From Nitrososphaeraceae archaeon (GTDB taxonomy: Archaea > Thermoproteota > Nitrososphaeria > Nitrososphaerales > Nitrososphaeraceae), in the NCBI GenBank assembly GCA_035250975.1, contig DATFEP010000061.1:32001-96000 (forward strand): DNA of 64,000 nt. The letters are read 5' to 3'. Under the pieces are notes generated by a model. The model did no database searches, was not told where the DNA came from, and worked only from the letters and a program-made list of their open reading frames with translations. This document shows positions 1 through 64,000 of the stretch, piece after piece. Both the position numbers and the translations under genes were made by a program. The stretch's first letter is position 1. The number at the start of each line of letters is the position of its first letter.

Positions 1-1032
1 ATGTCTACCGGTTGCTTGCTTTAAGAAACCCAATACTTTGTCACCTTTCTTAATAGAAGTCACTGGAAGCAGATCTCCATTTTCACGTATAAATTGAATA
101 GTTTCCGCATTTTGTACAATAACAGTACCTTCTATACCATCAGCAATAGCTTTAATTAGTTTTAATGGTCTTGTTTCTATTTTACATCTACCTACAGATA
201 CTACCCTCGAATTACCTTCTCTATTAACTATAAGAATTTCCGTGCCCGATTCTAATTCAGACAGATATTTGGTTGTGCCGTTTGGAAGAACTGTATAACA
301 ATAGATTGCGCCAGCATTTACTCTGAAAGGTCGTGGTGATGTAAATGAGGATCCTGATGATTCATTATGTAATAGGAACATAAAGTTTGACTTACTACCA
401 ACTAACATTCCTTCTCCCTTTTCTAGTATAGAAACAGTATCGACACAAACCCTCTCTCCGACTCCAACATCCTTAACTTCGATGATTTGACATGACTGTA
501 TAGCGACGTTCTTCTTTTCCAGGTATCTTTTAGATTCCTTTATTTCCTCCAGATTTCCAGTTGAGAGTATAACCCCATCGACCCCCAATTCTAATACAGA
601 AAACATTGTCCTTACTTCATCAGAATTTTTTGCCATAGTGATTATCTTGGTGTTTGTGTTTTGAAGATTTGCTATAATATTTTCTAATGGAATTATCTTC
701 CAATCAGCTGTGTCAATGATAACATAATTCGCACCCAATGATTCTGCAGTCTGAATATCTACAATATCACTATTGGAGAGAACTTTCTTATAGTATGCTA
801 GAAATTTACCTGAATCTTTATTCTTTTGCAAGAGAGCATGTGTTTGACATATTATAATATCAGCAGCATTAGATTCATAAATCGTCTTAAAATTTTGACT
901 CTGATTTAATAATGGATCGATATAGAACAAGTTTATACCATTCATACAAATTATAGCGTCTAGGAAGTTCTTAAGATCTGAATCATTTACTGTAGGTTTG
1001 ATAATCAGTTCTTTACCTTTTGTTTTTTCCAA
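1..1032 (-). CDS. aroB': 3-dehydroquinate synthase II (archaeal AroB'), 3' end runs off the window
   Basis: Manual translation from TTG at 1032: ...DWKIIPLENIIA...LELGVDGV...GERVCVDT...RPFRVNAGAI...YLSELESG...QNAETI; overlaps the end of aroA'; not in the ORF track because it has no stop in the window. Confidence 0.92.
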   Translation of the reverse strand, partial: MEKTKGKELIIKPTVNDSDLKNFLDAIICMNGINLFYIDPLLNQSQNFKTIYESNAADIIICQTHALLQKNKDSGKFLAYYKKVLSNSDIVDIQTAESLGANYVIIDTADWKIIPLENIIANLQNTNTKIITMAKNSDEVRTMFSVLELGVDGVILSTGNLEEIKESKRYLEKKNVAIQSCQIIEVKDVGVGERVCVDTVSILEKGEGMLVGSKSNFMFLLHNESSGSSFTSPRPFRVNAGAIYCYTVLPNGTTKYLSELESGTEILIVNREGNSRVVSVGRCKIETRPLKLIKAIADGIEGTVIVQNAETIQFIRENGDLLPVTSIKKGDKVLGFLKQATGRH

Positions 1033-1822
1033 GATTTCTTAATACCTCTCTGGGATTTTTCTCTTTAATAATAATTTCATGTAATGCTCTAACTAGTGAT
1101 GGGGGATCTCTGTGCTGAAAAATATTTCTGCCAAAAGTTACACCCATTGCACCTGCTTTAATTGCACTTGAACACATTTCAAGAATGTCTAAATCAGTTT
1201 TTGCTTTTGGACCACCAGCAATCACCACAGGTACTGGACAACTTTTTATGACAGATTTAAATGAATCAATGTCTCCCGTGTATACGGACTTTACTATATC
1301 AGCGCCTGCTTCTGCTCCTATTCTAGTAACGTGAGCAACGACGTTTGGATCATAGGGGTTTTTTATGTTTTCACCTCTTGGGTACATCATAGCTAACAAT
1401 GGAACATTCCACAATTGGCACTCATCTGAAATCATTCCAAGGATTTCCAGCATTTCTGGTTCCTCCTTTGCACCTATGTTTACATGAACAGAGACCGCAT
1501 CAGAACCTAAACGTATTGCCTCTTCAACACTTCCCATCAAGACTTTCTTATTTGGATAGGGACCTAATGAAGTACTAGCAGAAAGATGAGTAATTAAACC
1601 GATATTTACAGGTCTTGCCATGGATTTGAGGATTCCTTTATTAATAATTACTGAAGTTAATCCTGAATTCTCACATTGGTAAATCATACCATGAGCATCT
1701 TCCAAACCCTTTATGGGGCCATCAGTTATTCCATGATCCATAGGAATACATAACATTTTTCCATCTTTTGTAATTCGGTTTGTGCGAATGTCTCTTCCAG
1801 AGACCATAGGATTGAAGGACAT
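1013..1822 (-). CDS. aroA': 2-amino-3,7-dideoxy-D-threo-hept-6-ulosonate synthase (class I aldolase family)
   Basis: PMDHG, GADIVK, AGGPK, GRNIFQH motifs; adjacent to DHQS II; start may be ATG 1807. Confidence 0.9.
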   Translation of the reverse strand: MSFNPMVSGRDIRTNRITKDGKMLCIPMDHGITDGPIKGLEDAHGMIYQCENSGLTSVIINKGILKSMARPVNIGLITHLSASTSLGPYPNKKVLMGSVEEAIRLGSDAVSVHVNIGAKEEPEMLEILGMISDECQLWNVPLLAMMYPRGENIKNPYDPNVVAHVTRIGAEAGADIVKSVYTGDIDSFKSVIKSCPVPVVIAGGPKAKTDLDILEMCSSAIKAGAMGVTFGRNIFQHRDPPSLVRALHEIIIKEKNPREVLRNLGKNKR

Positions 1823-1917
1823 AATTGAGCTACTTAAAGTAATCTACTAATTTCTTAAATTAGAAAATCATCAACATAAGTACCTTTCAACATATTATAA
1901 AATAATCTAATCAACCA

Positions 1918-2700
1918 TTATTTTAAGAAACAGATTTTTGGTAGATTTCTCTTATGATGTGTTTTTGAAATTAAATTCTGAATAAATAACAAATCTTTAA
2001 TATCGAATCCTATTCCTGGTGGAAGATCATGATTATACTTGTTTCTTAATATGTCCATCATGTTTTCTTTTTCAAGGAATTTCAAAATCTTATCGATTTT
2101 AGAATATTTCATTCCAATCTCTTCCTCTGCTGACTGACCTTTCCACAAAGATGGACTACTTTTTTTATTTAGGATAGAAGAAGGAATGTTTAAATATTTT
2201 CCCAATTCACGTACTTGAGTTTTATAAAGATCGCCTAATGGAAATATATCAGCTGCACCGTCACCAAACTTAGTAAAATATCCTATCCGTAGCTCACTTT
2301 TATCAGATGGACCAATTACTAGTAAGTTATTCAGATTTGCATAATAATAAATTATATTCATACGAATTCGTGCGGTTAGATTTCCAATCGATAGTTGATT
2401 TTCTGGTAAAAGTTTAGTATAATTTTGTTTGAGATCATTTATATCTATTAAACGGTAACGTACATTTAGTATTCTTGATATAGATAAAGCATCCTCAATA
2501 TCTTTTTGAGATGTAATATCTGTATCCGGAATAATTAAACCAATAATATCTTTAGTGTCTATAGCTTTAGTCGCTAAATAAACAGCAACACTGGAATCAA
2601 TTCCACCACTTAATCCTAAAACAACGCCCTTAGTATTGGAGCTTTTTACTTCTTCTTTAATAAATTTAGAAATTCTAATAACAATCTCTTCAAAGTCCAA
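1918..2700 (-). CDS. nadE: NH3-dependent NAD+ synthetase
   Basis: GLSGGIDS, NLTARIRM, GYFTKFGDG, LYKTQV motifs. Confidence 0.95.
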   Translation of the reverse strand: MDFEEIVIRISKFIKEEVKSSNTKGVVLGLSGGIDSSVAVYLATKAIDTKDIIGLIIPDTDITSQKDIEDALSISRILNVRYRLIDINDLKQNYTKLLPENQLSIGNLTARIRMNIIYYYANLNNLLVIGPSDKSELRIGYFTKFGDGAADIFPLGDLYKTQVRELGKYLNIPSSILNKKSSPSLWKGQSAEEEIGMKYSKIDKILKFLEKENMMDILRNKYNHDLPPGIGFDIKDLLFIQNLISKTHHKRNLPKICFLK

Positions 2701-2901
2701 CGTTATTGAAATAGGAATAATGACATGATTATTAAATAGATCTAATTTTAGATAAATCTGTTTAAATGTAATAAAGAGAATTCTCTAACAAGAAATAAAG
2801 TATAATCAAACTCTCAATAAGGTGATATTAATAATTGAACTAATGAACCGAAGGTAAAAATAAAGAATTTTAATTAGTGATAGAAAATAAGTATAATATC
2901 T

Positions 2902-3966
2902 TTGGCCAAGGCATTTATTAATTCGTATACTAAGGCAGGTGTGAACGTAAAAAAAATACGTTCGGTACAAGAAAACATAGGAAAAATGATTGCAGAATCA
3001 AATTCTTACCAAAATATTGGGAAAATATTAAGTGGATTTGGTCATTATTCTGGATTAATTAAACTTGGAAATAATGTAATAGCGCTCCATACTGATGGAG
3101 TAGGTACCAAAGTACTCATATGCCAAAAAATGAATTGTTTTGACACAATAGGAATAGATTGTATTGCAATGAATGTTAATGATATTATTTGTACAGGAGC
3201 TGAACCATTTGCATTTGTTGACTATATTGCACTAAAATCTGCCAACGAAAAATTAGTCAAAAAACTACTAAAAGGATTAGTTAGCGGAGCTAAGGTTTCA
3301 AGAGTTGCGATCGTGGGGGGTGAAACAGCAGTAGTTCCAGAGATATTATCTGGAGAATCAGATGACGCATTTGACCTTGCTGGAACTGCTATAGGATTAA
3401 CCGCTCCTGATAGATTAATTTTAGGCAATAATATACGAACTGGAGATGTGATATTAGGGATAGAAAGCAATGGATTACATTCAAATGGTTTTACATTGGC
3501 AAGGAAAGTATTATCAAAATATTCGATAGATGATATTCCAAGATTCTTAACAAAACCAATTGGAGAAGAATTACTTTCTCCAACTAGAATTTATGTTAGA
3601 CCTATAATGGAATTGATAAAAGATAAAAACATATCTGTCCATGGACTTGCACACATAACAGGAGGATCCTTTACAAAATTAAAAAGATTAAATAGCAAAG
3701 TAAGATTCAACCTTTCAAAACTTCCGAAGATTGAGGGAATTTTTAAACAGATTCAAAGTGATGGAAAAATTGATGTGAAAGAAATGTATAGAACTTTCAA
3801 TATGGGGATAGGATTCTGTTTGATTATGCCCAAGAATTCTGTAGATAAGACGACAAGCATAGTTGAAAAACACAAAATGAGGGTATTTGATATCGGAGAA
3901 ATCGATTCAAGTGGAACAGGTAATGTAGTTGGAAAGATAAATGGAAAGAAACATATATTTGCATAG
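2902..3966 (+). CDS. purM: Phosphoribosylformylglycinamidine cyclo-ligase (AIR synthetase)
   Basis: TDGVGTK, AMNVND, GGETA, SNGLHSNG, HITGG, TFNMGIG. Confidence 0.96.
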   Translation: MAKAFINSYTKAGVNVKKIRSVQENIGKMIAESNSYQNIGKILSGFGHYSGLIKLGNNVIALHTDGVGTKVLICQKMNCFDTIGIDCIAMNVNDIICTGAEPFAFVDYIALKSANEKLVKKLLKGLVSGAKVSRVAIVGGETAVVPEILSGESDDAFDLAGTAIGLTAPDRLILGNNIRTGDVILGIESNGLHSNGFTLARKVLSKYSIDDIPRFLTKPIGEELLSPTRIYVRPIMELIKDKNISVHGLAHITGGSFTKLKRLNSKVRFNLSKLPKIEGIFKQIQSDGKIDVKEMYRTFNMGIGFCLIMPKNSVDKTTSIVEKHKMRVFDIGEIDSSGTGNVVGKINGKKHIFA

Positions 3967-4081
3967 ATTTATGTTCCTAATAATTAAACACATTGCATTA
4001 ACTATTCAAACCAATTTATTCTTAAAAATCATTAAGATATAGCTAAAAATATAGAGATGTTATAACGGGTATTTGACAATA

Positions 4082-5689
4082 TCAAATATATTTTTCCATA
4101 ATTTCACACGTCCTATCCAATCCTAAATCAACAAGATAATTTCCTAGTTTGGGACCTCGATCGCAATTTATCAACATCCGATAGAGTAACTTGAAGAAAA
4201 CACGTGGTTCAATCTCATATTTTTTTGTTATCTCAAAAATGATGGTTTGTATGTCGTTTGACAGATTTTCGCTTTCTTTTCCAATTAGATCCTTAAATTT
4301 GTTCACTAATTCCATTATAGCATTCTTTTCTTTTTGTTCGATGGAAATTTCGAAAGCTTTTTCTGAAATCAAGTCATCAGCCCAATTCGAGGCAAGACTT
4401 ATTTTATTTATTAAATCTTCTGTTTTTTCTTCTACCAGTCCATATTTTTTAAGCCTTGACAAGATATTATCAGATCGTCCCTCACCAGTAAAAAGCGAGG
4501 CTTGTTGTACTAATATCCTGTACGGTATATGTTTAAGACTATTATAAGGAGGATTAAGCTTATTAACATATTCATAGATTCCTTTTAATTTAATCTTTTT
4601 AGAATTATTATTTTCCTTAATTTTGTCAAAATAAATATCCTCATAATAATCATATTCGTCCATTAGTGTTGGAATGTCATCTAATCCAATGTGTCTAGTT
4701 CCTGAAATCCTCTTAAATAATAATAATAGAATAGACGCCGGCGTACCATATTTCAACCACATTTGAGGAGTTAAAACATTACCAGCTGATTTACTAATTT
4801 TTTTACCTTCCTTATCCAGAAACATCTCATATTTTACGTGCAATGGATGTGGAAAATTCAATAGAGAAGTAGATACCCAGTCATTTACCCGTACCGAATC
4901 CATAATATCCTTACCGTACGCCTCAAATCGTATATCTAATGCTTTCCATCTTGCTGCAAATTCAACTTTCCAAGCTAGTTTTCCTTCACCTTTAGAAATA
5001 TCAGATTCTCCTTTATGCCCACACCCCGATAATTCTTTTGTTCCTATTTTACTACCAGAACAAGAATAAAGTACTTTGCGTTCATTGGACAAATATTTTT
5101 CAGCACGTGCAACATACAATCTCCCACAATTATTACATACTGGAAAATAAGGTAACACGTCAATATATTTATCTTGACCTACAAGATTGGATATTTTTTT
5201 TCCCAGTAGTTCATTGTTACTGAGAATACAATCAATTTCTCTCCCAAGAATACCACTTTTATACACATCTGAGGCGCTTTTATAATTAAATTTGATACCC
5301 ACTTTATCTAGACTTTCTAAAAGAAGACTACTCATGTGTTCACCATATGACTTGTGACAATTTCCAAACGGATCAGGAATTGTTGAAACAGGTTTTGCAA
5401 TATAGTCATCAAGCCAAGGTGGGAAACCGGTCGGAATCTTTCTTAATCCATCCATATCATCTGAATATGTTATTAATTCAGATTTAAAACCAAGATTGTT
5501 TAATGCCAAACCGATCCCGTAGGCACGTACTGCGTCACCCATGCTTCCGATATGAGGTATTCCGGATGCCCCAAGTCCACTTTCTACTTTTATTAGATTT
5601 ATACTTCTTCCCAATTTTTCTTCCCTAATAATTAGCGAATTTGCTACCTTGTCTAACCACGTTCCTTTTCCTATAATTTTATCTTTCAT
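4082..5689 (-). CDS. lysS: Lysine--tRNA ligase, class I
   Basis: ASGIPHIG (HIGH-like), KISKSAGN (KMSKS-like), GKLAWKVEFAARW, GPKLG. Confidence 0.95.
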   Translation of the reverse strand: MKDKIIGKGTWLDKVANSLIIREEKLGRSINLIKVESGLGASGIPHIGSMGDAVRAYGIGLALNNLGFKSELITYSDDMDGLRKIPTGFPPWLDDYIAKPVSTIPDPFGNCHKSYGEHMSSLLLESLDKVGIKFNYKSASDVYKSGILGREIDCILSNNELLGKKISNLVGQDKYIDVLPYFPVCNNCGRLYVARAEKYLSNERKVLYSCSGSKIGTKELSGCGHKGESDISKGEGKLAWKVEFAARWKALDIRFEAYGKDIMDSVRVNDWVSTSLLNFPHPLHVKYEMFLDKEGKKISKSAGNVLTPQMWLKYGTPASILLLLFKRISGTRHIGLDDIPTLMDEYDYYEDIYFDKIKENNNSKKIKLKGIYEYVNKLNPPYNSLKHIPYRILVQQASLFTGEGRSDNILSRLKKYGLVEEKTEDLINKISLASNWADDLISEKAFEISIEQKEKNAIMELVNKFKDLIGKESENLSNDIQTIIFEITKKYEIEPRVFFKLLYRMLINCDRGPKLGNYLVDLGLDRTCEIMEKYI

Positions 5690-6096
5690 TTATGACGTCT
5701 CCATACAAAGTCTATACGATATAGAACATGCAAGTAATTTTTATATTAACACTATAGTAATGATTTGAATTCTGCATTAATTTCATAGTGTAGTAGAGAG
5801 TATAAAGTTGTTTTTCAAACGAAAAGCACACCGTTAAGTTAAATTAAGAAGTAAGGTCTATTGCTATGTATGTTATATTCTAATTCATAGAAATAATTAC
5901 ATTTAAAAGAAACAGAAGCTTCCCCCCATCGTCTAAATGTATTCTACATGTTTATATTTTATCAGATTTATACCAAATACAATTTAAGGAGTACGTAACA
6001 ATACATTCTTTAATTAACAAGTACGATAAAAAATGCGATTATTTCTTTATTAGAATCTGTTTATTAAATTCTGTTACTATAACAAATAGAAATAGT

Positions 6097-7695
6097 TTAC
6101 ACTAAAATTTTGGTAACATATGGACCATTTTGAATATAGCCTATTTTCTTATAATATTCTCTTGTTCCTACGGCACTTATAACTGAGATTTTATTTACGC
6201 AAAATTCTTCTTTTGATATTTTTTCAGCTTCTTGCATTAATCTCAAACCTAAACCCTTGTGTTGATAATATCCATTATCATTTTTCTGACCAATATCTAT
6301 CAACTTCCCATAAACATGTAATTCTCTTACTATAGCAGTGGCATTCAATGGAATAGAATTATCCTGCAATTCTTTCCTTCTGGGATTAAGTATATTTCTT
6401 AGTCGCAAAAAACCAAAAATTATTTTATTATCTTTACTTTCCATAGATAAGAATACTTCTTTTCCTCCTGAAGCAAGAAAGTCTATTCTACTTAATTTAA
6501 TATCTTGATAAGATTCGAACATATTTCTTCTCATCATTGGTTCTCTACATCTTATACATTTACAAAATATACCATCGTCTTTTAATTTTTTAAGAACAAT
6601 TTGACGAATATTTCCCCTTCTAGTACCATTTACAATATCTACAGGTTCTATTTCTCTTTGAATTCTCATAATTCGAACCCATGGAGGAATAATCTTCTTG
6701 ACTTCCATCAAGATATTTACAATATCATCTTCAGAATAAGGAGAATATTGTCCCTTTTTATATAACTTATATAATCCGGTTCCTTGAAGAACAAGGGTGG
6801 GATAAATTTTTAACATGTCGGGTTTAAAATCAGGATTCTCAAATAGCATCTTAATATTATCTATATCTTTTTCAGGCGTTGAACCAGGTAATCCTGGCAT
6901 CATATGACCTACGATTTTGTATCCAGCGTCTCTCGATAATTTAAAAGATTCCCTAACATCTAAAAGAGTATGGCCTCTATTTACTAATCGATAGACATTA
7001 TCATCTAAAGCTTGAATTCCTATTTCAACTCTAGTTACTCCCATTTCTAACATTAAATCTATTTGTTTCTCTTTGCAATAATCAGGTTTAGTTTCAACAG
7101 TAAAGCCTACACAGCGATTTTTGGCTTGTTCATTAGTCTTTAATGCATTTTCTAATGTAGATGACTGACAATCGTTTAGAGCATCGTAACATGATTTAAC
7201 AAAATCCTTTTGATATGTTTCTGGCATAAATGGAAATGTTCCACCAACTATAACCAATTCAATTTTGCTAATATTGTGACCACGTCTATGAAGTTGTTCT
7301 AATTTTGATTTGACCTGCAAATATGGATCAAAATATACGGATTGTGCTATTCGTGTTGCTGGTTCTGTCCCAACATAACTCATGGGAGTATTATATTCTA
7401 CTCCACCAGGACAATATATACATCTGCCATGTGGACAATCATACGGTTTAGGCATTACTGTAATTACTGCTATTCCTGATGCAGTTTTAGTAGGTTTAAC
7501 AAGAAGAATATCCCTATAACGATCGTTTGTAGTTAAATATGATAGTATATCTTCATTTTTTGGAACGATAGAAAGCTTAAATTTAGACGAAGCTGATTTG
7601 ATTATTTTAAAAATATCTTTTGTAGATAGATCTTTTCTAAGTTGCAATTCTCGTGCTATATGCTGACAAGCCTCAAAATAATTATCATAGTTCAA
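6097..7695 (-). CDS. elp3: tRNA uridine(34) acetyltransferase Elp3 (radical SAM + GNAT)
   Basis: CPHGRCIYCPGG, ETKPD, KIYPTLV, RELHVYG, QHKGLG. Confidence 0.95.
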   Translation of the reverse strand: MNYDNYFEACQHIARELQLRKDLSTKDIFKIIKSASSKFKLSIVPKNEDILSYLTTNDRYRDILLVKPTKTASGIAVITVMPKPYDCPHGRCIYCPGGVEYNTPMSYVGTEPATRIAQSVYFDPYLQVKSKLEQLHRRGHNISKIELVIVGGTFPFMPETYQKDFVKSCYDALNDCQSSTLENALKTNEQAKNRCVGFTVETKPDYCKEKQIDLMLEMGVTRVEIGIQALDDNVYRLVNRGHTLLDVRESFKLSRDAGYKIVGHMMPGLPGSTPEKDIDNIKMLFENPDFKPDMLKIYPTLVLQGTGLYKLYKKGQYSPYSEDDIVNILMEVKKIIPPWVRIMRIQREIEPVDIVNGTRRGNIRQIVLKKLKDDGIFCKCIRCREPMMRRNMFESYQDIKLSRIDFLASGGKEVFLSMESKDNKIIFGFLRLRNILNPRRKELQDNSIPLNATAIVRELHVYGKLIDIGQKNDNGYYQHKGLGLRLMQEAEKISKEEFCVNKISVISAVGTREYYKKIGYIQNGPYVTKILV

Positions 7696-7926
7696 TATTA
7701 ATATTCATCACATACTCCAAATCGATAATAAGATGTTTGTGTTCCTTCGATATAATAGACATTAGAAAACAAGTAATATAAAGAGGAACAATAGTTATTC
7801 TATTATTCATATCAGAATAAAAATAGAAATAACATATATTTTAAACGTAATAAAGTGTGTTTAGAGTATTAATAAAAAGATTCTTTGAAATGAATACTTA
7901 TAAGAAATACGATAGGAGAAAGTGTT

Positions 7927-8874
7927 ATGAAGGTTACCATATTTTCTCATGAATCCGATCTGGATGGAATAATCTCTGCATCAATTGGAATGATCCGCTA
8001 TCCACAGGCAAAAATTGTCTTTATGGATTATACCAGAGAAAGTTTCATGAAAATGATCAAGGTAATGGATTTTTCAAATAATTCAAGTGAAAACAATCTA
8101 TATATTATTTCGGATCTTGGTCTTAATGATAATTTAATCAATTCGTTAAGGGATATTTTTGAACGGGTTAGAACTAGAGAAAATAAAATAATATGGGTTG
8201 ATCATCATCCTTGGTCAACAAATGCCGTAAATGAACTGAAAGAAATCATTGAACTGGTTTTAAACAATTCAGGTAACAGATGTGCTGCTGAATTAATGTA
8301 TGAACGATTCTTACAAGGAAATGAGAATGCAGAGAAATTGGCAAGTATAGCACATTCCATGGATTTCTTTACGAAAGACCAATATCTTACTCCAATATCA
8401 GAACTAATTAAATATTATCTAAGTTTTAATGATTCACACACAAGATTAGGTGAATTGAGTACCAAAATCTCGAAGGGAATATTGTGGGATCTAGATATGG
8501 ATAAAGATTACAAAAAATACATACCTCTTTATGAGAAGGAAAAAGAATATGCATTAACAGAACTAATAAGAAAAGACGTGATGGATTTAGATGTAGTGTT
8601 TGTAAAATCATCACCTTACTTACAAACCAGCCTATTTGCTCAAGAAATTTTTGATATTACTAAAGCTGACCTGGCTATATTTTACGATAAAAATGGAAAA
8701 ATAAGTATTAGACGAAGTAATGAAAAAATTGCATGTAATGAAATAGCAGAAAATCTAATTGATGGTGGTGGACATAAATTTGCTGCAGGTGGAAATATTA
8801 AATCTGGACTATCAAATACGGAAGATCTGATTTCAGAGGTAGAAAAAGCTATAATAAAAACATTGGTTAAATAG
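7927..8874 (+). CDS. DHH/DHHA1-family phosphoesterase
   Basis: HESDLDG, DLG, WVDHH, GGGHKFAAGG. Confidence 0.85.
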   Translation: MKVTIFSHESDLDGIISASIGMIRYPQAKIVFMDYTRESFMKMIKVMDFSNNSSENNLYIISDLGLNDNLINSLRDIFERVRTRENKIIWVDHHPWSTNAVNELKEIIELVLNNSGNRCAAELMYERFLQGNENAEKLASIAHSMDFFTKDQYLTPISELIKYYLSFNDSHTRLGELSTKISKGILWDLDMDKDYKKYIPLYEKEKEYALTELIRKDVMDLDVVFVKSSPYLQTSLFAQEIFDITKADLAIFYDKNGKISIRRSNEKIACNEIAENLIDGGGHKFAAGGNIKSGLSNTEDLISEVEKAIIKTLVK

Positions 8875-8912
8875 TAATAACAATAACCGAAAAATGGTGT
8901 AAATTTTAAAAT

Positions 8913-9545
8913 TTGTTGACATTTGAGTGTAATAGTAAAGAAGATATAACTAGATGTATTTCAATCATCAAACAAGGCGGCGTAGTGGTTTTTCCCACCG
9001 ATACAGTTTATGGGATTGGATGTGATCCGTATAATGAAGAGGCAATTGAGAGGATATTTAGGATTAAGAAAAGAAGTAAAACCAAACCCCTTCCTATCTT
9101 GACTCATAATGTAGAATCAGTAAAAAAAATAATCAATCTAGATAAAATTGGAAGTAAGTTGGCTAAAGCATTCTGGCCAGGACAATTAACCATTATTGGA
9201 CATTTAATAGATGATAATATTCCAAAAATTGTTACTGGTGGAAAGGAATCTTTGGGAGTAAGAATTCCAAACAATTTATGTACACTTGAACTTCTCAAAG
9301 GTTGTAATTTTCTATTAGGAACTAGTGCAAATATATCTGACACAGATCCGAGCGTTTCTGCTCAACAAATCTTGGAATCCGACCTGAAAGGGTATGATGC
9401 GATTCTAATTGGAGAAAATAGTATATTGAAAAGGAATGTTTTAAGCTCTACAATAGTCGACATTACTCAAAATTCCCTTGAAATTTTAAGAGAAGGACCA
9501 ATTAAATCGGAAGATATTTACGAAATCATATCTAGACCAAAGTAG
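8913..9545 (+). CDS. sua5: L-threonylcarbamoyladenylate synthase (single-domain TsaC/Sua5/YrdC)
   Basis: FPTDTVYGIG, KKRSKTKPL, WPGQLT, TSANIS. Confidence 0.92.
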   Translation: MLTFECNSKEDITRCISIIKQGGVVVFPTDTVYGIGCDPYNEEAIERIFRIKKRSKTKPLPILTHNVESVKKIINLDKIGSKLAKAFWPGQLTIIGHLIDDNIPKIVTGGKESLGVRIPNNLCTLELLKGCNFLLGTSANISDTDPSVSAQQILESDLKGYDAILIGENSILKRNVLSSTIVDITQNSLEILREGPIKSEDIYEIISRPK

Positions 9546-10084
9546 TGGATTTCAACCTAATCATCACAACTTATAGACATAAAGAAGAAGAAGCTATTGA
9601 AGAAGCGATAATATTATTTGAAAGGGCTGGTGATAGGAATGTTGATTTTGTTATAAGTAAAGTTTCTGGGATTGTTTTAGGGTATACAAATCTTGATCAA
9701 TTTGAAATTATGTCTAAATTTAGGAAGATATTGATGGATGAGCCTTGGCAATTCAGATATATTCTAAGAATTATACCAATAGAGAGATCGACCACAACAG
9801 ATCTAAAAACAATTCAAAGAGAAGTTGAAAATTTAGTGCAGAAAAAAATATCATTTAATGATACGTACAGAATTACAGTGGAAAAAAGACACACGGAGTT
9901 AAGTACAAATCAAATAATAAATTATATTGCGAATAAATTGCAGTTTAAGGTTTCCCTGGATAATCCCGATTGGATTATTTTAATACAAGTGATTGGTAAT
10001 TTAACAGGTATTTCAATAATCAAAAAAAATCAAATTTTTAATTCCGTGATAGAAAAAAGGAATATAGGATTAGAATTTGAATAA
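9545..10084 (+). CDS. THUMP-domain RNA-binding protein (Tan1-like)
   Basis: LRIIPI, YRITVEKR, KVSLDNPDWIILIQV typical of standalone THUMP proteins. Confidence 0.8.
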   Translation: MDFNLIITTYRHKEEEAIEEAIILFERAGDRNVDFVISKVSGIVLGYTNLDQFEIMSKFRKILMDEPWQFRYILRIIPIERSTTTDLKTIQREVENLVQKKISFNDTYRITVEKRHTELSTNQIINYIANKLQFKVSLDNPDWIILIQVIGNLTGISIIKKNQIFNSVIEKRNIGLEFE

Positions 10085-10395
10085 TACAATTTTTCTTCTG
10101 TTTTTTAACGTTGATGAAGATTTTTAATAAAAGGCGAATAAAAACATAATTATAGATTTTTGATAATTTGTTTATCAATTCATTTATAATTTTATTTCAT
10201 CAATTTTATTCTTTATTATCTCGAAAGATATGCAAGTTGATTTTGCCAATCTTGTAGTTTTAAAAGTATATTCAATCTATTCCTTTTGAATTATTATATC
10301 TTCTAAATGCTGTCGACAACGTATATAAAAATTTGTTAATAAAGTAATGAAATACATATTTATTGAATTGTCTATTTATTTTGTATTGTCAATTT

Positions 10396-11334
10396 ATGAC
10401 TAGGAAAAATCATTTTTTTGGAAAAGATATAGTATCAATCAAAGATTTTTCTAGGGAAGATCTGGAATTTATTTTTCAAGCGACTGACATAATTAATAAA
10501 TCAGATCCTGATGAGAAAAGCGAATTAGGTAAAGGTAGAACTTTAGGTTACATTTTTTATGAACCTAGTACTAGAACAAGAATGAGTTTTGAAGCAGCGA
10601 TGGCATCCCTTGGAGGTAGCTCGATTGGGATTTTTGATTCTAAATTTTCATCTATTGAAAAAGGTGAAAGTCTAGCTGATACTGTAAGAATAATGGATTT
10701 ATATTCAGACATAATAATTTTAAGACATCCTAGAGACGGTTCAAGCAGATATGCAGCAGAGCTTTCTAATAATCCCATAATCAATGCCGGAAGTGGAAGC
10801 GAAGAACATCCAACACAGGCAATGCTTGATTTATACACCATAAAAAAAGAAAAAGGAAAGATAGATGATCTAACTATCGGAATAGTAGGTGACTTGAAAT
10901 ACGGAAGAACAGTATACTCGTTGTTATATGGATTGCAAAATTATAGAGTAAATATTTATCTGATCTCGCCTCCAACACTGAACATAAGAAAAGAATCAAT
11001 TTATGAAATTCAGAACAAGATAAAAATAAAACAAGAAAATTATTTAAATGACGTGATTACTAAACTGGATGTTTTATATGTTACTAGAATACAGAAAGAA
11101 AGATTTCCAGATGTTCAAGAATATGAAAAAGTTAAGGGCACTTATAGAATCGATGAAAAAATCTTGAATAACACAAAGGCAGATTTGTCCATAATGCATC
11201 CATTGCCAAGATTCGATGAAATATCTCATTCGATTGATGTGTCTCCAAAAGCAATCTATTTCAAACAGGCTGCATATGGTAAAGAGTTAAGAGCAGCTTT
11301 GTTAGCAGTCATATTAAATGAAAATCCTTTTTAG
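10396..11334 (+). CDS. pyrB: Aspartate carbamoyltransferase catalytic subunit
   Basis: FYEPSTRTR, HPTQAMLD, GDLKYGRTV, MHPLPR; ATG 10396 preferred over TTG 10363. Confidence 0.96.
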   Translation: MTRKNHFFGKDIVSIKDFSREDLEFIFQATDIINKSDPDEKSELGKGRTLGYIFYEPSTRTRMSFEAAMASLGGSSIGIFDSKFSSIEKGESLADTVRIMDLYSDIIILRHPRDGSSRYAAELSNNPIINAGSGSEEHPTQAMLDLYTIKKEKGKIDDLTIGIVGDLKYGRTVYSLLYGLQNYRVNIYLISPPTLNIRKESIYEIQNKIKIKQENYLNDVITKLDVLYVTRIQKERFPDVQEYEKVKGTYRIDEKILNNTKADLSIMHPLPRFDEISHSIDVSPKAIYFKQAAYGKELRAALLAVILNENPF

Positions 11335-11446
11335 AATTCGATTATAAAAATTACGACAAGTATTCTGACATTATTTTACTGTCAAGTAATACATTTAGTC
11401 ACTAGCTGATATAATTAACATAAAGTAACACATTGACTATTACTTG

Positions 11447-12377
11447 CAAAATATTAAAAACAAAATTTGAAAAAATATACAAATCTGAACACGATACTAA
11501 TGTAAAGCAAGGAACTCCACTTGTTATAGCATATGATAAACAGATTCCTGCAGAATTAGTAAGAGATCTTCACAAAAGTATAACAAGGTTCTAATTGTTT
11601 GAAAAGATACCATGAAGAACGTAAAGAAGAAGGATTAAATTTCGTGTAAAAGTGGCAGACTAGCAGAATTATGTAAAATGATTATACAAAATAAAAATTG
11701 AAAATCCTCTAGCCAAGATGTTACAGATCTAATTGTCAAAACTAGTGAAATTAGATATCCTCACATATACTGTTTGTTTCACAGTTTGGGATTCGAACAG
11801 AAGTGCCAAGAAAAGTACATATAAACACTGCATCTAAAAAAAGATAATGAATGTTTTATAAAATAACATAAAGATACACACCATAATATCCAAAACTGAT
11901 TCACATTAGTATCTACTGATGAATCGTTCAACATCTTATTAGATTATCTAAAACAGGTTCAGAGGAAATTTCCAAAATGTTATTCCTTCTTGGATAATGC
12001 AAAACAACATAGTTACAGATCAAAAAAAGTACTGAAATATTTTGATAAACATTCAAAGATTCTGATTCATATAAGTCAGGTGTCGTCATGAATATCATCA
12101 CACCATCTTTCCAAATTTTATGTCTAGATATTCAAAAATGTAGTTATTTTAGTTGAAAGATACGACATCAACAAAACATCTGACTTATTTGCCAACAGCA
12201 TCTCTGGAATTCATAATGCCTGATGAAACGCGAAACAAATACAAAAAGATCTTCCCGTTTTATATTATTACTGGCTCTACAGATTTTAGAAGTAAAATAT
12301 CCAAATATTTTAGAACAAAAAGATTTCACCTGGATATGAGAAACTACCTGTTTCAAGGTCAAGATAAAATATACTAA
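11447..12377 (+). pseudogene. Decayed IS630-family transposase
   Basis: Frameshifted fragments: HTH-like 'KIYKSEHDTNVKQ...DKQIPAELVRDLHKS', DDE-region 'YLKQVQRKFPKCYSFLDNAKQH..RSKKVLKYF' and 'YLPTASLEF...ISKYFRTKRFHLDMRNYLF'; boundaries approximate. Confidence 0.75.
12074..12185. mobile_element. 112-bp MITE-like insertion with TA target-site duplication
   Basis: Ends AGTCAGGTGT / ACATCTGACT (9/10 inverted match), flanked by TA (12072-73, 12186-87); excision rejoins the host transposase as ...IYLPTA... Confidence 0.65.
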
Positions 12378-12458
12378 TCGGTATAGTTTATAGAATGAAA
12401 CAATTTTATGATTTTTAAATTATAATACATAAAAATTTGGAAAATGGTTAATTGTGCG

Positions 12459-15158
12459 TTATCCAGATACACAACTGCTAAATCCGCATTCTATGCACAC
12501 ATTACATCCCTCAGTGATAACGAGTTTTGATTTACAAGATGGACACAGTTCACTTTCGTCTATTTCCATTACTGTCTTTTGAATTAATTCCATATTCTTG
12601 TTAAAATTTGAAGTTATCAAAACTTCTTGTTCTTCTTTTTTCACGTTATCAAATATTTTACTTAGATATTGAACTATATATGGCTCTTTTATATGGGTAT
12701 GAATATAATTAGTAACATAATCACTTGGTTTTACAATGAAAGATTTTTCGAATGTATTTGTTCCTGGAATATGTAAAACCTGTTCATTTCTTGAGCCATC
12801 TCTATATACAGTAACACCCTTTAATCCCAATTCATGAGAAAGTAGATATGAAGATTTTACATCTTCCACTGTGACGTCTCCAGGCATATTTATTGTCTTT
12901 GCAATAGCATTACTTATCCATTTTTGCCATATTGACTGCGCCATGATATGATCTGTCCAATGAATATCTATTGCTGTTGTAAATATGGATTGTATCCATT
13001 TAGGAATTTCATCAAGACCTCTAACAGATCCATAATTATTTGCTATTTTTGTTAATATTTCATCATTATAAAGACCATTTTCTTTTAATATATTTTCAAA
13101 TATTTTATTAGTATAGAAAAATCTTCCAACAGTAACACGTTTTTCAAAAACCAGTGCAAAAACAGGCTCAACACCGTTAGAACAGTCTGCTATCATGGAT
13201 AATGTACCGGTTGGAGCGATTGTAGTAGTCCAAGAATTACGTATTCCAAATTTTCGGATTTTCTCGGTTAAAGATTCCCAATCATAAGCGTGCTGTTCTT
13301 TTGGTATTTCATAACATCCAGATATAGGTATTTTTCCATTCACATAATCAGTTTCTTTGAACAATGGAAAAGGTCCTCTAGATTTAGCAACAGCAACACT
13401 TTCTTCCATGCTATAATAGGTTAATGTTTCAGCTAGTTTATTCATAAATTCATAACCTTCTGTCGATGTGTAGGGAATGCGTAACAAAAACAATAGGTCT
13501 GCTATTCCCATTATTCCCAATCCTATCCTTCTCGTAAGTTTAGTATTGTAATCGATTTCTTCTATTGGATATTTGTTCACATCTATAACATTATCAAGAA
13601 ATCGCGATGACAAACGTATCGCCTGCTCATATCTATGCCAATCAAATTCATACATACCATCTGCCTTTCTTTTAACAAAATTTGCGAGATTTATAGATCC
13701 TAAATTACAGGATTCGTAAGGATATAATGATTGTTCGCCACACGGATTGGTAGCCCTCAATGGACCATTTTTAGCTTTGAGGCATGGATTGTATTTATTA
13801 ATATTGTCAAAAAATATCACACCGGGTTCGGCACTTTTCCATGCACTTAAAGATATAAGATCTATCAATTGATGCGAATCTATCTGTTTTACGGGTTCGT
13901 GGGTTCTTGGATTTTTGAGTGTAAATTTATTGCTGTTTTTATTTATCAAAGATGTCCAGAAATCATCCCACAGTCCTACACTTACATTAAAGTTTTCAAA
14001 TACACCTGATTTCGTCTTTGCAGTAATGAATTTTTCAATATCAGGATGCCAAGCTTCCAATATCCCCATGTTTGCACCCCGTCTTTTACCTCCCTGCTTT
14101 ACAACATCAGTAATGGTATCAATGATTCTCATAAAGGATGCAGGTCCTGATGCAACTCCAGATGTAGATGCAACTATGTCACCTTCAGGTCTGAGATCCG
14201 AATAATTTATTCCCACCCCACCTCCAGATTTAAAAATCATGGCCGCATCAGAAGATGTTTTCATGATCAGACCCATATCATCAGGCATATCTAGGACAAA
14301 GCATGCTGAAAGTTGACCTAATCTTGCTCCAGCATTCATTAATGTAGGTGTGTTGGGAAGAAAATCTTTTGAGACCATTAATTCATAATATTCTTTGATT
14401 TTGTCTTCAAAACATGTAAATTTCCCTTGTACAATTAATTTTAATATTTCCTTAAATGATAATTTCATTTGTCCTCTGGAGCATAATTGAACAAATAATC
14501 GTATCAGAGATTCAAAGTGATATTTATTAAGATAATATTCACCTATTTTCAATTTCAGATCGAACTCGTTTATTTTATCATAGTAATTGGTTGCTTCTTC
14601 AATATCCTGATTGTATCCTCCAGCCAAATTGAAAATAAGAGGGTCATGTAATATATCAGCAATAGACACAAGAATCGCAACTCTTTCGAACATCTCCTTG
14701 GGTCCTTCAATAATCTCATTATTATCATCACGCAAGAGATAACGGGATGATAAAACGCGTAAAGAATTGATATCAAAAGACTTGTCAACTTCATCCAAAT
14801 CTTTTTTATTGAGAATTTTCATTTTATCTTCTCTTAGTTTTCTTCTTTCATGTCTATAGAGAATATAAGACTTCGCAGTATCTGCAAGACCATCTTCTAT
14901 TAAAATTGATTCAACTATATCCTGAACATCTTCAACACTTGGAATTAAGCCCTTTTCAAATGAATTCCTAGTGATCTTTTCTAGTACCTTATGACTCAAT
15001 GTTTCAGCTAGTTTAAAATCTGGTTTACCAGTTGCAACCAATGCCTTGTAAATGGCATGTGATATTTTTGCTTCATCAAAATTAACAACTCTACCATCTC
15101 GTTTTTTTATTTGAAAAATAGAATTATTTTTTGATTTGTTTACTTCAGATACTCCCAT
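12459..15158 (-). CDS. nrdJ: Adenosylcobalamin-dependent (class II) ribonucleotide reductase with N-terminal ATP cone
   Basis: IKKRDGRVVNFD cone, PNTPTLMNAG, LSACF, TNPCGEQ, CNLGSINL, TIAPTGT, C-terminal Zn ribbon; ATG 15158 preferred over TTG 15185. Confidence 0.96.
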   Translation of the reverse strand: MGVSEVNKSKNNSIFQIKKRDGRVVNFDEAKISHAIYKALVATGKPDFKLAETLSHKVLEKITRNSFEKGLIPSVEDVQDIVESILIEDGLADTAKSYILYRHERRKLREDKMKILNKKDLDEVDKSFDINSLRVLSSRYLLRDDNNEIIEGPKEMFERVAILVSIADILHDPLIFNLAGGYNQDIEEATNYYDKINEFDLKLKIGEYYLNKYHFESLIRLFVQLCSRGQMKLSFKEILKLIVQGKFTCFEDKIKEYYELMVSKDFLPNTPTLMNAGARLGQLSACFVLDMPDDMGLIMKTSSDAAMIFKSGGGVGINYSDLRPEGDIVASTSGVASGPASFMRIIDTITDVVKQGGKRRGANMGILEAWHPDIEKFITAKTKSGVFENFNVSVGLWDDFWTSLINKNSNKFTLKNPRTHEPVKQIDSHQLIDLISLSAWKSAEPGVIFFDNINKYNPCLKAKNGPLRATNPCGEQSLYPYESCNLGSINLANFVKRKADGMYEFDWHRYEQAIRLSSRFLDNVIDVNKYPIEEIDYNTKLTRRIGLGIMGIADLLFLLRIPYTSTEGYEFMNKLAETLTYYSMEESVAVAKSRGPFPLFKETDYVNGKIPISGCYEIPKEQHAYDWESLTEKIRKFGIRNSWTTTIAPTGTLSMIADCSNGVEPVFALVFEKRVTVGRFFYTNKIFENILKENGLYNDEILTKIANNYGSVRGLDEIPKWIQSIFTTAIDIHWTDHIMAQSIWQKWISNAIAKTINMPGDVTVEDVKSSYLLSHELGLKGVTVYRDGSRNEQVLHIPGTNTFEKSFIVKPSDYVTNYIHTHIKEPYIVQYLSKIFDNVKKEEQEVLITSNFNKNMELIQKTVMEIDESELCPSCKSKLVITEGCNVCIECGFSSCVSG

Positions 15159-15229
15159 ACAGCTCGCCTTCCAATTTTTTAACAATCATCATTATTTATA
15201 AGAATTGTGAATTGAAAATACCAATAAAA

Positions 15230-15310
15230 ATATTATATCAGGGGGTTAGATACAATCTTTAAACCATAGATTTTGGGTTATTTATCGATGTAAACCATAC
15301 ATGTCAATAG
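15230..15310. promoter_or_regulatory. Putative operator array upstream of nrdJ
   Basis: AAACCATA at 15261 and 15292 (31 bp apart); imperfect palindrome AACCATAGATTTTGGGTT 15262-15279; GGGTT half-site again about 32 bp further on; TATA-like TTATAAAT on the - strand at 15201-15194. Confidence 0.35.
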
Positions 15311-15333
15311 CTAGATTCTATAGTCATTTGTTA

Positions 15334-17475
15334 TTATATAGATATTAATGAAATCTTATGGGAACCACAGTATTCACAAATTCTATTATTAGCACGTTGG
15401 GATCGTTTTCCACAAATATTGCATAGGGTCAACCCATAGGTCATCCGAACAAAAGGGAGATCGAGTGATGATTCAATTAAAGTTCTAACATCTTTATCGG
15501 TAGAAATATTTTCAATATCGATATCAATAGAAAGATTTCCTTTCAGAATATTTTCTACAGCACAGTAATGATCACATATTGATTTCAAAGAAAGATTATT
15601 TGATAGCACATCTGTGCCCTTAATTTGAAAACCTTGTGAATAAAGCTCGTCTTTATCGTTAGATGAATTGTCAGAAATTGCGGTAGATTTACCGTATTTC
15701 TCGTTGTCTAGACTCTTGAATCGATTTGAACTTTCATCTTTTAATATGGCTATTCCTAGACTTGAATTTGATAATTCTTTAGTTTGTTCACTTATTATAT
15801 CTACAGCCGTCTGTATCACTTTACAAACAATATTTTCACCGTCGTTTCCAAACTTGTAACCTAAAATATTATAAATTGATTCATTAATTCCAACTAAATT
15901 TATCATAGCATCTATCTTGCCAAGTTGTAGATTAGAAGTAATTTTTGCTAGTAGTGGTGTTGTTCCCTTTTGTATATGCTCGGATATATTACTGACACGC
16001 TGGTAGATGACAGATATTAGCGGTTTAAGCAATAACGCAAGTCTTGCTCTAAAATATGTCTCATCTCTATTTGATTGATATGCTATTCGTGGGAGATTTA
16101 TTGACAAAGATTGAAGTGTTACTACCGTGGTTTTTACGGAAGGATGAACTGCTTTGCAAAGGCCGTACCTTCCCCGTATCTTTTGTTGAGAAAATGACAT
16201 AATTCCACCAAGTCTAGAAATCTTTGCAATTTTATCAGTATATTTGTAAATGCTGTTTCGGTCTTCGCAGACGAGAGACAAACCAATATTGGGAATAGGA
16301 GTATTTACTATGTACCTGTAGTATCCATCAATTACAATATCTATCAGGGAAGAATTAGAGCCATCTAGATTGATAGGCAACGTGATGTAGGGGGAAAATG
16401 ACGAAACAGATGATATTGAAGATGAAAGAAAAAGGATTTTAGAAACTTTATTAACAAGGTTTTCGTCGCTCTGAGCATATTTCGCAAGAAACTCAATGAA
16501 TCCCTCTAAAACTACTTCACGAGAAACCTCTCTAGTTAAAAGGGAGAGTAACAAAGGAATAATTGAATCATAATCATGTGCGTTACATAAGGAACTTATC
16601 CTTGAAATCCCTAGATACTTCCCTTTAATATCAGAAAGACTATCTACTACAGAATTTAGATTTATGAAAATTGTATCAGGAAGTAAATTCCAGAACCCGC
16701 TCTTACCAATATTAATTTCACCCATCAAATGCATATCTACAATATCTTTTGGGAGAGAATTATTAAGCAGATATTCAGTAAAAATTGAAGAGGCTGTCTT
16801 TATGAAAAGATCGGAAATTTCTACATTCGAACCCGTATCATTAATAATATTTATCAAATCTATTGGGGGTATTCCTAATCGTGCAAGTTTATTTCTATAT
16901 TCATCATATCCATGATCTACTAGGACTGAGTTGGTAGTTTCCCTTATTAGTGATGATGTTAGATAAGATGTTTGAATTTTGTAGATCTTATTCTCCACTT
17001 CCTCCGTAATCTTATTTGCAAGTTCCAAAGGCATATTGGCTTCACGTACTAAAGACTGAATAATTTTATTAGAATCAAATTCTTCTATCGAAGGTTTCGT
17101 AGTCCTAACATACAACTTCCCGCTTTCTATTATCGATCTTTCCTCTATTTGACGAGCGAGACTTAAAACTAATTTACCGAGATTAGTTATAGTATATCTT
17201 CTTTCTGCCTTATTAAGAGACACTAAAGATTGTCTAAGTAATTTTCTTAGATGATAAGCAAATTTGCCAGATTCTTTCTTTGATTTAAATCCTGCTAATG
17301 ATTTTAATTCAGAATAAGTTAATGGCCCCTTAGAATTTAAAATTCTGAGAATATCTATACGATTAGGACTCGCCATGACTGAAAAAATCATTCTTACACG
17401 TCTTGAAGCTGATTCTAAAATTCCACCACGTTTCAAACTTGTCCTATTCGTGGTTTGGTATTGTACTCGCTCCAT
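15334..17475 (-). CDS. wHTH (ArsR-like) + ATP-cone + degenerate class III RNR (NrdD-like) fusion; probable regulator
   Basis: ASPNRIDILRIL...FAYHLRKL wHTH; VRTTKPSIEEFDSNKIIQSL cone; HLMGEINI, SINLPRIA, RFKSLDNEKYG, CxxC..CxxC NrdD remnants; no RxxGY glycyl-radical motif; ATG 17475 preferred over TTG 17496. Confidence 0.8.
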   Translation of the reverse strand: MERVQYQTTNRTSLKRGGILESASRRVRMIFSVMASPNRIDILRILNSKGPLTYSELKSLAGFKSKKESGKFAYHLRKLLRQSLVSLNKAERRYTITNLGKLVLSLARQIEERSIIESGKLYVRTTKPSIEEFDSNKIIQSLVREANMPLELANKITEEVENKIYKIQTSYLTSSLIRETTNSVLVDHGYDEYRNKLARLGIPPIDLINIINDTGSNVEISDLFIKTASSIFTEYLLNNSLPKDIVDMHLMGEINIGKSGFWNLLPDTIFINLNSVVDSLSDIKGKYLGISRISSLCNAHDYDSIIPLLLSLLTREVSREVVLEGFIEFLAKYAQSDENLVNKVSKILFLSSSISSVSSFSPYITLPINLDGSNSSLIDIVIDGYYRYIVNTPIPNIGLSLVCEDRNSIYKYTDKIAKISRLGGIMSFSQQKIRGRYGLCKAVHPSVKTTVVTLQSLSINLPRIAYQSNRDETYFRARLALLLKPLISVIYQRVSNISEHIQKGTTPLLAKITSNLQLGKIDAMINLVGINESIYNILGYKFGNDGENIVCKVIQTAVDIISEQTKELSNSSLGIAILKDESSNRFKSLDNEKYGKSTAISDNSSNDKDELYSQGFQIKGTDVLSNNLSLKSICDHYCAVENILKGNLSIDIDIENISTDKDVRTLIESSLDLPFVRMTYGLTLCNICGKRSQRANNRICEYCGSHKISLISI

Positions 17476-17582
17476 TGCACCCGTTATAATTAACAAGTAA
17501 TTAAAACTACCTTGTAAAGTTTTTTTTACAAATAATATAATGTATTGTAATTAACCAATTGAACAAATAAAATTAATAACTG

Positions 17583-18191
17583 TTATATCAAAACTGGCTG
17601 ACTTTCATGAAACTCGTTATCTTGTTCCTTGTGAATTCGTTTTTTATGTATACGCGTCGGTACTTCCGGCAGTTTGTTTTTGGTATCCTCTTCCATTACA
17701 GATTGTACTTCATTAAGAATGTCCAATGCCTCAGTGTTTACAGGAAAGTGAATAGTATCTGACTGTAGGTTTAGGCTGGTATTTATCAAAACATTATCAG
17801 TTAAAGATGACATCTCTGAGAAAAGTTGTTTTGCATGTGGAACTGTATTATCTATATCTATCTGAACTTCTTTTATTGTATTAATCATTGGATTTATTGT
17901 ATCTAAAATTCCAGCAAATTCGGAAATAGTAGAAAATCTAATAACTATTACCTCCAGTGCTATTGACAATTTTTGTGTTATATTTTTTATTTTCCTAATA
18001 TTTACCAATTCGCGAGCAATGACTTTAGCGTTACTAGTATCACCGTTCTTTATGTTAATTGCAACCTTACCTGATAATTCCCTATCAAGTGAGACGAATC
18101 TTTTATCAAGTATCCTCATTTTGGCAAGTTGTGTATTAACAACCACGGTTGCATGAGCAAGTCTGTTTTGAAGCTGGGGATACTTTTCCAC
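17583..18191 (-). CDS. ESCRT-III / Snf7-family CdvB paralog
   Basis: Helical Snf7 core (AKVIARELVNIRKIK...LEVIVIRFSTI), 'EALDILNEVQSVMEEDTKNKLPEVP' C-terminal motif. Confidence 0.8.
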   Translation of the reverse strand: MEKYPQLQNRLAHATVVVNTQLAKMRILDKRFVSLDRELSGKVAINIKNGDTSNAKVIARELVNIRKIKNITQKLSIALEVIVIRFSTISEFAGILDTINPMINTIKEVQIDIDNTVPHAKQLFSEMSSLTDNVLINTSLNLQSDTIHFPVNTEALDILNEVQSVMEEDTKNKLPEVPTRIHKKRIHKEQDNEFHESQPVLI

Positions 18192-18288
18192 AACATCGTA
18201 TTAATTTTCAGGATGTTAACTTTGATGTTAACCAATGTAGACAATTTGATAAAGCATTATAAATTACCAAAACACGACATAGTTAAAT

Positions 18289-18675
18289 TCAGATTTTTTT
18301 AATTACTAGACCATGTTTTTCATCGAATCCAGCTACTTTTACTTTTGAACCGATAGGCAAATCTGATGGTGACTTGATCCCAGGAAGAAAACCAGACACT
18401 CTAATAGCGGCACCTTCAATGGAAAATACTACCCAAGCATAACTTTCTACGTCATCAAATCCTTCGGGAGGGACTGCATGGATCGTGAAAGTAATTACTT
18501 TACCAATACCATCCAATTCTATTACATCAAACTTATTATTTTGACATTTAGTACAATAGACCATCGTTTCTAAAATAAGTGTATGACAATTTCTACAACT
18601 TCTAACTAAAATCTTGGAATTCTTTGCAGAAGAAATGAATTTCTCTCTTAATCCAGAATTCAGTACATCTTTCAC
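18289..18675 (-). CDS. DUF35 Zn-ribbon/OB-fold acyl-CoA-binding partner of thiolase
   Basis: CRNC...CTKC, G-x-V-x-TFTI, PPEGF; follows the thiolase. Confidence 0.85.
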   Translation of the reverse strand: MKDVLNSGLREKFISSAKNSKILVRSCRNCHTLILETMVYCTKCQNNKFDVIELDGIGKVITFTIHAVPPEGFDDVESYAWVVFSIEGAAIRVSGFLPGIKSPSDLPIGSKVKVAGFDEKHGLVIKKI

Positions 18676-18684
18676 CTTACTCGG

Positions 18685-19839
18685 TTACACCTTTTTAAAA
18701 ATATGAACTGCTGCACTAGCACCTGTAGCTCCAAAATTATGAGTAAGAGCTATTTTGGCATTCTTAATCGTTCTCTCTCCTGCTTTGCCACTAAATTGTT
18801 CATATACTTCAACTATTTGTCCTATACCAGTTGCTCCAATTGGATGACCTTTGGACTTCAAACCCCCAGATGGGTTAATTGGAATTCTTCCTTGTCTTGA
18901 TGTAGCACCATCCCTGATTTCTTTTACAGCTTTTCCCTTTTGAAAAAATCCTAAATCTTCAACATCAATTATTTCCGCTATAGTGAAACAGTCATGAACT
19001 TCAGCAAAATCCACATCTGTGGGCGAAATATTTGCCATCTTGTATGCCTGATTTGCGGCAGCAACAGTGCTTGGAATAGTGGCTATTTCTGCTCGTCCTT
19101 GGACCGCTGCGGGTGAACCTCCGCGACCAGATCCAATCACTTCTATATATTCTCTGCCACTTCTTTTTGCGAAATCTTCACTACAAACAATAACTGCTGA
19201 TGCACCATCAGAAAAAGGACAGCAATCATAAAGTTTCAAGGGAGAAGCTACAACTGGAGAATTTAATACATCATCCACCGTTATTCGCTTACGCATATGT
19301 GCCTTTGGATTCAATAGTCCATTTTCATGATTTTTAACCGCTACAAGTGCAAGATCCTCTTCATTTGCTTTAAATTTAGTCATATAGGCTCTAGCAATGG
19401 ACGCGAAAAGTCCAGGAAAGGAAGCACCATTACCACCTTCATAAAAGAAATCAGAACAGTAAGAAAAGAGAGTGGTACTCTCTGTCGTTCCGGTGTGAGT
19501 AACTTTTTCCACTCCCAGAGCTAAAACACAATCATAAAAGCCAGCGGCAACATTGGCATAAGCTTCTCTAAACATCACAGAACCAGAACCACATGCAGAT
19601 TCTATAGTAAGACCAGGAACGTGAGATATACCAAGATTACTCATTATGACAGGAGCCATATGTACTTGTTTATCAACAACACCGAAAACGTTGGAGATAT
19701 ACCCAGCCTCGATATCTTTTGGAGTAATTCCTGCTGACTCAATTGCATCTACAGAGGCATTTAATGCAATTTCAATAATACTTTCATTTAATTTACCATA
19801 TTTTGTACTACCTGCTCCTAAAATGCAGACCTTGTTCAC
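18685..19839 (-). CDS. Archaeal thiolase (acetyl-CoA C-acetyltransferase)
   Basis: ESACGSG, AEVHDCF, NPSGGLKSKGHPIGATG. Confidence 0.92.
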   Translation of the reverse strand: MNKVCILGAGSTKYGKLNESIIEIALNASVDAIESAGITPKDIEAGYISNVFGVVDKQVHMAPVIMSNLGISHVPGLTIESACGSGSVMFREAYANVAAGFYDCVLALGVEKVTHTGTTESTTLFSYCSDFFYEGGNGASFPGLFASIARAYMTKFKANEEDLALVAVKNHENGLLNPKAHMRKRITVDDVLNSPVVASPLKLYDCCPFSDGASAVIVCSEDFAKRSGREYIEVIGSGRGGSPAAVQGRAEIATIPSTVAAANQAYKMANISPTDVDFAEVHDCFTIAEIIDVEDLGFFQKGKAVKEIRDGATSRQGRIPINPSGGLKSKGHPIGATGIGQIVEVYEQFSGKAGERTIKNAKIALTHNFGATGASAAVHIFKKV

Positions 19840-19991
19840 TTCAGTGATTTATTGTGTGTATTATAAAAATGTTAGACACTATCTATATTGAAAAATAATA
19901 TTTGTATATAATTTTATCAATCAATAATAAAAGCAAAAAATAACTTTTTTTATTTTCTACATTTTTATGGATCTATTACTTTATTAAAATT

Positions 19992-20096
19992 ATGTCAAAA
20001 GATAACCGTAAAACATATGCATACAGTGAAAAGAGATCTAGAAGTAAAAAGATTGGAAAATTAGAACGGAGAATTAGAAAAAAACCAAAAGCGTAA
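19992..20096 (+). CDS. Small highly basic protein (34 aa), not in ORF track
   Basis: MSKDNRKTYAYSEKRSRSKKIGKLERRIRKKPKA; ATG start with a T/A-rich box about 30 bp upstream. Confidence 0.45.
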   Translation: MSKDNRKTYAYSEKRSRSKKIGKLERRIRKKPKA

Positions 20097-20158
20097 TTTC
20101 TGGCAAAAAATATATTTCCAACCTAAAATTTATAACTATTTTTTTCTATTGAAAATTA

Positions 20159-20272
20159 TTGAAAAAAAGTAATTCAAATGCAAGGAAAACTACAAAAAAA
20201 GGGATAGCAATAACAGCAATAATAGTTGTTACAATAATCGCTGCTAGTTTTTTAGTTTATTTTATTCCTTAA
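20159..20272 (+). CDS. Small single-TM/signal-anchor peptide (37 aa) or truncated gene
   Basis: TTG start; MKKSNSNARKTTKKGIAITAIIVVTIIAASFLVYFIP*. Confidence 0.4.
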   Translation: MKKSNSNARKTTKKGIAITAIIVVTIIAASFLVYFIP

Positions 20273-20487
20273 ATCAAAATGACAGGACAGTCAGTGATAT
20301 AATGGGAGATCAATCTTGAATTTTCTGGATTTCCTCCGCAAGTTCCTAAATACGGCCCTAATGTCAGGACTTTGCAATCCGGTCAAAGATTCGATTCTTT
20401 GCTATATTGTCATCTTATCTATTACTTGCAATTACCTTTGAAAAACTAATCTTATCTTACTAAAACTATCGTATGAAATGCTAGGTA

Positions 20488-20586
20488 TGGCGCCGGGAGA
20501 GGGATTTGAACCCTCGGGACCATGCGGTCACAGGCTTTCTTGATGTCTTTCCAGGCTTGCGCCCTTCCAGGCTAGGCGACCCCGGC
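20488..20586 (-). tRNA. tRNA-Ser(GGA) with 12-nt intron at 37/38 (20537-20548), CCA encoded
   Basis: GCCGGGGTCGCCTAGCCTGG...CT GGA A[intron]A...long variable arm...GGTTCAAATCCCTCTCCCGGCGCCA. Confidence 0.92.
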
Positions 20587-20999
20587 ACTAAAATATGCAA
20601 TAACCTTGAACCATTTTATTTATCCTTCGAAAATATAATCTATTGGATGATTTACTGATTCTATTTTTCCAAAAGTAAAATTTTGAACTAAACTCAACGA
20701 CCATTTGTATGAATTTTCTCGAGATAAAATAAAAATATGGCACAAGATGAAAAATAACGGAGAATGACAGGTTTAGAAATATCAGAAAACTGTAAGAAGA
20801 ATAAACATGTTGAATGTAATGAATGTATGTGTAATTGTCACATACCAGGAACAATGGAAAATTTAGCAAAAAAAATCGCTAAATTAGATAAAACTATCCC
20901 TGGGATAGGCGAGACCATATAAAATCAATTTGTTTTTACGGGATAGGAAATCGGTATCTTATAGGTCACTATTAAAGGTAATGATTAAAAGAGCAAAGA

Positions 21000-21998
21000 T
21001 CACGAATTCCAACCTTTAGGATATGTATTGGGTTTCATTATTATCCTTTTCATCTTTAATGCAATTCCATTTTTACTTACGGCTATTTGGCGGACAGACA
21101 TCAGAGATTCAGCTAAACCTACTATTTCCCCTTTCAAAGTGTACACACCAACCAACTCTCCAGTATCAAGTTTTTTTGATATTTGTGATATTCCCGGAAT
21201 TGCCAGTTGTGCACCATGACATAATGCATCTACTGCGGTATCTCTAATAACCACGCAAGGAATTTCAGTTAGACATACCTCTATTGGACTTATCATAATT
21301 CGTAGTTTTTCTTCGTCCTTCTTCTCCTTGTAAGATAAATATGCAGAATTCAAATCATGTAGTTTGATCAATCCATCTTTCTCAAAAAAATTACTTACTC
21401 TGGTACGTCGAAGCTCCACCATTGTGGCTCCTGAACCTAATACTTCACCGATATCATAAATCAATTTTCTTATGTAAGTTCCAGCTTGACACAAGATTCT
21501 CAAGAGGATAATTCTGTCACCAGATTCCACAAATTCCAGTTCATAGATTTTTCTTATTCTAGTCATTCTCTTAACGGAGGAACGTTGCGGAGGTCGTTGG
21601 TAAATATCGTCATGAAATTCTTTTAGAACAGACTCTATCCTTTCTTTTTGTAAGTCAGAATGAATTCTTGCTATTGAATAATATTCTTTCGGACCCAGTA
21701 ATAACACCGATAGTGCTTTAGTACCTTCTCCTAGCCCCATTGGTAACAATCCAGTTGCAGCTGGATCTAATGTTCCGCTATGTCCAGTTTTTTGGATATT
21801 CAACATTCTTTTTACCCATGAGGCTACCTCATGACTTGTTGGTCCAGAAGGTTTATCAATTAATATAATCCCATAATCTAGTAATTTATCAAGTGGTCTT
21901 TCAAAAGGACTATAACCATATCTGTCATCGGTAACGTTATCACTTAATGTAATCAAATCATGAAATTGATATAAATTGCCGAATTTCTTTTCAGTCAT
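21000..21998 (-). CDS. cbf5: H/ACA RNA-guided pseudouridine synthase Cbf5
   Basis: DKPSGPTSHEV, GHSGTLDP, GTYIRKL, ELRRTR, PUA domain. Confidence 0.95.
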   Translation of the reverse strand: MTEKKFGNLYQFHDLITLSDNVTDDRYGYSPFERPLDKLLDYGIILIDKPSGPTSHEVASWVKRMLNIQKTGHSGTLDPAATGLLPMGLGEGTKALSVLLLGPKEYYSIARIHSDLQKERIESVLKEFHDDIYQRPPQRSSVKRMTRIRKIYELEFVESGDRIILLRILCQAGTYIRKLIYDIGEVLGSGATMVELRRTRVSNFFEKDGLIKLHDLNSAYLSYKEKKDEEKLRIMISPIEVCLTEIPCVVIRDTAVDALCHGAQLAIPGISQISKKLDTGELVGVYTLKGEIVGLAESLMSVRQIAVSKNGIALKMKRIIMKPNTYPKGWNS

Positions 21999-22073
21999 TT
22001 TCAGTAGTATTTTAAACCTCCCATAATTAATTATTTATTTAGTATTGAGACTATTCAAAATAGTAAATGAAAA

Positions 22074-22667
22074 TTAAATTCTCAGATTTTTAACGATATG
22101 TTTTGATATAGAAATTAGAGAGTTGAGATCTAAGAGGTCCGTATCCAATACAAAATCAAAAACTGTCAAATCTTTTCCGAATTCATAACCATAGAGATTA
22201 TGATATATTCTTACATTATTTTCATCCCGCTGTAATATTATTTCTTTTGCTTGTTTAACATTCAGATTGTCTCTTTTAGCCATTCTTCTAATTCTATTAC
22301 TTCGAGATCCCTTTAACCATATTTTTATCGATTCCGGGACAAGCCATGGAAGTGTATAACTTGTAACTATTACATCTCCATGTCTAACTATTTCAACGAG
22401 TTTCCTATCAACCTCTATATCAAAATATGGATTCGACTCTCTTTCTTCCATGAAGTTTTTTGCTTCATCTGTATCCCACCAATCATCCCCAGATACGGAA
22501 TATCCTTTTTCTGATGCAAGCAACTTGAGAACATCTCCTCCATTATATTGTCTATATCCAAGTTCTTTTGCCAAAGCAGTAGCAAGGGTTGTTTTCCCTA
22601 CAGCAGGCCAACCTGAAATTACTATACTATTTAGTTTTTTGTTTTCATAGGAGATATAATCATGCAT
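22074..22667 (-). CDS. cmk: Cytidylate kinase (archaeal type)
   Basis: SGWPAVGKTT P-loop; conserved position between DUF106 and cbf5. Confidence 0.85.
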   Translation of the reverse strand: MHDYISYENKKLNSIVISGWPAVGKTTLATALAKELGYRQYNGGDVLKLLASEKGYSVSGDDWWDTDEAKNFMEERESNPYFDIEVDRKLVEIVRHGDVIVTSYTLPWLVPESIKIWLKGSRSNRIRRMAKRDNLNVKQAKEIILQRDENNVRIYHNLYGYEFGKDLTVFDFVLDTDLLDLNSLISISKHIVKNLRI

Positions 22668-22668
22668 T

Positions 22669-23277
22669 TCACGTCATACTTGGAAGAGAAGTTTTAGTAA
22701 GTTTGGCCACAACACCACTAGTTCCCAGTGAAGTAATCAGAAACCATCCCCATAAAAAAACTTCTCCTGGAATAGTACAAGCACCTTTTGGTTGTCCCTT
22801 ATCATCTAGGACAGTATCTATAGCAACATTCTCAGACGTGCACATTATCCATGGAAGATGAAGTGGCGAAAGAGCAACAGTTGATCCAAAAACTGAAGGG
22901 AACACCAAGATCCATAACATGAATGATGGAATCATGTATAATAGCATAGGACGCATCTGTTGCTGTTGCATTTCCATCCCCATTTTTGTCATATATGCCT
23001 GCTTTTTCTTCAGTTCACTGATTCTTTGTTTATCTTGTTTTTTAATCGCATCTCTATACTCTTTATTGAAGCTTTTTTGTTCCTGCATAACTTTCGTCAA
23101 TCTATCGATATCCGTTGTTTTTTTTCGCAAAAGAGCAAATGCAAAATTCAAACCTACAGCAATAAGAGTCGCCATAATCATAGAAGATACCAAATCTGGA
23201 AAAATTGGATGTTTTGTATAGGCTGGTGTTAACCCAGGCAATTGTAAAATTAGATCGCTAATATCCATATCAATCAC
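22669..23277 (-). CDS. DUF106 / EMC3-TMCO1 (Oxa1 superfamily) membrane insertase
   Basis: TM + coiled coil + QMRPMLLYMIP + TM segments; follows secY-adk. Confidence 0.85.
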   Translation of the reverse strand: MIDMDISDLILQLPGLTPAYTKHPIFPDLVSSMIMATLIAVGLNFAFALLRKKTTDIDRLTKVMQEQKSFNKEYRDAIKKQDKQRISELKKKQAYMTKMGMEMQQQQMRPMLLYMIPSFMLWILVFPSVFGSTVALSPLHLPWIMCTSENVAIDTVLDDKGQPKGACTIPGEVFLWGWFLITSLGTSGVVAKLTKTSLPSMT

Positions 23278-23867
23278 TCTGACGAATTACTAATTATTAA
23301 ATTAAGTAATTTCTTAGTACAATGTTCCAAGTGATTCTCATTATTGTGAACAATTTTAAAAGGAGCGCCAGAGATTACTGAACAACTTGAAATAAGCATC
23401 TTCGAAACATCTATTTCGTTTTGAATTGACTCGATTGAAATTATATCCCTATCCCTTGAAGAATCATTTTGTCGCCTATGATATATTTCTTCAGGCTTTG
23501 CGATAATCAAAACCAAGTTTGAAGGTTTAAGTAGATTTAGCAGGTGAAGAGGTAAACCTGGGTAATATCCTTCAAATGTGGTGATAAACAAATGCGTATC
23601 AATTATTACAATCTCAGATATTATTTCAGAGATTCTAGTTGCAGCTAATCTTTGAAGATTTTTTTGATCCTCAATCTGAAGCCTTCGAATTTCGTCTCTA
23701 TTTTTTATATTAACTCTTTTGGCTTCCTCAAGCATTATCTTTCCGAATTCTGCCAATGTTGTTTTTATCCCGAGTTGTTCCAAGGCCTTTTTTACTTCTG
23801 ATACAACAGTTGTTTTTCCCACGCCGGGAATTCCAACTACAATAATTCGTTTAATCCTTTCTACCAA
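23274..23867 (-). CDS. adkA: Adenylate kinase (archaeal)
   Basis: GIPGVGKTT, RDEIRRL, IDTH, GYYPGLP. Confidence 0.93.
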   Translation of the reverse strand: MVERIKRIIVVGIPGVGKTTVVSEVKKALEQLGIKTTLAEFGKIMLEEAKRVNIKNRDEIRRLQIEDQKNLQRLAATRISEIISEIVIIDTHLFITTFEGYYPGLPLHLLNLLKPSNLVLIIAKPEEIYHRRQNDSSRDRDIISIESIQNEIDVSKMLISSCSVISGAPFKIVHNNENHLEHCTKKLLNLIISNSSE

Positions 23868-25284
23868 TTAAAGCCGCCAGTTTGGGCATATTAGTGTCTA
23901 CTTTTTCTCTTATGAGGAGATTATAGTAATTTACAAGAATATCTACCATTAACAACAATCCAATACCCCCGCCAAATAAGCCCAATACGTCTGACACGGA
24001 GGCTAATAGACCTATCGCTACTCCACCAATAATAGTTACTGACGGAATATACTTATCTAAGACATTCTGAACAGAATTTTGTGACCTTCTAAACCCTGGT
24101 ATTTGTACATCAGCATCAAGGAGGTTTTTAGCAGCAGATTTTGCAGAGAGTCCGCCCAATTCTACCCATAACCTACCAAAAACAGTAACAATTGCAGTGA
24201 TAAATATGATATTAACTACAGCTCTAATTGGATCCTGAGCAGCAACATCAAGGCCTCTAGGGGTAGTGATATAATACAATAACCCACCAATAGGAGATTG
24301 TTGTTGTGCCGGATCAAACTGCGCTATCCAATTAAAAAAAGGATTGTCGTTTTCTGGATTGTAATTTGCCCAAAGCATCTGACCCATAAATATTGCATTA
24401 GCTACCAAGGCAGTGGACAAAATTACAGGGATATTAGATACGTATAACAGTTTTATTGGATAAACTGCCGTAAAACCCCTATACTTTGTTGATACGATGG
24501 GAATATCAATGTGAATTCCCTGAGTATACACCAGAATAGCAAGTACGCCACCGGTTAGGATGAATGTGAAAAGACTTGGTAATTGACCACTTCTAAAGAA
24601 AACATCAGAAAGATCCCCTTGTGCTGCAGAGTCAATTATGAATGGTATTATACCAACTGGTCCATCTGGACCTGCAACAGGGGTAAATACACTCCACAAG
24701 ATGGTTTGCGCGACTCCCGCCATAATAAAAAGACTAATACCAGAACCCAATCCCCAGCCTTTTTGTATTAATTCGTCTAGCAACATTACAATTAGACTAG
24801 TAAATATCAACTGAGCAATGAGAATATAGGTATAATCAGGAGACTCTACTAGTGGACCGTAAACACTAGCACCATATAAACCTCCCTCTGCGATTATCAC
24901 AATAATAGTAACTAGCTTAGTTGCGGAAGTGAAAAGTGCTCTATCATCGGGATTTTTGAAATTTAATTTTAGAATATCTGATCCCTTAAGTAATTGCATT
25001 AAAAGCCCTGCCGTAACTATAGGTCCAATACCAAGTTCCAGAATAGTTCCTTGCTGTGCAGCAAATATAACTCGAGCAAATGCTAGGAAGTCAAATTGAG
25101 GTTCATCAGTGACACCATAAAGGGGTACTTGACCCATAACAAGATAGGCAAATACTGCTATACCACACCAAACAAATTTCTCCGTAAGAGTTATCTTTTT
25201 CTTTGGCTTTTCTACCTGAGGAATATAACGGGATATAGTTTTAATAGACTTACGTATAAATCCCTCATTCTGAACTGTACTCAT
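23851..25284 (-). CDS. secY: Preprotein translocase subunit SecY
   Basis: ELGIGPIVTAGL, GWGLGSGISLFI, YPIKLLYVSNIP, IPGFRRS. Confidence 0.97.
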   Translation of the reverse strand: MSTVQNEGFIRKSIKTISRYIPQVEKPKKKITLTEKFVWCGIAVFAYLVMGQVPLYGVTDEPQFDFLAFARVIFAAQQGTILELGIGPIVTAGLLMQLLKGSDILKLNFKNPDDRALFTSATKLVTIIVIIAEGGLYGASVYGPLVESPDYTYILIAQLIFTSLIVMLLDELIQKGWGLGSGISLFIMAGVAQTILWSVFTPVAGPDGPVGIIPFIIDSAAQGDLSDVFFRSGQLPSLFTFILTGGVLAILVYTQGIHIDIPIVSTKYRGFTAVYPIKLLYVSNIPVILSTALVANAIFMGQMLWANYNPENDNPFFNWIAQFDPAQQQSPIGGLLYYITTPRGLDVAAQDPIRAVVNIIFITAIVTVFGRLWVELGGLSAKSAAKNLLDADVQIPGFRRSQNSVQNVLDKYIPSVTIIGGVAIGLLASVSDVLGLFGGGIGLLLMVDILVNYYNLLIREKVDTNMPKLAALIGRKD

Positions 25285-25699
25285 TATAAATTATGTTCCC
25301 CCCAACTGCCTGAATTTTCTCCAAGGCTTTTTTTGAAATTCTGCCAATTTTGATAGTTAATTTTGCATTTATTTTTCCTGCACCCAATAATTTGTCATAT
25401 CCAAGAGATGTTAAATCAAAAAAATTCTGATGCTTTGCATTATCTTTATTTTTATTATATAAAGAATCAAGATCCCTTAAATTTACCCATTTTTTCACAT
25501 AATTTTTATGATGAGAATTACTTTGACTGTGACCAAAGTGATCTGGTTCCTCGATAACAGTTCTTATCCAGAAATGTTTATGCTTTCCAGCCTGTCCAAC
25601 ACCACCTCTAGATCCAGATTGACGGTGTTGTCCTATCTGACCCCAGCCGCAATACCTAGTTCCTCTTTGTTTCCTGCTTTTTCTTAATCTAGTGGCCAT
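25265..25699 (-). CDS. rpl15: 50S ribosomal protein uL15
   Basis: RGTRYCGWG..GQHR.SGSRGG.G.AG, GYDKLLG. Confidence 0.95.
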   Translation of the reverse strand: MATRLRKSRKQRGTRYCGWGQIGQHRQSGSRGGVGQAGKHKHFWIRTVIEEPDHFGHSQSNSHHKNYVKKWVNLRDLDSLYNKNKDNAKHQNFFDLTSLGYDKLLGAGKINAKLTIKIGRISKKALEKIQAVGGNIIYNEYSSE

Positions 25700-25783
25700 A
25701 ACTTATATCCTCAAACATATTGAATTATTAAAAACAGTTAGCATAATCATTCTTATTCTTTGATAAATAAAATTTTGCTGTAT

Positions 25784-26251
25784 TTATATCATTCTCCTAA
25801 TAAGATCAATAAGTTCATCATTTTCGCCAAGTATTCCCTTTTGTGAGTACTGAGTCTTTGTTTTTCTTTTAAAACCACCTTTTGGAGAATTTAGTGAGAA
25901 CCAAGGTTTAACTTCTTTAATATCGGATAAACTAAGATTATTTTCGTATATAGATTTTGCTAATTCATCTAATGACTTGAATGATGAAGGGAGATTACCA
26001 ATAGTGAGGCTTCTTAATCCACTAACTTTTCCTCTTCGCTCTAATAATTCTTTGATTATAGAACCATCTACAGATTTCCAGGCCACGATGTCTTTAACCT
26101 TCCTTAACATCCCCAAGGCCTGTGAATCCTCTTTAATAATAGTAGCGTTAAATTTTCTCCTGAGATTAAGATTCTCTAATGTTTTTTCAGCCCAAATTGG
26201 CACATTTACCAAACCACGTATTCTTATTACTAAATAAACCATCTTAATCAT
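25784..26251 (-). CDS. rpl30: 50S ribosomal protein uL30
   Basis: YLVIRIRG, GMLRKVKD, LNSPKGGF. Confidence 0.93.
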   Translation of the reverse strand: MIKMVYLVIRIRGLVNVPIWAEKTLENLNLRRKFNATIIKEDSQALGMLRKVKDIVAWKSVDGSIIKELLERRGKVSGLRSLTIGNLPSSFKSLDELAKSIYENNLSLSDIKEVKPWFSLNSPKGGFKRKTKTQYSQKGILGENDELIDLIRRMI

Positions 26252-26895
26252 TACCCCGCTGCATACGTACTTCTTAAAGCATCAAAAATAGCCTTTGTAG
26301 TAGACGCCATTGTATTTGTCGATCCGAAGGATTTTGTCCAAGCATCCTTCAATCCAGCTAACTTGAGTAATGATCTAATGTTTTCACCAGCAACCAGACC
26401 GAGACCTCTAGGCCCTGGCAATATTTCAATTGTGACACTGCCACCTCTGCCTGATACCTTAAATGGTATTGAATGAAGTTGATTACATCTACACTCCCAA
26501 CTTCCACATCCAAGTTTAATTGGAATAACATTTAGATATGCAGAATTAATTGCCTTATCAATTGCATTTCGCATTTGGGCTGCTTTCCCATTTCCAATTC
26601 CAAACCATCCATTTTCATTACCCACAGCCACTAATGCAGCGAACCTTGTCATTTCACCTGCGTCAGTTTGTTTTTGCACTATTCCTACATGCACTACCTG
26701 GCTTTTGATATCTGGAAGAAGATGTTTAACTATTTCTGATTCTTGAATCCTCATTCCATTTTCAAAGACTTGTTCCATTGAAGTGATCTTGCCGCCAGCA
26801 ACCATTATCCCTAAGGTTGTCCTTGGTTTCCATTCCACTTGTTTTTCGTCCCTACTTCTTGTATATTGTGAATTTCTCGTAAATTGTTGACTCAT
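26251..26895 (-). CDS. rps5: 30S ribosomal protein uS5
   Basis: WKPRTTLG, QKQTDAGE, GCGSWEC, PGPRGLGLV. Confidence 0.96.
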   Translation of the reverse strand: MSQQFTRNSQYTRSRDEKQVEWKPRTTLGIMVAGGKITSMEQVFENGMRIQESEIVKHLLPDIKSQVVHVGIVQKQTDAGEMTRFAALVAVGNENGWFGIGNGKAAQMRNAIDKAINSAYLNVIPIKLGCGSWECRCNQLHSIPFKVSGRGGSVTIEILPGPRGLGLVAGENIRSLLKLAGLKDAWTKSFGSTNTMASTTKAIFDALRSTYAAG

Positions 26896-26940
26896 CTGTT
26901 AGATATCTCCATTCTTAATACAAGTTTCATCTTCTTTCCC

Positions 26941-27564
26941 TTACGAGTTATTATCCGCTATTTTATCTTTATTGTTAGAGGACATTTCAAAATCTGTCGT
27001 ACTTAAATTAGATATTTTGTTTTTAATTTCCTCAAAATGTGTTTTATAATCTTCAGGCTCTAATCCTTTTTTTATTATATTGGAAAACCTTATCATGTAC
27101 TGATCTTTATTTCCCTTCAAAGAAAAAGCGTAAGTTGATATATGTTCCCCGCTAAGTCTATCTTCTGCTGGAAATGACTTTTCGGATGAAGGTACCTTGA
27201 TGCCACCATCGATAATTCCTTTGAGACAGGCAGCGGTTCTTGGAGTAAATCTATCTCTTCCAGTATACAGTACTGCATTTTCAACGCCTTTAAAAGAGGC
27301 TTTTTTGCCTAATAGCAAGCCAGTAAGATAACAAGCTGGAAGAGAATTATTGGAACCCTTCCATCCATAACCTACCAAGTTTGTAGAATGAGCAAAGGCA
27401 ATCACCTTATCTCCGGCGATATTAGGTTCAAGCAACTGTGTCAGAATATTTTGATTACTTAATTTTACCGTTATAAATTGTTGTTTACTTTGCAATAACG
27501 AAGAACGCTTATGATAATTAGTTTTTTTCTCCCTTATTCGCTTTAAAGTGTGAACATACGTCAA
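26941..27564 (-). CDS. rpl18: 50S ribosomal protein uL18
   Basis: REKKTNYHKR, PACYLTGLLLG, LKGIIDGG. Confidence 0.94.
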   Translation of the reverse strand: MTYVHTLKRIREKKTNYHKRSSLLQSKQQFITVKLSNQNILTQLLEPNIAGDKVIAFAHSTNLVGYGWKGSNNSLPACYLTGLLLGKKASFKGVENAVLYTGRDRFTPRTAACLKGIIDGGIKVPSSEKSFPAEDRLSGEHISTYAFSLKGNKDQYMIRFSNIIKKGLEPEDYKTHFEEIKNKISNLSTTDFEMSSNNKDKIADNNS

Positions 27565-27642
27565 TACATATCATCTCCAATTTGTTGAATATTAGATGCT
27601 GAGTATCAAAATCACTTATAAACGTTTTATTAAAACAATTTT

Positions 27643-28428
27643 CTAAACAGTCTTAGAACATATTCTATTGGCGATTAAAGATGCAAATGCTCCTGCACCA
27701 ATTCCATTATCTATATTTACCACAGCGAGTCCCAATGCACAGCTTTGAAGCATAGTGGAAAGTGCTGCAACACCATTGGAGCCAAAACCATATCCTATAG
27801 AAGTAGGTACTCCTATGACAGGTATGTCTACACATGATGACACTATTGAAGCTAAAGCTCCTTCCATTCCTGCGACTACAACAATTGCATGCACGTTATC
27901 AGATATCATTTTTTTGAGAGACGGAAAAATTCGATGAATACCTGCTATACCTACATCATATGAAACAATTGCATTACATCCCATTGCTTTTGATACTAAT
28001 CTTGCTTCTTCGGCAATGCCCACATCTGAAGTACCAGCAGAAATAATACCGATTTTGCAATTCGGATTAGTTTTCATTACTCGATCTTTCGATATCAGAA
28101 TAGTAGAACTATTTTTACCAATTTCAAAATATAGATTATTTTTTCTAGAAAATTCTCGTATCTTCTTGATGTATTCCTTTGGTGTTCTACTGATAATTAC
28201 CTTTTCATTTTTTTTTATAATCCTCTTTAGAATAACAAGAATGTCTAAATATGATTTTCTTTCCCCATAAATAATCTCTGGAATACCTCTTCTTATTTCT
28301 CTATGTATATCCAAGTTTGCGATGTTATTTCCGATATTTTCTACATAGGTATATGTAATTATTTTTTTGAAGTCCTCGAGAGAAATCTTTCCAGTATTGT
28401 ATTCTTTTAGAAGAACATCTAAATCCAT
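27643..28428 (-). CDS. larB: Nickel-pincer cofactor biosynthesis protein LarB
   Basis: REIRRGIPEIIYG, AGTSD, DVGIAGIHR, AGMEGAL, VPTSIGYG, VVNIDNG. Confidence 0.94.
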   Translation of the reverse strand: MDLDVLLKEYNTGKISLEDFKKIITYTYVENIGNNIANLDIHREIRRGIPEIIYGERKSYLDILVILKRIIKKNEKVIISRTPKEYIKKIREFSRKNNLYFEIGKNSSTILISKDRVMKTNPNCKIGIISAGTSDVGIAEEARLVSKAMGCNAIVSYDVGIAGIHRIFPSLKKMISDNVHAIVVVAGMEGALASIVSSCVDIPVIGVPTSIGYGFGSNGVAALSTMLQSCALGLAVVNIDNGIGAGAFASLIANRICSKTV

Positions 28429-28436
28429 CGTTATAT

Positions 28437-29351
28437 TTAAAGTCCTAATGATTTTATCGCTTCTTTAACACTTTTTACTCCTAGATCAAATATTGACCTT
28501 TCAGATTTGTCTAGCTCAAGTTCGATTATTTTTTCTATTCCTTGAGATCCTAACACCGCTGGAACTCCAATACACAATTCTGATAAACCATATTCTCCTT
28601 CCATATATGCCGAGATGGGAATAACCATCTTTTTGTCCTTTACAATACTCTCAATCATAGTTGCAACAGCATTCCCGGGAGCATATACAGTTGCACCCTT
28701 TAGAGAAATTACTTCAGCTGCCACACTCTTAGTTTTTTCAAATATTTTGCTTGATTCTTCATCAGATAAAAGGTCTTTTAGAGGTATTCCACCGATAGAA
28801 GAAAATCTTATTAAAGGTAACATATTTTCTCCGTGCTCACCTATTACCATAGCCTGAATTGATTCCCTGGAATAGCCTTTAACGTCATGAATAAAACTTT
28901 TGAATCTCGATAAATCAAGCATACCACCCATTCCCATTACTTTGCTTTTAGGAAAATTGGTAGTTTTTAAAGCTAAATAGGTCATGGGATCCAATGGATT
29001 TGTTACTACGATCAGATTACTATTTTTCGCATACAATGATATTTTGTTAGAAACATCTTTGACAACAGTAGCATTTCTATTCAAAAGATCCATTCGAGTC
29101 ATTCCTGGTTTTCTTCCTATGCCAGCAACCAAGACTACAAAATTCGAATTCCTCATATCTTCATAATCATTCGAACCTTTGATTCTTGGATCAAAACCTC
29201 TTTCAGATAATTGATGATTAATATCCATAGCTTCTCCTTGGGGAAGTCCTTCGATTACATCTAACAATAAAACATCATCTAATTCTCTTAATCCACAATT
29301 CAATGCCACAGAAGCACCAACTCTTCCGGATCCTATTATTGTAATTGTCAT
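28437..29351 (-). CDS. mdh: Malate dehydrogenase (LDH-like)
   Basis: [28 protein letters not shown]; ATG 29351 is the likely start. Confidence 0.94.
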
Positions 29352-29506
29352 TTTGATCGATTGTTCATTTAGACAAATTATAATCTTACTAAAATAGTTC
29401 CTAATTGAAATAGTCACTTTGAGATAATAACTTCTTTATAGTATCTTAATAACTATATATAAGCATGATAATGTACTTTCGAAAATAATATTAAAAGGAG
29501 TACAGA

Positions 29507-30748
29507 ATGTCAAATATTACAATAATTGACCCTCAGATCTCAGGGATTTCAGGCGACATGTTAATGTCTGCACTAGTGGATGCAGGCGCTGATAAAAAGA
29601 AAATTATCGATTCTATATACAAATGTGAAAAATATATTACTGGAAGTAAAATAGTTGATGCTAAATTTGAAAAGATAACTGTTCATGGTTTTAAGGCAAC
29701 GAGATTTTTTTTTAAATATCAGGATAAAACTTTGAAAAGAAAAGCAATTGACATGTACAAGATTCTATCGAAGTGCGCTGAAAATTTAAATCTAGACCCA
29801 CGAGCAAATAGTTTTTTACTGAACTCTTTAAAAACTTTAATAAATGCGGAAACTAGAATTCATGGCAAACCTGTTGAAAAGATTCATTTGCATGAAGCAT
29901 CTAGCATAGACACATTTGTGGATTTAATTGGTTGTTCTATTGCACTGGAAAACTTGAAAATTTTTGACTCAAGAATAGTTACGACTCATATCTCAGTTGG
30001 TAGCGGACTAACAGATTTTTCTCATGGAACGGTTGCTAATCCTACTAACGCAGTTTTAGAAATATTTCGAGGCAGATCATTTGTTTTATCTGGCAACAAT
30101 CTTGGAGAGATTACAACACCAACTGGGGCATCTATGCTAGTAAATCTTGCATCAGAGTGTGTAGATTATTACCCTAAATTTGTTCCGATTAGGATTGGAC
30201 TAGGTAATGGTCAGAAGGAATTTCATACCTATCCGAATATTCTCCGAGTAATAATAGCGAAGGATCCTATTAATTCTAAAACAAATTACGAAGATGTAGT
30301 ACTATTAGAAACTAATATTGATGATTTATCTGGGGAAATATTAGGCAATTTGATTGAGGTAATTATGAAGGAAGGAGCAAAAGATGTCACAGTAATTCCT
30401 GGGATAACAAAGAAAAATAGACCTGTTCACATATTAAGAATAATTACTGATAGATTGAAAATAAATGACATTGCTGAGAAAATATATATTGAATCCGGCA
30501 CTTCAGGCATTAGAATTCAAGACTTGAATAGAATAGCATTGTTTAGAAATATTATAACTATGCCGATATCCGTAAAAAATAAAACTTACAATGTAAGAGT
30601 AAAAATTGTAAAAGATCCATATAATAAAATAATAAACGTAAAACCTGAATATGACGATCTGAAAAAGATAGCTGAGGCTAGTGGTATGTCATTAAGAAAA
30701 GTTATGAATTACGCTACATGTCAGACAATGTCAAAATTTGATGAGTGA
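29507..30748 (+). CDS. larC: Nickel-pincer cofactor nickel insertase LarC (single ORF)
   Basis: GISGDM, HLHEA, TPTGA, ETNIDD, KPEYDD. Confidence 0.92.
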   Translation: MSNITIIDPQISGISGDMLMSALVDAGADKKKIIDSIYKCEKYITGSKIVDAKFEKITVHGFKATRFFFKYQDKTLKRKAIDMYKILSKCAENLNLDPRANSFLLNSLKTLINAETRIHGKPVEKIHLHEASSIDTFVDLIGCSIALENLKIFDSRIVTTHISVGSGLTDFSHGTVANPTNAVLEIFRGRSFVLSGNNLGEITTPTGASMLVNLASECVDYYPKFVPIRIGLGNGQKEFHTYPNILRVIIAKDPINSKTNYEDVVLLETNIDDLSGEILGNLIEVIMKEGAKDVTVIPGITKKNRPVHILRIITDRLKINDIAEKIYIESGTSGIRIQDLNRIALFRNIITMPISVKNKTYNVRVKIVKDPYNKIINVKPEYDDLKKIAEASGMSLRKVMNYATCQTMSKFDE

Positions 30749-31572
30749 TTGTTGACATGCGCGATTATGAAATGAGTTTCATTAGATTAAAAGAATGGTT
30801 TAATGAAAATACAGATGGCAGAGTTGTGGTAGCGTTATCTGGAGGGGTAGACAGTGCAGTCGTTGCTCTGGCTGCAAAACATACACTACACGATAATGCA
30901 TTAGCCATCACAGCAAATTATAAGACCTTAGCTGAATCAGAAATGAATACTGCAATAAATATAGCTAAGGAAATAGGTATCAGACATATAATAATAGAAT
31001 ATAGTGAACTCGATGATCCGAAATTCATAAGAAACGATAATTTGAGATGTTACTATTGTAGAAAATCCCTTTCAGAATATCTTTTATCTTATTCAAAATT
31101 ATTCAATATTTCGTGTATAGTTGACGGTACTAATGTGGATGACCTGATGGATTATAGACCAGGAATAAAAGCCCTAAGAGAATACGGAATAAAAAGTCCG
31201 CTATTAGACATCAAAATAGGGAAACATATGATAAGAAAAATTGCTAAAAATTTTGGTCTATCCATTTCCAATAAGCCATCAAATTCATGTCTTGCATCAA
31301 GGATACCACATGGCAAAAAGATTACACAAGAAAAGTTAACAAATATAGAGAACGCAGAGAAGATAGTAAAAGAATTATTCAAGGTTGAACAAGTACGGGT
31401 AAGAGATCATGAGAAGATTGCACGAATTGAGATAGGAACTGATGAATTTGGAAAAATGTTTGATTCCAATAAATTAAAAATATTGAATTCCAAATTAACA
31501 GAGATTGGATTCCAATATGTTACTTTAGACTTAGCAGGATATAAATCTGGCAATTTGGTTGTGATAGAATAA
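30745..31572 (+). CDS. larE: ATP-dependent sulfur transferase LarE
   Basis: SGGVDS PP-loop, RCYYC, DYRPG, SCLASRIP, RVRDH. Confidence 0.93.
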   Translation: MIVDMRDYEMSFIRLKEWFNENTDGRVVVALSGGVDSAVVALAAKHTLHDNALAITANYKTLAESEMNTAINIAKEIGIRHIIIEYSELDDPKFIRNDNLRCYYCRKSLSEYLLSYSKLFNISCIVDGTNVDDLMDYRPGIKALREYGIKSPLLDIKIGKHMIRKIAKNFGLSISNKPSNSCLASRIPHGKKITQEKLTNIENAEKIVKELFKVEQVRVRDHEKIARIEIGTDEFGKMFDSNKLKILNSKLTEIGFQYVTLDLAGYKSGNLVVIE

Positions 31573-31575
31573 TTT

Positions 31576-32781
31576 TTGAACGAAATGATGACCGATAAAC
31601 AAATTATTTATTTGGATAATGCAGCTTCTACACCTGTTATCCAAGAAGTAATTGACGAAATGATTCCATATCTTGGTAATTTATTTGGAAATCCTTCTTC
31701 AATTCATCAATTTGGTAGGAAATCAAAACTGGCTATTCAGAGGTCTCGAAAAAAAGTTGCTGATTTAATAGGAGCAAAACCCAATGAGATCTTTTTTACT
31801 TCTGGTGGAACGGAATCTGACAATCTTGCGCTAAAGGGTTTGAGCAAATTTTACAGAGATAACGATAAAGATAAAAATCACATTATCACCAGCGTTATGG
31901 AACACGATGCAGTTTTAGAAACTTGTGGAGAGCTAGAAAGTGATGGTTTTGAAGTTACGTATATAGAAGTTGGTAGAGAAGGTGTAGTCAATCCCGAAAC
32001 TATTAAAAAATTCCTAAGTAAAAGAACAATTTTAGTGAGCATAATGTTGGTGAATAATGAAGTTGGAACTATCCAACCAGTTAAAAAATTAGCTGAATTA
32101 ACTCATGAATATAACAAAAACATTATTTTTCATACTGACGCGGTCCAGGGTGTAGGTAAAATTCCAATAGATATTAACAATCTAAATGTTGATTCTTTGT
32201 CAATATCTTCACACAAGATAAATGGACCGAAAGGAGTAGGTGCACTATATGTCAGAAATGAGATAGGTTTTAAACCTTTGATACACGGAGGTGGACAAGA
32301 ATATGGATTACGATCTGGAACCGAAAACGTACATGGAATAATAGGGTTTGGAAAAGCCTGTGAAATTAGTTTAAAAAATTTAAAAAAAAATTATGATTTT
32401 CTAACAAATTTGAGAAACTATCTGATTGAGAAGATCCTCAGTGAGGTGTCAGGTTCCCATTTAAATGGATCCGTTGACAAGAGAATCCCGACCAATACGA
32501 ATTTTACATTTTTTGGCATAAACGGAGAAGATCTAATAATAAAGTTAGATGAATATGGAATTTTAGCTTCAACTGGTTCTGCATGTTCTATGAATAAAAA
32601 GAAAGCATCTCATGTCCTGAAAGCAATGGGGCTAGATCATGAGGAGATTTCAGGGTCTGTTAGATTTTCAATTGGGATACAGAATACGAAAGAAGAGTTA
32701 GATAAAACGATCGAGATTCTAGTAAAGAGAGTACAAGAATTGAGAGAGATATCTCCATTTAAATCAAAATATTCTTTATAG
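31576..32781 (+). CDS. iscS: Cysteine desulfurase (IscS/NifS group I)
   Basis: YLDNAAST, FTSGGTES, HKINGPKG, RSGTEN, STGSAC. Confidence 0.93.
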   Translation: MNEMMTDKQIIYLDNAASTPVIQEVIDEMIPYLGNLFGNPSSIHQFGRKSKLAIQRSRKKVADLIGAKPNEIFFTSGGTESDNLALKGLSKFYRDNDKDKNHIITSVMEHDAVLETCGELESDGFEVTYIEVGREGVVNPETIKKFLSKRTILVSIMLVNNEVGTIQPVKKLAELTHEYNKNIIFHTDAVQGVGKIPIDINNLNVDSLSISSHKINGPKGVGALYVRNEIGFKPLIHGGGQEYGLRSGTENVHGIIGFGKACEISLKNLKKNYDFLTNLRNYLIEKILSEVSGSHLNGSVDKRIPTNTNFTFFGINGEDLIIKLDEYGILASTGSACSMNKKKASHVLKAMGLDHEEISGSVRFSIGIQNTKEELDKTIEILVKRVQELREISPFKSKYSL

Positions 32782-32822
32782 AAAAAATTTATTATTGGGA
32801 TTGTTAAAATATTTATAGCAAT

Positions 32823-33296
32823 ATGGAACATCAGATAAGTTTGAAATTAGGGGATATTGCTCCAGATTTTGAGATACCAGATATAAATTTGAAAAATATG
32901 AGATTGAGTGATATTAAAGACAAGAAAGTAATACTTGCGTTCTTTCCAGCAGCAGAATCCCCAGTATGTACTGCAGAGATGTGTAATTTCAGAGACACTC
33001 TGAGTGAATTCAATAATAAAAATGTTCAAGTGATTGGAATTTCTGTAGACGGACCATTTGCAAATAAATCCTTTACTGAAAATCGTCATTTGAATTTTCC
33101 TGTATTAAGTGACTATAAAAGAGAAGTAATAAAGAATTATGGCGTAGTTATGAAGGATTTGGCTGTATTAAAAGACTACAATGCTGCAAAAAGGGCAATC
33201 TTTATTTTAGATGAAGATAAAAAAATATCATATAAATGGATTTCTGATAATCCTTTGATAGAACCAAACTATGATGAGATTATGCAAAATCTATAA
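32823..33296 (+). CDS. Peroxiredoxin (BCP/AhpE-like)
   Basis: FFPAAESPVCTAEMC, GISVD, LSD. Confidence 0.88.
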   Translation: MEHQISLKLGDIAPDFEIPDINLKNMRLSDIKDKKVILAFFPAAESPVCTAEMCNFRDTLSEFNNKNVQVIGISVDGPFANKSFTENRHLNFPVLSDYKREVIKNYGVVMKDLAVLKDYNAAKRAIFILDEDKKISYKWISDNPLIEPNYDEIMQNL

Positions 33297-33688
33297 AAAT
33301 TTTTATATTATTTTTGCTAGTTCTTTGAGATTCGATAACTATTTTGTTTAGATAATACCAACATTACTAAAATTTCATTGAGATTACAAAAATTTTGTAT
33401 TATGCTGAGTTTTGAATGATGTTGTAAATATATATCATGAGAAAACCAAATAAAGTATAACCACACGATTTTTGGACGCATGTTATATACTTGTTAACGC
33501 ACTTTTAATATCGAAAAGTGATAATTTTCAACTACATGAATTTTTTCTTTTATAATTGTAATCGATCAAATGCAAATAATATGTTATTTCTTTCTCCAAA
33601 TATTATATTTTTATTGATTGTTTTGAATTAGTCATAATCATAAATAATGGCTTTAAAAATAATATGATAATAATATCATATTTGTCTA

Positions 33689-34204
33689 TTATTCTATTAT
33701 TGCAACAACTTCATACCTTGATACTGTTGATCCTTCACTAACTTTGATTTCCTTTAAAACACCGTCTTTATGGGCTTTTATAGCAACTTGCATTTTCATT
33801 GATTCTAGAATCACTATTGGATCTCCCTCCTTTATTGGTTCTCCCTTGGTACCGGAAATTTTGACCACACGACCAGGAATTTGACTTTTAACAATATTTG
33901 CTTGACTTATGGAACCTTTTGATTTAAGAGACTTTTCAATAATTTCTGTTAATAATTTTGAATGTTTCTTGATTTCTATGTTGACCCCATCCACATAAAC
34001 CTTATATTTTGGTCCATCAGAATGTAAAATTTTTACATCATGAAAGGTATTGCCTAAAATAAATTCAAAATCAGATGTACTTGATTTCAAGAGTTTTAGT
34101 TCATAATCTTTATCATTTATTCTAAATACCATCTCTCCAGAACCTTTATTACGTATTACTTCTGCCTTAATAAGACCAGACTCACCCTCAAGTTGGAATT
34201 CCAC
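33689..34204 (-). CDS. accB: Acetyl/propionyl-CoA carboxylase biotin carboxyl carrier subunit
   Basis: ESMKM biotinylation motif. Confidence 0.92.
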   Translation of the reverse strand: MEFQLEGESGLIKAEVIRNKGSGEMVFRINDKDYELKLLKSSTSDFEFILGNTFHDVKILHSDGPKYKVYVDGVNIEIKKHSKLLTEIIEKSLKSKGSISQANIVKSQIPGRVVKISGTKGEPIKEGDPIVILESMKMQVAIKAHKDGVLKEIKVSEGSTVSRYEVVAIIE

Positions 34205-35703
34205 TAGACATTACCTCTACTAGAATTATGTATGATTTTGTCTTGATTTTGATCTGAATAATACTTTTTAACGTATTCTGATTGTAGTAATAAAGCTGAA
34301 ACAGCCGCGTGCGATTTACTTTCGTATTCTCGACTCCTTCTCTGTAGCAATTTTTGCATTATGTCATATTTTTCAATATAATTTGTGGACATATTTCCAT
34401 CAATGAAATTTTGTTCTTCAATAATTGTCTTATGTATTGGAATAGTGGTATTAATTCCTTCAATATTAAATTCTGATAATGCATTTCTCATACAAAGTCG
34501 GGCTTCTTCAAAATCACTTCCGTATGTTATCAATTTCGCTACTAGCGAATCATAATATCCAGACACGTTACATCCTGGGTATAGATAAGTATCAACTCGT
34601 ACTCCTGGACCATTTGGAATATTACAAGTTGGCACATATCCTACGGAGGGGCTAAAATCATCAAATGGGTCTTCTGAATTTATACGGCATTCTATGGCAC
34701 ATCCTCTTAGTTCAAGATCTTCCTGCTTGAATTCTATATCTTCTCCTTCAGCAACTTGAATTTGTAATTTGACAAGATCTTTGCCTGTTACTAGTTCCGT
34801 TACAGGATGTTCTACCTGCAACCTAGCATTAATTTCAATAAAATAGAAATTTCCTGATAAATCGGATAAGAATTCTGCTGTCCCTGCATTTAAATAATCC
34901 AATGCGGATGCTGCACGTACTGCAATCTCTCCAACTTTAGCACGGGTGTGTTTATCTACAACAGGAGATGGAGACATTTCTATTAATTTTTGGTGACGGC
35001 GTTGTATAGAACACTCTCTTTCAAACAAATGTCGACCGTTTCCACTAGAATCTCTTATTAGCTGATATTCGATGTGTCGAATATTCTCAAGGTATTTCTC
35101 AACAAACAAAGCAGATTTCCCAAAAGCAGATTTAGATTCATTTGATGCCAATTCAAATTCTTGTCTTAACTCTTTTTCATTTGTAACTAATCGAATACCT
35201 CTCCCTCCGCCTCCAAAAGCAGATTTTAACATTACAGGATAACCAGCGTCTTTTGCAATTTCTGCAGCTTTATCAACATCCTCTACTACTCCTTCACTTC
35301 CAGGGATCGTAGGTACTTCAGCTTTCTTCATTAGTTCTTTACATTTCATTTTATCCCCAGCCAATTGCATCGCTTTTGCAGTAGGTCCAATGAAAATGAT
35401 TCCATGTTTTTTACATTCTTCTGAAAAACCATCGTTTTCAGAAAGAAAGCCGTATCCAGGGTGAATAGCGTCAGCACCAGCAGCATTTGCAATTTCTATT
35501 ATTTTATCAATACGTAGATAACTTTCTGAAGCGGGGGCTGGACCCAAGCGATATGATTCATCTGCCCTCTTAACATGAATTGAACGATTATCTTCATCAG
35601 AATAAACAGAAATCGATTTTATTCCCAATTGTTTACACGCTCTGATCACTCTTAGAGCAATCTCCCCCCTGTTTGCGATTAGAATAGAAGATATCTTCGA
35701 CAT
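34204..35703 (-). CDS. accC: Acetyl/propionyl-CoA carboxylase biotin carboxylase subunit
   Basis: ANRGEIA, HPGYGFLSEN, GGGGRG, RECSIQRRHQK, RLQVEHPVTE; ATG 35703 likely. Confidence 0.95.
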   Translation of the reverse strand: MSKISSILIANRGEIALRVIRACKQLGIKSISVYSDEDNRSIHVKRADESYRLGPAPASESYLRIDKIIEIANAAGADAIHPGYGFLSENDGFSEECKKHGIIFIGPTAKAMQLAGDKMKCKELMKKAEVPTIPGSEGVVEDVDKAAEIAKDAGYPVMLKSAFGGGGRGIRLVTNEKELRQEFELASNESKSAFGKSALFVEKYLENIRHIEYQLIRDSSGNGRHLFERECSIQRRHQKLIEMSPSPVVDKHTRAKVGEIAVRAASALDYLNAGTAEFLSDLSGNFYFIEINARLQVEHPVTELVTGKDLVKLQIQVAEGEDIEFKQEDLELRGCAIECRINSEDPFDDFSPSVGYVPTCNIPNGPGVRVDTYLYPGCNVSGYYDSLVAKLITYGSDFEEARLCMRNALSEFNIEGINTTIPIHKTIIEEQNFIDGNMSTNYIEKYDIMQKLLQRRSREYESKSHAAVSALLLQSEYVKKYYSDQNQDKIIHNSSRGNV

Positions 35704-35714
35704 AATCCAATCTC

Positions 35715-37256
35715 CTACAAATTTATGTTCCCATGTTTTTTCCATGGCCCGATTTCTTTTTTACCTGAAAGGCATTCGAGTGCCTGTATAATCATGGGCC
35801 TTGTTTCCATTGGATCAATAACAAGATCTATTATACCCTTTTCAGCGGCTATATATGGATTGGCAAATTTTTTTCTATATTCATCGGCTAATCTCTTTTT
35901 TGTTATTTTGAGATCTTTTGAGCTCTTCAAATCTCTCCGGTGAATGATTGTTATTGCCGCTTCCGGTCCCAATACCGCTATCTCTGCTGTTGGCCAAGCA
36001 TAATTGATGTCTGCCTTCAAATTTTTACTTCCCATGGCAATGTAGGCACCGCCATAAGCTTTACCTATAATACAAGTAATTTTTGGAATTGTTGCTTCAC
36101 AATAGGCATATAATAATTTGCTTCCATGTCGTATTATGCCATTATGTTCTTGATCAGCACCTGGCAAATATCCTGGAGTATCTACAAGAGTAACAATTGG
36201 AATATTAAAAGAGTCGCAAAATCGAATAAATCTAGCAGATTTATTTGATGAATCAATGTCCATGGCCCCTGCTAGAATCATTGGTTGATTTGCTATTATA
36301 CCTATAGATCTTCCACCCAACCTAGCAAAACCCACAACTATGTTACTGGCAAATGTTTCGTGTATTTCAAAGAAATCATGATTATCAACGATGTTAAGAA
36401 TGATTTCCTTAATATCATAAGGATGATATGGATTCTCCGGGAGAATGTTAATAAGGTTTGAATCAAGTCTATTAGGATCATCGTTTGATTCTAATGTTGG
36501 TGGATCCTGACGATTATTTTGGGGAAGATAGGTCAATAATTTTTTGATTTTTTCCATACAATCATATTCGTTACTTGCAACAAGATGGGCAACCCCAGAT
36601 TTCGTAGAATGAGTTATTGCTCCTCCAAGTTCCTCGAATGAGACATCTTGACTCAATACCTCTTTTACCACCTCAGGACCGGTTACAAACATTTGGCCAA
36701 CATTTTCTACCATAATTACAAAGTCGGTCATTGCTGGCGAATATACTGCACCACCAGCACATGGTCCTATACTTGCAGTTATTTGAGGAATAATACCAGA
36801 AGCAGTAGTATTTCTATAAAATATATCACCATAGCCATCCAGACTCATAACCCCCTCTTGAATTCTCGCACCACCAGAATCCAATATACCTATTAAGGGG
36901 GCACCTACCTTAATTGCCTTATCCATTATTTTGACAATCTTTTTGGATGCCATTTCGCCGAGTGATCCACCTAAAATCGTAAAGTCATATGCATACACAA
37001 AGATCTTTCTTCCATTAATTTTGCCGAATCCAGTAATTACTCCATCTCCAAAGAATTTTTTTGTTTCCGATTCATCGTTTCTATGAGTTACATATTTATC
37101 TAGTTCAACAAAACTTCCCTCGTCAAGCAGAAGATCTATTCTTTCCCTAGCTGTTAACTTGCCTTTTGAATGTTGTACGTCAACTTTTTCTTGGCCTCCT
37201 CCAGCCTCTGCTAGTTTTTTCATTTCATACAACTTCTCAGATTTATCTTCGTGCAT
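35715..37256 (-). CDS. pccB: Acetyl/propionyl-CoA carboxylase carboxyltransferase subunit (3HP/4HB cycle)
   Basis: GGARIQEG, GPCAGGAVYSP, AYGGAY, WKKHGNINL. Confidence 0.95.
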   Translation of the reverse strand: MHEDKSEKLYEMKKLAEAGGGQEKVDVQHSKGKLTARERIDLLLDEGSFVELDKYVTHRNDESETKKFFGDGVITGFGKINGRKIFVYAYDFTILGGSLGEMASKKIVKIMDKAIKVGAPLIGILDSGGARIQEGVMSLDGYGDIFYRNTTASGIIPQITASIGPCAGGAVYSPAMTDFVIMVENVGQMFVTGPEVVKEVLSQDVSFEELGGAITHSTKSGVAHLVASNEYDCMEKIKKLLTYLPQNNRQDPPTLESNDDPNRLDSNLINILPENPYHPYDIKEIILNIVDNHDFFEIHETFASNIVVGFARLGGRSIGIIANQPMILAGAMDIDSSNKSARFIRFCDSFNIPIVTLVDTPGYLPGADQEHNGIIRHGSKLLYAYCEATIPKITCIIGKAYGGAYIAMGSKNLKADINYAWPTAEIAVLGPEAAITIIHRRDLKSSKDLKITKKRLADEYRKKFANPYIAAEKGIIDLVIDPMETRPMIIQALECLSGKKEIGPWKKHGNINL

Positions 37257-37386
37257 TCGTTTATCATTATGGCACAGACCATATATATATAATTATAACA
37301 AGAATTTCAAAAGTACAAATTTACATAATAAAAAATTAAATATAAAATGAGCTAATATCTACAAAGTATCGTTTTAGATTAAAAAT

Positions 37387-37599
37387 TTATTCACGAAGAC
37401 CCGATCTTCCGCCCTTGGCACGTCTAAACACGTTCATTCCAAGATTGTAATTTTCAAACAATGATTCTAAAGTCTCGATTTCAGAAACTAATGATTGTAT
37501 TTCATATTTGTTTTGGTCTTCATTTTTCTTTAGGGTATCGAGGCGAGATCTTTTTTCCGAAAGCAATTTACCAACATTATGTTCATATTCACTTGACAT
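37387..37599 (-). CDS. Small coiled-coil hypothetical protein
   Basis: 70-aa ORF co-oriented with upstream genes; heptad pattern; ends NYNLGMNVFRRAKGGRSGLRE. Confidence 0.7.
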   Translation of the reverse strand: MSSEYEHNVGKLLSEKRSRLDTLKKNEDQNKYEIQSLVSEIETLESLFENYNLGMNVFRRAKGGRSGLRE

Positions 37600-37619
37600 T
37601 CATATACTAATAATAAAAC

Positions 37620-37994
37620 TCACGATTTTAATTTTACGATCCTATCCATTTTTTCAAGAAGTAGATATTGATATCTACCATAGCAACCAGGATCATTAAC
37701 ACAATCATTACAGATAAAAAAAAATTTTGGGTCAGTCTCTTCGCCCATGGTGTGATTATCATCTATGAATAAAGAACTTGACGTTTTACAAAATAAACAT
37801 TCAGCTTGGGGAGATGACTTTTTTACTTCATGCTCTTCTAATGGAAGATTATTCTGGGCGTAACAATCGAGATGTTTAATAGATTTCGAGATCTTGGACC
37901 AAAAAGCATACTCGCCAGATTTAATTAATTTCCCACATACAGAACACTTACCATTGAATTTGACTAACAATTTAATCCAGTCAGATTGACTCAA
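37620..37994 (-). CDS. Zn-finger hypothetical protein
   Basis: CSVC...HLDC and CLFC...CNDC; start overlaps the rfcL stop. Confidence 0.7.
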   Translation of the reverse strand: MSQSDWIKLLVKFNGKCSVCGKLIKSGEYAFWSKISKSIKHLDCYAQNNLPLEEHEVKKSSPQAECLFCKTSSSLFIDDNHTMGEETDPKFFFICNDCVNDPGCYGRYQYLLLEKMDRIVKLKS

Positions 37995-39229
37995 CTTTTT
38001 TTCATCCTCTCTATTTCCTTTGAAAAAATTTCGAGATATTTAGAATCTAAAGAATGAGTAAAAATAAACTCGTTGATATCAATTTTATTATTGGACATAA
38101 TTTTCAATAAAAAGGGAAAATATAGGGTTCCAAATGTACTTGATGACACGTGGAAATACTTGGAAAGAATAAGAATAATATTTCGTATCGATTGTCCTCT
38201 AGAAAAAATCGTTCCTATCTGATACCAATTCAAACCATATTGATTGTATGCAATGCCTTTGTTTTGGCATTCTTCAGAGAAGTGTTTTGTTATCAAGCTA
38301 TTCATATATCTTAACAAATTCCATAATCTTTTTTCATGGATACGAGAAACAAAAATATCAATACTAGATAAGCTATCCAGCAAAGTTGATAGATCTCCTA
38401 TGTTCAATTTGGAGGAAACAAAACTTGTAAATAGAGAGTTAATTATGTCTTTTCTCCGCTCTTCACTGGATAACCCATACCTAGGATCATAAAAATTCCC
38501 ATCGAGATTATACAGTATCTTGATAAATTCATTTTTATTCTCACAAGAGAACAACCCATTGATACCGGCCGATATCTCTATTTGAAATCCCGTGTTTGAT
38601 AATTGATTATCATAACCAGAACATCTAGACTGTAAAACATTTATCATTGTTCTAACATCACCCTTACTCAGCTTCACAATGGTTAACTTTTCCCCTAAAG
38701 AAATACGCTGATGATGATAACCTAGTATATAATTTAAAAACATCAACAGCAAATAAGGAGAGATCAATTGAAATTTTATTATTTTACATAATTTAGACAA
38801 ATTTTTCATTTTTTGATTTGTAGAATTAGCGGCTAGTATTATAGGAAAGTGTGAGGATGATTTAATAACTTCTATAATAAAATCTAATCCTCCCGTGTCT
38901 TCTCTTCCAGAAATACCATCAACTTCATCTAAGAATAACAATATTTTTTTCCCAAGTAAACTATAATTATTAAGGAGAGGGTTTACCATTTTTTCTAATT
39001 GGATTTTGTTCCTTGTATCGCTAGCATTAAGTTCAACTAGATCATAATTCAACAAAGCAGATAATATTTTTACCAGAGTAGTCTTCCCTACGCCAGGTGG
39101 ACCTAAAAGTAATAATGGTTTTGTTCCAGGAAACCATTTTAAGAGCCACTTTAGAACAGACAACCTAACCTCCTCGTTTCCAATCATCTGCTCGAATTTA
39201 TTAGGTCGATGAATTTCTGTCCAATACAT
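37991..39229 (-). CDS. rfcL: Replication factor C large subunit
   Basis: WTEIHRP, GPPGVGKTT, ELNASD, DEVDG, GDVR. Confidence 0.88.
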   Translation of the reverse strand: MYWTEIHRPNKFEQMIGNEEVRLSVLKWLLKWFPGTKPLLLLGPPGVGKTTLVKILSALLNYDLVELNASDTRNKIQLEKMVNPLLNNYSLLGKKILLFLDEVDGISGREDTGGLDFIIEVIKSSSHFPIILAANSTNQKMKNLSKLCKIIKFQLISPYLLLMFLNYILGYHHQRISLGEKLTIVKLSKGDVRTMINVLQSRCSGYDNQLSNTGFQIEISAGINGLFSCENKNEFIKILYNLDGNFYDPRYGLSSEERRKDIINSLFTSFVSSKLNIGDLSTLLDSLSSIDIFVSRIHEKRLWNLLRYMNSLITKHFSEECQNKGIAYNQYGLNWYQIGTIFSRGQSIRNIILILSKYFHVSSSTFGTLYFPFLLKIMSNNKIDINEFIFTHSLDSKYLEIFSKEIERMKKS

Positions 39230-39239
39230 GGAATATCGA

Positions 39240-40376
39240 CTATGATAATTTTCTGGTTAATGGATTGATCGTCCTTTCGAAATATTTGAACAGATCTCTT
39301 TTAATTATATCATTATACCAAAACTGATTATAATGATTAACAGTAAGAAAGAGAAATTCTAAAAATGGTTTTAATTCAAATTCATTGGGAAGGAATTCTA
39401 ATGCTAATTTGGCTTCATCAAGGTATATTTCGCTTTTCTTTAGTGTTAGTTCAAAACCTTTCTTCACATTATTTGCAATCAGGGAATAATATAACGGCCA
39501 TGAAGGGATCTTAATGGCACCTTCGTTAATAGAATCTTGCATTTCATTACCACATCCTACTGCTTCACTGGCCTTTGCCATCCCAATATGATATATTTCA
39601 TTCAATGGTGTTTGATTTAATGCCATATTTCGGCCAGCTGTACCCATAATGGAGCGATATTTTTTATAACATCCAATCATATGTTCATCTGTGATAGATT
39701 CTGGCTTGATCTTTAATTTATGGTCTATAAATTGACCTATACGCGCATCTTTAAAACCATCTTCGAAAGCTTTGAGAACATGATCACCACCTTGAGTGAT
39801 TTTTTCTCTAGCAATATCCAAAATATACGGATTCATTAGTCGATAATCATCAAGATATTCTAAATCTTCGTCTTTATCGAGAATTCTGTCCATAGGTTCA
39901 CTAAGGTCGATGGCTATTATATGACCATCAATTACAGATGTCCTCAGTTCATTAGATAAATCCTCTTTAAAATAAGATACAGAGCCATCAAATAAAGCAT
40001 TTAAAACTGGAAATGTCATTTTCACAAAATTAGAATTTAAAAGTCGCTGTACCCGATCTGCTAAAATTTCTGGCCTGGATAATCTTGTTTTCACATTCTC
40101 GATCATAGATGAATCTAATCCCAACTCTTGTGAACCGACTTCTTCCACAAATTGAGAGACCGTGTTACTAGGAGTGGAATCTGAAATTATCTTTCGATGT
40201 AAAGAGAGAAGAAAGCGTTTGGTAAAATCTTCAAATTCTATTTCATATTTTAATTTATATTTGTTATATTGTTTGTATCCACGTTCCCTCAGCAATACTT
40301 GTTTAAGAATATCCTTACCTGCCTTAGTGCTCATTAGGGCACTTTTTGAGAATACAAAATCATCCTTGCTACTCAT
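39240..40376 (-). CDS. Hypothetical protein, probable divergent isoprenyl-diphosphate synthase (class I terpenoid synthase) fold
   Basis: Motif order KMTFP / EPMDRILDKDE / IGQFID / YKKY / GNEMQDS / KIPSWPLYYSL parallels IDS motifs; the ORF is solid, the fold is inferred. Confidence 0.55.
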   Translation of the reverse strand: MSSKDDFVFSKSALMSTKAGKDILKQVLLRERGYKQYNKYKLKYEIEFEDFTKRFLLSLHRKIISDSTPSNTVSQFVEEVGSQELGLDSSMIENVKTRLSRPEILADRVQRLLNSNFVKMTFPVLNALFDGSVSYFKEDLSNELRTSVIDGHIIAIDLSEPMDRILDKDEDLEYLDDYRLMNPYILDIAREKITQGGDHVLKAFEDGFKDARIGQFIDHKLKIKPESITDEHMIGCYKKYRSIMGTAGRNMALNQTPLNEIYHIGMAKASEAVGCGNEMQDSINEGAIKIPSWPLYYSLIANNVKKGFELTLKKSEIYLDEAKLALEFLPNEFELKPFLEFLFLTVNHYNQFWYNDIIKRDLFKYFERTINPLTRKLS

Positions 40377-40485
40377 GTATGGTTATTTCAATAGTAATTA
40401 TCAGTATTTATTAACTTTCACATAATAATTAAAAAAATTTAATTGTAATTATATTAGAAATTAACAAAATAATGATTTTAAATTT

Positions 40486-41094
40486 CTATCTTGAAGACAT
40501 AGCAATTCTTTCTTGTTCATTCTTTTTCTTTATTGCATGACTAGTCATGTCGTTGTTTGAGGCTAAAATAATTTCCTTCGCAAGTGCTTCCTCAATCATT
40601 TGAGGATTTGAATAAGTTGATTCTCTAACTCCTTCTGCAATAAACCTCAGTGCTAAATCAAGTCTTCTGAGGGGAGACACATCTACTGAAACATGATAAA
40701 CTACACCACCATAAACAATTCTAGTTGTATCTTCATTAGGTGATGAATTTTCCACTGCGCGTATAAGCAATTCTACAGGATTCTTCCCAGTTTCGAGAAA
40801 TATTATATCGAATGCAGTTTTTACTACATTAAGTGATTTTACTTTCTTTCCACCCATCCTTCCTGTATTTTTTGCATATTTTTTACCAAAATGCATCAAT
40901 TTATTAGCCAATCTCTCGATAACATGTACTTCAGCCTTCTTCAATCTTTGATGCTCGTGTCTACCAAATGACACAGGAACAACCATGGATGGATTAAGAG
41001 AAATCACCCTTTTTAGACCAAGATCATTTACTTCTATATCAGACACATCCCATTTATTAAATAACATTATTTTTGAATATTCTTTTCCACTCAT
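40486..41094 (-). CDS. rps7: 30S ribosomal protein uS7
   Basis: IERLANKLM, ENSSPNEDTTRI.YGG, VDVSPLRR. Confidence 0.96.
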   Translation of the reverse strand: MSGKEYSKIMLFNKWDVSDIEVNDLGLKRVISLNPSMVVPVSFGRHEHQRLKKAEVHVIERLANKLMHFGKKYAKNTGRMGGKKVKSLNVVKTAFDIIFLETGKNPVELLIRAVENSSPNEDTTRIVYGGVVYHVSVDVSPLRRLDLALRFIAEGVRESTYSNPQMIEEALAKEIILASNNDMTSHAIKKKNEQERIAMSSR

Positions 41095-41096
41095 CT

Positions 41097-41534
41097 TTAT
41101 CGCCTTGGTTTTTCTTTCCTTCCATAAACTAATTCTTTTAATGACACGCCGTTAACTTTGAAAACCTGCCACCTTACACCGGGAATATCACCCATTGCTC
41201 CCCCCATAGAGCCACCAATTCCCTCAACCTCTACTTCATCATGCTCATCAACAAAATTTAAAGCTCCGTCCCGTGGAAGAAAAGCAGTTATTGATTTTCC
41301 ATTTTTTATCAATTGTATACGCACGCATTTTCTCACCGCAGAGTTAGGTTGTTTTGATTCAATCCCAACTTTTTCCAATACTATTCCTCTCGCTTGAGGT
41401 GCCCCTTCCATTGGATTAGTTTTTTTATCCAGCATAAGTACCCTTCTTTTATAATATTTATTAGCCCATCTGGAACGTTTTCTTTTTGATTTTAAAACAC
41501 GTCCAGCAAACAAGCCTAAAGGAGATTTTGCCAT
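41097..41534 (-). CDS. rps12: 30S ribosomal protein uS12
   Basis: [17 protein letters not shown]. Confidence 0.97.
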
Positions 41535-41535
41535 T

Positions 41536-42027
41536 TTATACAATCACACCGTTGTTATTATTATTATTATTATTTGTTGTTTGTTCTGGGCTTAATATTA
41601 GAACATTAGAAATTTGAAAGTAGCGCCTCGCAAGCAACCTAGCTTTTTCCGCATTTCTACCTTCTTTTCCAACTACTACACCTTTTTTTTTGGAATCAAC
41701 AACAACAATAGCTTGTTTAGAACCGTCCATCCTCTTATTAATCTTTATTTCATTTATCATGTTAGAATTAAGTATATTCTTTAAAAATTCATCAACGTTA
41801 TCAGAATATTCTACGAGTTCAATTCTTTTTGGAACCACATTTTGGAGCTGTTTAATAGTAGATCCGCCCTTGCCTATAGCTAAACCCATTTGTCCCTTAT
41901 TTACTACAAAAATAACACGATCCATTTTTTCATCCAATATGCAATCTCTAGCTGTTGCACTTGTGATGCTTTGAAAAAGAGAAATAAGACGGAGTTCATC
42001 TGAGGTTAATTTTATTTTTTCAGTCAA
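41536..42027 (-). CDS. nusA: Archaeal NusA (two KH domains)
   Basis: [19 protein letters not shown]; poly-Asn tail. Confidence 0.93.
41551..41583. repeat. Trinucleotide (TTA/TTG)n microsatellite encoding poly-Asn at the NusA C-terminus
   Basis: gttgttattattattattattatttgttgtttg. Confidence 0.7.
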
Positions 42028-42284
42028 TCTTATACATACCTCTATTTGTAATTTTTCCTAATAGATTATTCGTCAAATGATTAACATGCTGTGTAATAAA
42101 GTATAATTTAAATTTTAATGAAATAATGTTCATTTGGATAAATTAGGTTATACACTTTCTTATTAATTGCTGTACTTTCAGAAATGAGAGGTGAAGTTTA
42201 AAAACTGTTAAAAATGTTCTTAAGAAATTTTACCACACATAGAAATGTAGTAGACAAGTCCAAATAAAATAAAAAATAAAAAAA

Positions 42285-42593
42285 TTATTGCTTTTGCATT
42301 AGTTCTTTTATATCTTCGTCCTGAATATTTTTTAAAGAGACAGAAGAAATTCTATAGGATTTATTAAAGAGTCTTCCTAATTTAACCGAATTTTCTTGCA
42401 GATAATAAATCGGCACATTATATTCGGATGCCTGTGTCTCTATAAACTGTTTATCTTTACTAGTTACAGTATTTGACAATATTAACAATTTTGATCCCTT
42501 TATATTCGATTTTACTTCTTTAATTCCCCTTTTGTATTTGTTATTGGATATTGATTCTTTAATTATTTTCTCCAAAATCTTCATTTTGTTCAT
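42285..42593 (-). CDS. rpl30e: 50S ribosomal protein eL30 (L7Ae/L30e family)
   Basis: GIKEV, NSVKLGRLFNKSYRIS; canonical position between rpoA and nusA. Confidence 0.85.
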   Translation of the reverse strand: MNKMKILEKIIKESISNNKYKRGIKEVKSNIKGSKLLILSNTVTSKDKQFIETQASEYNVPIYYLQENSVKLGRLFNKSYRISSVSLKNIQDEDIKELMQKQ

Positions 42594-45500
42594 TCACCTT
42601 CATATACAGTTCAACCATTCCAGTTCCAACAGGAACAGTTGCACCCACAATTACATTTTCAGTAACTCCTTTTAATGCTTCCGTTTGACCTTCCATTGCT
42701 GCTCTAGCAATAGTAGGAACAGTGATTTCAAACGCTGCTCTAGCTAAAACGGATGTTTTAGTTCCTGCAATGCCATGTCTACCTATCTGTTGAAGGTAGC
42801 CTTTAGACGTCATTAGATCTGCAACAAGCATAATATGTCTAATATCTACCTCTAGACCTTGTTCCTCGAGTGTATTTGTGATCTCTTTAACTAGAGCAGT
42901 CCTTGCAGCCTCAATTCCTAAAGTTTGCCATATTTCGTATACATTGTTAGTAGTTATTCTAGAAAGATCAATACCATCTACATAAATAATTTTAGCCAAA
43001 TTTGAGCCGGCAGTTTGTATAACCCATTCATCAATTTGTTTAACTATAGTTACTCTTTCTATATCTGGTACTCCTTTTATCCTTGTGTTTAAAACTTTAT
43101 TCTTTAACAACAGAAGACTTTGTGCATCTAATTCTTCATTCATTTTCATAACAATGCTCAATTCCTTTTCATCAAGAATAGTATCATATTTCTTTTTAGA
43201 ACCTTTTAGAATCTCGAATATATCTTTGATATTACAGCCTCTTTCAATCAATTTGTCAGAAGATAAACTAAATTTGATTATACCTCCATAATCAATGTCA
43301 GTTTTTTCTACAACATCTATAACCTTTGTATGGATAATCTCTTTTGCAACATTTAATGCTTGTTCTCTGGAGAACCTATGTTGTTCGTCTAGATATATAT
43401 CCATTGTAGGAGTTATAGGTTTCTTTCGTGCGTCTACCAGTTCTATTAATCGTGGTAGTCCAAGAGTAACATTTCTTTCCTTTACTCCCGCATAATGGAA
43501 TGTTCTGAGAGTCATCTGAGTTCCAGGTTCACCTATAGATTGTGCAGTGACAACCCCGACTGCTTCTCCTGGTTCTACCAGTGCTCTTTCCACAAGATCG
43601 ATAATCTTTTTAACTACCTTTTCTATGCCTTGTTTACTAAGTTTATTATCCAGTAATATAGTTTCAATATTTGTTCTTAATTTGGGATTAAAATGTGATA
43701 CATATTGATTTAATATATGTCTAATTTCAGATTCGTCTGCTTTCGAACCTTCATCTACTACAGACTCACTTTCGATAATTCTTGAAATATTAACGGCTTC
43801 ACCATGATCACTTTTAGCTGGATCAATCCCATCTTCTCCATAAAGATATTGAATAATGTTACCGTGGGGGTCTCTAACTGTTCCATCATACTCCATTTTC
43901 AAATGTTCGAGAGCATTAATCAATCTTCTTTGCATATAGCCAGATTGTTGTGTTCTTACGGCGGTATCAACAAGACCTTCTCTTCCGCCCATAGCATGGA
44001 AAAAGAACTCTAAAGGAGTTAGTCCATCACGGTAATTTGATTTTACAAATCCCTTAGCGTCTGGATTAGTATCATTTATCCTAAAATGGGGCAAAGAACG
44101 ATTCCGATAGCCTTTGTGAATTCTTTTACCTCGTATTGATTGCTGACCTAAAACCGCAGTCATTTGGCCTATATTAAGGGTTGACCCACGAGCACCTGTA
44201 GATGCCATTATCACACCCGCATTATCATTCGGAAAAGATCTGTCTGCAATTCTACCTGCGCGATCTCTTGCACGAGATAACTCATTTACTAGGTACAATT
44301 CTAGTGCCTCCTCAGGGGCGAGACCTCTAGTTAGTGGCAAAGTTCCATCCTTATATTGAACAATTAGCTCACCAATTTTATCATAGGCTTTTTTAATTAC
44401 TCCAGTAATTTCTTTTTCTGTCTCTTCTGTCAGCCATAAATCAGAATACCCGTACGTAAAACCACGATGAGTAATGAATGTTTTTAACATGATAAGTATT
44501 GAATTTAGGAACTTTTGGGCAACATCGTTTCCATAATCCTTTGCGATTCTGTGCAAAACACTGTCAGGTTCTTCTGCTCCAATTGATGCTTTGTCTATAA
44601 CTCCACTTATTAGTTCCCCATTTTTGATTACTACATCCTTTCCCTCTTTTTTAATTGATTTGTTCCATTTTGATGTAATAATAAAATTAAAGTCATTTGG
44701 AAGAAATAAGGAAAATAGTTGTTTTCCTGTATAAAACTTCTTCCCATCCTTTTCACCTTTATGCTCGGGGATAGGTCCTGAATATCCACCTAGTAATGCT
44801 AAATTAAAGAATTCCTCTTGTGATAATATAGTTTCATCTCTTGTCAAAAGATATGCGCCTGTAATAAAGTCACGTATTCCACCAATAATTGGACCGCCGT
44901 ATCTTGGAGAAATTAGTTGATCTTGAACACTCATAAGCAACGTTGCCTCAGACCGTGCTTCTTCGCTCTGAGGTACATGAAGGTTCATTTCATCACCATC
45001 GAAATCTGCATTATACGGAGGACAAACAGCTGGATGTAATCGAAATGTTCTATATGGCAAAACTTTAACATAATGAGCCATAATTGACATCCTGTGTAAA
45101 GAAGGTTGTCGGTTGAAAATAACGATATCTCCTTCAGATAAGTGTCTCTCTATAATGTAACCAGGAACTATGGAATCCGCAACCATTTGTCTATCGTTTA
45201 CATAATCGAGTCTTATTTTTACCCCATCTGGTCTTATGATATAATTAGCTCCAGGGTATGAGTTAGGACCGTTAAAAACTAGTTTCTTTAATTTTTCTAA
45301 ATTCCATGATGAGACAGTTTCTGGGATGGTAAGTTTCTTTGCAACTTCATATGGAATGCCAACCTCTGAAATAGCAATATTTGGATCTGGAGAAATTACT
45401 GTTCTACTTGAAAAATCCACACGTTTTCCAGATAATGAACCTCTAAATCTACCTTCCTTTCCCTTTAATCTTTGGGTAAGTGTCTTCAATGGCCGTCCTG

Positions 45501-46386
45501 ATCTATGATGAGCCTGTGGAATTCCAGAAACTTCATTATCGAAATATGTCGTAACATGATATTGTAACAAGTCTACCAAATCTTGAACAATTAGTGGAGG
45601 AGTTCCAGCTTCTTTACTTTCTTTGAGTCTTTGATTGACTCTTATTATATCAACGAGTTTATGAGTAAGATCATCCTCAGAACGAATGCCTGTTTCAAGT
45701 ATTATAGACGGTCTTACAGTGACTGGGGGAACAGGAAGGACCTGTAAAACAAACCATTCTGGTCTGGCGGTAGTTGGGTCATATCCTAATAATCTCAAAT
45801 CATCATCTTTGATATTAGAAAGGCGTTCACGAATTGTAATGGGTAATAATCTATTTTCTCCCGCTTCAGTTTTTTCAACAAAAATCGTAGGTTTAGTAAA
45901 GATAAGATCATATTGTTCCTTCTGACAATGGGGACAGATTTTTATTTTTTTAGATTTTTCTATAATCTCATCTTTTATGTTTTCTAAAGTAATTACAGCA
46001 TATGAAGCTTTTCCAGTCCTTATATTTCTATAACGTTCTAATTCTTCAGTTTCTAGTTTTATTCTGTTACAAGATCTACATGTAGTTAGTAACAATTTAT
46101 GCACATCATCTACAAATGCGATATGTAATACAGGTTCGGCCAGCTCAATATGACCAAAATGACCCGGACATTTTGCAGATGTATTACCACAAGAAATACA
46201 TTTTTGACCCGGTTCAAGAGTACCTAGACGGTTATCCATCAATCCACCTTGAACCGGCATTCCATCTTCATCATATGTTTCAGGCGCGGTGATTTCCGCT
46301 ACACTAAATTTACGTACTTCAACTGGCGACCAAACACTAAATTTTATACTACCAAGATTTTTAATAGACTCTTCCATTATTATCAC
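42559..46386 (-). CDS. rpoA: DNA-directed RNA polymerase subunit A (A' and A'' fused)
   Basis: CPGHFGHIEL, YNADFDGDEMN, AQSIGEPGTQMTL in one ORF. Confidence 0.97.
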   Translation of the reverse strand: MIIMEESIKNLGSIKFSVWSPVEVRKFSVAEITAPETYDEDGMPVQGGLMDNRLGTLEPGQKCISCGNTSAKCPGHFGHIELAEPVLHIAFVDDVHKLLLTTCRSCNRIKLETEELERYRNIRTGKASYAVITLENIKDEIIEKSKKIKICPHCQKEQYDLIFTKPTIFVEKTEAGENRLLPITIRERLSNIKDDDLRLLGYDPTTARPEWFVLQVLPVPPVTVRPSIILETGIRSEDDLTHKLVDIIRVNQRLKESKEAGTPPLIVQDLVDLLQYHVTTYFDNEVSGIPQAHHRSGRPLKTLTQRLKGKEGRFRGSLSGKRVDFSSRTVISPDPNIAISEVGIPYEVAKKLTIPETVSSWNLEKLKKLVFNGPNSYPGANYIIRPDGVKIRLDYVNDRQMVADSIVPGYIIERHLSEGDIVIFNRQPSLHRMSIMAHYVKVLPYRTFRLHPAVCPPYNADFDGDEMNLHVPQSEEARSEATLLMSVQDQLISPRYGGPIIGGIRDFITGAYLLTRDETILSQEEFFNLALLGGYSGPIPEHKGEKDGKKFYTGKQLFSLFLPNDFNFIITSKWNKSIKKEGKDVVIKNGELISGVIDKASIGAEEPDSVLHRIAKDYGNDVAQKFLNSILIMLKTFITHRGFTYGYSDLWLTEETEKEITGVIKKAYDKIGELIVQYKDGTLPLTRGLAPEEALELYLVNELSRARDRAGRIADRSFPNDNAGVIMASTGARGSTLNIGQMTAVLGQQSIRGKRIHKGYRNRSLPHFRINDTNPDAKGFVKSNYRDGLTPLEFFFHAMGGREGLVDTAVRTQQSGYMQRRLINALEHLKMEYDGTVRDPHGNIIQYLYGEDGIDPAKSDHGEAVNISRIIESESVVDEGSKADESEIRHILNQYVSHFNPKLRTNIETILLDNKLSKQGIEKVVKKIIDLVERALVEPGEAVGVVTAQSIGEPGTQMTLRTFHYAGVKERNVTLGLPRLIELVDARKKPITPTMDIYLDEQHRFSREQALNVAKEIIHTKVIDVVEKTDIDYGGIIKFSLSSDKLIERGCNIKDIFEILKGSKKKYDTILDEKELSIVMKMNEELDAQSLLLLKNKVLNTRIKGVPDIERVTIVKQIDEWVIQTAGSNLAKIIYVDGIDLSRITTNNVYEIWQTLGIEAARTALVKEITNTLEEQGLEVDIRHIMLVADLMTSKGYLQQIGRHGIAGTKTSVLARAAFEITVPTIARAAMEGQTEALKGVTENVIVGATVPVGTGMVELYMKVNEQNEDFGENN

Positions 46387-46391
46387 CTATT

Positions 46392-49300
46392 TTATAATTT
46401 ATCCTTAGGAATAAGTCGTGGAGCAATATTAAGACTCATCATTTCTTGCAATAGTAATTTAAATGCATATGCTATCACAATAGTTGAAATTTTAGACTTA
46501 TCACCACAAACTCTACAAACATGCCTTCTTTGTTTAATGTCGTAATAAGATAACAGACCACAACGTTCGCATATATTAACTTCTGCTTTGTCAGATTCTT
46601 CAAGTAATCTGTCCTTTAACATCATTGAAGCCCCATAAGCAATCAAACAATCTCTTTCCATCTCTCCAAACCGTAAACCGCCTCCCCTCGCTCTTCCTTC
46701 CGTAGGTTGTTTTGTTAACATCTGAACTTGACCTCTAGCTCTACTATGGATTTTATCTGCTACCATATGATGAAGTTTTTGATAATAAACTATACCGATG
46801 TAAACATCTACAGGAAACTTTAATCCAGTTCTCCCGTCGTACATCTCTTCTTTGCCGCTATATTTTAGCCCGTATTGTTCCATAACATCTTTAATATCAT
46901 TTAATTTTTCTCCTAAGAATGCTGAACCGTCAACAACTTTACCACGCAGTGAAGCGGCTTTCCCCGCCAATGATTCCATGAATTGTCCAACTGTCATTCT
47001 TGATGGAAAAGCATGCGGATTAATCATAATGTCAGGAACTATTCCATCGTTAGTATATGGGAGATCTTCTTGACTTACCAACATGCCAAGAACTCCTTTT
47101 TGTCCGTGTCGTGACGCAAATTTGTCTCCGATTTCGGGTATTCGCATATCTCTCACTCTAATTTTATACATTTTTCCACCCTCAACAGATTGTGTCATTA
47201 TTACACTATCAACAACACCATTCTCAGACGGTCTTACACCTATCGAGGTATCGCGCCTGTAAGGTCCTTTTACTTCAAATTCCTTATACTCTTCAATGAA
47301 TCTTGGAGGAGATGTTCTTCCAATCAATATATCCCCACCTGAGACAATTGATTCGTGCATGATGGCACCATCTTGTTCCAATAATCTATAAGCTTTTTCC
47401 CCCCTAAATCCACGGATATTTTCATCTGGAGAAGGTAATTCAAAAGTATCTTTCATTCCACCAGGATATTGTTTTGCTTCAGCTTCATACACACGATAAA
47501 AGAATGTTCTACATAATCCTCTCTCAACTGATGATTTATTGAAAACTACTGCATCTTCTATATTATATCCTTCAAAAGGTAGAACAGCAACAACACAATT
47601 TTGCCCTGTAGGACGTTCATCGAGTCCAAGAAGATTTATTGCCTTGGTACTCACCACGGGGACTTGTGGATACAACATGAAATGTTGACGCACATACGTA
47701 CTAGCATTCATTAAAGGTGTGGAAAATCCTAGACTCTGTTTTGCCATAGCACTTTCATAAGTGTTTCTAGGAGATTGATTATGTTCTGGATATGGAATAA
47801 CTGAAGCACCTATTCCTAAAATAGATGGAGGATATATTTCCATATGTGTCGTATTATTATCTATAGATTCAGAATCAATTGAAATTTGACAGTTTTCCTC
47901 CTCGTTGGCATCTACAAGTTCAATTATTCCTATAGAAATTAGGTCAGCCCACGAAAGAAATTTTTTATTGATCTTTTCTACAACTTCCGATGTCATTAAA
48001 GATTTTCCATCTTTAACTATTGCAAGTGGTCTCAAAACTCTTCCCGAATTACAAGAAATATACAATCTCTTCATAGCATTTGAGTTCAGAGAAGAATAAA
48101 AGTAAATCCCAATGTGTGGATGTATTTTTCCGCTTCTTCTAAGAGTTCGAAGAGTTATTGCCAAATGCAAACCATCTTCTATATACCCTATCAATTTTCC
48201 ATCTACAAAAATTCTACATCCATTTTCTCTTAAATTTTCATCCGCATCATCTATATGTTGTGCTCTTAATTCATATAATTTTTCTATTATTTCCGACGAA
48301 GAAACACTGACTGAAATTATTGCGGAGAGAGCAAGATTCTTTACTAAACCACAATTTGATCCTTCAGGAGTTTCTGCAGGACAAATCCTTCCAAAGTGAG
48401 TAGTGTGTAAGTCTCGAGCTTCAAAGTTTGGTTGACTCCTGCTTAATGGAGATTGTATACGACGTAAATGACTGATTGTAGACATATAATTAGTTCTATC
48501 CAGAAGTTGAGTTACACCTACTCTTCCTCTTCCCCAATTACCAGTGGCAATAGCGTTATTTAGCTTATCTGAGATTATTCCAGGTCTTATAGCGGCGGCA
48601 ACAGCATTTATTCCTCTTTTTTGACCCGATCTTTCAAGCTGATATTTCATATCCCGTATAAGGTTACGAAATGCAGTTCTAAAAAGATCAGCAAGCATTT
48701 GACCAGCAAATTTTATAACCTTGTTTCCATAATGGTCCTTATCATCATTATCGATCCAACCCAGTTTTAATTCTATTAATTTAGAAGCTGCTTCGCCTAA
48801 AAATAGAGCTTTTTCTCCACGATTTTCTGGATTTTTACCTAAATGTGGAAGTAGTCCCCAATCCAATAATGTTTCTGCACGCTTTATCTGAAATTCCTCC
48901 AGCATCCCTGGAGCAATTCTTTTACTAATATATATTATAGATTCTCTACTTGAAGGAATTTCCCCCACTTTCTCAAACGACGGTTCCAAATCGTCCTGAA
49001 CACGTTCGTTAAAGGAGACAGAATTAGCTATGTCCCGATCAGACTCGAGACCTAATGCCCTTATCAAGGTAATTAATGGAATATCCACAGGAGACCCGGG
49101 TATTTTAGCAACTATGGAACCGTCTGGTTTCATTATAAGTTCCAGTTTTGCACGATAACCTACAATTGAGGAATATACCTTTGCCTTATAGTTAAGAGTA
49201 CCTGCAGTTTCTTCTGCATCTACAATTATTTTGTTGTAAGATAAATCCTCAAGACCGACAATTACTCTTTCAGAACCATTAATCACAAAATAACCTCCTG

Positions 49301-49751
49301 GATCTCGTGGATCTTCCCCTAATTCAATCAATTTGGATTCTGGCAAATTATGGAGGATACAGACATTGGATTTTACCATTACAGGCATATCTCCGATGTG
49401 AATAAATCTGGATTCGATTATTCTTCCATCCTCCACTATACTACATTCAAGCATAATTGGAGAGGCATAAGTCAAATTTCTTAGTCGTGCCTCGACGGGG
49501 GCAACATGAGTGATCGAACCATCCAGTTCCATAATTCGAGGACGTTGTAATTTTATTTTACCAAGTTTCAGTTTATAAGGAAATTCAGCTGTTTCTATCT
49601 CTACTTCATTTACTTCATCAATAATACTTTGAAGTCCAGATTCCATAAATTCATTATAAGAATTAAGATGTTGTCTAGCTATTCCCTCACGTCTTAATAT
49701 ATCGTTTATGATTGGCCACATATCAACAGAAGTATTCATTATATTGACCAT
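46392..49751 (-). CDS. rpoB: DNA-directed RNA polymerase subunit B
   Basis: GYFVINGSERV, GDKFASRHGQKG, GLRFGEMERD. Confidence 0.98.
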   Translation of the reverse strand: MVNIMNTSVDMWPIINDILRREGIARQHLNSYNEFMESGLQSIIDEVNEVEIETAEFPYKLKLGKIKLQRPRIMELDGSITHVAPVEARLRNLTYASPIMLECSIVEDGRIIESRFIHIGDMPVMVKSNVCILHNLPESKLIELGEDPRDPGGYFVINGSERVIVGLEDLSYNKIIVDAEETAGTLNYKAKVYSSIVGYRAKLELIMKPDGSIVAKIPGSPVDIPLITLIRALGLESDRDIANSVSFNERVQDDLEPSFEKVGEIPSSRESIIYISKRIAPGMLEEFQIKRAETLLDWGLLPHLGKNPENRGEKALFLGEAASKLIELKLGWIDNDDKDHYGNKVIKFAGQMLADLFRTAFRNLIRDMKYQLERSGQKRGINAVAAAIRPGIISDKLNNAIATGNWGRGRVGVTQLLDRTNYMSTISHLRRIQSPLSRSQPNFEARDLHTTHFGRICPAETPEGSNCGLVKNLALSAIISVSVSSSEIIEKLYELRAQHIDDADENLRENGCRIFVDGKLIGYIEDGLHLAITLRTLRRSGKIHPHIGIYFYSSLNSNAMKRLYISCNSGRVLRPLAIVKDGKSLMTSEVVEKINKKFLSWADLISIGIIELVDANEEENCQISIDSESIDNNTTHMEIYPPSILGIGASVIPYPEHNQSPRNTYESAMAKQSLGFSTPLMNASTYVRQHFMLYPQVPVVSTKAINLLGLDERPTGQNCVVAVLPFEGYNIEDAVVFNKSSVERGLCRTFFYRVYEAEAKQYPGGMKDTFELPSPDENIRGFRGEKAYRLLEQDGAIMHESIVSGGDILIGRTSPPRFIEEYKEFEVKGPYRRDTSIGVRPSENGVVDSVIMTQSVEGGKMYKIRVRDMRIPEIGDKFASRHGQKGVLGMLVSQEDLPYTNDGIVPDIMINPHAFPSRMTVGQFMESLAGKAASLRGKVVDGSAFLGEKLNDIKDVMEQYGLKYSGKEEMYDGRTGLKFPVDVYIGIVYYQKLHHMVADKIHSRARGQVQMLTKQPTEGRARGGGLRFGEMERDCLIAYGASMMLKDRLLEESDKAEVNICERCGLLSYYDIKQRRHVCRVCGDKSKISTIVIAYAFKLLLQEMMSLNIAPRLIPKDKL

Positions 49752-49753
49752 CT

Positions 49754-50005
49754 CTAACCTTCCACCACATACCTGTAATATACACTTTCACCTGCAGTAG
49801 GACTTTTCCTAGTTATTCGTAATATATCACCTGGACGTACGTCCAAGTCTTCTAAGCCCTTATCATTTGACATAATATACGGAAGCTGATTTGTCCTGAC
49901 ATTAAACTTTTTCATTACTTGTTCAGCCTCTTCTTTAGAAAGAATTTCATGTTTAGGCTGATAAATGTGGTTGGTTACTTTCACAACTTTCTTTTCTACT
50001 GACAA
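49754..50005 (-). CDS. rpoH: DNA-directed RNA polymerase subunit H (Rpo5)
   Basis: HIYQPKHEIL, RKSPTAGESVYYRYV. Confidence 0.96.
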   Translation of the reverse strand: MSVEKKVVKVTNHIYQPKHEILSKEEAEQVMKKFNVRTNQLPYIMSNDKGLEDLDVRPGDILRITRKSPTAGESVYYRYVVEG

Positions 50006-50195
50006 ATCATAGCCCCTCTACAAAATTTGGTAAAATAGTCAAATTTTTGGATAAAATATCTTTTGCGCAATATTAAATACACAAACTTCTGGCAGAAGGA
50101 GATATATGTAGTTTCTTACATTATTTAAAATTTATTTCGATTATTCATAATAAATAATACGTTGGTATATTTGATTGCAAATAATGAAAGAAAAA

Positions 50196-50291
50196 GGCCT
50201 TCGGAGGGATTTGAACCCTCCTCAAGCGGTTTCTATCTTTTGTAGAAAAGACCACAGCCGCCTATACTAACCAGGCTATACTACGAAGGCC
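50196..50291 (-). tRNA. tRNA-His(GTG) with 21-nt intron (50231-50251) and encoded G-1
   Basis: GGCCTTCGTAGTATAGCCTGG...GCGG CT GTG G[intron]A CCGC...GGTTCAAATCCCTCCGAAGGCC. Confidence 0.92.
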
Positions 50292-50381
50292 ACGCATTCA
50301 TTGATATTAGGTTGTATTAATTAATCTTCAGTTTAGTTAAATATACTTAGATTATAATATCCTCGGAATTGTCATGTTAAT

Positions 50382-51200
50382 TCACGAATCTATTATTCCA
50401 CGTTTAATTACAGATAGTCCTAGTTTTTCTAACGCATTACAAATAGCGTTCATTCCGATAGAATCACCAGCTAGATGACCAAGAACAACTAAATTCCAAT
50501 TCCCGTTTGCTTGTCGTAATTTAATCAACTCATTATAATCAATATGTAGGTAAATGACTGTAGTTATTCCATTTTCGAAATATGATTTAGCAATATCAAA
50601 ACCTCCGTTTGAACCAGCTCCAACAACTAAAACCCATTTTCCCAAATTATTTGTAGGTTTTCCATTACATACAGTTATACGGGTTAATGAATTCTTGAAT
50701 TCTGGTATTGCTCCAATTGCATTTACTAAATCAGATACCGATACCAATTTTGACATTTCAATTTTCCTTAGAATAACTTGCCGCATATATTCATCAAGAG
50801 GTTGATGAATATTCAATAATGGCATTTTAAGGAGTTTTGACGTACCCACAATATCGTCATAAATAGCCGAATGTGATCGTAATTCTACTTTTTCTTTTAG
50901 TTTTTTGACTAATGAAATGGCATTTTTTCTCTTTATTCCATTATCAACCATATATTTCACATGTCTATCAAATACATGATGAAATTGAAGTAGAGATATT
51001 CCTATCGGATGATGTGTTAAAACGCAATCACATTTAAGAGTCTTTGCTAGATAGATGTCAGATTGATTTATGTCTACAGAAACAAATATCTTTTTTATAT
51101 CGGTTCCATTTATATGAATTGTGCTATCAGGGGGGACTTTTTCCCAACTAGCGAGTTTTAGACCTATCTGCATAATTTCTTCTGTACTAATTCCTTTCAA
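50382..51200 (-). CDS. Nif3/DUF34-like dinuclear metal protein
   Basis: VLTHHP, LNIHQPLD, YLH, GHLAGDSIGMN. Confidence 0.8.
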   Translation of the reverse strand: MKGISTEEIMQIGLKLASWEKVPPDSTIHINGTDIKKIFVSVDINQSDIYLAKTLKCDCVLTHHPIGISLLQFHHVFDRHVKYMVDNGIKRKNAISLVKKLKEKVELRSHSAIYDDIVGTSKLLKMPLLNIHQPLDEYMRQVILRKIEMSKLVSVSDLVNAIGAIPEFKNSLTRITVCNGKPTNNLGKWVLVVGAGSNGGFDIAKSYFENGITTVIYLHIDYNELIKLRQANGNWNLVVLGHLAGDSIGMNAICNALEKLGLSVIKRGIIDS

Positions 51201-51870
51201 TCGATATACTATGACAAATGATCGAATTTTAATATTTTTTGTTTGGAAGCTATTATCATTTATCTGTCTATCTTGTTTATGATATTGAAAAAAAGGAGAC
51301 AGGAGTAACCAAATAACACCCTTATAAAGTGCGTCCCAATTTGATGAATTTACGATTAAACTACCAAAGTCTGGTTCAGAATGTCCTTTATGTATTGAGA
51401 TCTAATTAGGTCCTTTAGTGTGGTTGACTGCAGACAGATTATCGTGTATAGTTACTGAAAGATATAATTTGAATTTGACCTATTTCGAAATATAGCGTAA
51501 TTTTTTAATTGACGTATATATTAAGATACTTCCTCTCATATCAGCAATTTTATTTGTTTTTGCTCTTATTTTTTAATAGAAACAAAAACGAGAAAATTGT
51601 TCAAAGTTAATTTATTTGATTTTTCATTATAAATAATATTTTTAGGATAATACACTTGATTGTATATTCGAAATTAGTTGCAACTATATTATTTACATCT
51701 TAGAATTTCTTTCGTGATTCGAGTATATGTGCTAAATTTCTAATAGTTGACAATTTATTAAATCGCGAATTAAAAAAATGAACAGAAAGAAGATTGTTAT
51801 AAAAAAATAGAATTTATTTATAGTATTTAATAGAAAAAAAATTTAAGTATCTTGAATGTATATTATTATT

Positions 51871-52026
51871 ATGATAGAACGAAGAAAGAGAAATTTTTAT
51901 GATGACTTGACATTAGAAAATATGAAGAGATATTTTCAGGTTGAGGATCATTTTGAATTATTGAAATTTATTAAAAAACATGGACTAAAAAACGATGATT
52001 CTGACCTTAACATAAAAGAACATTAA
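51871..52026 (+). CDS. Small hypothetical protein (51 aa), not in ORF track
   Basis: MIERRKRNFYDDLTLENMKRYFQVEDHFELLKFIKKHGLKNDDSDLNIKEH; purine run + TTTAAGTA about 29 bp upstream. Confidence 0.45.
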   Translation: MIERRKRNFYDDLTLENMKRYFQVEDHFELLKFIKKHGLKNDDSDLNIKEH

Positions 52027-52090
52027 TTTTTTGAATATTTAGAGTGACTTAAAAGCCTAATTGTTTTATATAAAATATTGTCTCCAGAAT

Positions 52091-53137
52091 TTATTGGCAG
52101 CTTCTATTATCCTGAAAATATTCTTTGATCCATCGATCAGTATACCTAGAATAATTCTGCAAAACAACAATTCTAGAAATTTCACTTTCATCCATTAATT
52201 CATATTCATTAAGTGTTTTTACCATAATCTCAGCAAAATTTCTTATTTCATTCATTTCAAGCATATGTTTTTGTTCCAATCTTTGGGTAGACATTCCGAT
52301 ATGCATATAAGATTTTATTTCTATAAAGTTGGGATTACCAATATTAATTAATTCAGCAAAATCAGACACATCTTCCAAATTATCGTTGTACCCTCTAATA
52401 AGTGTTATTCGTAATACTGTCCTTGTACTGATCTCAGAAATAATTTTAAGAGTGTTTAACCATCTATCCCACGCATCTTTATATTTTGGTCTATTAATTT
52501 GATAAAACATTTTTTTATTTGATGCATTAGTAGAGAGATACAATTGTGTTGGAAGTGCATCTTCTTTTATTAATTTCTTTATCATTTCAGGTTCTTGGCC
52601 ATTAGTAACAAGAAATATGGATTTAGTATTTTCTAAGGATTTCAAATATTTGATCAAACCTGGTAGTTTAGGATACATGGTAGGTTCTCCGGAAAGAGAT
52701 ATTGCGTAATGCAGCGGAAACAAAGATTCATCTAGTTTCTTTTTGTCTGATTTTGAATTTCCATAGAAACCAACAATTAATCGTTCTCTTTCTTTCAATA
52801 GTTGAGTCACAATAGCATCGGGCTCATCAACTAATTCTTCTGGCATTAATAAAGTATCATAAAATTCAGTTGGTCTCCAACAATACACGCATCGATTTTC
52901 GCAGTTCATTGCAGTTGGAGTCATTTCCATACATTGATGGGTTGAAATTCCATAAAATTTATGTTTATAACAATTACCTTCATTATAGAAAGATTTTTTC
53001 GTCCAATGACATAATTCTACAGCCGAATGATTGAAAATGCCGTATTTAGCTTTTCTGAGTCTTGCTTCTAAACTCGAAGTAATATGGATAAGATTATTTT
53101 CATTTTCATGATAAACATGTTCATCAGAACAGCTCAT
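52091..53137 (-). CDS. taw1: 4-demethylwyosine synthase Taw1/TYW1 (radical SAM)
   Basis: CHWTK, CYKHKFYGI, CENRCVYCWR, AISLSGEPT. Confidence 0.95.
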   Translation of the reverse strand: MSCSDEHVYHENENNLIHITSSLEARLRKAKYGIFNHSAVELCHWTKKSFYNEGNCYKHKFYGISTHQCMEMTPTAMNCENRCVYCWRPTEFYDTLLMPEELVDEPDAIVTQLLKERERLIVGFYGNSKSDKKKLDESLFPLHYAISLSGEPTMYPKLPGLIKYLKSLENTKSIFLVTNGQEPEMIKKLIKEDALPTQLYLSTNASNKKMFYQINRPKYKDAWDRWLNTLKIISEISTRTVLRITLIRGYNDNLEDVSDFAELINIGNPNFIEIKSYMHIGMSTQRLEQKHMLEMNEIRNFAEIMVKTLNEYELMDESEISRIVVLQNYSRYTDRWIKEYFQDNRSCQ

Positions 53138-53288
53138 TTATAGCATTAAAGATAGTCAAACTAATTTATACTTTAAAACTAGGTTGACAGAGTAAAATGT
53201 CTTTTATAAATATTTGTTCGAATAGCATAATGAAATCTTTAATACATTGATTACTTTTACATATGGGATCAAAAAATATTACACATAG

Positions 53289-53825
53289 TTGAAGACAATC
53301 GCGATCGATTTAGATTCAGTTTTAGCCGATGTAATGATTATTTGGATTGAGGAATATAATAGAATTCGTGGTTCCAACATCATCAAAAATGATATTACTG
53401 CTTGGGATATTCACAGCATTTTGCCTATAAATAAAATTGAATGTAATATTCTGTTTGCAATAGTATGGAAAAATAGATGGAAAGAAATACCGCCTACAAA
53501 TAAAAATATAGAAAAAATTATAAGGGATTTGAATAAGGAAAATAGAATTTCGATAATAACTAAAAGAGAAAAGGATACAATTCCGTTTGTATATGAGTGG
53601 CTGAAGTATAATAATATAACATATGACGACTTATTATTTGTGCCTGATGAAATTCCGAAAAGCGTATATCCATTCAATTTTTTGATAGATGATTATCCAA
53701 ATAATTTAGTAGATATTAAATTTCCAAAAAAAGGGATATTGTTTGATCAACCATGGAATAAAAATTTTAATTGGCCTAGAAGAATTCACTCCCTAGAAGA
53801 AATAAGAACAGTTATTTGTTTGTAG
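53289..53825 (+). CDS. HAD-family 5'(3')-deoxyribonucleotidase-like protein
   Basis: DLDSVLAD, IIT, LIDD, LFDQPWN. Confidence 0.8.
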   Translation: MKTIAIDLDSVLADVMIIWIEEYNRIRGSNIIKNDITAWDIHSILPINKIECNILFAIVWKNRWKEIPPTNKNIEKIIRDLNKENRISIITKREKDTIPFVYEWLKYNNITYDDLLFVPDEIPKSVYPFNFLIDDYPNNLVDIKFPKKGILFDQPWNKNFNWPRRIHSLEEIRTVICL

Positions 53826-53835
53826 TACAAATTAG

Positions 53836-54174
53836 CTAAGAAAATTCCAATTCTATAATTGCTCGGTTTAAAAGTGAGGAAACACCTGTATACTTTTTAA
53901 TAAATTCTATTGTAGATTCAAACGAATCAACACCTCTATATCCTTCATCGTACTTCATCAATACAATCCCTTTATTTGTCTTAACATAAAGTACAAATAA
54001 ATAGTAATTTCCCAATTTTGTGTCATAATTCTCTACATACTGACTTAATATTATTTCCTCTATATAATACTCATGAATGTACTTGATATTAGAAAGAACT
54101 TTTTCTGATTTTGTTGGGTTTTTTCCTTCTATTCTGTGAATATCAAAGTCAAGTATTATTTTTTTATTTTTCAT
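53836..54174 (-). CDS. Hypothetical protein overlapping the stop of the PurF-like gene
   Basis: 112-aa ORF with 11-nt overlap; YDEGYRG motif. Confidence 0.7.
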   Translation of the reverse strand: MKNKKIILDFDIHRIEGKNPTKSEKVLSNIKYIHEYYIEEIILSQYVENYDTKLGNYYLFVLYVKTNKGIVLMKYDEGYRGVDSFESTIEFIKKYTGVSSLLNRAIIELEFS

Positions 54175-55537
54175 ATTCTAAAAATCTGATCCATTCTGGA
54201 AACCACAAGTTACTTTCAGGAATGCCAATTCCTTTAGCGAGTAGGGAAGGAGAATTATAGAATATCTTTTCACAACCAATCTCCCTAGAAACAAAAGAAT
54301 TGAGCTGATCTAAATTGGATATTTTACCTACATATTTGTTGGCAAGAAAATCCCTATTATGAGTATACAAACCAACTTGTCTTCCATCAATAGTGGGAAC
54401 ATAACATACTATGACATTCACTTGGTTTACTCCATTTTTCTTGAGATAGTAAATAGTTTCTCTGGCTGTACTACCTGTTTGTATGGTTCCTTGAATTGTA
54501 GCAATTTTTCTATTTTTAGTTAAATTTTCTATTATAAATTTTAACGACTTGCCTGTTGTTAAAAGTTTATTTTTACTGACTTGTTCAGAAAAATCTATCA
54601 TATGATCAGAGTCATCATACCTGTCTTTTATTACTCCTTCGGATATTTCAAATTTTGAAAATTTGTTCTGTAAGCTTAATCCCATTCCCAATGCCATAGG
54701 TCTAGTATAATCTGGTTCTGCATAAATACTATCTAGATCCATCTCGAGGGGCAAACGATCAGCTTGTATTTTTCCGATATTTTTTCTTATTGAATAAATA
54801 CTTTTATTGTTAAACATGGAAGTTACATGAGATTCTCGTATAAATTCAAAAGGATCTAGTAATATTTTGTGGTCTTTAAGTGTAGCTAAATCCCGAACAT
54901 AATTTTTTAAACTTAATTTTATCAATTGTCCGGGTTTTATATTTTCATAATTTAAATGCGGAAAAGATATCCTTAATGAATTCTCAGATGAAATAACTAC
55001 AATGTGATCATCTGTGGCCATAATAAGAGGTTTAAATCCAGTACTATTTCGAAAAATAAATATTTCATTCTTCTTTTTAATAATAATATTTCCTCTGAGA
55101 TGTCTATCTATAAACTCTGCTGCCTGTTCGCTATTCTTTTTTTCAGTAATTAATTTCATAAAAATATAAAAAATTTGATACAATGGATCGAGTTTTTTTG
55201 CAGATCCGATGTGTGGATGAAGATATAACTTTTCTGTATCTACAAGAAAACCATCGATACAGATATCGAGTAAATTCATACTAGGAAAAAGGGGAGATCT
55301 TTTTGAAAGATATCCTACTGCACAGAATCCAGATAACTTTTTCTTTTTGATGGAAGCAAATAAAACATCGTCAGAAGGTATAGAACCTTGGTTTTCGATG
55401 ACATTGTCACCAATCATCAATTTCCAATAAGCTTTTCCTCTATGTTGAAGCATCCTCATACCACGTATAAGGTAAAAAATGGTCGTATCAGAAGATTTAT
55501 TTCCGTTGTAGTTATAAACTGCAATTAATCCTGCCAA
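54164..55537 (-). CDS. Degenerate amidophosphoribosyltransferase (PurF)-like protein
   Basis: LQHRG, RNSTGFKPL, FEFI, SIYSIRKNIG; lacks Cys1 and the DDSIVRGTT motif. Confidence 0.75.
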   Translation of the reverse strand: MAGLIAVYNYNGNKSSDTTIFYLIRGMRMLQHRGKAYWKLMIGDNVIENQGSIPSDDVLFASIKKKKLSGFCAVGYLSKRSPLFPSMNLLDICIDGFLVDTEKLYLHPHIGSAKKLDPLYQIFYIFMKLITEKKNSEQAAEFIDRHLRGNIIIKKKNEIFIFRNSTGFKPLIMATDDHIVVISSENSLRISFPHLNYENIKPGQLIKLSLKNYVRDLATLKDHKILLDPFEFIRESHVTSMFNNKSIYSIRKNIGKIQADRLPLEMDLDSIYAEPDYTRPMALGMGLSLQNKFSKFEISEGVIKDRYDDSDHMIDFSEQVSKNKLLTTGKSLKFIIENLTKNRKIATIQGTIQTGSTARETIYYLKKNGVNQVNVIVCYVPTIDGRQVGLYTHNRDFLANKYVGKISNLDQLNSFVSREIGCEKIFYNSPSLLAKGIGIPESNLWFPEWIRFLEYEK

Positions 55538-55707
55538 AGATCTGTTTTTTGATTGTTAGAAAAGATATAAAAGTTATCGAGTCCTAAAATGGAAATAATA
55601 TTCATAAAAATAATATAAGGAAAATTGACGCAATGTTACGAAATAATTATAATAAAGAATTTAGCAAAATAAAAAAATGGTTTAATGTTATATTAGTAAA
55701 TTAGAAT

Positions 55708-56910
55708 ATGTTAATTGGAATTATTGGGAAAGCGAATGTTGGCAAATCAACTTTTTTTAATGCTTTAACAGATCAAGCTGTTACATCAGCAAATTATCCT
55801 TTTACCACAATACAACCAAATATAGGAATTAGTTATGTAAGAAAAAAATGTGTTTGTAGAGAATTTGGTGTTAAAGATAATCCTATCCATTCAGTGTGTG
55901 TTGATGGGAATAGATTTGTTCCAGTGAAATTAATAGATGTAGCTGGTTTAGTTCCAGGAGCTCATTTAGGAAAAGGACTTGGCAATAAGTTTCTAGATGA
56001 TGCAAGACAGGCCGATGCATTAATTCATGTTGTAGATGCGTCTGGATCGACCGACCCCGAGGGACATATAATAGATCAATCCAAGGGAGACCCTCTGTAT
56101 GATATAAAATTTGTAGAAGAAGAATTTGATCGCTGGCTATTTTCTATAGTCAGCAGAGAATGGAATAAGATTTCAAGAGATATGATTAGTCAAAAAATGA
56201 AAATTGAACAGATACTAACAAAAAAATTGTCAGGTTTGTCTATAAATATGGACAATATTGTAGAATCCTTAATGGAGTTGAATTTAAAGAACAAGAATCC
56301 TGATTTGTGGACAGAGGATGAATTACTATCTTTTGTAAGAATAGTTAGAATGAAATCTAAACCTTTACTTATTGTTGCCAATAAAATAGACATAAAATCT
56401 TCTATGAAAAATATAATAAAGATTGAAAAAGAAATAGACAGAATAATAATTCCATGTGCTTCAGAAGCAGAATTAGCTTTAAGAAAAGGAATGGAAAAGG
56501 GACTATGGTATTATTTACCAGGTGATAAAGATTTTCAAATAAAGAAAAAAGACCTCAACGAACAACAACAAAAGGCGATATTGATGATTAAATCGATATT
56601 GATGGAGAATGGTTCTACCGGAGTCCAGAATGCCATCAATACTATATGTTTTGATCTCATGAAGATGATTATTGTTTACCCCGTAGAAGATGATGTTAAA
56701 TTATCAGACAAAAATGGAAACGTACTTCCACATGCGTTACTAATGCCTAAAGGTGCCACTGCAAAGGATCTTGCTCAAGCGATACATGCGGATTTGGCAA
56801 AAGGGTTTATGTTTGCAATTGATGTTAGAAGTAAACAAAGAATAGGAGCAGATTATAAACTGAATGATAATGATGTAATTAAAATAGTTTCATCTACATC
56901 AAGGGGATAA
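55708..56910 (+). CDS. ychF: Redox-regulated ATPase YchF (Obg family, TGS domain)
   Basis: GKANVGKSTFF, YPFTTI, DVAGLV, NKID. Confidence 0.93.
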   Translation: MLIGIIGKANVGKSTFFNALTDQAVTSANYPFTTIQPNIGISYVRKKCVCREFGVKDNPIHSVCVDGNRFVPVKLIDVAGLVPGAHLGKGLGNKFLDDARQADALIHVVDASGSTDPEGHIIDQSKGDPLYDIKFVEEEFDRWLFSIVSREWNKISRDMISQKMKIEQILTKKLSGLSINMDNIVESLMELNLKNKNPDLWTEDELLSFVRIVRMKSKPLLIVANKIDIKSSMKNIIKIEKEIDRIIIPCASEAELALRKGMEKGLWYYLPGDKDFQIKKKDLNEQQQKAILMIKSILMENGSTGVQNAINTICFDLMKMIIVYPVEDDVKLSDKNGNVLPHALLMPKGATAKDLAQAIHADLAKGFMFAIDVRSKQRIGADYKLNDNDVIKIVSSTSRG

Positions 56911-57947
56911 TGAAAATGATTTTTAATGATTCAGGTGAAAAACTAGGTTTTGGAATAGAGAGTACTGCTCACACTTTTGGTTGTTCGGTAATAAAATTTA
57001 AGGAACCACAAAAAAAAGGCGAGATTATTTCTGAAGAAAGGAGTATATATAAAGCACCATCCGGCTCAGGCATTCATCCGAGAGAAGCCTCAAGACATCA
57101 CATGAACAAGGCACCAGAAATCTTGAGAAATTGTTTGAAAGAAGCAAAAGTTGCTCCTAAAGAACTAGATATCATTTCATATTCTGCGGGTCCAGGATTG
57201 GGACCGTGCCTAAGAGTAGGAGCGGTTGTAGCAAGAACTCTTTCATCGTTTTATAATAAACCATTAGTTCCAGTCAACCATGCTTTAGGACATATTGAAT
57301 TAGGAATGATGTTAACTGAATGCAAAGATCCTCTAGTATTATTGGTTTCTGGAGGCCATACAATGATTTTAGCATTCTCAAATAAGCGATGGAGAATTTT
57401 CGGAGAAACGCTAGATATAACAATAGGACAATTATTAGATCAATTTGGCAGACACATGGGGCTTTCTTCGCCATGTGGAAACAAAATAGAGGAATTAGCA
57501 TTACAATCATCAGAACAGTATATTCAATTACCGTATTCAGTTAAAGGGAATGATGTCTCTTTTTCGGGCCTTTTGACTTATACAAAATCACTTATTACTG
57601 AAGGTAAAAATGAATTTGATGTATGTTTTTCCTTGCAAGAAACTGCCTTTGCTATGTTAACAGAAGTAGTTGAAAGAGCATTATCTTTTACAGGAAAAAA
57701 ACAGGTATTAATAGTAGGAGGTGTCTCAGCAAATAAACGTCTACATGATATGTTGGAACAGTCGTCTGAAAGGCAGAAAGCAGAATTACGATCATGTCCT
57801 TTAATTTACTCAGGTGATAACGGATCACAAATTGCATGGATAGGTTTATGCGAGTATCATACTACAGGAAAAAAAACAGATATCAAAAAATCTTTTGTTA
57901 ACCAATCATGGAGATTGGATTCAGTAGATGTTAATTGGAGAACCTAG
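56910..57947 (+). CDS. kae1: KEOPS t6A synthase Kae1
   Basis: GIESTAHT, GPGLGPCL, VNHALGH, VSGGHT, DNGSQIA. Confidence 0.95.
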   Translation: MKMIFNDSGEKLGFGIESTAHTFGCSVIKFKEPQKKGEIISEERSIYKAPSGSGIHPREASRHHMNKAPEILRNCLKEAKVAPKELDIISYSAGPGLGPCLRVGAVVARTLSSFYNKPLVPVNHALGHIELGMMLTECKDPLVLLVSGGHTMILAFSNKRWRIFGETLDITIGQLLDQFGRHMGLSSPCGNKIEELALQSSEQYIQLPYSVKGNDVSFSGLLTYTKSLITEGKNEFDVCFSLQETAFAMLTEVVERALSFTGKKQVLIVGGVSANKRLHDMLEQSSERQKAELRSCPLIYSGDNGSQIAWIGLCEYHTTGKKTDIKKSFVNQSWRLDSVDVNWRT

Positions 57948-57987
57948 AAATATACACAATAAACTAAAAAAACAGTTTTATACTTTT

Positions 57988-58317
57988 CTAATATAGTTTA
58001 TTAGATTTAACTTTTTCAATCTCTTTTGTCCATTTAGAATTACTGAAAACTCCGAATTTATATATCTCATTTTTTAAGGTGGTAATTACTACCTTTTTTA
58101 TGATGAATCCTTCAGCCCTACAATCAGCAATTTGATCAAGAGGTAAATCTAAAAGTAATTCGCCAGTTTGTTTTGAAAGGGTTGCAAGGGTACCTTCAGT
58201 TTTTTCAAAAATAATTCGCTGATTTGTAAGTGTAAGTATTCCGTTTTTTAGCCTGTCTTCGGCACAATCTTCTTCAAGAATTAATTTCTCTCCTTTTCTA
58301 GGTTTGACAGAACTCAC
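57988..58317 (-). CDS. Small PH/GRAM-like domain protein
   Basis: GEKLIL, GILTLTNQRIIF, LPLDQI, C-terminal W-containing helix; GTG 58317 likely start (ORF track starts at 58341). Confidence 0.6.
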   Translation of the reverse strand: MSSVKPRKGEKLILEEDCAEDRLKNGILTLTNQRIIFEKTEGTLATLSKQTGELLLDLPLDQIADCRAEGFIIKKVVITTLKNEIYKFGVFSNSKWTKEIEKVKSNKLY

Positions 58318-58335
58318 GTTTTTATTATATAGAAT

Positions 58336-58965
58336 ATGCATATATTATCATTGCATCGAAAACTCATTAAGAAAGGAGCAGAAGCCGATATTTTTTTAAT
58401 AGCATGGTACGGAAGAAAGGCGATTTCAAAAATGAGAAATCCAAAGCAATATAGGAACAAATATCTTGACGAAAATATAAGAAAAAAAAGAACATTACAT
58501 GAAGCCAATATGATAAGTGCAGTTAAGAACGTGGATATAAAAACACCATCTTTGTTATTTTTGGATCCACTAAAAGCTGAAATAATAATGGAATACATAG
58601 ATGGACATAATGTAAAGGATATAATGTCAAGTCAATTGGCTTTAGATATGGGAAAATATACGTCCTTACTACATAATAATAATATTGTACACGGTGATTT
58701 AACTACTTCAAATTTTATAAAATCTGGTAACGATCTTGTAGTTATAGATTTTGGATTATCTTTTTTTTCTGAGAGGATTGAAGATAGAGCGGTCGACTTT
58801 CGATTAATTAAAGAGATTTTGAGTAGTGCACATATAGATATATTCGATCAGGCATATCAGAATTTCATAACAGGATATTCGAACAATACAAATAACAATA
58901 TGAAAAAAATATTACGAGTAGTCAGTGAAATAGAGAAAAGAGGAAGATATGCAAGAATAAGTTAG
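58336..58965 (+). CDS. bud32: KEOPS kinase Bud32
   Basis: KGAEA, HGDLTTSN, IDFGL, EKRGRY. Confidence 0.94.
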   Translation: MHILSLHRKLIKKGAEADIFLIAWYGRKAISKMRNPKQYRNKYLDENIRKKRTLHEANMISAVKNVDIKTPSLLFLDPLKAEIIMEYIDGHNVKDIMSSQLALDMGKYTSLLHNNNIVHGDLTTSNFIKSGNDLVVIDFGLSFFSERIEDRAVDFRLIKEILSSAHIDIFDQAYQNFITGYSNNTNNNMKKILRVVSEIEKRGRYARIS

Positions 58966-59177
58966 ACAAAATTGCTAAAATTAAAATTACTAGAATATCA
59001 GAAATAATAGTATCATATTACCTAACATAGGTTGGTTTACAATTTACTTCATGCAATATGTATTATGTTCTTGGAATTGTTATTTTTTATATAACAAAGA
59101 TTTAAGAATTTATGTTAATCTGTATATACTATATACCATTTGAAAATATTTTTATTTATAATATTTATAGATAGAAT

Positions 59178-59750
59178 ATGATTAATTTACTGTTTTTTGT
59201 AACTAGTAATTCAAATAAATTTTTGGAGGTTGAATCAATTTTAAAAAAAAGATTAAATTCGACAAAATTACAGTTTTATAAGCATCATATTATAGAAATA
59301 CAATCTGATGATATCGAAATAATTGCTTTAGAAAAAGCTAGATATGCGTATGATATGGTTAAACAGCCAATAATAATAGAAGATGATGGATTGTTCATTA
59401 AATCTTTAAACGGCTTTCCAGGCCAATATTCGTCATATAGTTTTGCTACAATAGGAAATAGAGGAATCTTGAAACTAATGAAGGGAGAATCTGATCGATC
59501 TGCTTTTTTTAGATCGATTTTTGTTTATAATGATGGAATTGAAATAGAACTTTTTTCTGGACAAATTTGTGGAAAAATCTCTACGCGACTTTATAAAGGA
59601 GGATGGGGATTTGATCCTATTTTTATTCCAGAAAAATCAAATATGTCATTGGGCAGATTATACATTATAAACAAAAAAAACAAGTTTTCGCATAGAAGAT
59701 TAACTTTAGAGAAATTCATATCATGGTATAACGGAAAATATCCACAATAG
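59178..59750 (+). CDS. rdgB: Non-canonical purine NTP pyrophosphatase (RdgB/HAM1)
   Basis: TSNSNK, EDDGL, GFPG, GFDPIF, SHR. Confidence 0.93.
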   Translation: MINLLFFVTSNSNKFLEVESILKKRLNSTKLQFYKHHIIEIQSDDIEIIALEKARYAYDMVKQPIIIEDDGLFIKSLNGFPGQYSSYSFATIGNRGILKLMKGESDRSAFFRSIFVYNDGIEIELFSGQICGKISTRLYKGGWGFDPIFIPEKSNMSLGRLYIINKKNKFSHRRLTLEKFISWYNGKYPQ

Positions 59751-60034
59751 AGTATCAAATATTTTGAATTTATCATTTTATTATTACATTAAAATATTTG
59801 CTTACAGAACAATTTGACTTTAAACTTTATTATCTTGAATTGACTTCACAATGTAATGTAAATTTATAAAGAAATTTTTTCAAGTAATCATAAAGTCATT
59901 TGTATAATTTATTTCTATTATGCAAAAAGAATAATAGTTATAAAAGTAACTTTATTTTTAATATTTAATGAAGATATTGTTCTATTTAATAGTATCACAT
60001 CTGTTATATTAATTATAAACTTTATAAGTTAAGG

Positions 60035-60328
60035 ATGAAAAACCGCAGCCGATACGAGGTTATTGCAGCTATAATATCATCATGCATAAGGATGGAAACT
60101 CGAACAAAAATTATGTACAAAGCTATGCTTAGTAACGATCAATGTAAGCTATATATTCAATTTTTATTAAAATGTGGTTTAATTAACGAGGTTTTAAACG
60201 GTGAAAAAAGGTATTATATTATTACTGAAAGCGGAAATAAATTTCTGGTTAATTTTGAAAAATTGAAAGAAATGCTCCCAAGCATCATGGAGGGAGAGAT
60301 AGAAGAACATCATAATTTAAGGATCTAA
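60035..60328 (+). CDS. Winged-helix transcription regulator (small archaeal wHTH type)
   Basis: RSRYEVIAAI, TKIMYKAMLS, YIITESG. Confidence 0.85.
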   Translation: MKNRSRYEVIAAIISSCIRMETRTKIMYKAMLSNDQCKLYIQFLLKCGLINEVLNGEKRYYIITESGNKFLVNFEKLKEMLPSIMEGEIEEHHNLRI

Positions 60329-61135
60329 CATAAATTTTATTATATTTTGAAATTTATTCATAGAATGTCTTCTAGATATTTAAAAACATTAATTCATAGT
60401 TTTCAACCGATATTTTACAAAATCCAGTTTGAATCTTGTAGTTCTGTGATAACACAATTAGCGTCTTTCAGATCATCAAACCTAGAATGATAAAAACAAG
60501 GAAGTATTTTGTATTTTACTTGCTTTGGGCATCTTCTGCAATGAATAATTCTTCTTATCCTACTGGAAAATATTCCATTTTTGAGAGCATGTTTATCTGG
60601 ATCTAGAAACTTTCCCGTAATTTCAGAGCAAAGTGGTTTGCTCTATCTACAAAAGGTACAAATTACAAAATCTTTCTATGTGTACCCATTTTAACTAGTG
60701 GACGAAACTCTTGCTGTTAAATTTATTATATTGTTGAAATAACTGTTTCCTATTATATTAATAGACTACTAAAAACAATTATTCTTTTGGGAGATCCTAT
60801 AACTGCTACAACAGATCCTTGTTTCCTTCTTCTGACTAAATAAGTGTATACAAATATTGGATTCGTCCTGTATAATGATATTAATCCAGTAGATTTTAAA
60901 CTAATGATCTAATTTACTCTTTTTTAAATTTCCTTTTGTCCTTTATTCAGAACGCATTGATAAATCATTATGCAGTTTTTTAAGTGAAAAATCACTTATG
61001 TAATAATCTTTATATCTATACCTAATCAGTATATTTATAATATTTTTTGACTATTAATTTAAAGATAATTTTCACTTTCTTTAACTCATCATTCTTATTC
61101 TTTTTCGTATCAATAAGTGTGTAGCTTAATTCAAC

Positions 61136-62143
61136 TAGAATACATTTAATCACAAACAAATAATTATGCTACATCGATACAAACCTGTTATACAACCTTA
61201 TCTTTAGAGCAGTTTCTACTTTTTGCATATTAAATTTCTTTGATAGTAAATGTTCTACCAATACTCTTTTTAATGATGAGAAGACGACTTCAGCAATCCA
61301 TCGTTGTCCTGTGTTTTTTAATTGTTTGTACTTTTCATAACCAATTTTTTGAATCAGATGAACAAGTTCATTGCTTGATTTACATTTTCTTGTTCTACCA
61401 TTAGCGTTCTTTCTAATAGTTATAACAGGTTCAATATACATTTTGTCTAACATATTGAAATTAGTCTTACTGTCATATGCTTTATCCGCATATGTTTTTG
61501 CAATTCTGTGGTTTTTGGAAATCTCTTTTATCATGGGTACAAATTTCTTGCTATCATGAACAGTACCTTTAGTTATTAGGAATGAGATTATCTGTTTTGA
61601 TTTAGTATCAACTGCAATATGTAATTTAAGGTACTCTCTACGTTCTTTCTTCCATTTATCTTCAATGTAAAGTACCTTTCTTAGATATGGTAAGACCAGA
61701 AGCATTAATCACCAAGGTTATTGACTCATCTATCTTTTCATTCTTGTAATTATCTCTAAAATTAGTACACATTCTCTTGATACGTCTTCTCAATTGAGTA
61801 AAATGTATTTCCTCCATTATTCTGATATATTCTGCTAATCCCCTTACAATTCCCTGTACTCTTGTTCTGTATGAAATAGAAAATCCAATTTTGAGAAATG
61901 CTAGAAATTGGACATAACTATCAGGATATAGAAACGGTCTACCAACTTTGTTTTTGTTCATCTTTGATAGTTCCCTTCTTTGTGATTTAATAAATCCAAT
62001 ATCCATCAGGATATGACCACGTTCTATGAGGGATTCATTATATGCAGACCAGTTTCTCTTGGACATTAGAAGAATAATGAAATTACTGGATAATAATGCT
62101 ACAAACTACGTATCAATATATATTAAAATAAAGTTGTATTCTA
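61136..62143 (-). mobile_element. IS5-family element with inactivated transposase (ORFs 61662-62066 and 61169-61705)
   Basis: NWSAYNESLIERG, GRPFLYPD, KLHIAVD, ADKAYD, RWIAEVVFSSLKR; +1 frameshift near 61672; possible weak TIR TAGAATACA/TGTATTCTA, so ends are uncertain. Confidence 0.85.
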
Positions 62144-62813
62144 ATACGTACATACAATAGAATACATTCATTCTGAATATAATTATAGTATTCGTCAAAA
62201 TTCTCGTTTCTATCCTTGAGAAATTGACTGACTAATTTCATCAAACTTTTATGCAATATTAAATAATGGATAAATTTTTAATTCAATCGAATTACATGCT
62301 CCATAATACAATGTGTCAACCTCCGCATGTACAATATGTCGTCGATAGTTGGATAGAAGGGACCTGACAAAATATTACCTACTAACAATTTTTGCCCTTA
62401 TATTCAAAGCACTTTCTTATTGATTAGCTTCATATTAAATCAAAACACAACCAATAAAGATGATCTCCAATATGAACAATAGTTATATCTCATGAAATTC
62501 TCCTTTTTTCACAGGTGTGAGATGATACAAATCGCGGTCGATTTTCCTACATAATCTCTTTTTCTTTTCTAAAAGTTGTCAAAGCTTTGATGGTATCGCT
62601 TAAAATTAGGCAAAGTACATGTATAATTATACATTACTTAACTGTGTATGTTGTGTTCTAAATTGAATGACTATAGATAATTAGTAGGGCTACATCTTAA
62701 ACCGATTTGGTCAAATTGACACAACTTTTGCAAGGATACGAATATTGCACAAAATTTGTTTCATCATAAACAGAGTTCATATTAGGGAACAAGAATCATT
62801 TGTTTTGTTATTA

Positions 62814-63059
62814 ATGAATTATAGTGGAAGAGGATATGGTAGAGGCGGAGACAATAGAAGGACATTTGGCTCAAGTCCAAAACCAGTTGAAATGGGAAAA
62901 GAATACGAAGTGGAAATATCAGAAATAAGTAATAAGGGAGATGGAATTGCCAGAATCCAAGGATTTGTAATCTTCGTTGTTGGAGGAAAAGTTGGGCAGA
63001 ATGTGAAGATAAGAATCACCAGTATCGGAGAAAGATTCGCAAAAGCAGAAGTTGTGTGA
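62814..63059 (+). CDS. Single-TRAM-domain RNA chaperone (cold-shock-like)
   Basis: Gly/Arg-rich N-terminus, KPVEMGKEYEVEI, GDGIARIQGFVIFV. Confidence 0.9.
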   Translation: MNYSGRGYGRGGDNRRTFGSSPKPVEMGKEYEVEISEISNKGDGIARIQGFVIFVVGGKVGQNVKIRITSIGERFAKAEVV

Positions 63060-63116
63060 ACGCAAATCATTTATATAAAACCTACGGTCGCTACAGCAGG
63101 TTTTTAGAAAAAAAGA

Positions 63117-63278
63117 TCACTTTTTACTAGACCTGTAATATTTTTTATCTGGTTTAAATGCCTTACAAGTACAATTGCCAATAAGACACTTCATTTTGTC
63201 TTTTGAAGTCCTATCATGATCAACTTTTTGGTGTTCACATCTCAAACACTTAACATATAAGTCCAACTCATTGTCCAA
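63117..63278 (-). CDS. Small Cys/His-rich metal-binding protein (53 aa), not in ORF track
   Basis: MDNELDLYVKCLRCEHQKVDHDRTSKDKMKCLIGNCTCKAFKPDKKYYRSSKK; TTG start. Confidence 0.6.
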   Translation of the reverse strand: MDNELDLYVKCLRCEHQKVDHDRTSKDKMKCLIGNCTCKAFKPDKKYYRSSKK

Positions 63279-63827
63279 ACGGATTTACCATATTATTTAG
63301 CAGAATTAACGCATATAAATTCTATATTATGAAGAGATAATAAACGCTCAGAAGCTTCACTATATTCAAATAAACAGAAAATTTAACAATAAATACGATA
63401 AAAATTTGATAATAATTCGACTGGCTCGTATTAAAAAATTATATTATGAAACAAAATATTTAATTAAGATCTTGTAAAAAAATGCCAATCTCATACCTTA
63501 TGACTAGCAAAATAGCCGATAAATTGTTAGAATAGGCTATTGTAGTTGGAATTTTAACCTCTAATTTATGGAAAATACGAGTACTTTTTATAGACACAAA
63601 GAAATTCAAGAATTTAAGCATTAATTATAGTATGGACCATTAATATCTTGTAAAGGTATTATTTTCACAATGCCTAGGAGAAACTGCTAGGTGTATAATG
63701 ATCGCATAGAACGTGTACACGCCTTGATGCATGGTTCCGTGCAAAACAAGATGAGTTTATCTTTGTTAGGTTTGTTCAAACTAATTTAAATAATTCTCTA
63801 AAATGGAGCATACCCAATCATCTACAT

Positions 63828-64000
63828 TCAGTCCTTATTACGATTGAAATTAAATTCATCTACTATCTGAATAAGATTATTTATTGATTCAAATCTACCT
63901 ATTTCATTAAGAGAATGAGCATCGCTCCCCAAATGAAATTTCACACCATTTTTTAAAAATATTCTTATCCATTTCTCAGGGGGTCTACGATATTTTGCAT
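63828..64000 (-). CDS. C-terminus of a PHP-family phosphoesterase (5' part outside the window)
   Basis: ...AKYRRPPEKWIRIFLKNGVKFHLGSDAHSLNEIG...; GSDAH is the PHP C-terminal motif. Confidence 0.75.
   Translation of the reverse strand, partial: AKYRRPPEKWIRIFLKNGVKFHLGSDAHSLNEIGRFESINNLIQIVDEFNFNRNKD

Follow-up and report, generated by a model that had tools for sequence, protein, structure and literature searches.

In the present work, we analyse a gene on the minus strand of the window, that is, of the whole 64,000-nt stretch of DNA within which all coordinates below are given. The gene starts with an ATG at 17475, has its stop codon at 15334-15336 and, according to the ORF translation, encodes 713 amino acids, in which a winged helix-turn-helix (wHTH) and an ATP-cone precede a barrel of the class III ribonucleotide reductase (RNR) NrdD that appears to be dead. 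This protein, its gene and its homologues are called wH in the following, and AOA stands for the ammonia-oxidising archaea. An in-frame TTG at 17496 is an unlikely start codon, because it lies only about 4 nt past a conserved TATA-like TTTTAAT. The features of the locus are collected in Table 1.

Table 1. Features of the wH locus, with positions in the window.
Feature	Position	Strand	Basis
wH gene	15334..17475	(-)	ORF and translation, Pfam architecture, orthologues
wHTH, residues 29-115, ArsR-like, DUF7347	17131..17391	(-)	Pfam
ATP-cone, 'VRTS' variant, residues 116-200	16876..17130	(-)	Pfam
NrdD-derived region (linker and alpha/beta barrel), residues 201-680, without conserved catalytic residues	15436..16875	(-)	PF13597
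C-terminal Cys4 zinc ribbon, C685/C688/C700/C703	15337..15435	(-)	orthologue alignment
Conserved promoter block upstream of wH gene, candidate autoregulatory site	17499..17531	(-)	motif conservation, AOA loci
175-nt spacer, wH gene to nrdJ	15159..15333	(-)	sequence
nrdJ, class II (B12-dependent) RNR with its own ATP-cone	12459..15158	(-)	TIGR02504, PF02867
pyrB (aspartate carbamoyltransferase), convergent with nrdJ	10363..11334	(+)	TIGR00670

A preceding sequence-only reading of this stretch (15334-17475) had described a wHTH, an ATP-cone and a divergent NrdD barrel ending at a Cys4 ribbon. That observation is confirmed: the architecture is borne out by Pfam, and the landmark strings cited (HLMGEINI, SINLPRIA, INLVGINESI, RFKSLDNEKYG, YSQG, and CNIC...CEYC...SLISI followed by the stop) are each found in the translation. 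Orthologues occur across the AOA with identities from 95-98% down to about 47%. The stop after the ribbon is no sequencing error, as uninterrupted ORFs are present at 81 of 81 AOA orthologue loci, and all ten ammonia-oxidiser-type sequences in alignment A1 terminate a few residues past the ribbon. The reading had also foreseen mislabelling by annotation pipelines, and the names in the source records indeed include 'anaerobic ribonucleoside-triphosphate reductase' and 'ribonucleoside-triphosphate reductase (formate)'.

Downstream of the wH gene and on the same strand lies nrdJ (TIGR02504, 749.6 bits, cut-off 399.95; PF02867, 499.8 bits), whose ATG at 15158 leaves a spacer of 175 nt; the distance of about 175 bp and the co-orientation claimed earlier thus agree with the coordinates. 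It is followed by pyrB (TIGR00670, 355.8 bits, cut-off 236.95). The upstream neighbour of the wH gene is a CdvB-like ESCRT-III paralogue.

The whole genome contains a single PF02867 match and a single PF13597 match, and nrdJ is the only RNR gene found. The absence of the activase gene nrdG, previously noted for the window, extends to the 94.6%-complete genome, where the best NrdG scores are 48.8 bits with TIGR02495 (cut-off 131.15) and 29.8 bits with TIGR02491 (cut-off 126.1); a gene in the unassembled 5% would have escaped this search. By eye, the best radical-SAM ORF of the genome is flanked by queC-like and folE-like ORFs. NrdD was found neither in the host genome nor in any of 43 AOA genomes, and the NrdR model TIGR00244 has no match in the host or in the 43 Nitrosopumilaceae-type genomes. 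Across the phylum, bacterial-type NrdR exceeds its cut-off in only 16 of the 301 sampled genomes, and these 16 belong to a single family; the available text of PMC9110341 and PMC12176259 describes NrdR as rare in archaea. In family f13, NrdR and the wH protein are present together in 16 of 16 genomes, and the two are therefore not simply interchangeable.

The N-terminal domain is matched in Pfam by DUF7347 (40.2 bits, cut-off 27.6, residues 30-104) and by HTH_20 (32.1 bits, cut-off 27, residues 34-85). HTH_5, with 11.0 bits, stays below its cut-off of 22, and the NCBIfam metalloregulator model NF033788 gives 23.7 bits against a subfamily cut-off of 55. A profile of the wH family matches structure chains of HlyU, NolR and ArsR at E values of about 1e-3. 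In the putative recognition helix, G70, F72, Y74 and H75 are invariant in alignment A1; in alignment A2, H75 is invariant and the other three are conserved at 90% or more.

The ATP-cone is recognised by PF03477 with 36.8 bits (cut-off 25.8, residues 122-193). According to the accessible part of PMC9110341, mutation of V48, E56, F58 or K62 in NrdR impaired nucleotide binding, and K50 is an essential residue for adenine-nucleotide binding. With equivalences counted by hand on the wH translation, V123, E131, F133 and K137 are the counterparts of the former four and are conserved in the alignments, and T125 takes the position of K50, with R124 alongside. This 'VRTS' variant and the linker after it are common to the wH proteins and to the real NrdDs that are encoded beside members of the family, which suggests that the variant cone is functional.

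We now consider the barrel. The wH protein gives 59.3 bits with the NRDD model PF13597 (cut-off 26.2, residues 225-709), and a profile of the family finds the solved NrdDs 9d3x (1.4e-42), 8p23 (7.2e-41), T4 1h78 (1.4e-33) and 4coi (7.1e-33). The NCBIfam equivalog model TIGR02487 stays at 57.6 bits, with its cut-off at 326.35. The PF13597 match covers profile positions 14-534 of 562 and therefore excludes the glycyl-radical end. In E. coli NrdD, C384 is the thiyl-radical cysteine on the finger loop and C175 is the second catalytic cysteine, on the first beta-strand. The roles of Cys171, Cys416 and Gly711-Tyr712 in P. copri NrdD, and that of Glu581 of its TPxE motif as the substrate-bridging glutamate, are described in the accessible part of PMC11226230.

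We compared these columns in 62 members of the wH family and 18 real NrdDs. All of the latter have the beta-1 cysteine, the thiyl cysteine of the G/C-C-R motif and R-[IV]-x-G-Y. The beta-1 column holds a cysteine in 0 of 62 wH members, the protein of the window (P0001) having a threonine there, and 59 of 62 have no cysteine at the thiyl column or up to two residues from it. The earlier statement that no clear catalytic cysteine is visible holds for the beta-1 cysteine and for a conserved thiyl cysteine; it has to be qualified for the window's own protein, in which C440 of a 'GLCK' motif lies one residue off the thiyl column, a cysteine found in only 15 of 81 AOA orthologues. At the glycyl column, the longer members of the family mostly have A, S, T, N or D, and a few keep Gly, but the combination of G and a following aromatic residue is seen in none of the 62. 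The AOA forms end ahead of the whole Gly loop; the window's protein ends 10 residues past the last ribbon cysteine, in line with the loop reported missing after the ribbon. As read from the alignments, the TPxE glutamate is not conserved at the position corresponding to P. copri Glu581 as given in the available text. Other parts of the barrel are retained: INLPR, R585, D590 and Y612 are conserved, and the ribbon cysteines C685, C688, C700 and C703 are found without exception in all 81 AOA orthologues and in alignment A1. On these comparisons, it is well supported that the wH protein is homologous to NrdD but catalytically dead.

The family is present in 216 of the 301 sampled genomes of the phylum, including 43 of 43 Nitrosopumilaceae-type genomes, every ammonia-oxidising archaeon sampled, Bathyarchaeia and Caldarchaeales, and the NrdD catalytic set is missing from all members examined. 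In the tree, its barrels form one clade (support 1.0) with those of the real NrdDs from adjacent genes; these NrdDs have the same unusual cone and are often encoded directly downstream. In anaerobic lineages, the wH family co-exists with an active NrdD, and the wH gene is often directly upstream of it. It is important to point out that this breadth and co-existence run counter to the earlier proposal that an anaerobic RNR was converted in the AOA: both fusion and inactivation date back much further. The AOA form is, judging from the alignments, a truncated, fast-evolving derivative. In Caldarchaeum-type members of 529-545 aa, NrdD is no longer picked up by Pfam or a custom NrdD HMM, and the wHTH and the cone persist. 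Living lineages thus preserve graded stages, from a full-length dead barrel through a truncated one to a barrel eroded beyond detection.

The same gradient is seen in the rates of change within the AOA. The mean pairwise identity among 81 AOA sequences is 0.97 for the wHTH, 0.84 for the cone and 0.44 for the barrel, and in 25 independent AOA pairs the corresponding dN/dS ranges are 0-0.02, 0-0.04 and 0.05-0.19. All domains are under purifying selection among the AOA. Judged by this distribution of constraint, the function of the protein is concentrated in a two-module unit of the same kind as that of NrdR. Contigs of four metatranscriptome studies align to the wH gene at a likeness of at least 95%, which does not amount to proof of transcription.

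Regarding the gene neighbourhood, the synteny with nrdJ that the sequence-only reading had proposed to check holds in 58 of 67 AOA loci, with nrdJ co-oriented and at most 1.5 kb downstream; the other nine have no RNR gene adjoining the wH gene. At AOA loci lacking nrdJ, the downstream genes resemble, by eye, an XPF/Hef-type nuclease and exosome subunits. Of 40 wH loci that belong to other families in the phylum, seven have an RNR gene directly downstream (five real nrdD, two nrdJ) and 33 have none next door. One of nrdD/nrdJ, pyrB, pyrI or pyrH is found within 600 bp of the wH gene in 25 of these 40. In some of the non-AOA lineages, pyrH or pyrB is divergent and only 26-201 bp from the wH start, so that the two genes have a common promoter region. 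The order of the window, with the wH gene and the RNR gene co-oriented and pyrB convergent, recurs in the distant loci L140 and L145, where the RNR gene is a real nrdD.

The promoter block of the wH gene consists of an inverted repeat, TTGTAAA-N6-TTTACAA, followed by AAGGTAG and TTTTAAT. The pattern AAAG[TG][AT]G[TC]TTTAAT is found upstream of the wH gene in 51 of 78 AOA loci, all 51 being of the Nitrososphaeraceae type; the distance from its end to the assigned ATG is 23-25 nt in 50 of them and 107 nt in L089. GTAAA-N6-TTTAC is present in 26 of the 78. With a PWM of the block, the wH gene gives a score of 39.2, and no other place in the 2.49-Mb genome exceeds 5.4. The spacer contains ATGTATGGTTTACAT at 15288-15302 and a TATA-like TTATAAATA ahead of nrdJ, and no Rfam family matches it; the arms of the ATGTATGGTTTACAT palindrome differ in a 95%-identical relative (L058). 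In 11 of 16 Nitrosopumilaceae-type loci, the palindrome TATGAANTTCATA lies upstream of nrdJ. Scans for k-mers and palindromes in the two AOA families gave no 6-mer beyond TATA-like words common to the wH and nrdJ upstream regions, and in the regulon search neither the Nitrososphaeraceae block nor the TATGAANTTCATA palindrome marks a regulon elsewhere. These two elements, the best conserved ones, are not the same in the two families, in spite of the 97% identity of the wHTH. No more than one of them can be the site of the wH protein.

Taken together, we assign a probability of roughly 60% to the reading that the wH protein is a pseudo-enzyme that, in analogy to NrdR, works as a transcription factor and senses nucleotides. 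As it has lost the radical glycine and the conserved catalytic cysteines but combines a domain for DNA binding with one for nucleotide sensing, its probable role is to switch genes of nucleotide supply, among them the adjacent nrdJ. Indirect support comes from the extreme conservation of wHTH and cone relative to the barrel, from the linkage, across the phylum, to RNR and pyrimidine-nucleotide genes, and from the lack of NrdR in the AOA. From these data we infer DNA binding, nucleotide sensing, dimerisation and a direction of regulation, either repression or activation. In the proposed mechanism, a paralogue of NrdD would have lost its radical chemistry and gained the N-terminal ArsR-like winged helix. 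The cone would read the adenine nucleotide state, ATP versus dATP, as in NrdR and NrdD, and the barrel with its zinc ribbon would serve mainly as a dimeric scaffold for two wHTH-cone modules. A nucleotide-dependent rearrangement would then alter the binding to promoter DNA. In the host, the protein would adjust how strongly the sole RNR gene, nrdJ, is transcribed, and probably its own gene as well; its targets in other lineages would be nrdD, pyrBI and pyrH.

A more far-reaching version, which we regard as doubtful, would cast the family as the master regulator of the DNA-precursor supply that has been missing in archaea, an ancient and phylum-spanning transcription factor in control of RNR genes of either class and of pyrimidine synthesis (pyrBI, pyrH). 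It would have dual sensors, the cone for ATP versus dATP and the retained dead barrel as a copy of the effector or substrate pockets of the enzyme, so that the regulator would sense the same nucleotide signals as the enzyme under its control. The AOA would have swapped nrdD for nrdJ, with the regulator staying at the same locus.

The linkage to RNR and pyr genes could instead be inherited synteny, the wH protein being a nucleotide-sensing DNA-binding protein with other targets, for instance chromatin or the genes for replication, repair or the cell cycle. The conserved gene order from the AOA to distant families could indeed be historical, and the ESCRT-III neighbour of the window and the nuclease and exosome genes seen by eye at loci without nrdJ would suit such targets. 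Nevertheless, the downstream partner switches class between nrdD and nrdJ with its position kept, and inertia alone hardly explains this pattern across distant families together with the divergent pyrH and pyrB genes; we consider this explanation unlikely. Regulation could also take place at the protein level, with the dead barrel pairing with or docking on an enzyme of nucleotide metabolism (RNR, ATCase), which it would control allosterically or sequester, and the wHTH providing protein contacts or a non-specific DNA tether. Dead paralogues often serve as regulatory subunits, the cone, linker and clade common with the adjacent real NrdD would make mixed dimers possible in anaerobes, and the search for a shared operator found none. 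On the other hand, the AOA have no NrdD partner, yet all 43 genomes have the wH protein; its wHTH is the most constrained part, with an invariant putative recognition helix that is typical of DNA readers, and the lineages that erode the barrel retain wHTH and cone. This makes docking on the enzyme a quite unlikely main role.

That the wH protein is still an enzyme, be it an RNR that draws its radical from an unknown source or a barrel put to other chemistry on nucleotides, is very improbable. The selection on the barrel, its invariant ribbon and conserved INLPR, R585, D590 and Y612, C440 near the thiyl position in the window's clade and the Gly kept at the radical column in a few long forms would fit a remaining activity. 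Against these stand the missing beta-1 and thiyl cysteines, the lack of a G-aromatic pair, the absent loop in the AOA, the TPxE glutamate (defined from the available P. copri text) that is not conserved, the missing activase, the restriction of C440 to a minority of AOA orthologues, and a barrel beyond Pfam detection in some lineages. A low NrdD score and a truncated C-terminus might finally point to a decaying pseudogene or an annotation artefact. The selection analysis already contradicts this reading, since dN/dS stays far under 1 in each domain. So do the intact ORF at every AOA locus, the presence of the gene in all Nitrosopumilaceae-type genomes and the RNA-library contigs, and the chance left to it is negligible.

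The literature search returned no paper on the family or its domain combination. The family is a concrete, testable candidate for an RNR regulator where NrdR is rare, in AOA that are of global importance for nitrogen cycling, and it would be a clean case of an enzyme turned regulator if the regulator reading is true. The current label 'anaerobic ribonucleoside-triphosphate reductase', which the gene widely bears, could wrongly imply anaerobic DNA synthesis in metagenomes of aerobic nitrifiers.

Among known systems, NrdR likewise has a small DNA-binding domain and an ATP-cone and is encoded beside RNR genes; the presumed logic, with the ATP/dATP state controlling DNA binding, would be equal, and the wH cone keeps the equivalents of the four nucleotide-binding residues named in the available NrdR text. 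NrdR differs in having a Zn-ribbon DNA-binding domain instead of an ArsR-like wHTH, and the wH protein adds a 500-residue dead barrel and a C-terminal zinc ribbon, has a threonine at the lysine described there as essential, belongs to a genome without a TIGR00244 match, and has a gene context that also takes in pyrB, pyrI and pyrH. The ArsR/SmtB metalloregulators are similar in the wHTH, through HTH_20 and the weaker matches to HTH_5 and to the ArsR, NolR and HlyU structures, but the wH domain has an insert in front of its putative recognition helix, and the effector domains have nothing in common. Class III NrdDs with an ATP-cone (P. copri 8p23, T4 1h78) have homologous cone, linker, barrel and Cys4 ribbon, the closest relatives being those real NrdDs of archaea whose cone is likewise of the 'VRTS' variant. 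The wH protein differs from them in its extra N-terminal wHTH and the missing activase and, relative to the P. copri residues as described in the accessible text, in lacking equivalents of Cys171 and Gly711-Tyr712 and in not conserving that of Cys416. The Nudix-related NrtR is built on another enzyme fold, and the wH protein also has a separate sensor domain in its ATP-cone. NrtR, a regulator of NAD synthesis formerly mis-annotated as an enzyme according to the available text of PMC2330246, is nevertheless alike in joining a metabolic-enzyme fold to a wHTH, in being encoded next to its presumed target pathway and in having been mislabelled as an enzyme.

The protein encoded upstream of nrdJ would, with a probability that we put at about 0.6, be a nucleotide-sensing transcription factor, NrdR-like in its working and built from other parts. 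As for all functional statements made here, the basis is sequence, phylogeny and gene context. The dead NrdD barrel would act mainly as a scaffold, and the putative regulator may repress or activate.

Profiles place the product both among ATP-cone proteins and among ArsR-like winged-helix (wHTH) proteins. Pfam places the N-terminal winged helix at residues 30-104 (DUF7347 40.2 bits, HTH_20 32.1 bits), the ATP-cone after it at residues 122-193 (36.8 bits), and the NrdD family PF13597 at residues 225-709 (59.3 bits vs a cut-off of 26.2). The last alignment spans profile positions 14-534 of 562 and hence stops short of the glycyl-radical section, and the protein terminates ten residues past the Cys4 ribbon. 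With the NCBI NrdD equivalog model, the score is 57.6 bits vs a cut-off of 326. The genome containing the window, whose nearest named relatives are uncultured Nitrososphaerales/Nitrososphaeraceae, amounts to 2.49 Mb and is 94.6% complete. Over this sequence, the regulator ORF is the sole PF13597 match and nrdJ the sole PF02867 match, a profile search returned no NrdG-type activase over cut-off, and no NrdR was found. All the items observed in the sequence-only reading, i.e. the wHTH, the cone, the NrdD landmarks, the stop after the ribbon, nrdJ downstream and the absent nrdG, thus hold in the ORF, Pfam, NCBIfam and genome scans.

Features of the regulator locus in window coordinates
Feature	Position	Strand or orientation	Remarks
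ESCRT-III/CdvB-like paralogue	17583-18191	minus, co-oriented	202 aa; directly upstream of the regulator gene
Promoter block, window copy	17499-17531		33 nt; contains the GTAAA-N6-TTTAC element
wHTH, cone and dead-NrdD gene	17475 to 15334	minus	unbroken ORF, 713 codons
nrdJ		minus, co-oriented	175-nt spacer after the regulator gene; TIGR02504 750 bits
NrdJ C-terminus	12459-12560		CxxC...CxxC zinc-ribbon-like tail
Gap between pyrB and nrdJ	11335-12458		about 1.1 kb; no ORF above 74 aa, tRNA or Rfam match; pyrI not detected
pyrB	10363-11334	convergent with nrdJ	TIGR00670 356 bits

The NrdJ tail is reminiscent of a cysteine-rich zinc finger that, going by the title of PMC5704485, is reportedly present in most class II RNRs. 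Two further ORFs of the same genome bear ATP-cones. One (282 aa, L013:916-1764, on contig C2) has an N-terminal cone of 35.8 bits, matches no NCBIfam family and resembles, by eye, a restriction-endonuclease-type domain in its C-terminal part, which makes it another uncharacterised ATP-cone fusion; the other (219 aa, L014:1201-1860, on contig C23) is very lysine-rich, with a cone of 21.1 bits, below cut-off. Rfam and tRNA scans of window 11000-18300 gave no match of either kind.

A phmmer search of PDB sequences with the single protein reached chance level only (top match influenza PA, E 0.12), and a profile search was needed. Because the family profile recognises solved NrdDs across the whole barrel (9d3x 1.4e-42, 8p23 7.2e-41, T4 1h78 1.4e-33, T. 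maritima 4coi 7.1e-33), the homology of the barrel to NrdD is, at the level of profiles, beyond doubt.

The reductase chemistry was followed in an alignment of 62 family members with 18 real NrdDs, namely E. coli K-12, twelve archaeal proteins with adjacent NrdG and five archaeal proteins encoded beside family members. The K-12 sequence has C, C and G at positions 175, 384 and 681, which we take to be the catalytic residues. For the P. copri enzyme, roles are given for Cys171, Cys416 and Gly711-Tyr712 in PMC11226230. All 18 real NrdDs have a Cys on the first strand, another in the G/C-C-R of the finger loop, and R-[IV]-x-G-Y. The first-strand Cys occurs in none of the 62 family members. In 59 of them, no Cys lies at the finger-loop column or up to two residues from it; the other three are the window's own protein, P0183 and the protein of locus L145 (TGCRF). 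The missing catalytic cysteines of the sequence-only reading are thus borne out for the first strand and for a conserved finger-loop Cys, with the qualification that the window protein has C440 (GLCK) one residue off that column. This residue is kept in only 15 of 81 orthologues from ammonia-oxidising archaea (AOA), among which the only invariant cysteines are the four of the zinc ribbon. The proposed loss of the radical Gly stands: the AOA forms end before the loop, and in the long forms the tail is degenerate, its glycine column being occupied by A, S, T, N or D or, in a few, by a Gly whose next residue is R, K or P and not aromatic. In the known sense, the protein is almost certainly no class III reductase.

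The family is large and old. In a word-index search, 8000 candidates were scored and 4057 of these proteins reached E <= 0.001; the best 120 of the matches are alike in architecture, and all four Pfam families are present in 119 of the 120. An exhaustive search of representatives yielded 884 clusters at E <= 0.001. Family matches occur in 216 of 301 genomes sampled evenly from the phylum, and in 43/43 genomes of the sister AOA family at ca 49% identity. Outside AOA, long forms (740-800 aa) reach or nearly reach the NrdD profile end, and the two such clusters examined have Bathyarchaeota/Bathyarchaeia as source names. The ribbon is absent from the short forms (529-602 aa, cluster names Ca. Caldarchaeum and Ca. 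Terraquivivens), and the Caldarchaeum-type members (529-545 aa) give no detectable NrdD match. Mislabelling as an anaerobic RNR, which had been predicted, does occur, the source names varying between 'anaerobic ribonucleoside-triphosphate reductase', '(formate)', 'ArsR family transcriptional regulator' and 'hypothetical protein'. A search for stand-alone wHTH-cone proteins gave 571 short matches, overwhelmingly of variable length, on short contigs or marked 'partial', where split genes and fragments are indistinguishable; the few candidates on long contigs are the proteins P0274, P0297, P0367 and P0364. ESM Atlas look-alike clusters, which are leads only, have Promethearchaeota and Nanobdellota as the commonest phyla for related architectures.

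The five real NrdDs adjacent to family members share with the family a cone of the form VRTS...F.D...YL[ST][AG]PLIRE and a linker TR[LV]G.P; in other real NrdDs the cone is of the canonical KRDG type. A FastTree phylogeny on 528 barrel columns unites these five with the family in one clade (support 1.0), to which neither E. coli nor the other clade of archaeal NrdDs belongs. The barrel columns by themselves support monophyly of the family weakly (0.39), and AOA barrels have branches ca 2.4 times the length of those of the other, non-AOA-type members. The simplest history would be a tandem duplication of a cone-bearing nrdD, whose upstream copy then lost the chemistry and gained the wHTH.

Conservation, which the sequence-only reading had suggested comparing domain by domain, falls steeply along the protein. 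Mean pairwise identity over the 81 AOA orthologues, with Nei-Gojobori dN/dS over 25 non-overlapping close pairs in brackets, is 0.97 for the wHTH (0-0.02), 0.84 for the cone (0-0.04), 0.53 for the NrdD N-terminal part (0-0.23), 0.44 for the barrel (0.05-0.19) and 0.37 for the zinc ribbon (0-0.45). No domain is decaying, and the wHTH and cone together have hardly changed. In the 22-sequence alignment A1, G70, F72, Y74 and H75 of the putative recognition helix, which we place by the assignment assumed for ArsR-type wHTHs, are invariant, as are V123, F133, I138, E145, I177 and R178 of the cone. In the 86-sequence alignment A2, H75, V123, F133, I138, E145 and I177 remain invariant and the others are at least 90% conserved. 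Compared with the NrdR cone residues V48, K50, E56, F58 and K62 named in PMC9110341, equivalents of all are retained except K50, which is T125, with R124 adjoining. Since active NrdDs carry the same cone variant, we read the cone as probably functional.

The synteny with nrdJ extends well beyond the window: of the 67 AOA loci whose downstream sequence extends to 1 kb or more, 58 show a co-oriented nrdJ within 1.5 kb, with gaps of 69-1331 nt. The nine exceptions include one Nitrososphaeraceae group with other genes downstream (L078, L081, L083, L099), whose ORFs resemble, by eye, an XPF/Hef-type nuclease, prefoldin and exosome subunits. By tblastn, pyrI is found in 1/81 and pyrB in 20/81 AOA loci. 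At three Nitrososphaera-type loci (L082, L086, L108) the nrdJ footprint is ca 3.8 kb vs 2.7 kb, which suggests an insertion such as an intein. In the window, a cell-division-type gene adjoins the putative dNTP regulator, the ESCRT-III/CdvB-like paralogue scoring 64 bits with NF041005, far under the cut-off of 350.

The analysis also covered 40 non-AOA loci from 22 other GTDB families, with seeds verified by Pfam and NCBIfam; as the genomes are related and non-independent, these neighbourhood figures, like those for AOA, are counts and not statistics. An RNR gene lies directly downstream in seven (five real nrdD, two nrdJ), pyrB is found in 19, pyrI in 15 and archaeal pyrH in six. At least one of these genes is within 600 bp in 25/40 loci, pyrH or pyrB often being divergent and 26-201 bp from the family gene start; none lies within 600 bp in 15/40, and none across the fetched stretch in 14/40. 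The window order, regulator gene and nrdJ facing a convergent pyrB, recurs at L140 and L145 with a real nrdD in the middle position. The regulator gene is thus constant, while the class of the RNR downstream of it changes. Bacterial-type NrdR exceeds its cut-off in 16 of the 301 genomes, all of one GTDB family (f13) that also has the wHTH-cone-dead-NrdD protein, and lies beside real nrdD. These NrdRs (ca 150 aa, 149-163 bits; G148:C2:113579-116100 and 15 other genomes) are next to nrdD by coordinates in 13/16 genomes, and at the two f13 loci fetched (L151, L154) the wHTH-cone-dead-NrdD gene adjoins pyrB. There is also a second conserved neighbourhood with no obvious nucleotide link: a PUA/TGT_C2-domain gene 320-900 bp downstream on the opposite strand in 10/40 non-AOA loci (L161-L163, L165, L166, L169, L170, L173, L175, L176), or anywhere in the stretch in 12/40, accompanied by an opposite-strand NAC-domain gene in 13/40.

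A nearly invariant block precedes the regulator gene in 51 of 78 AOA loci, of the Nitrososphaeraceae type. In it, an inverted repeat whose arms enclose an A/T spacer is followed by AAAGTAG and TTTTAAT, and in 50 of the 51 loci the block's end is 23-25 nt from the ATG; in archaeal promoters, the TATA element lies ca 26 nt before the start site. The block is a fair candidate for an autoregulatory site, and may alternatively be just a strong, conserved promoter. Its PWM scores 39.2 at the window copy, against no more than 5.4 at any other site in the genome, and the block as a whole is unique there. Sequences resembling just the inverted repeat do occur at other sites, e.g. upstream of an ORF of methionyl-tRNA-synthetase type and within one of valyl/isoleucyl-tRNA-synthetase type (named by eye). 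In the palindrome tally, GTAAA-N6-TTTAC stands upstream of the regulator gene in 26/78 AOA loci and TATGA-N3-TCATA in the regulator-nrdJ spacer in 11/57; the former has 5 copies in 2.49 Mb vs ca 11 by a rough composition estimate, and no regulon for it or for the block emerged from the genome scan. The palindrome TATGAANTTCATA precedes nrdJ by 89-119 nt in 11/16 loci of the Nitrosopumilaceae type, and is absent upstream of the regulator gene in all 81 loci. With at most one mismatch it occurs 11-22 times per Nitrosopumilaceae-type genome vs 6-12 for a reversed control; exact copies are in the regulator-nrdJ spacer in 2/5 genomes, the other exact copies fetched (three sites, two genomes) are beside unrelated ORFs, and no regulon emerged in these genomes. 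A direct repeat seen by eye in the window spacer, TATGGTTTA, is lost in the 95%-identical relative L058.

The block and TATGAANTTCATA are each absent from the other AOA family and from the other gene's promoter, and no other nucleotide genes are marked by either. An unbiased search for 6-mers, in which four target sets were set against 616 control upstream regions, gave TATA-like words only, and no 6-mer is common to all four promoter sets. Because the palindrome, regulon and 6-mer scans gave no shared site, no operator is named. That the elements are family-specific despite a 97%-identical wHTH is a weakness of the regulator model.

Six metatranscriptome runs contain 30-40% of the sampled words of window 12400-17700, and contigs of four of them (four studies, at least 95% likeness) fall on both the regulator gene and nrdJ, e.g. 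15559-16701 and 16886-17410 in run X16 and 15877-16967 in run X18. Contigs from three of the four end near 17410-17450, which hints weakly at a 5' end close to the ATG. Contig depth cannot rank expression. As RNA libraries can include DNA, and contigs give neither strand nor level, these contigs are support for expression, not proof.

Several other explanations have to be weighed. The protein could bind DNA and sense nucleotides at targets other than the nucleotide genes; we consider this unlikely. Slightly less probable still is a partner acting at the protein level on nucleotide enzymes, a role in which dead paralogues often serve as regulatory subunits. That the barrel retains a residual activity or has acquired a new one is improbable, and a pseudogene can practically be dismissed, as no region is decaying by dN/dS in the 25 AOA pairs.

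The sequence-only reading knew of no characterisation, and a full-text literature search likewise found no description of the family or its domain combination, although supplements and RNRdb tables may list such sequences. The available parts of three RNR phylogeny and NrdR papers (10.1101/2022.04.23.489257, PMC3019208, PMC12176259) do not mention the family. By the defining tests, the protein is neither an NrdD as enzyme nor an NrdR as family, and we rate it as a putative regulator of nucleotide supply that is based on an ATP-cone and derived from a dead enzyme copy. With the NrdD enzyme it shares the barrel and the Cys4 ribbon, but without the glycyl loop and the first-strand Cys; with NrdR it shares the ATP-cone, in which the K50 position is occupied by threonine.
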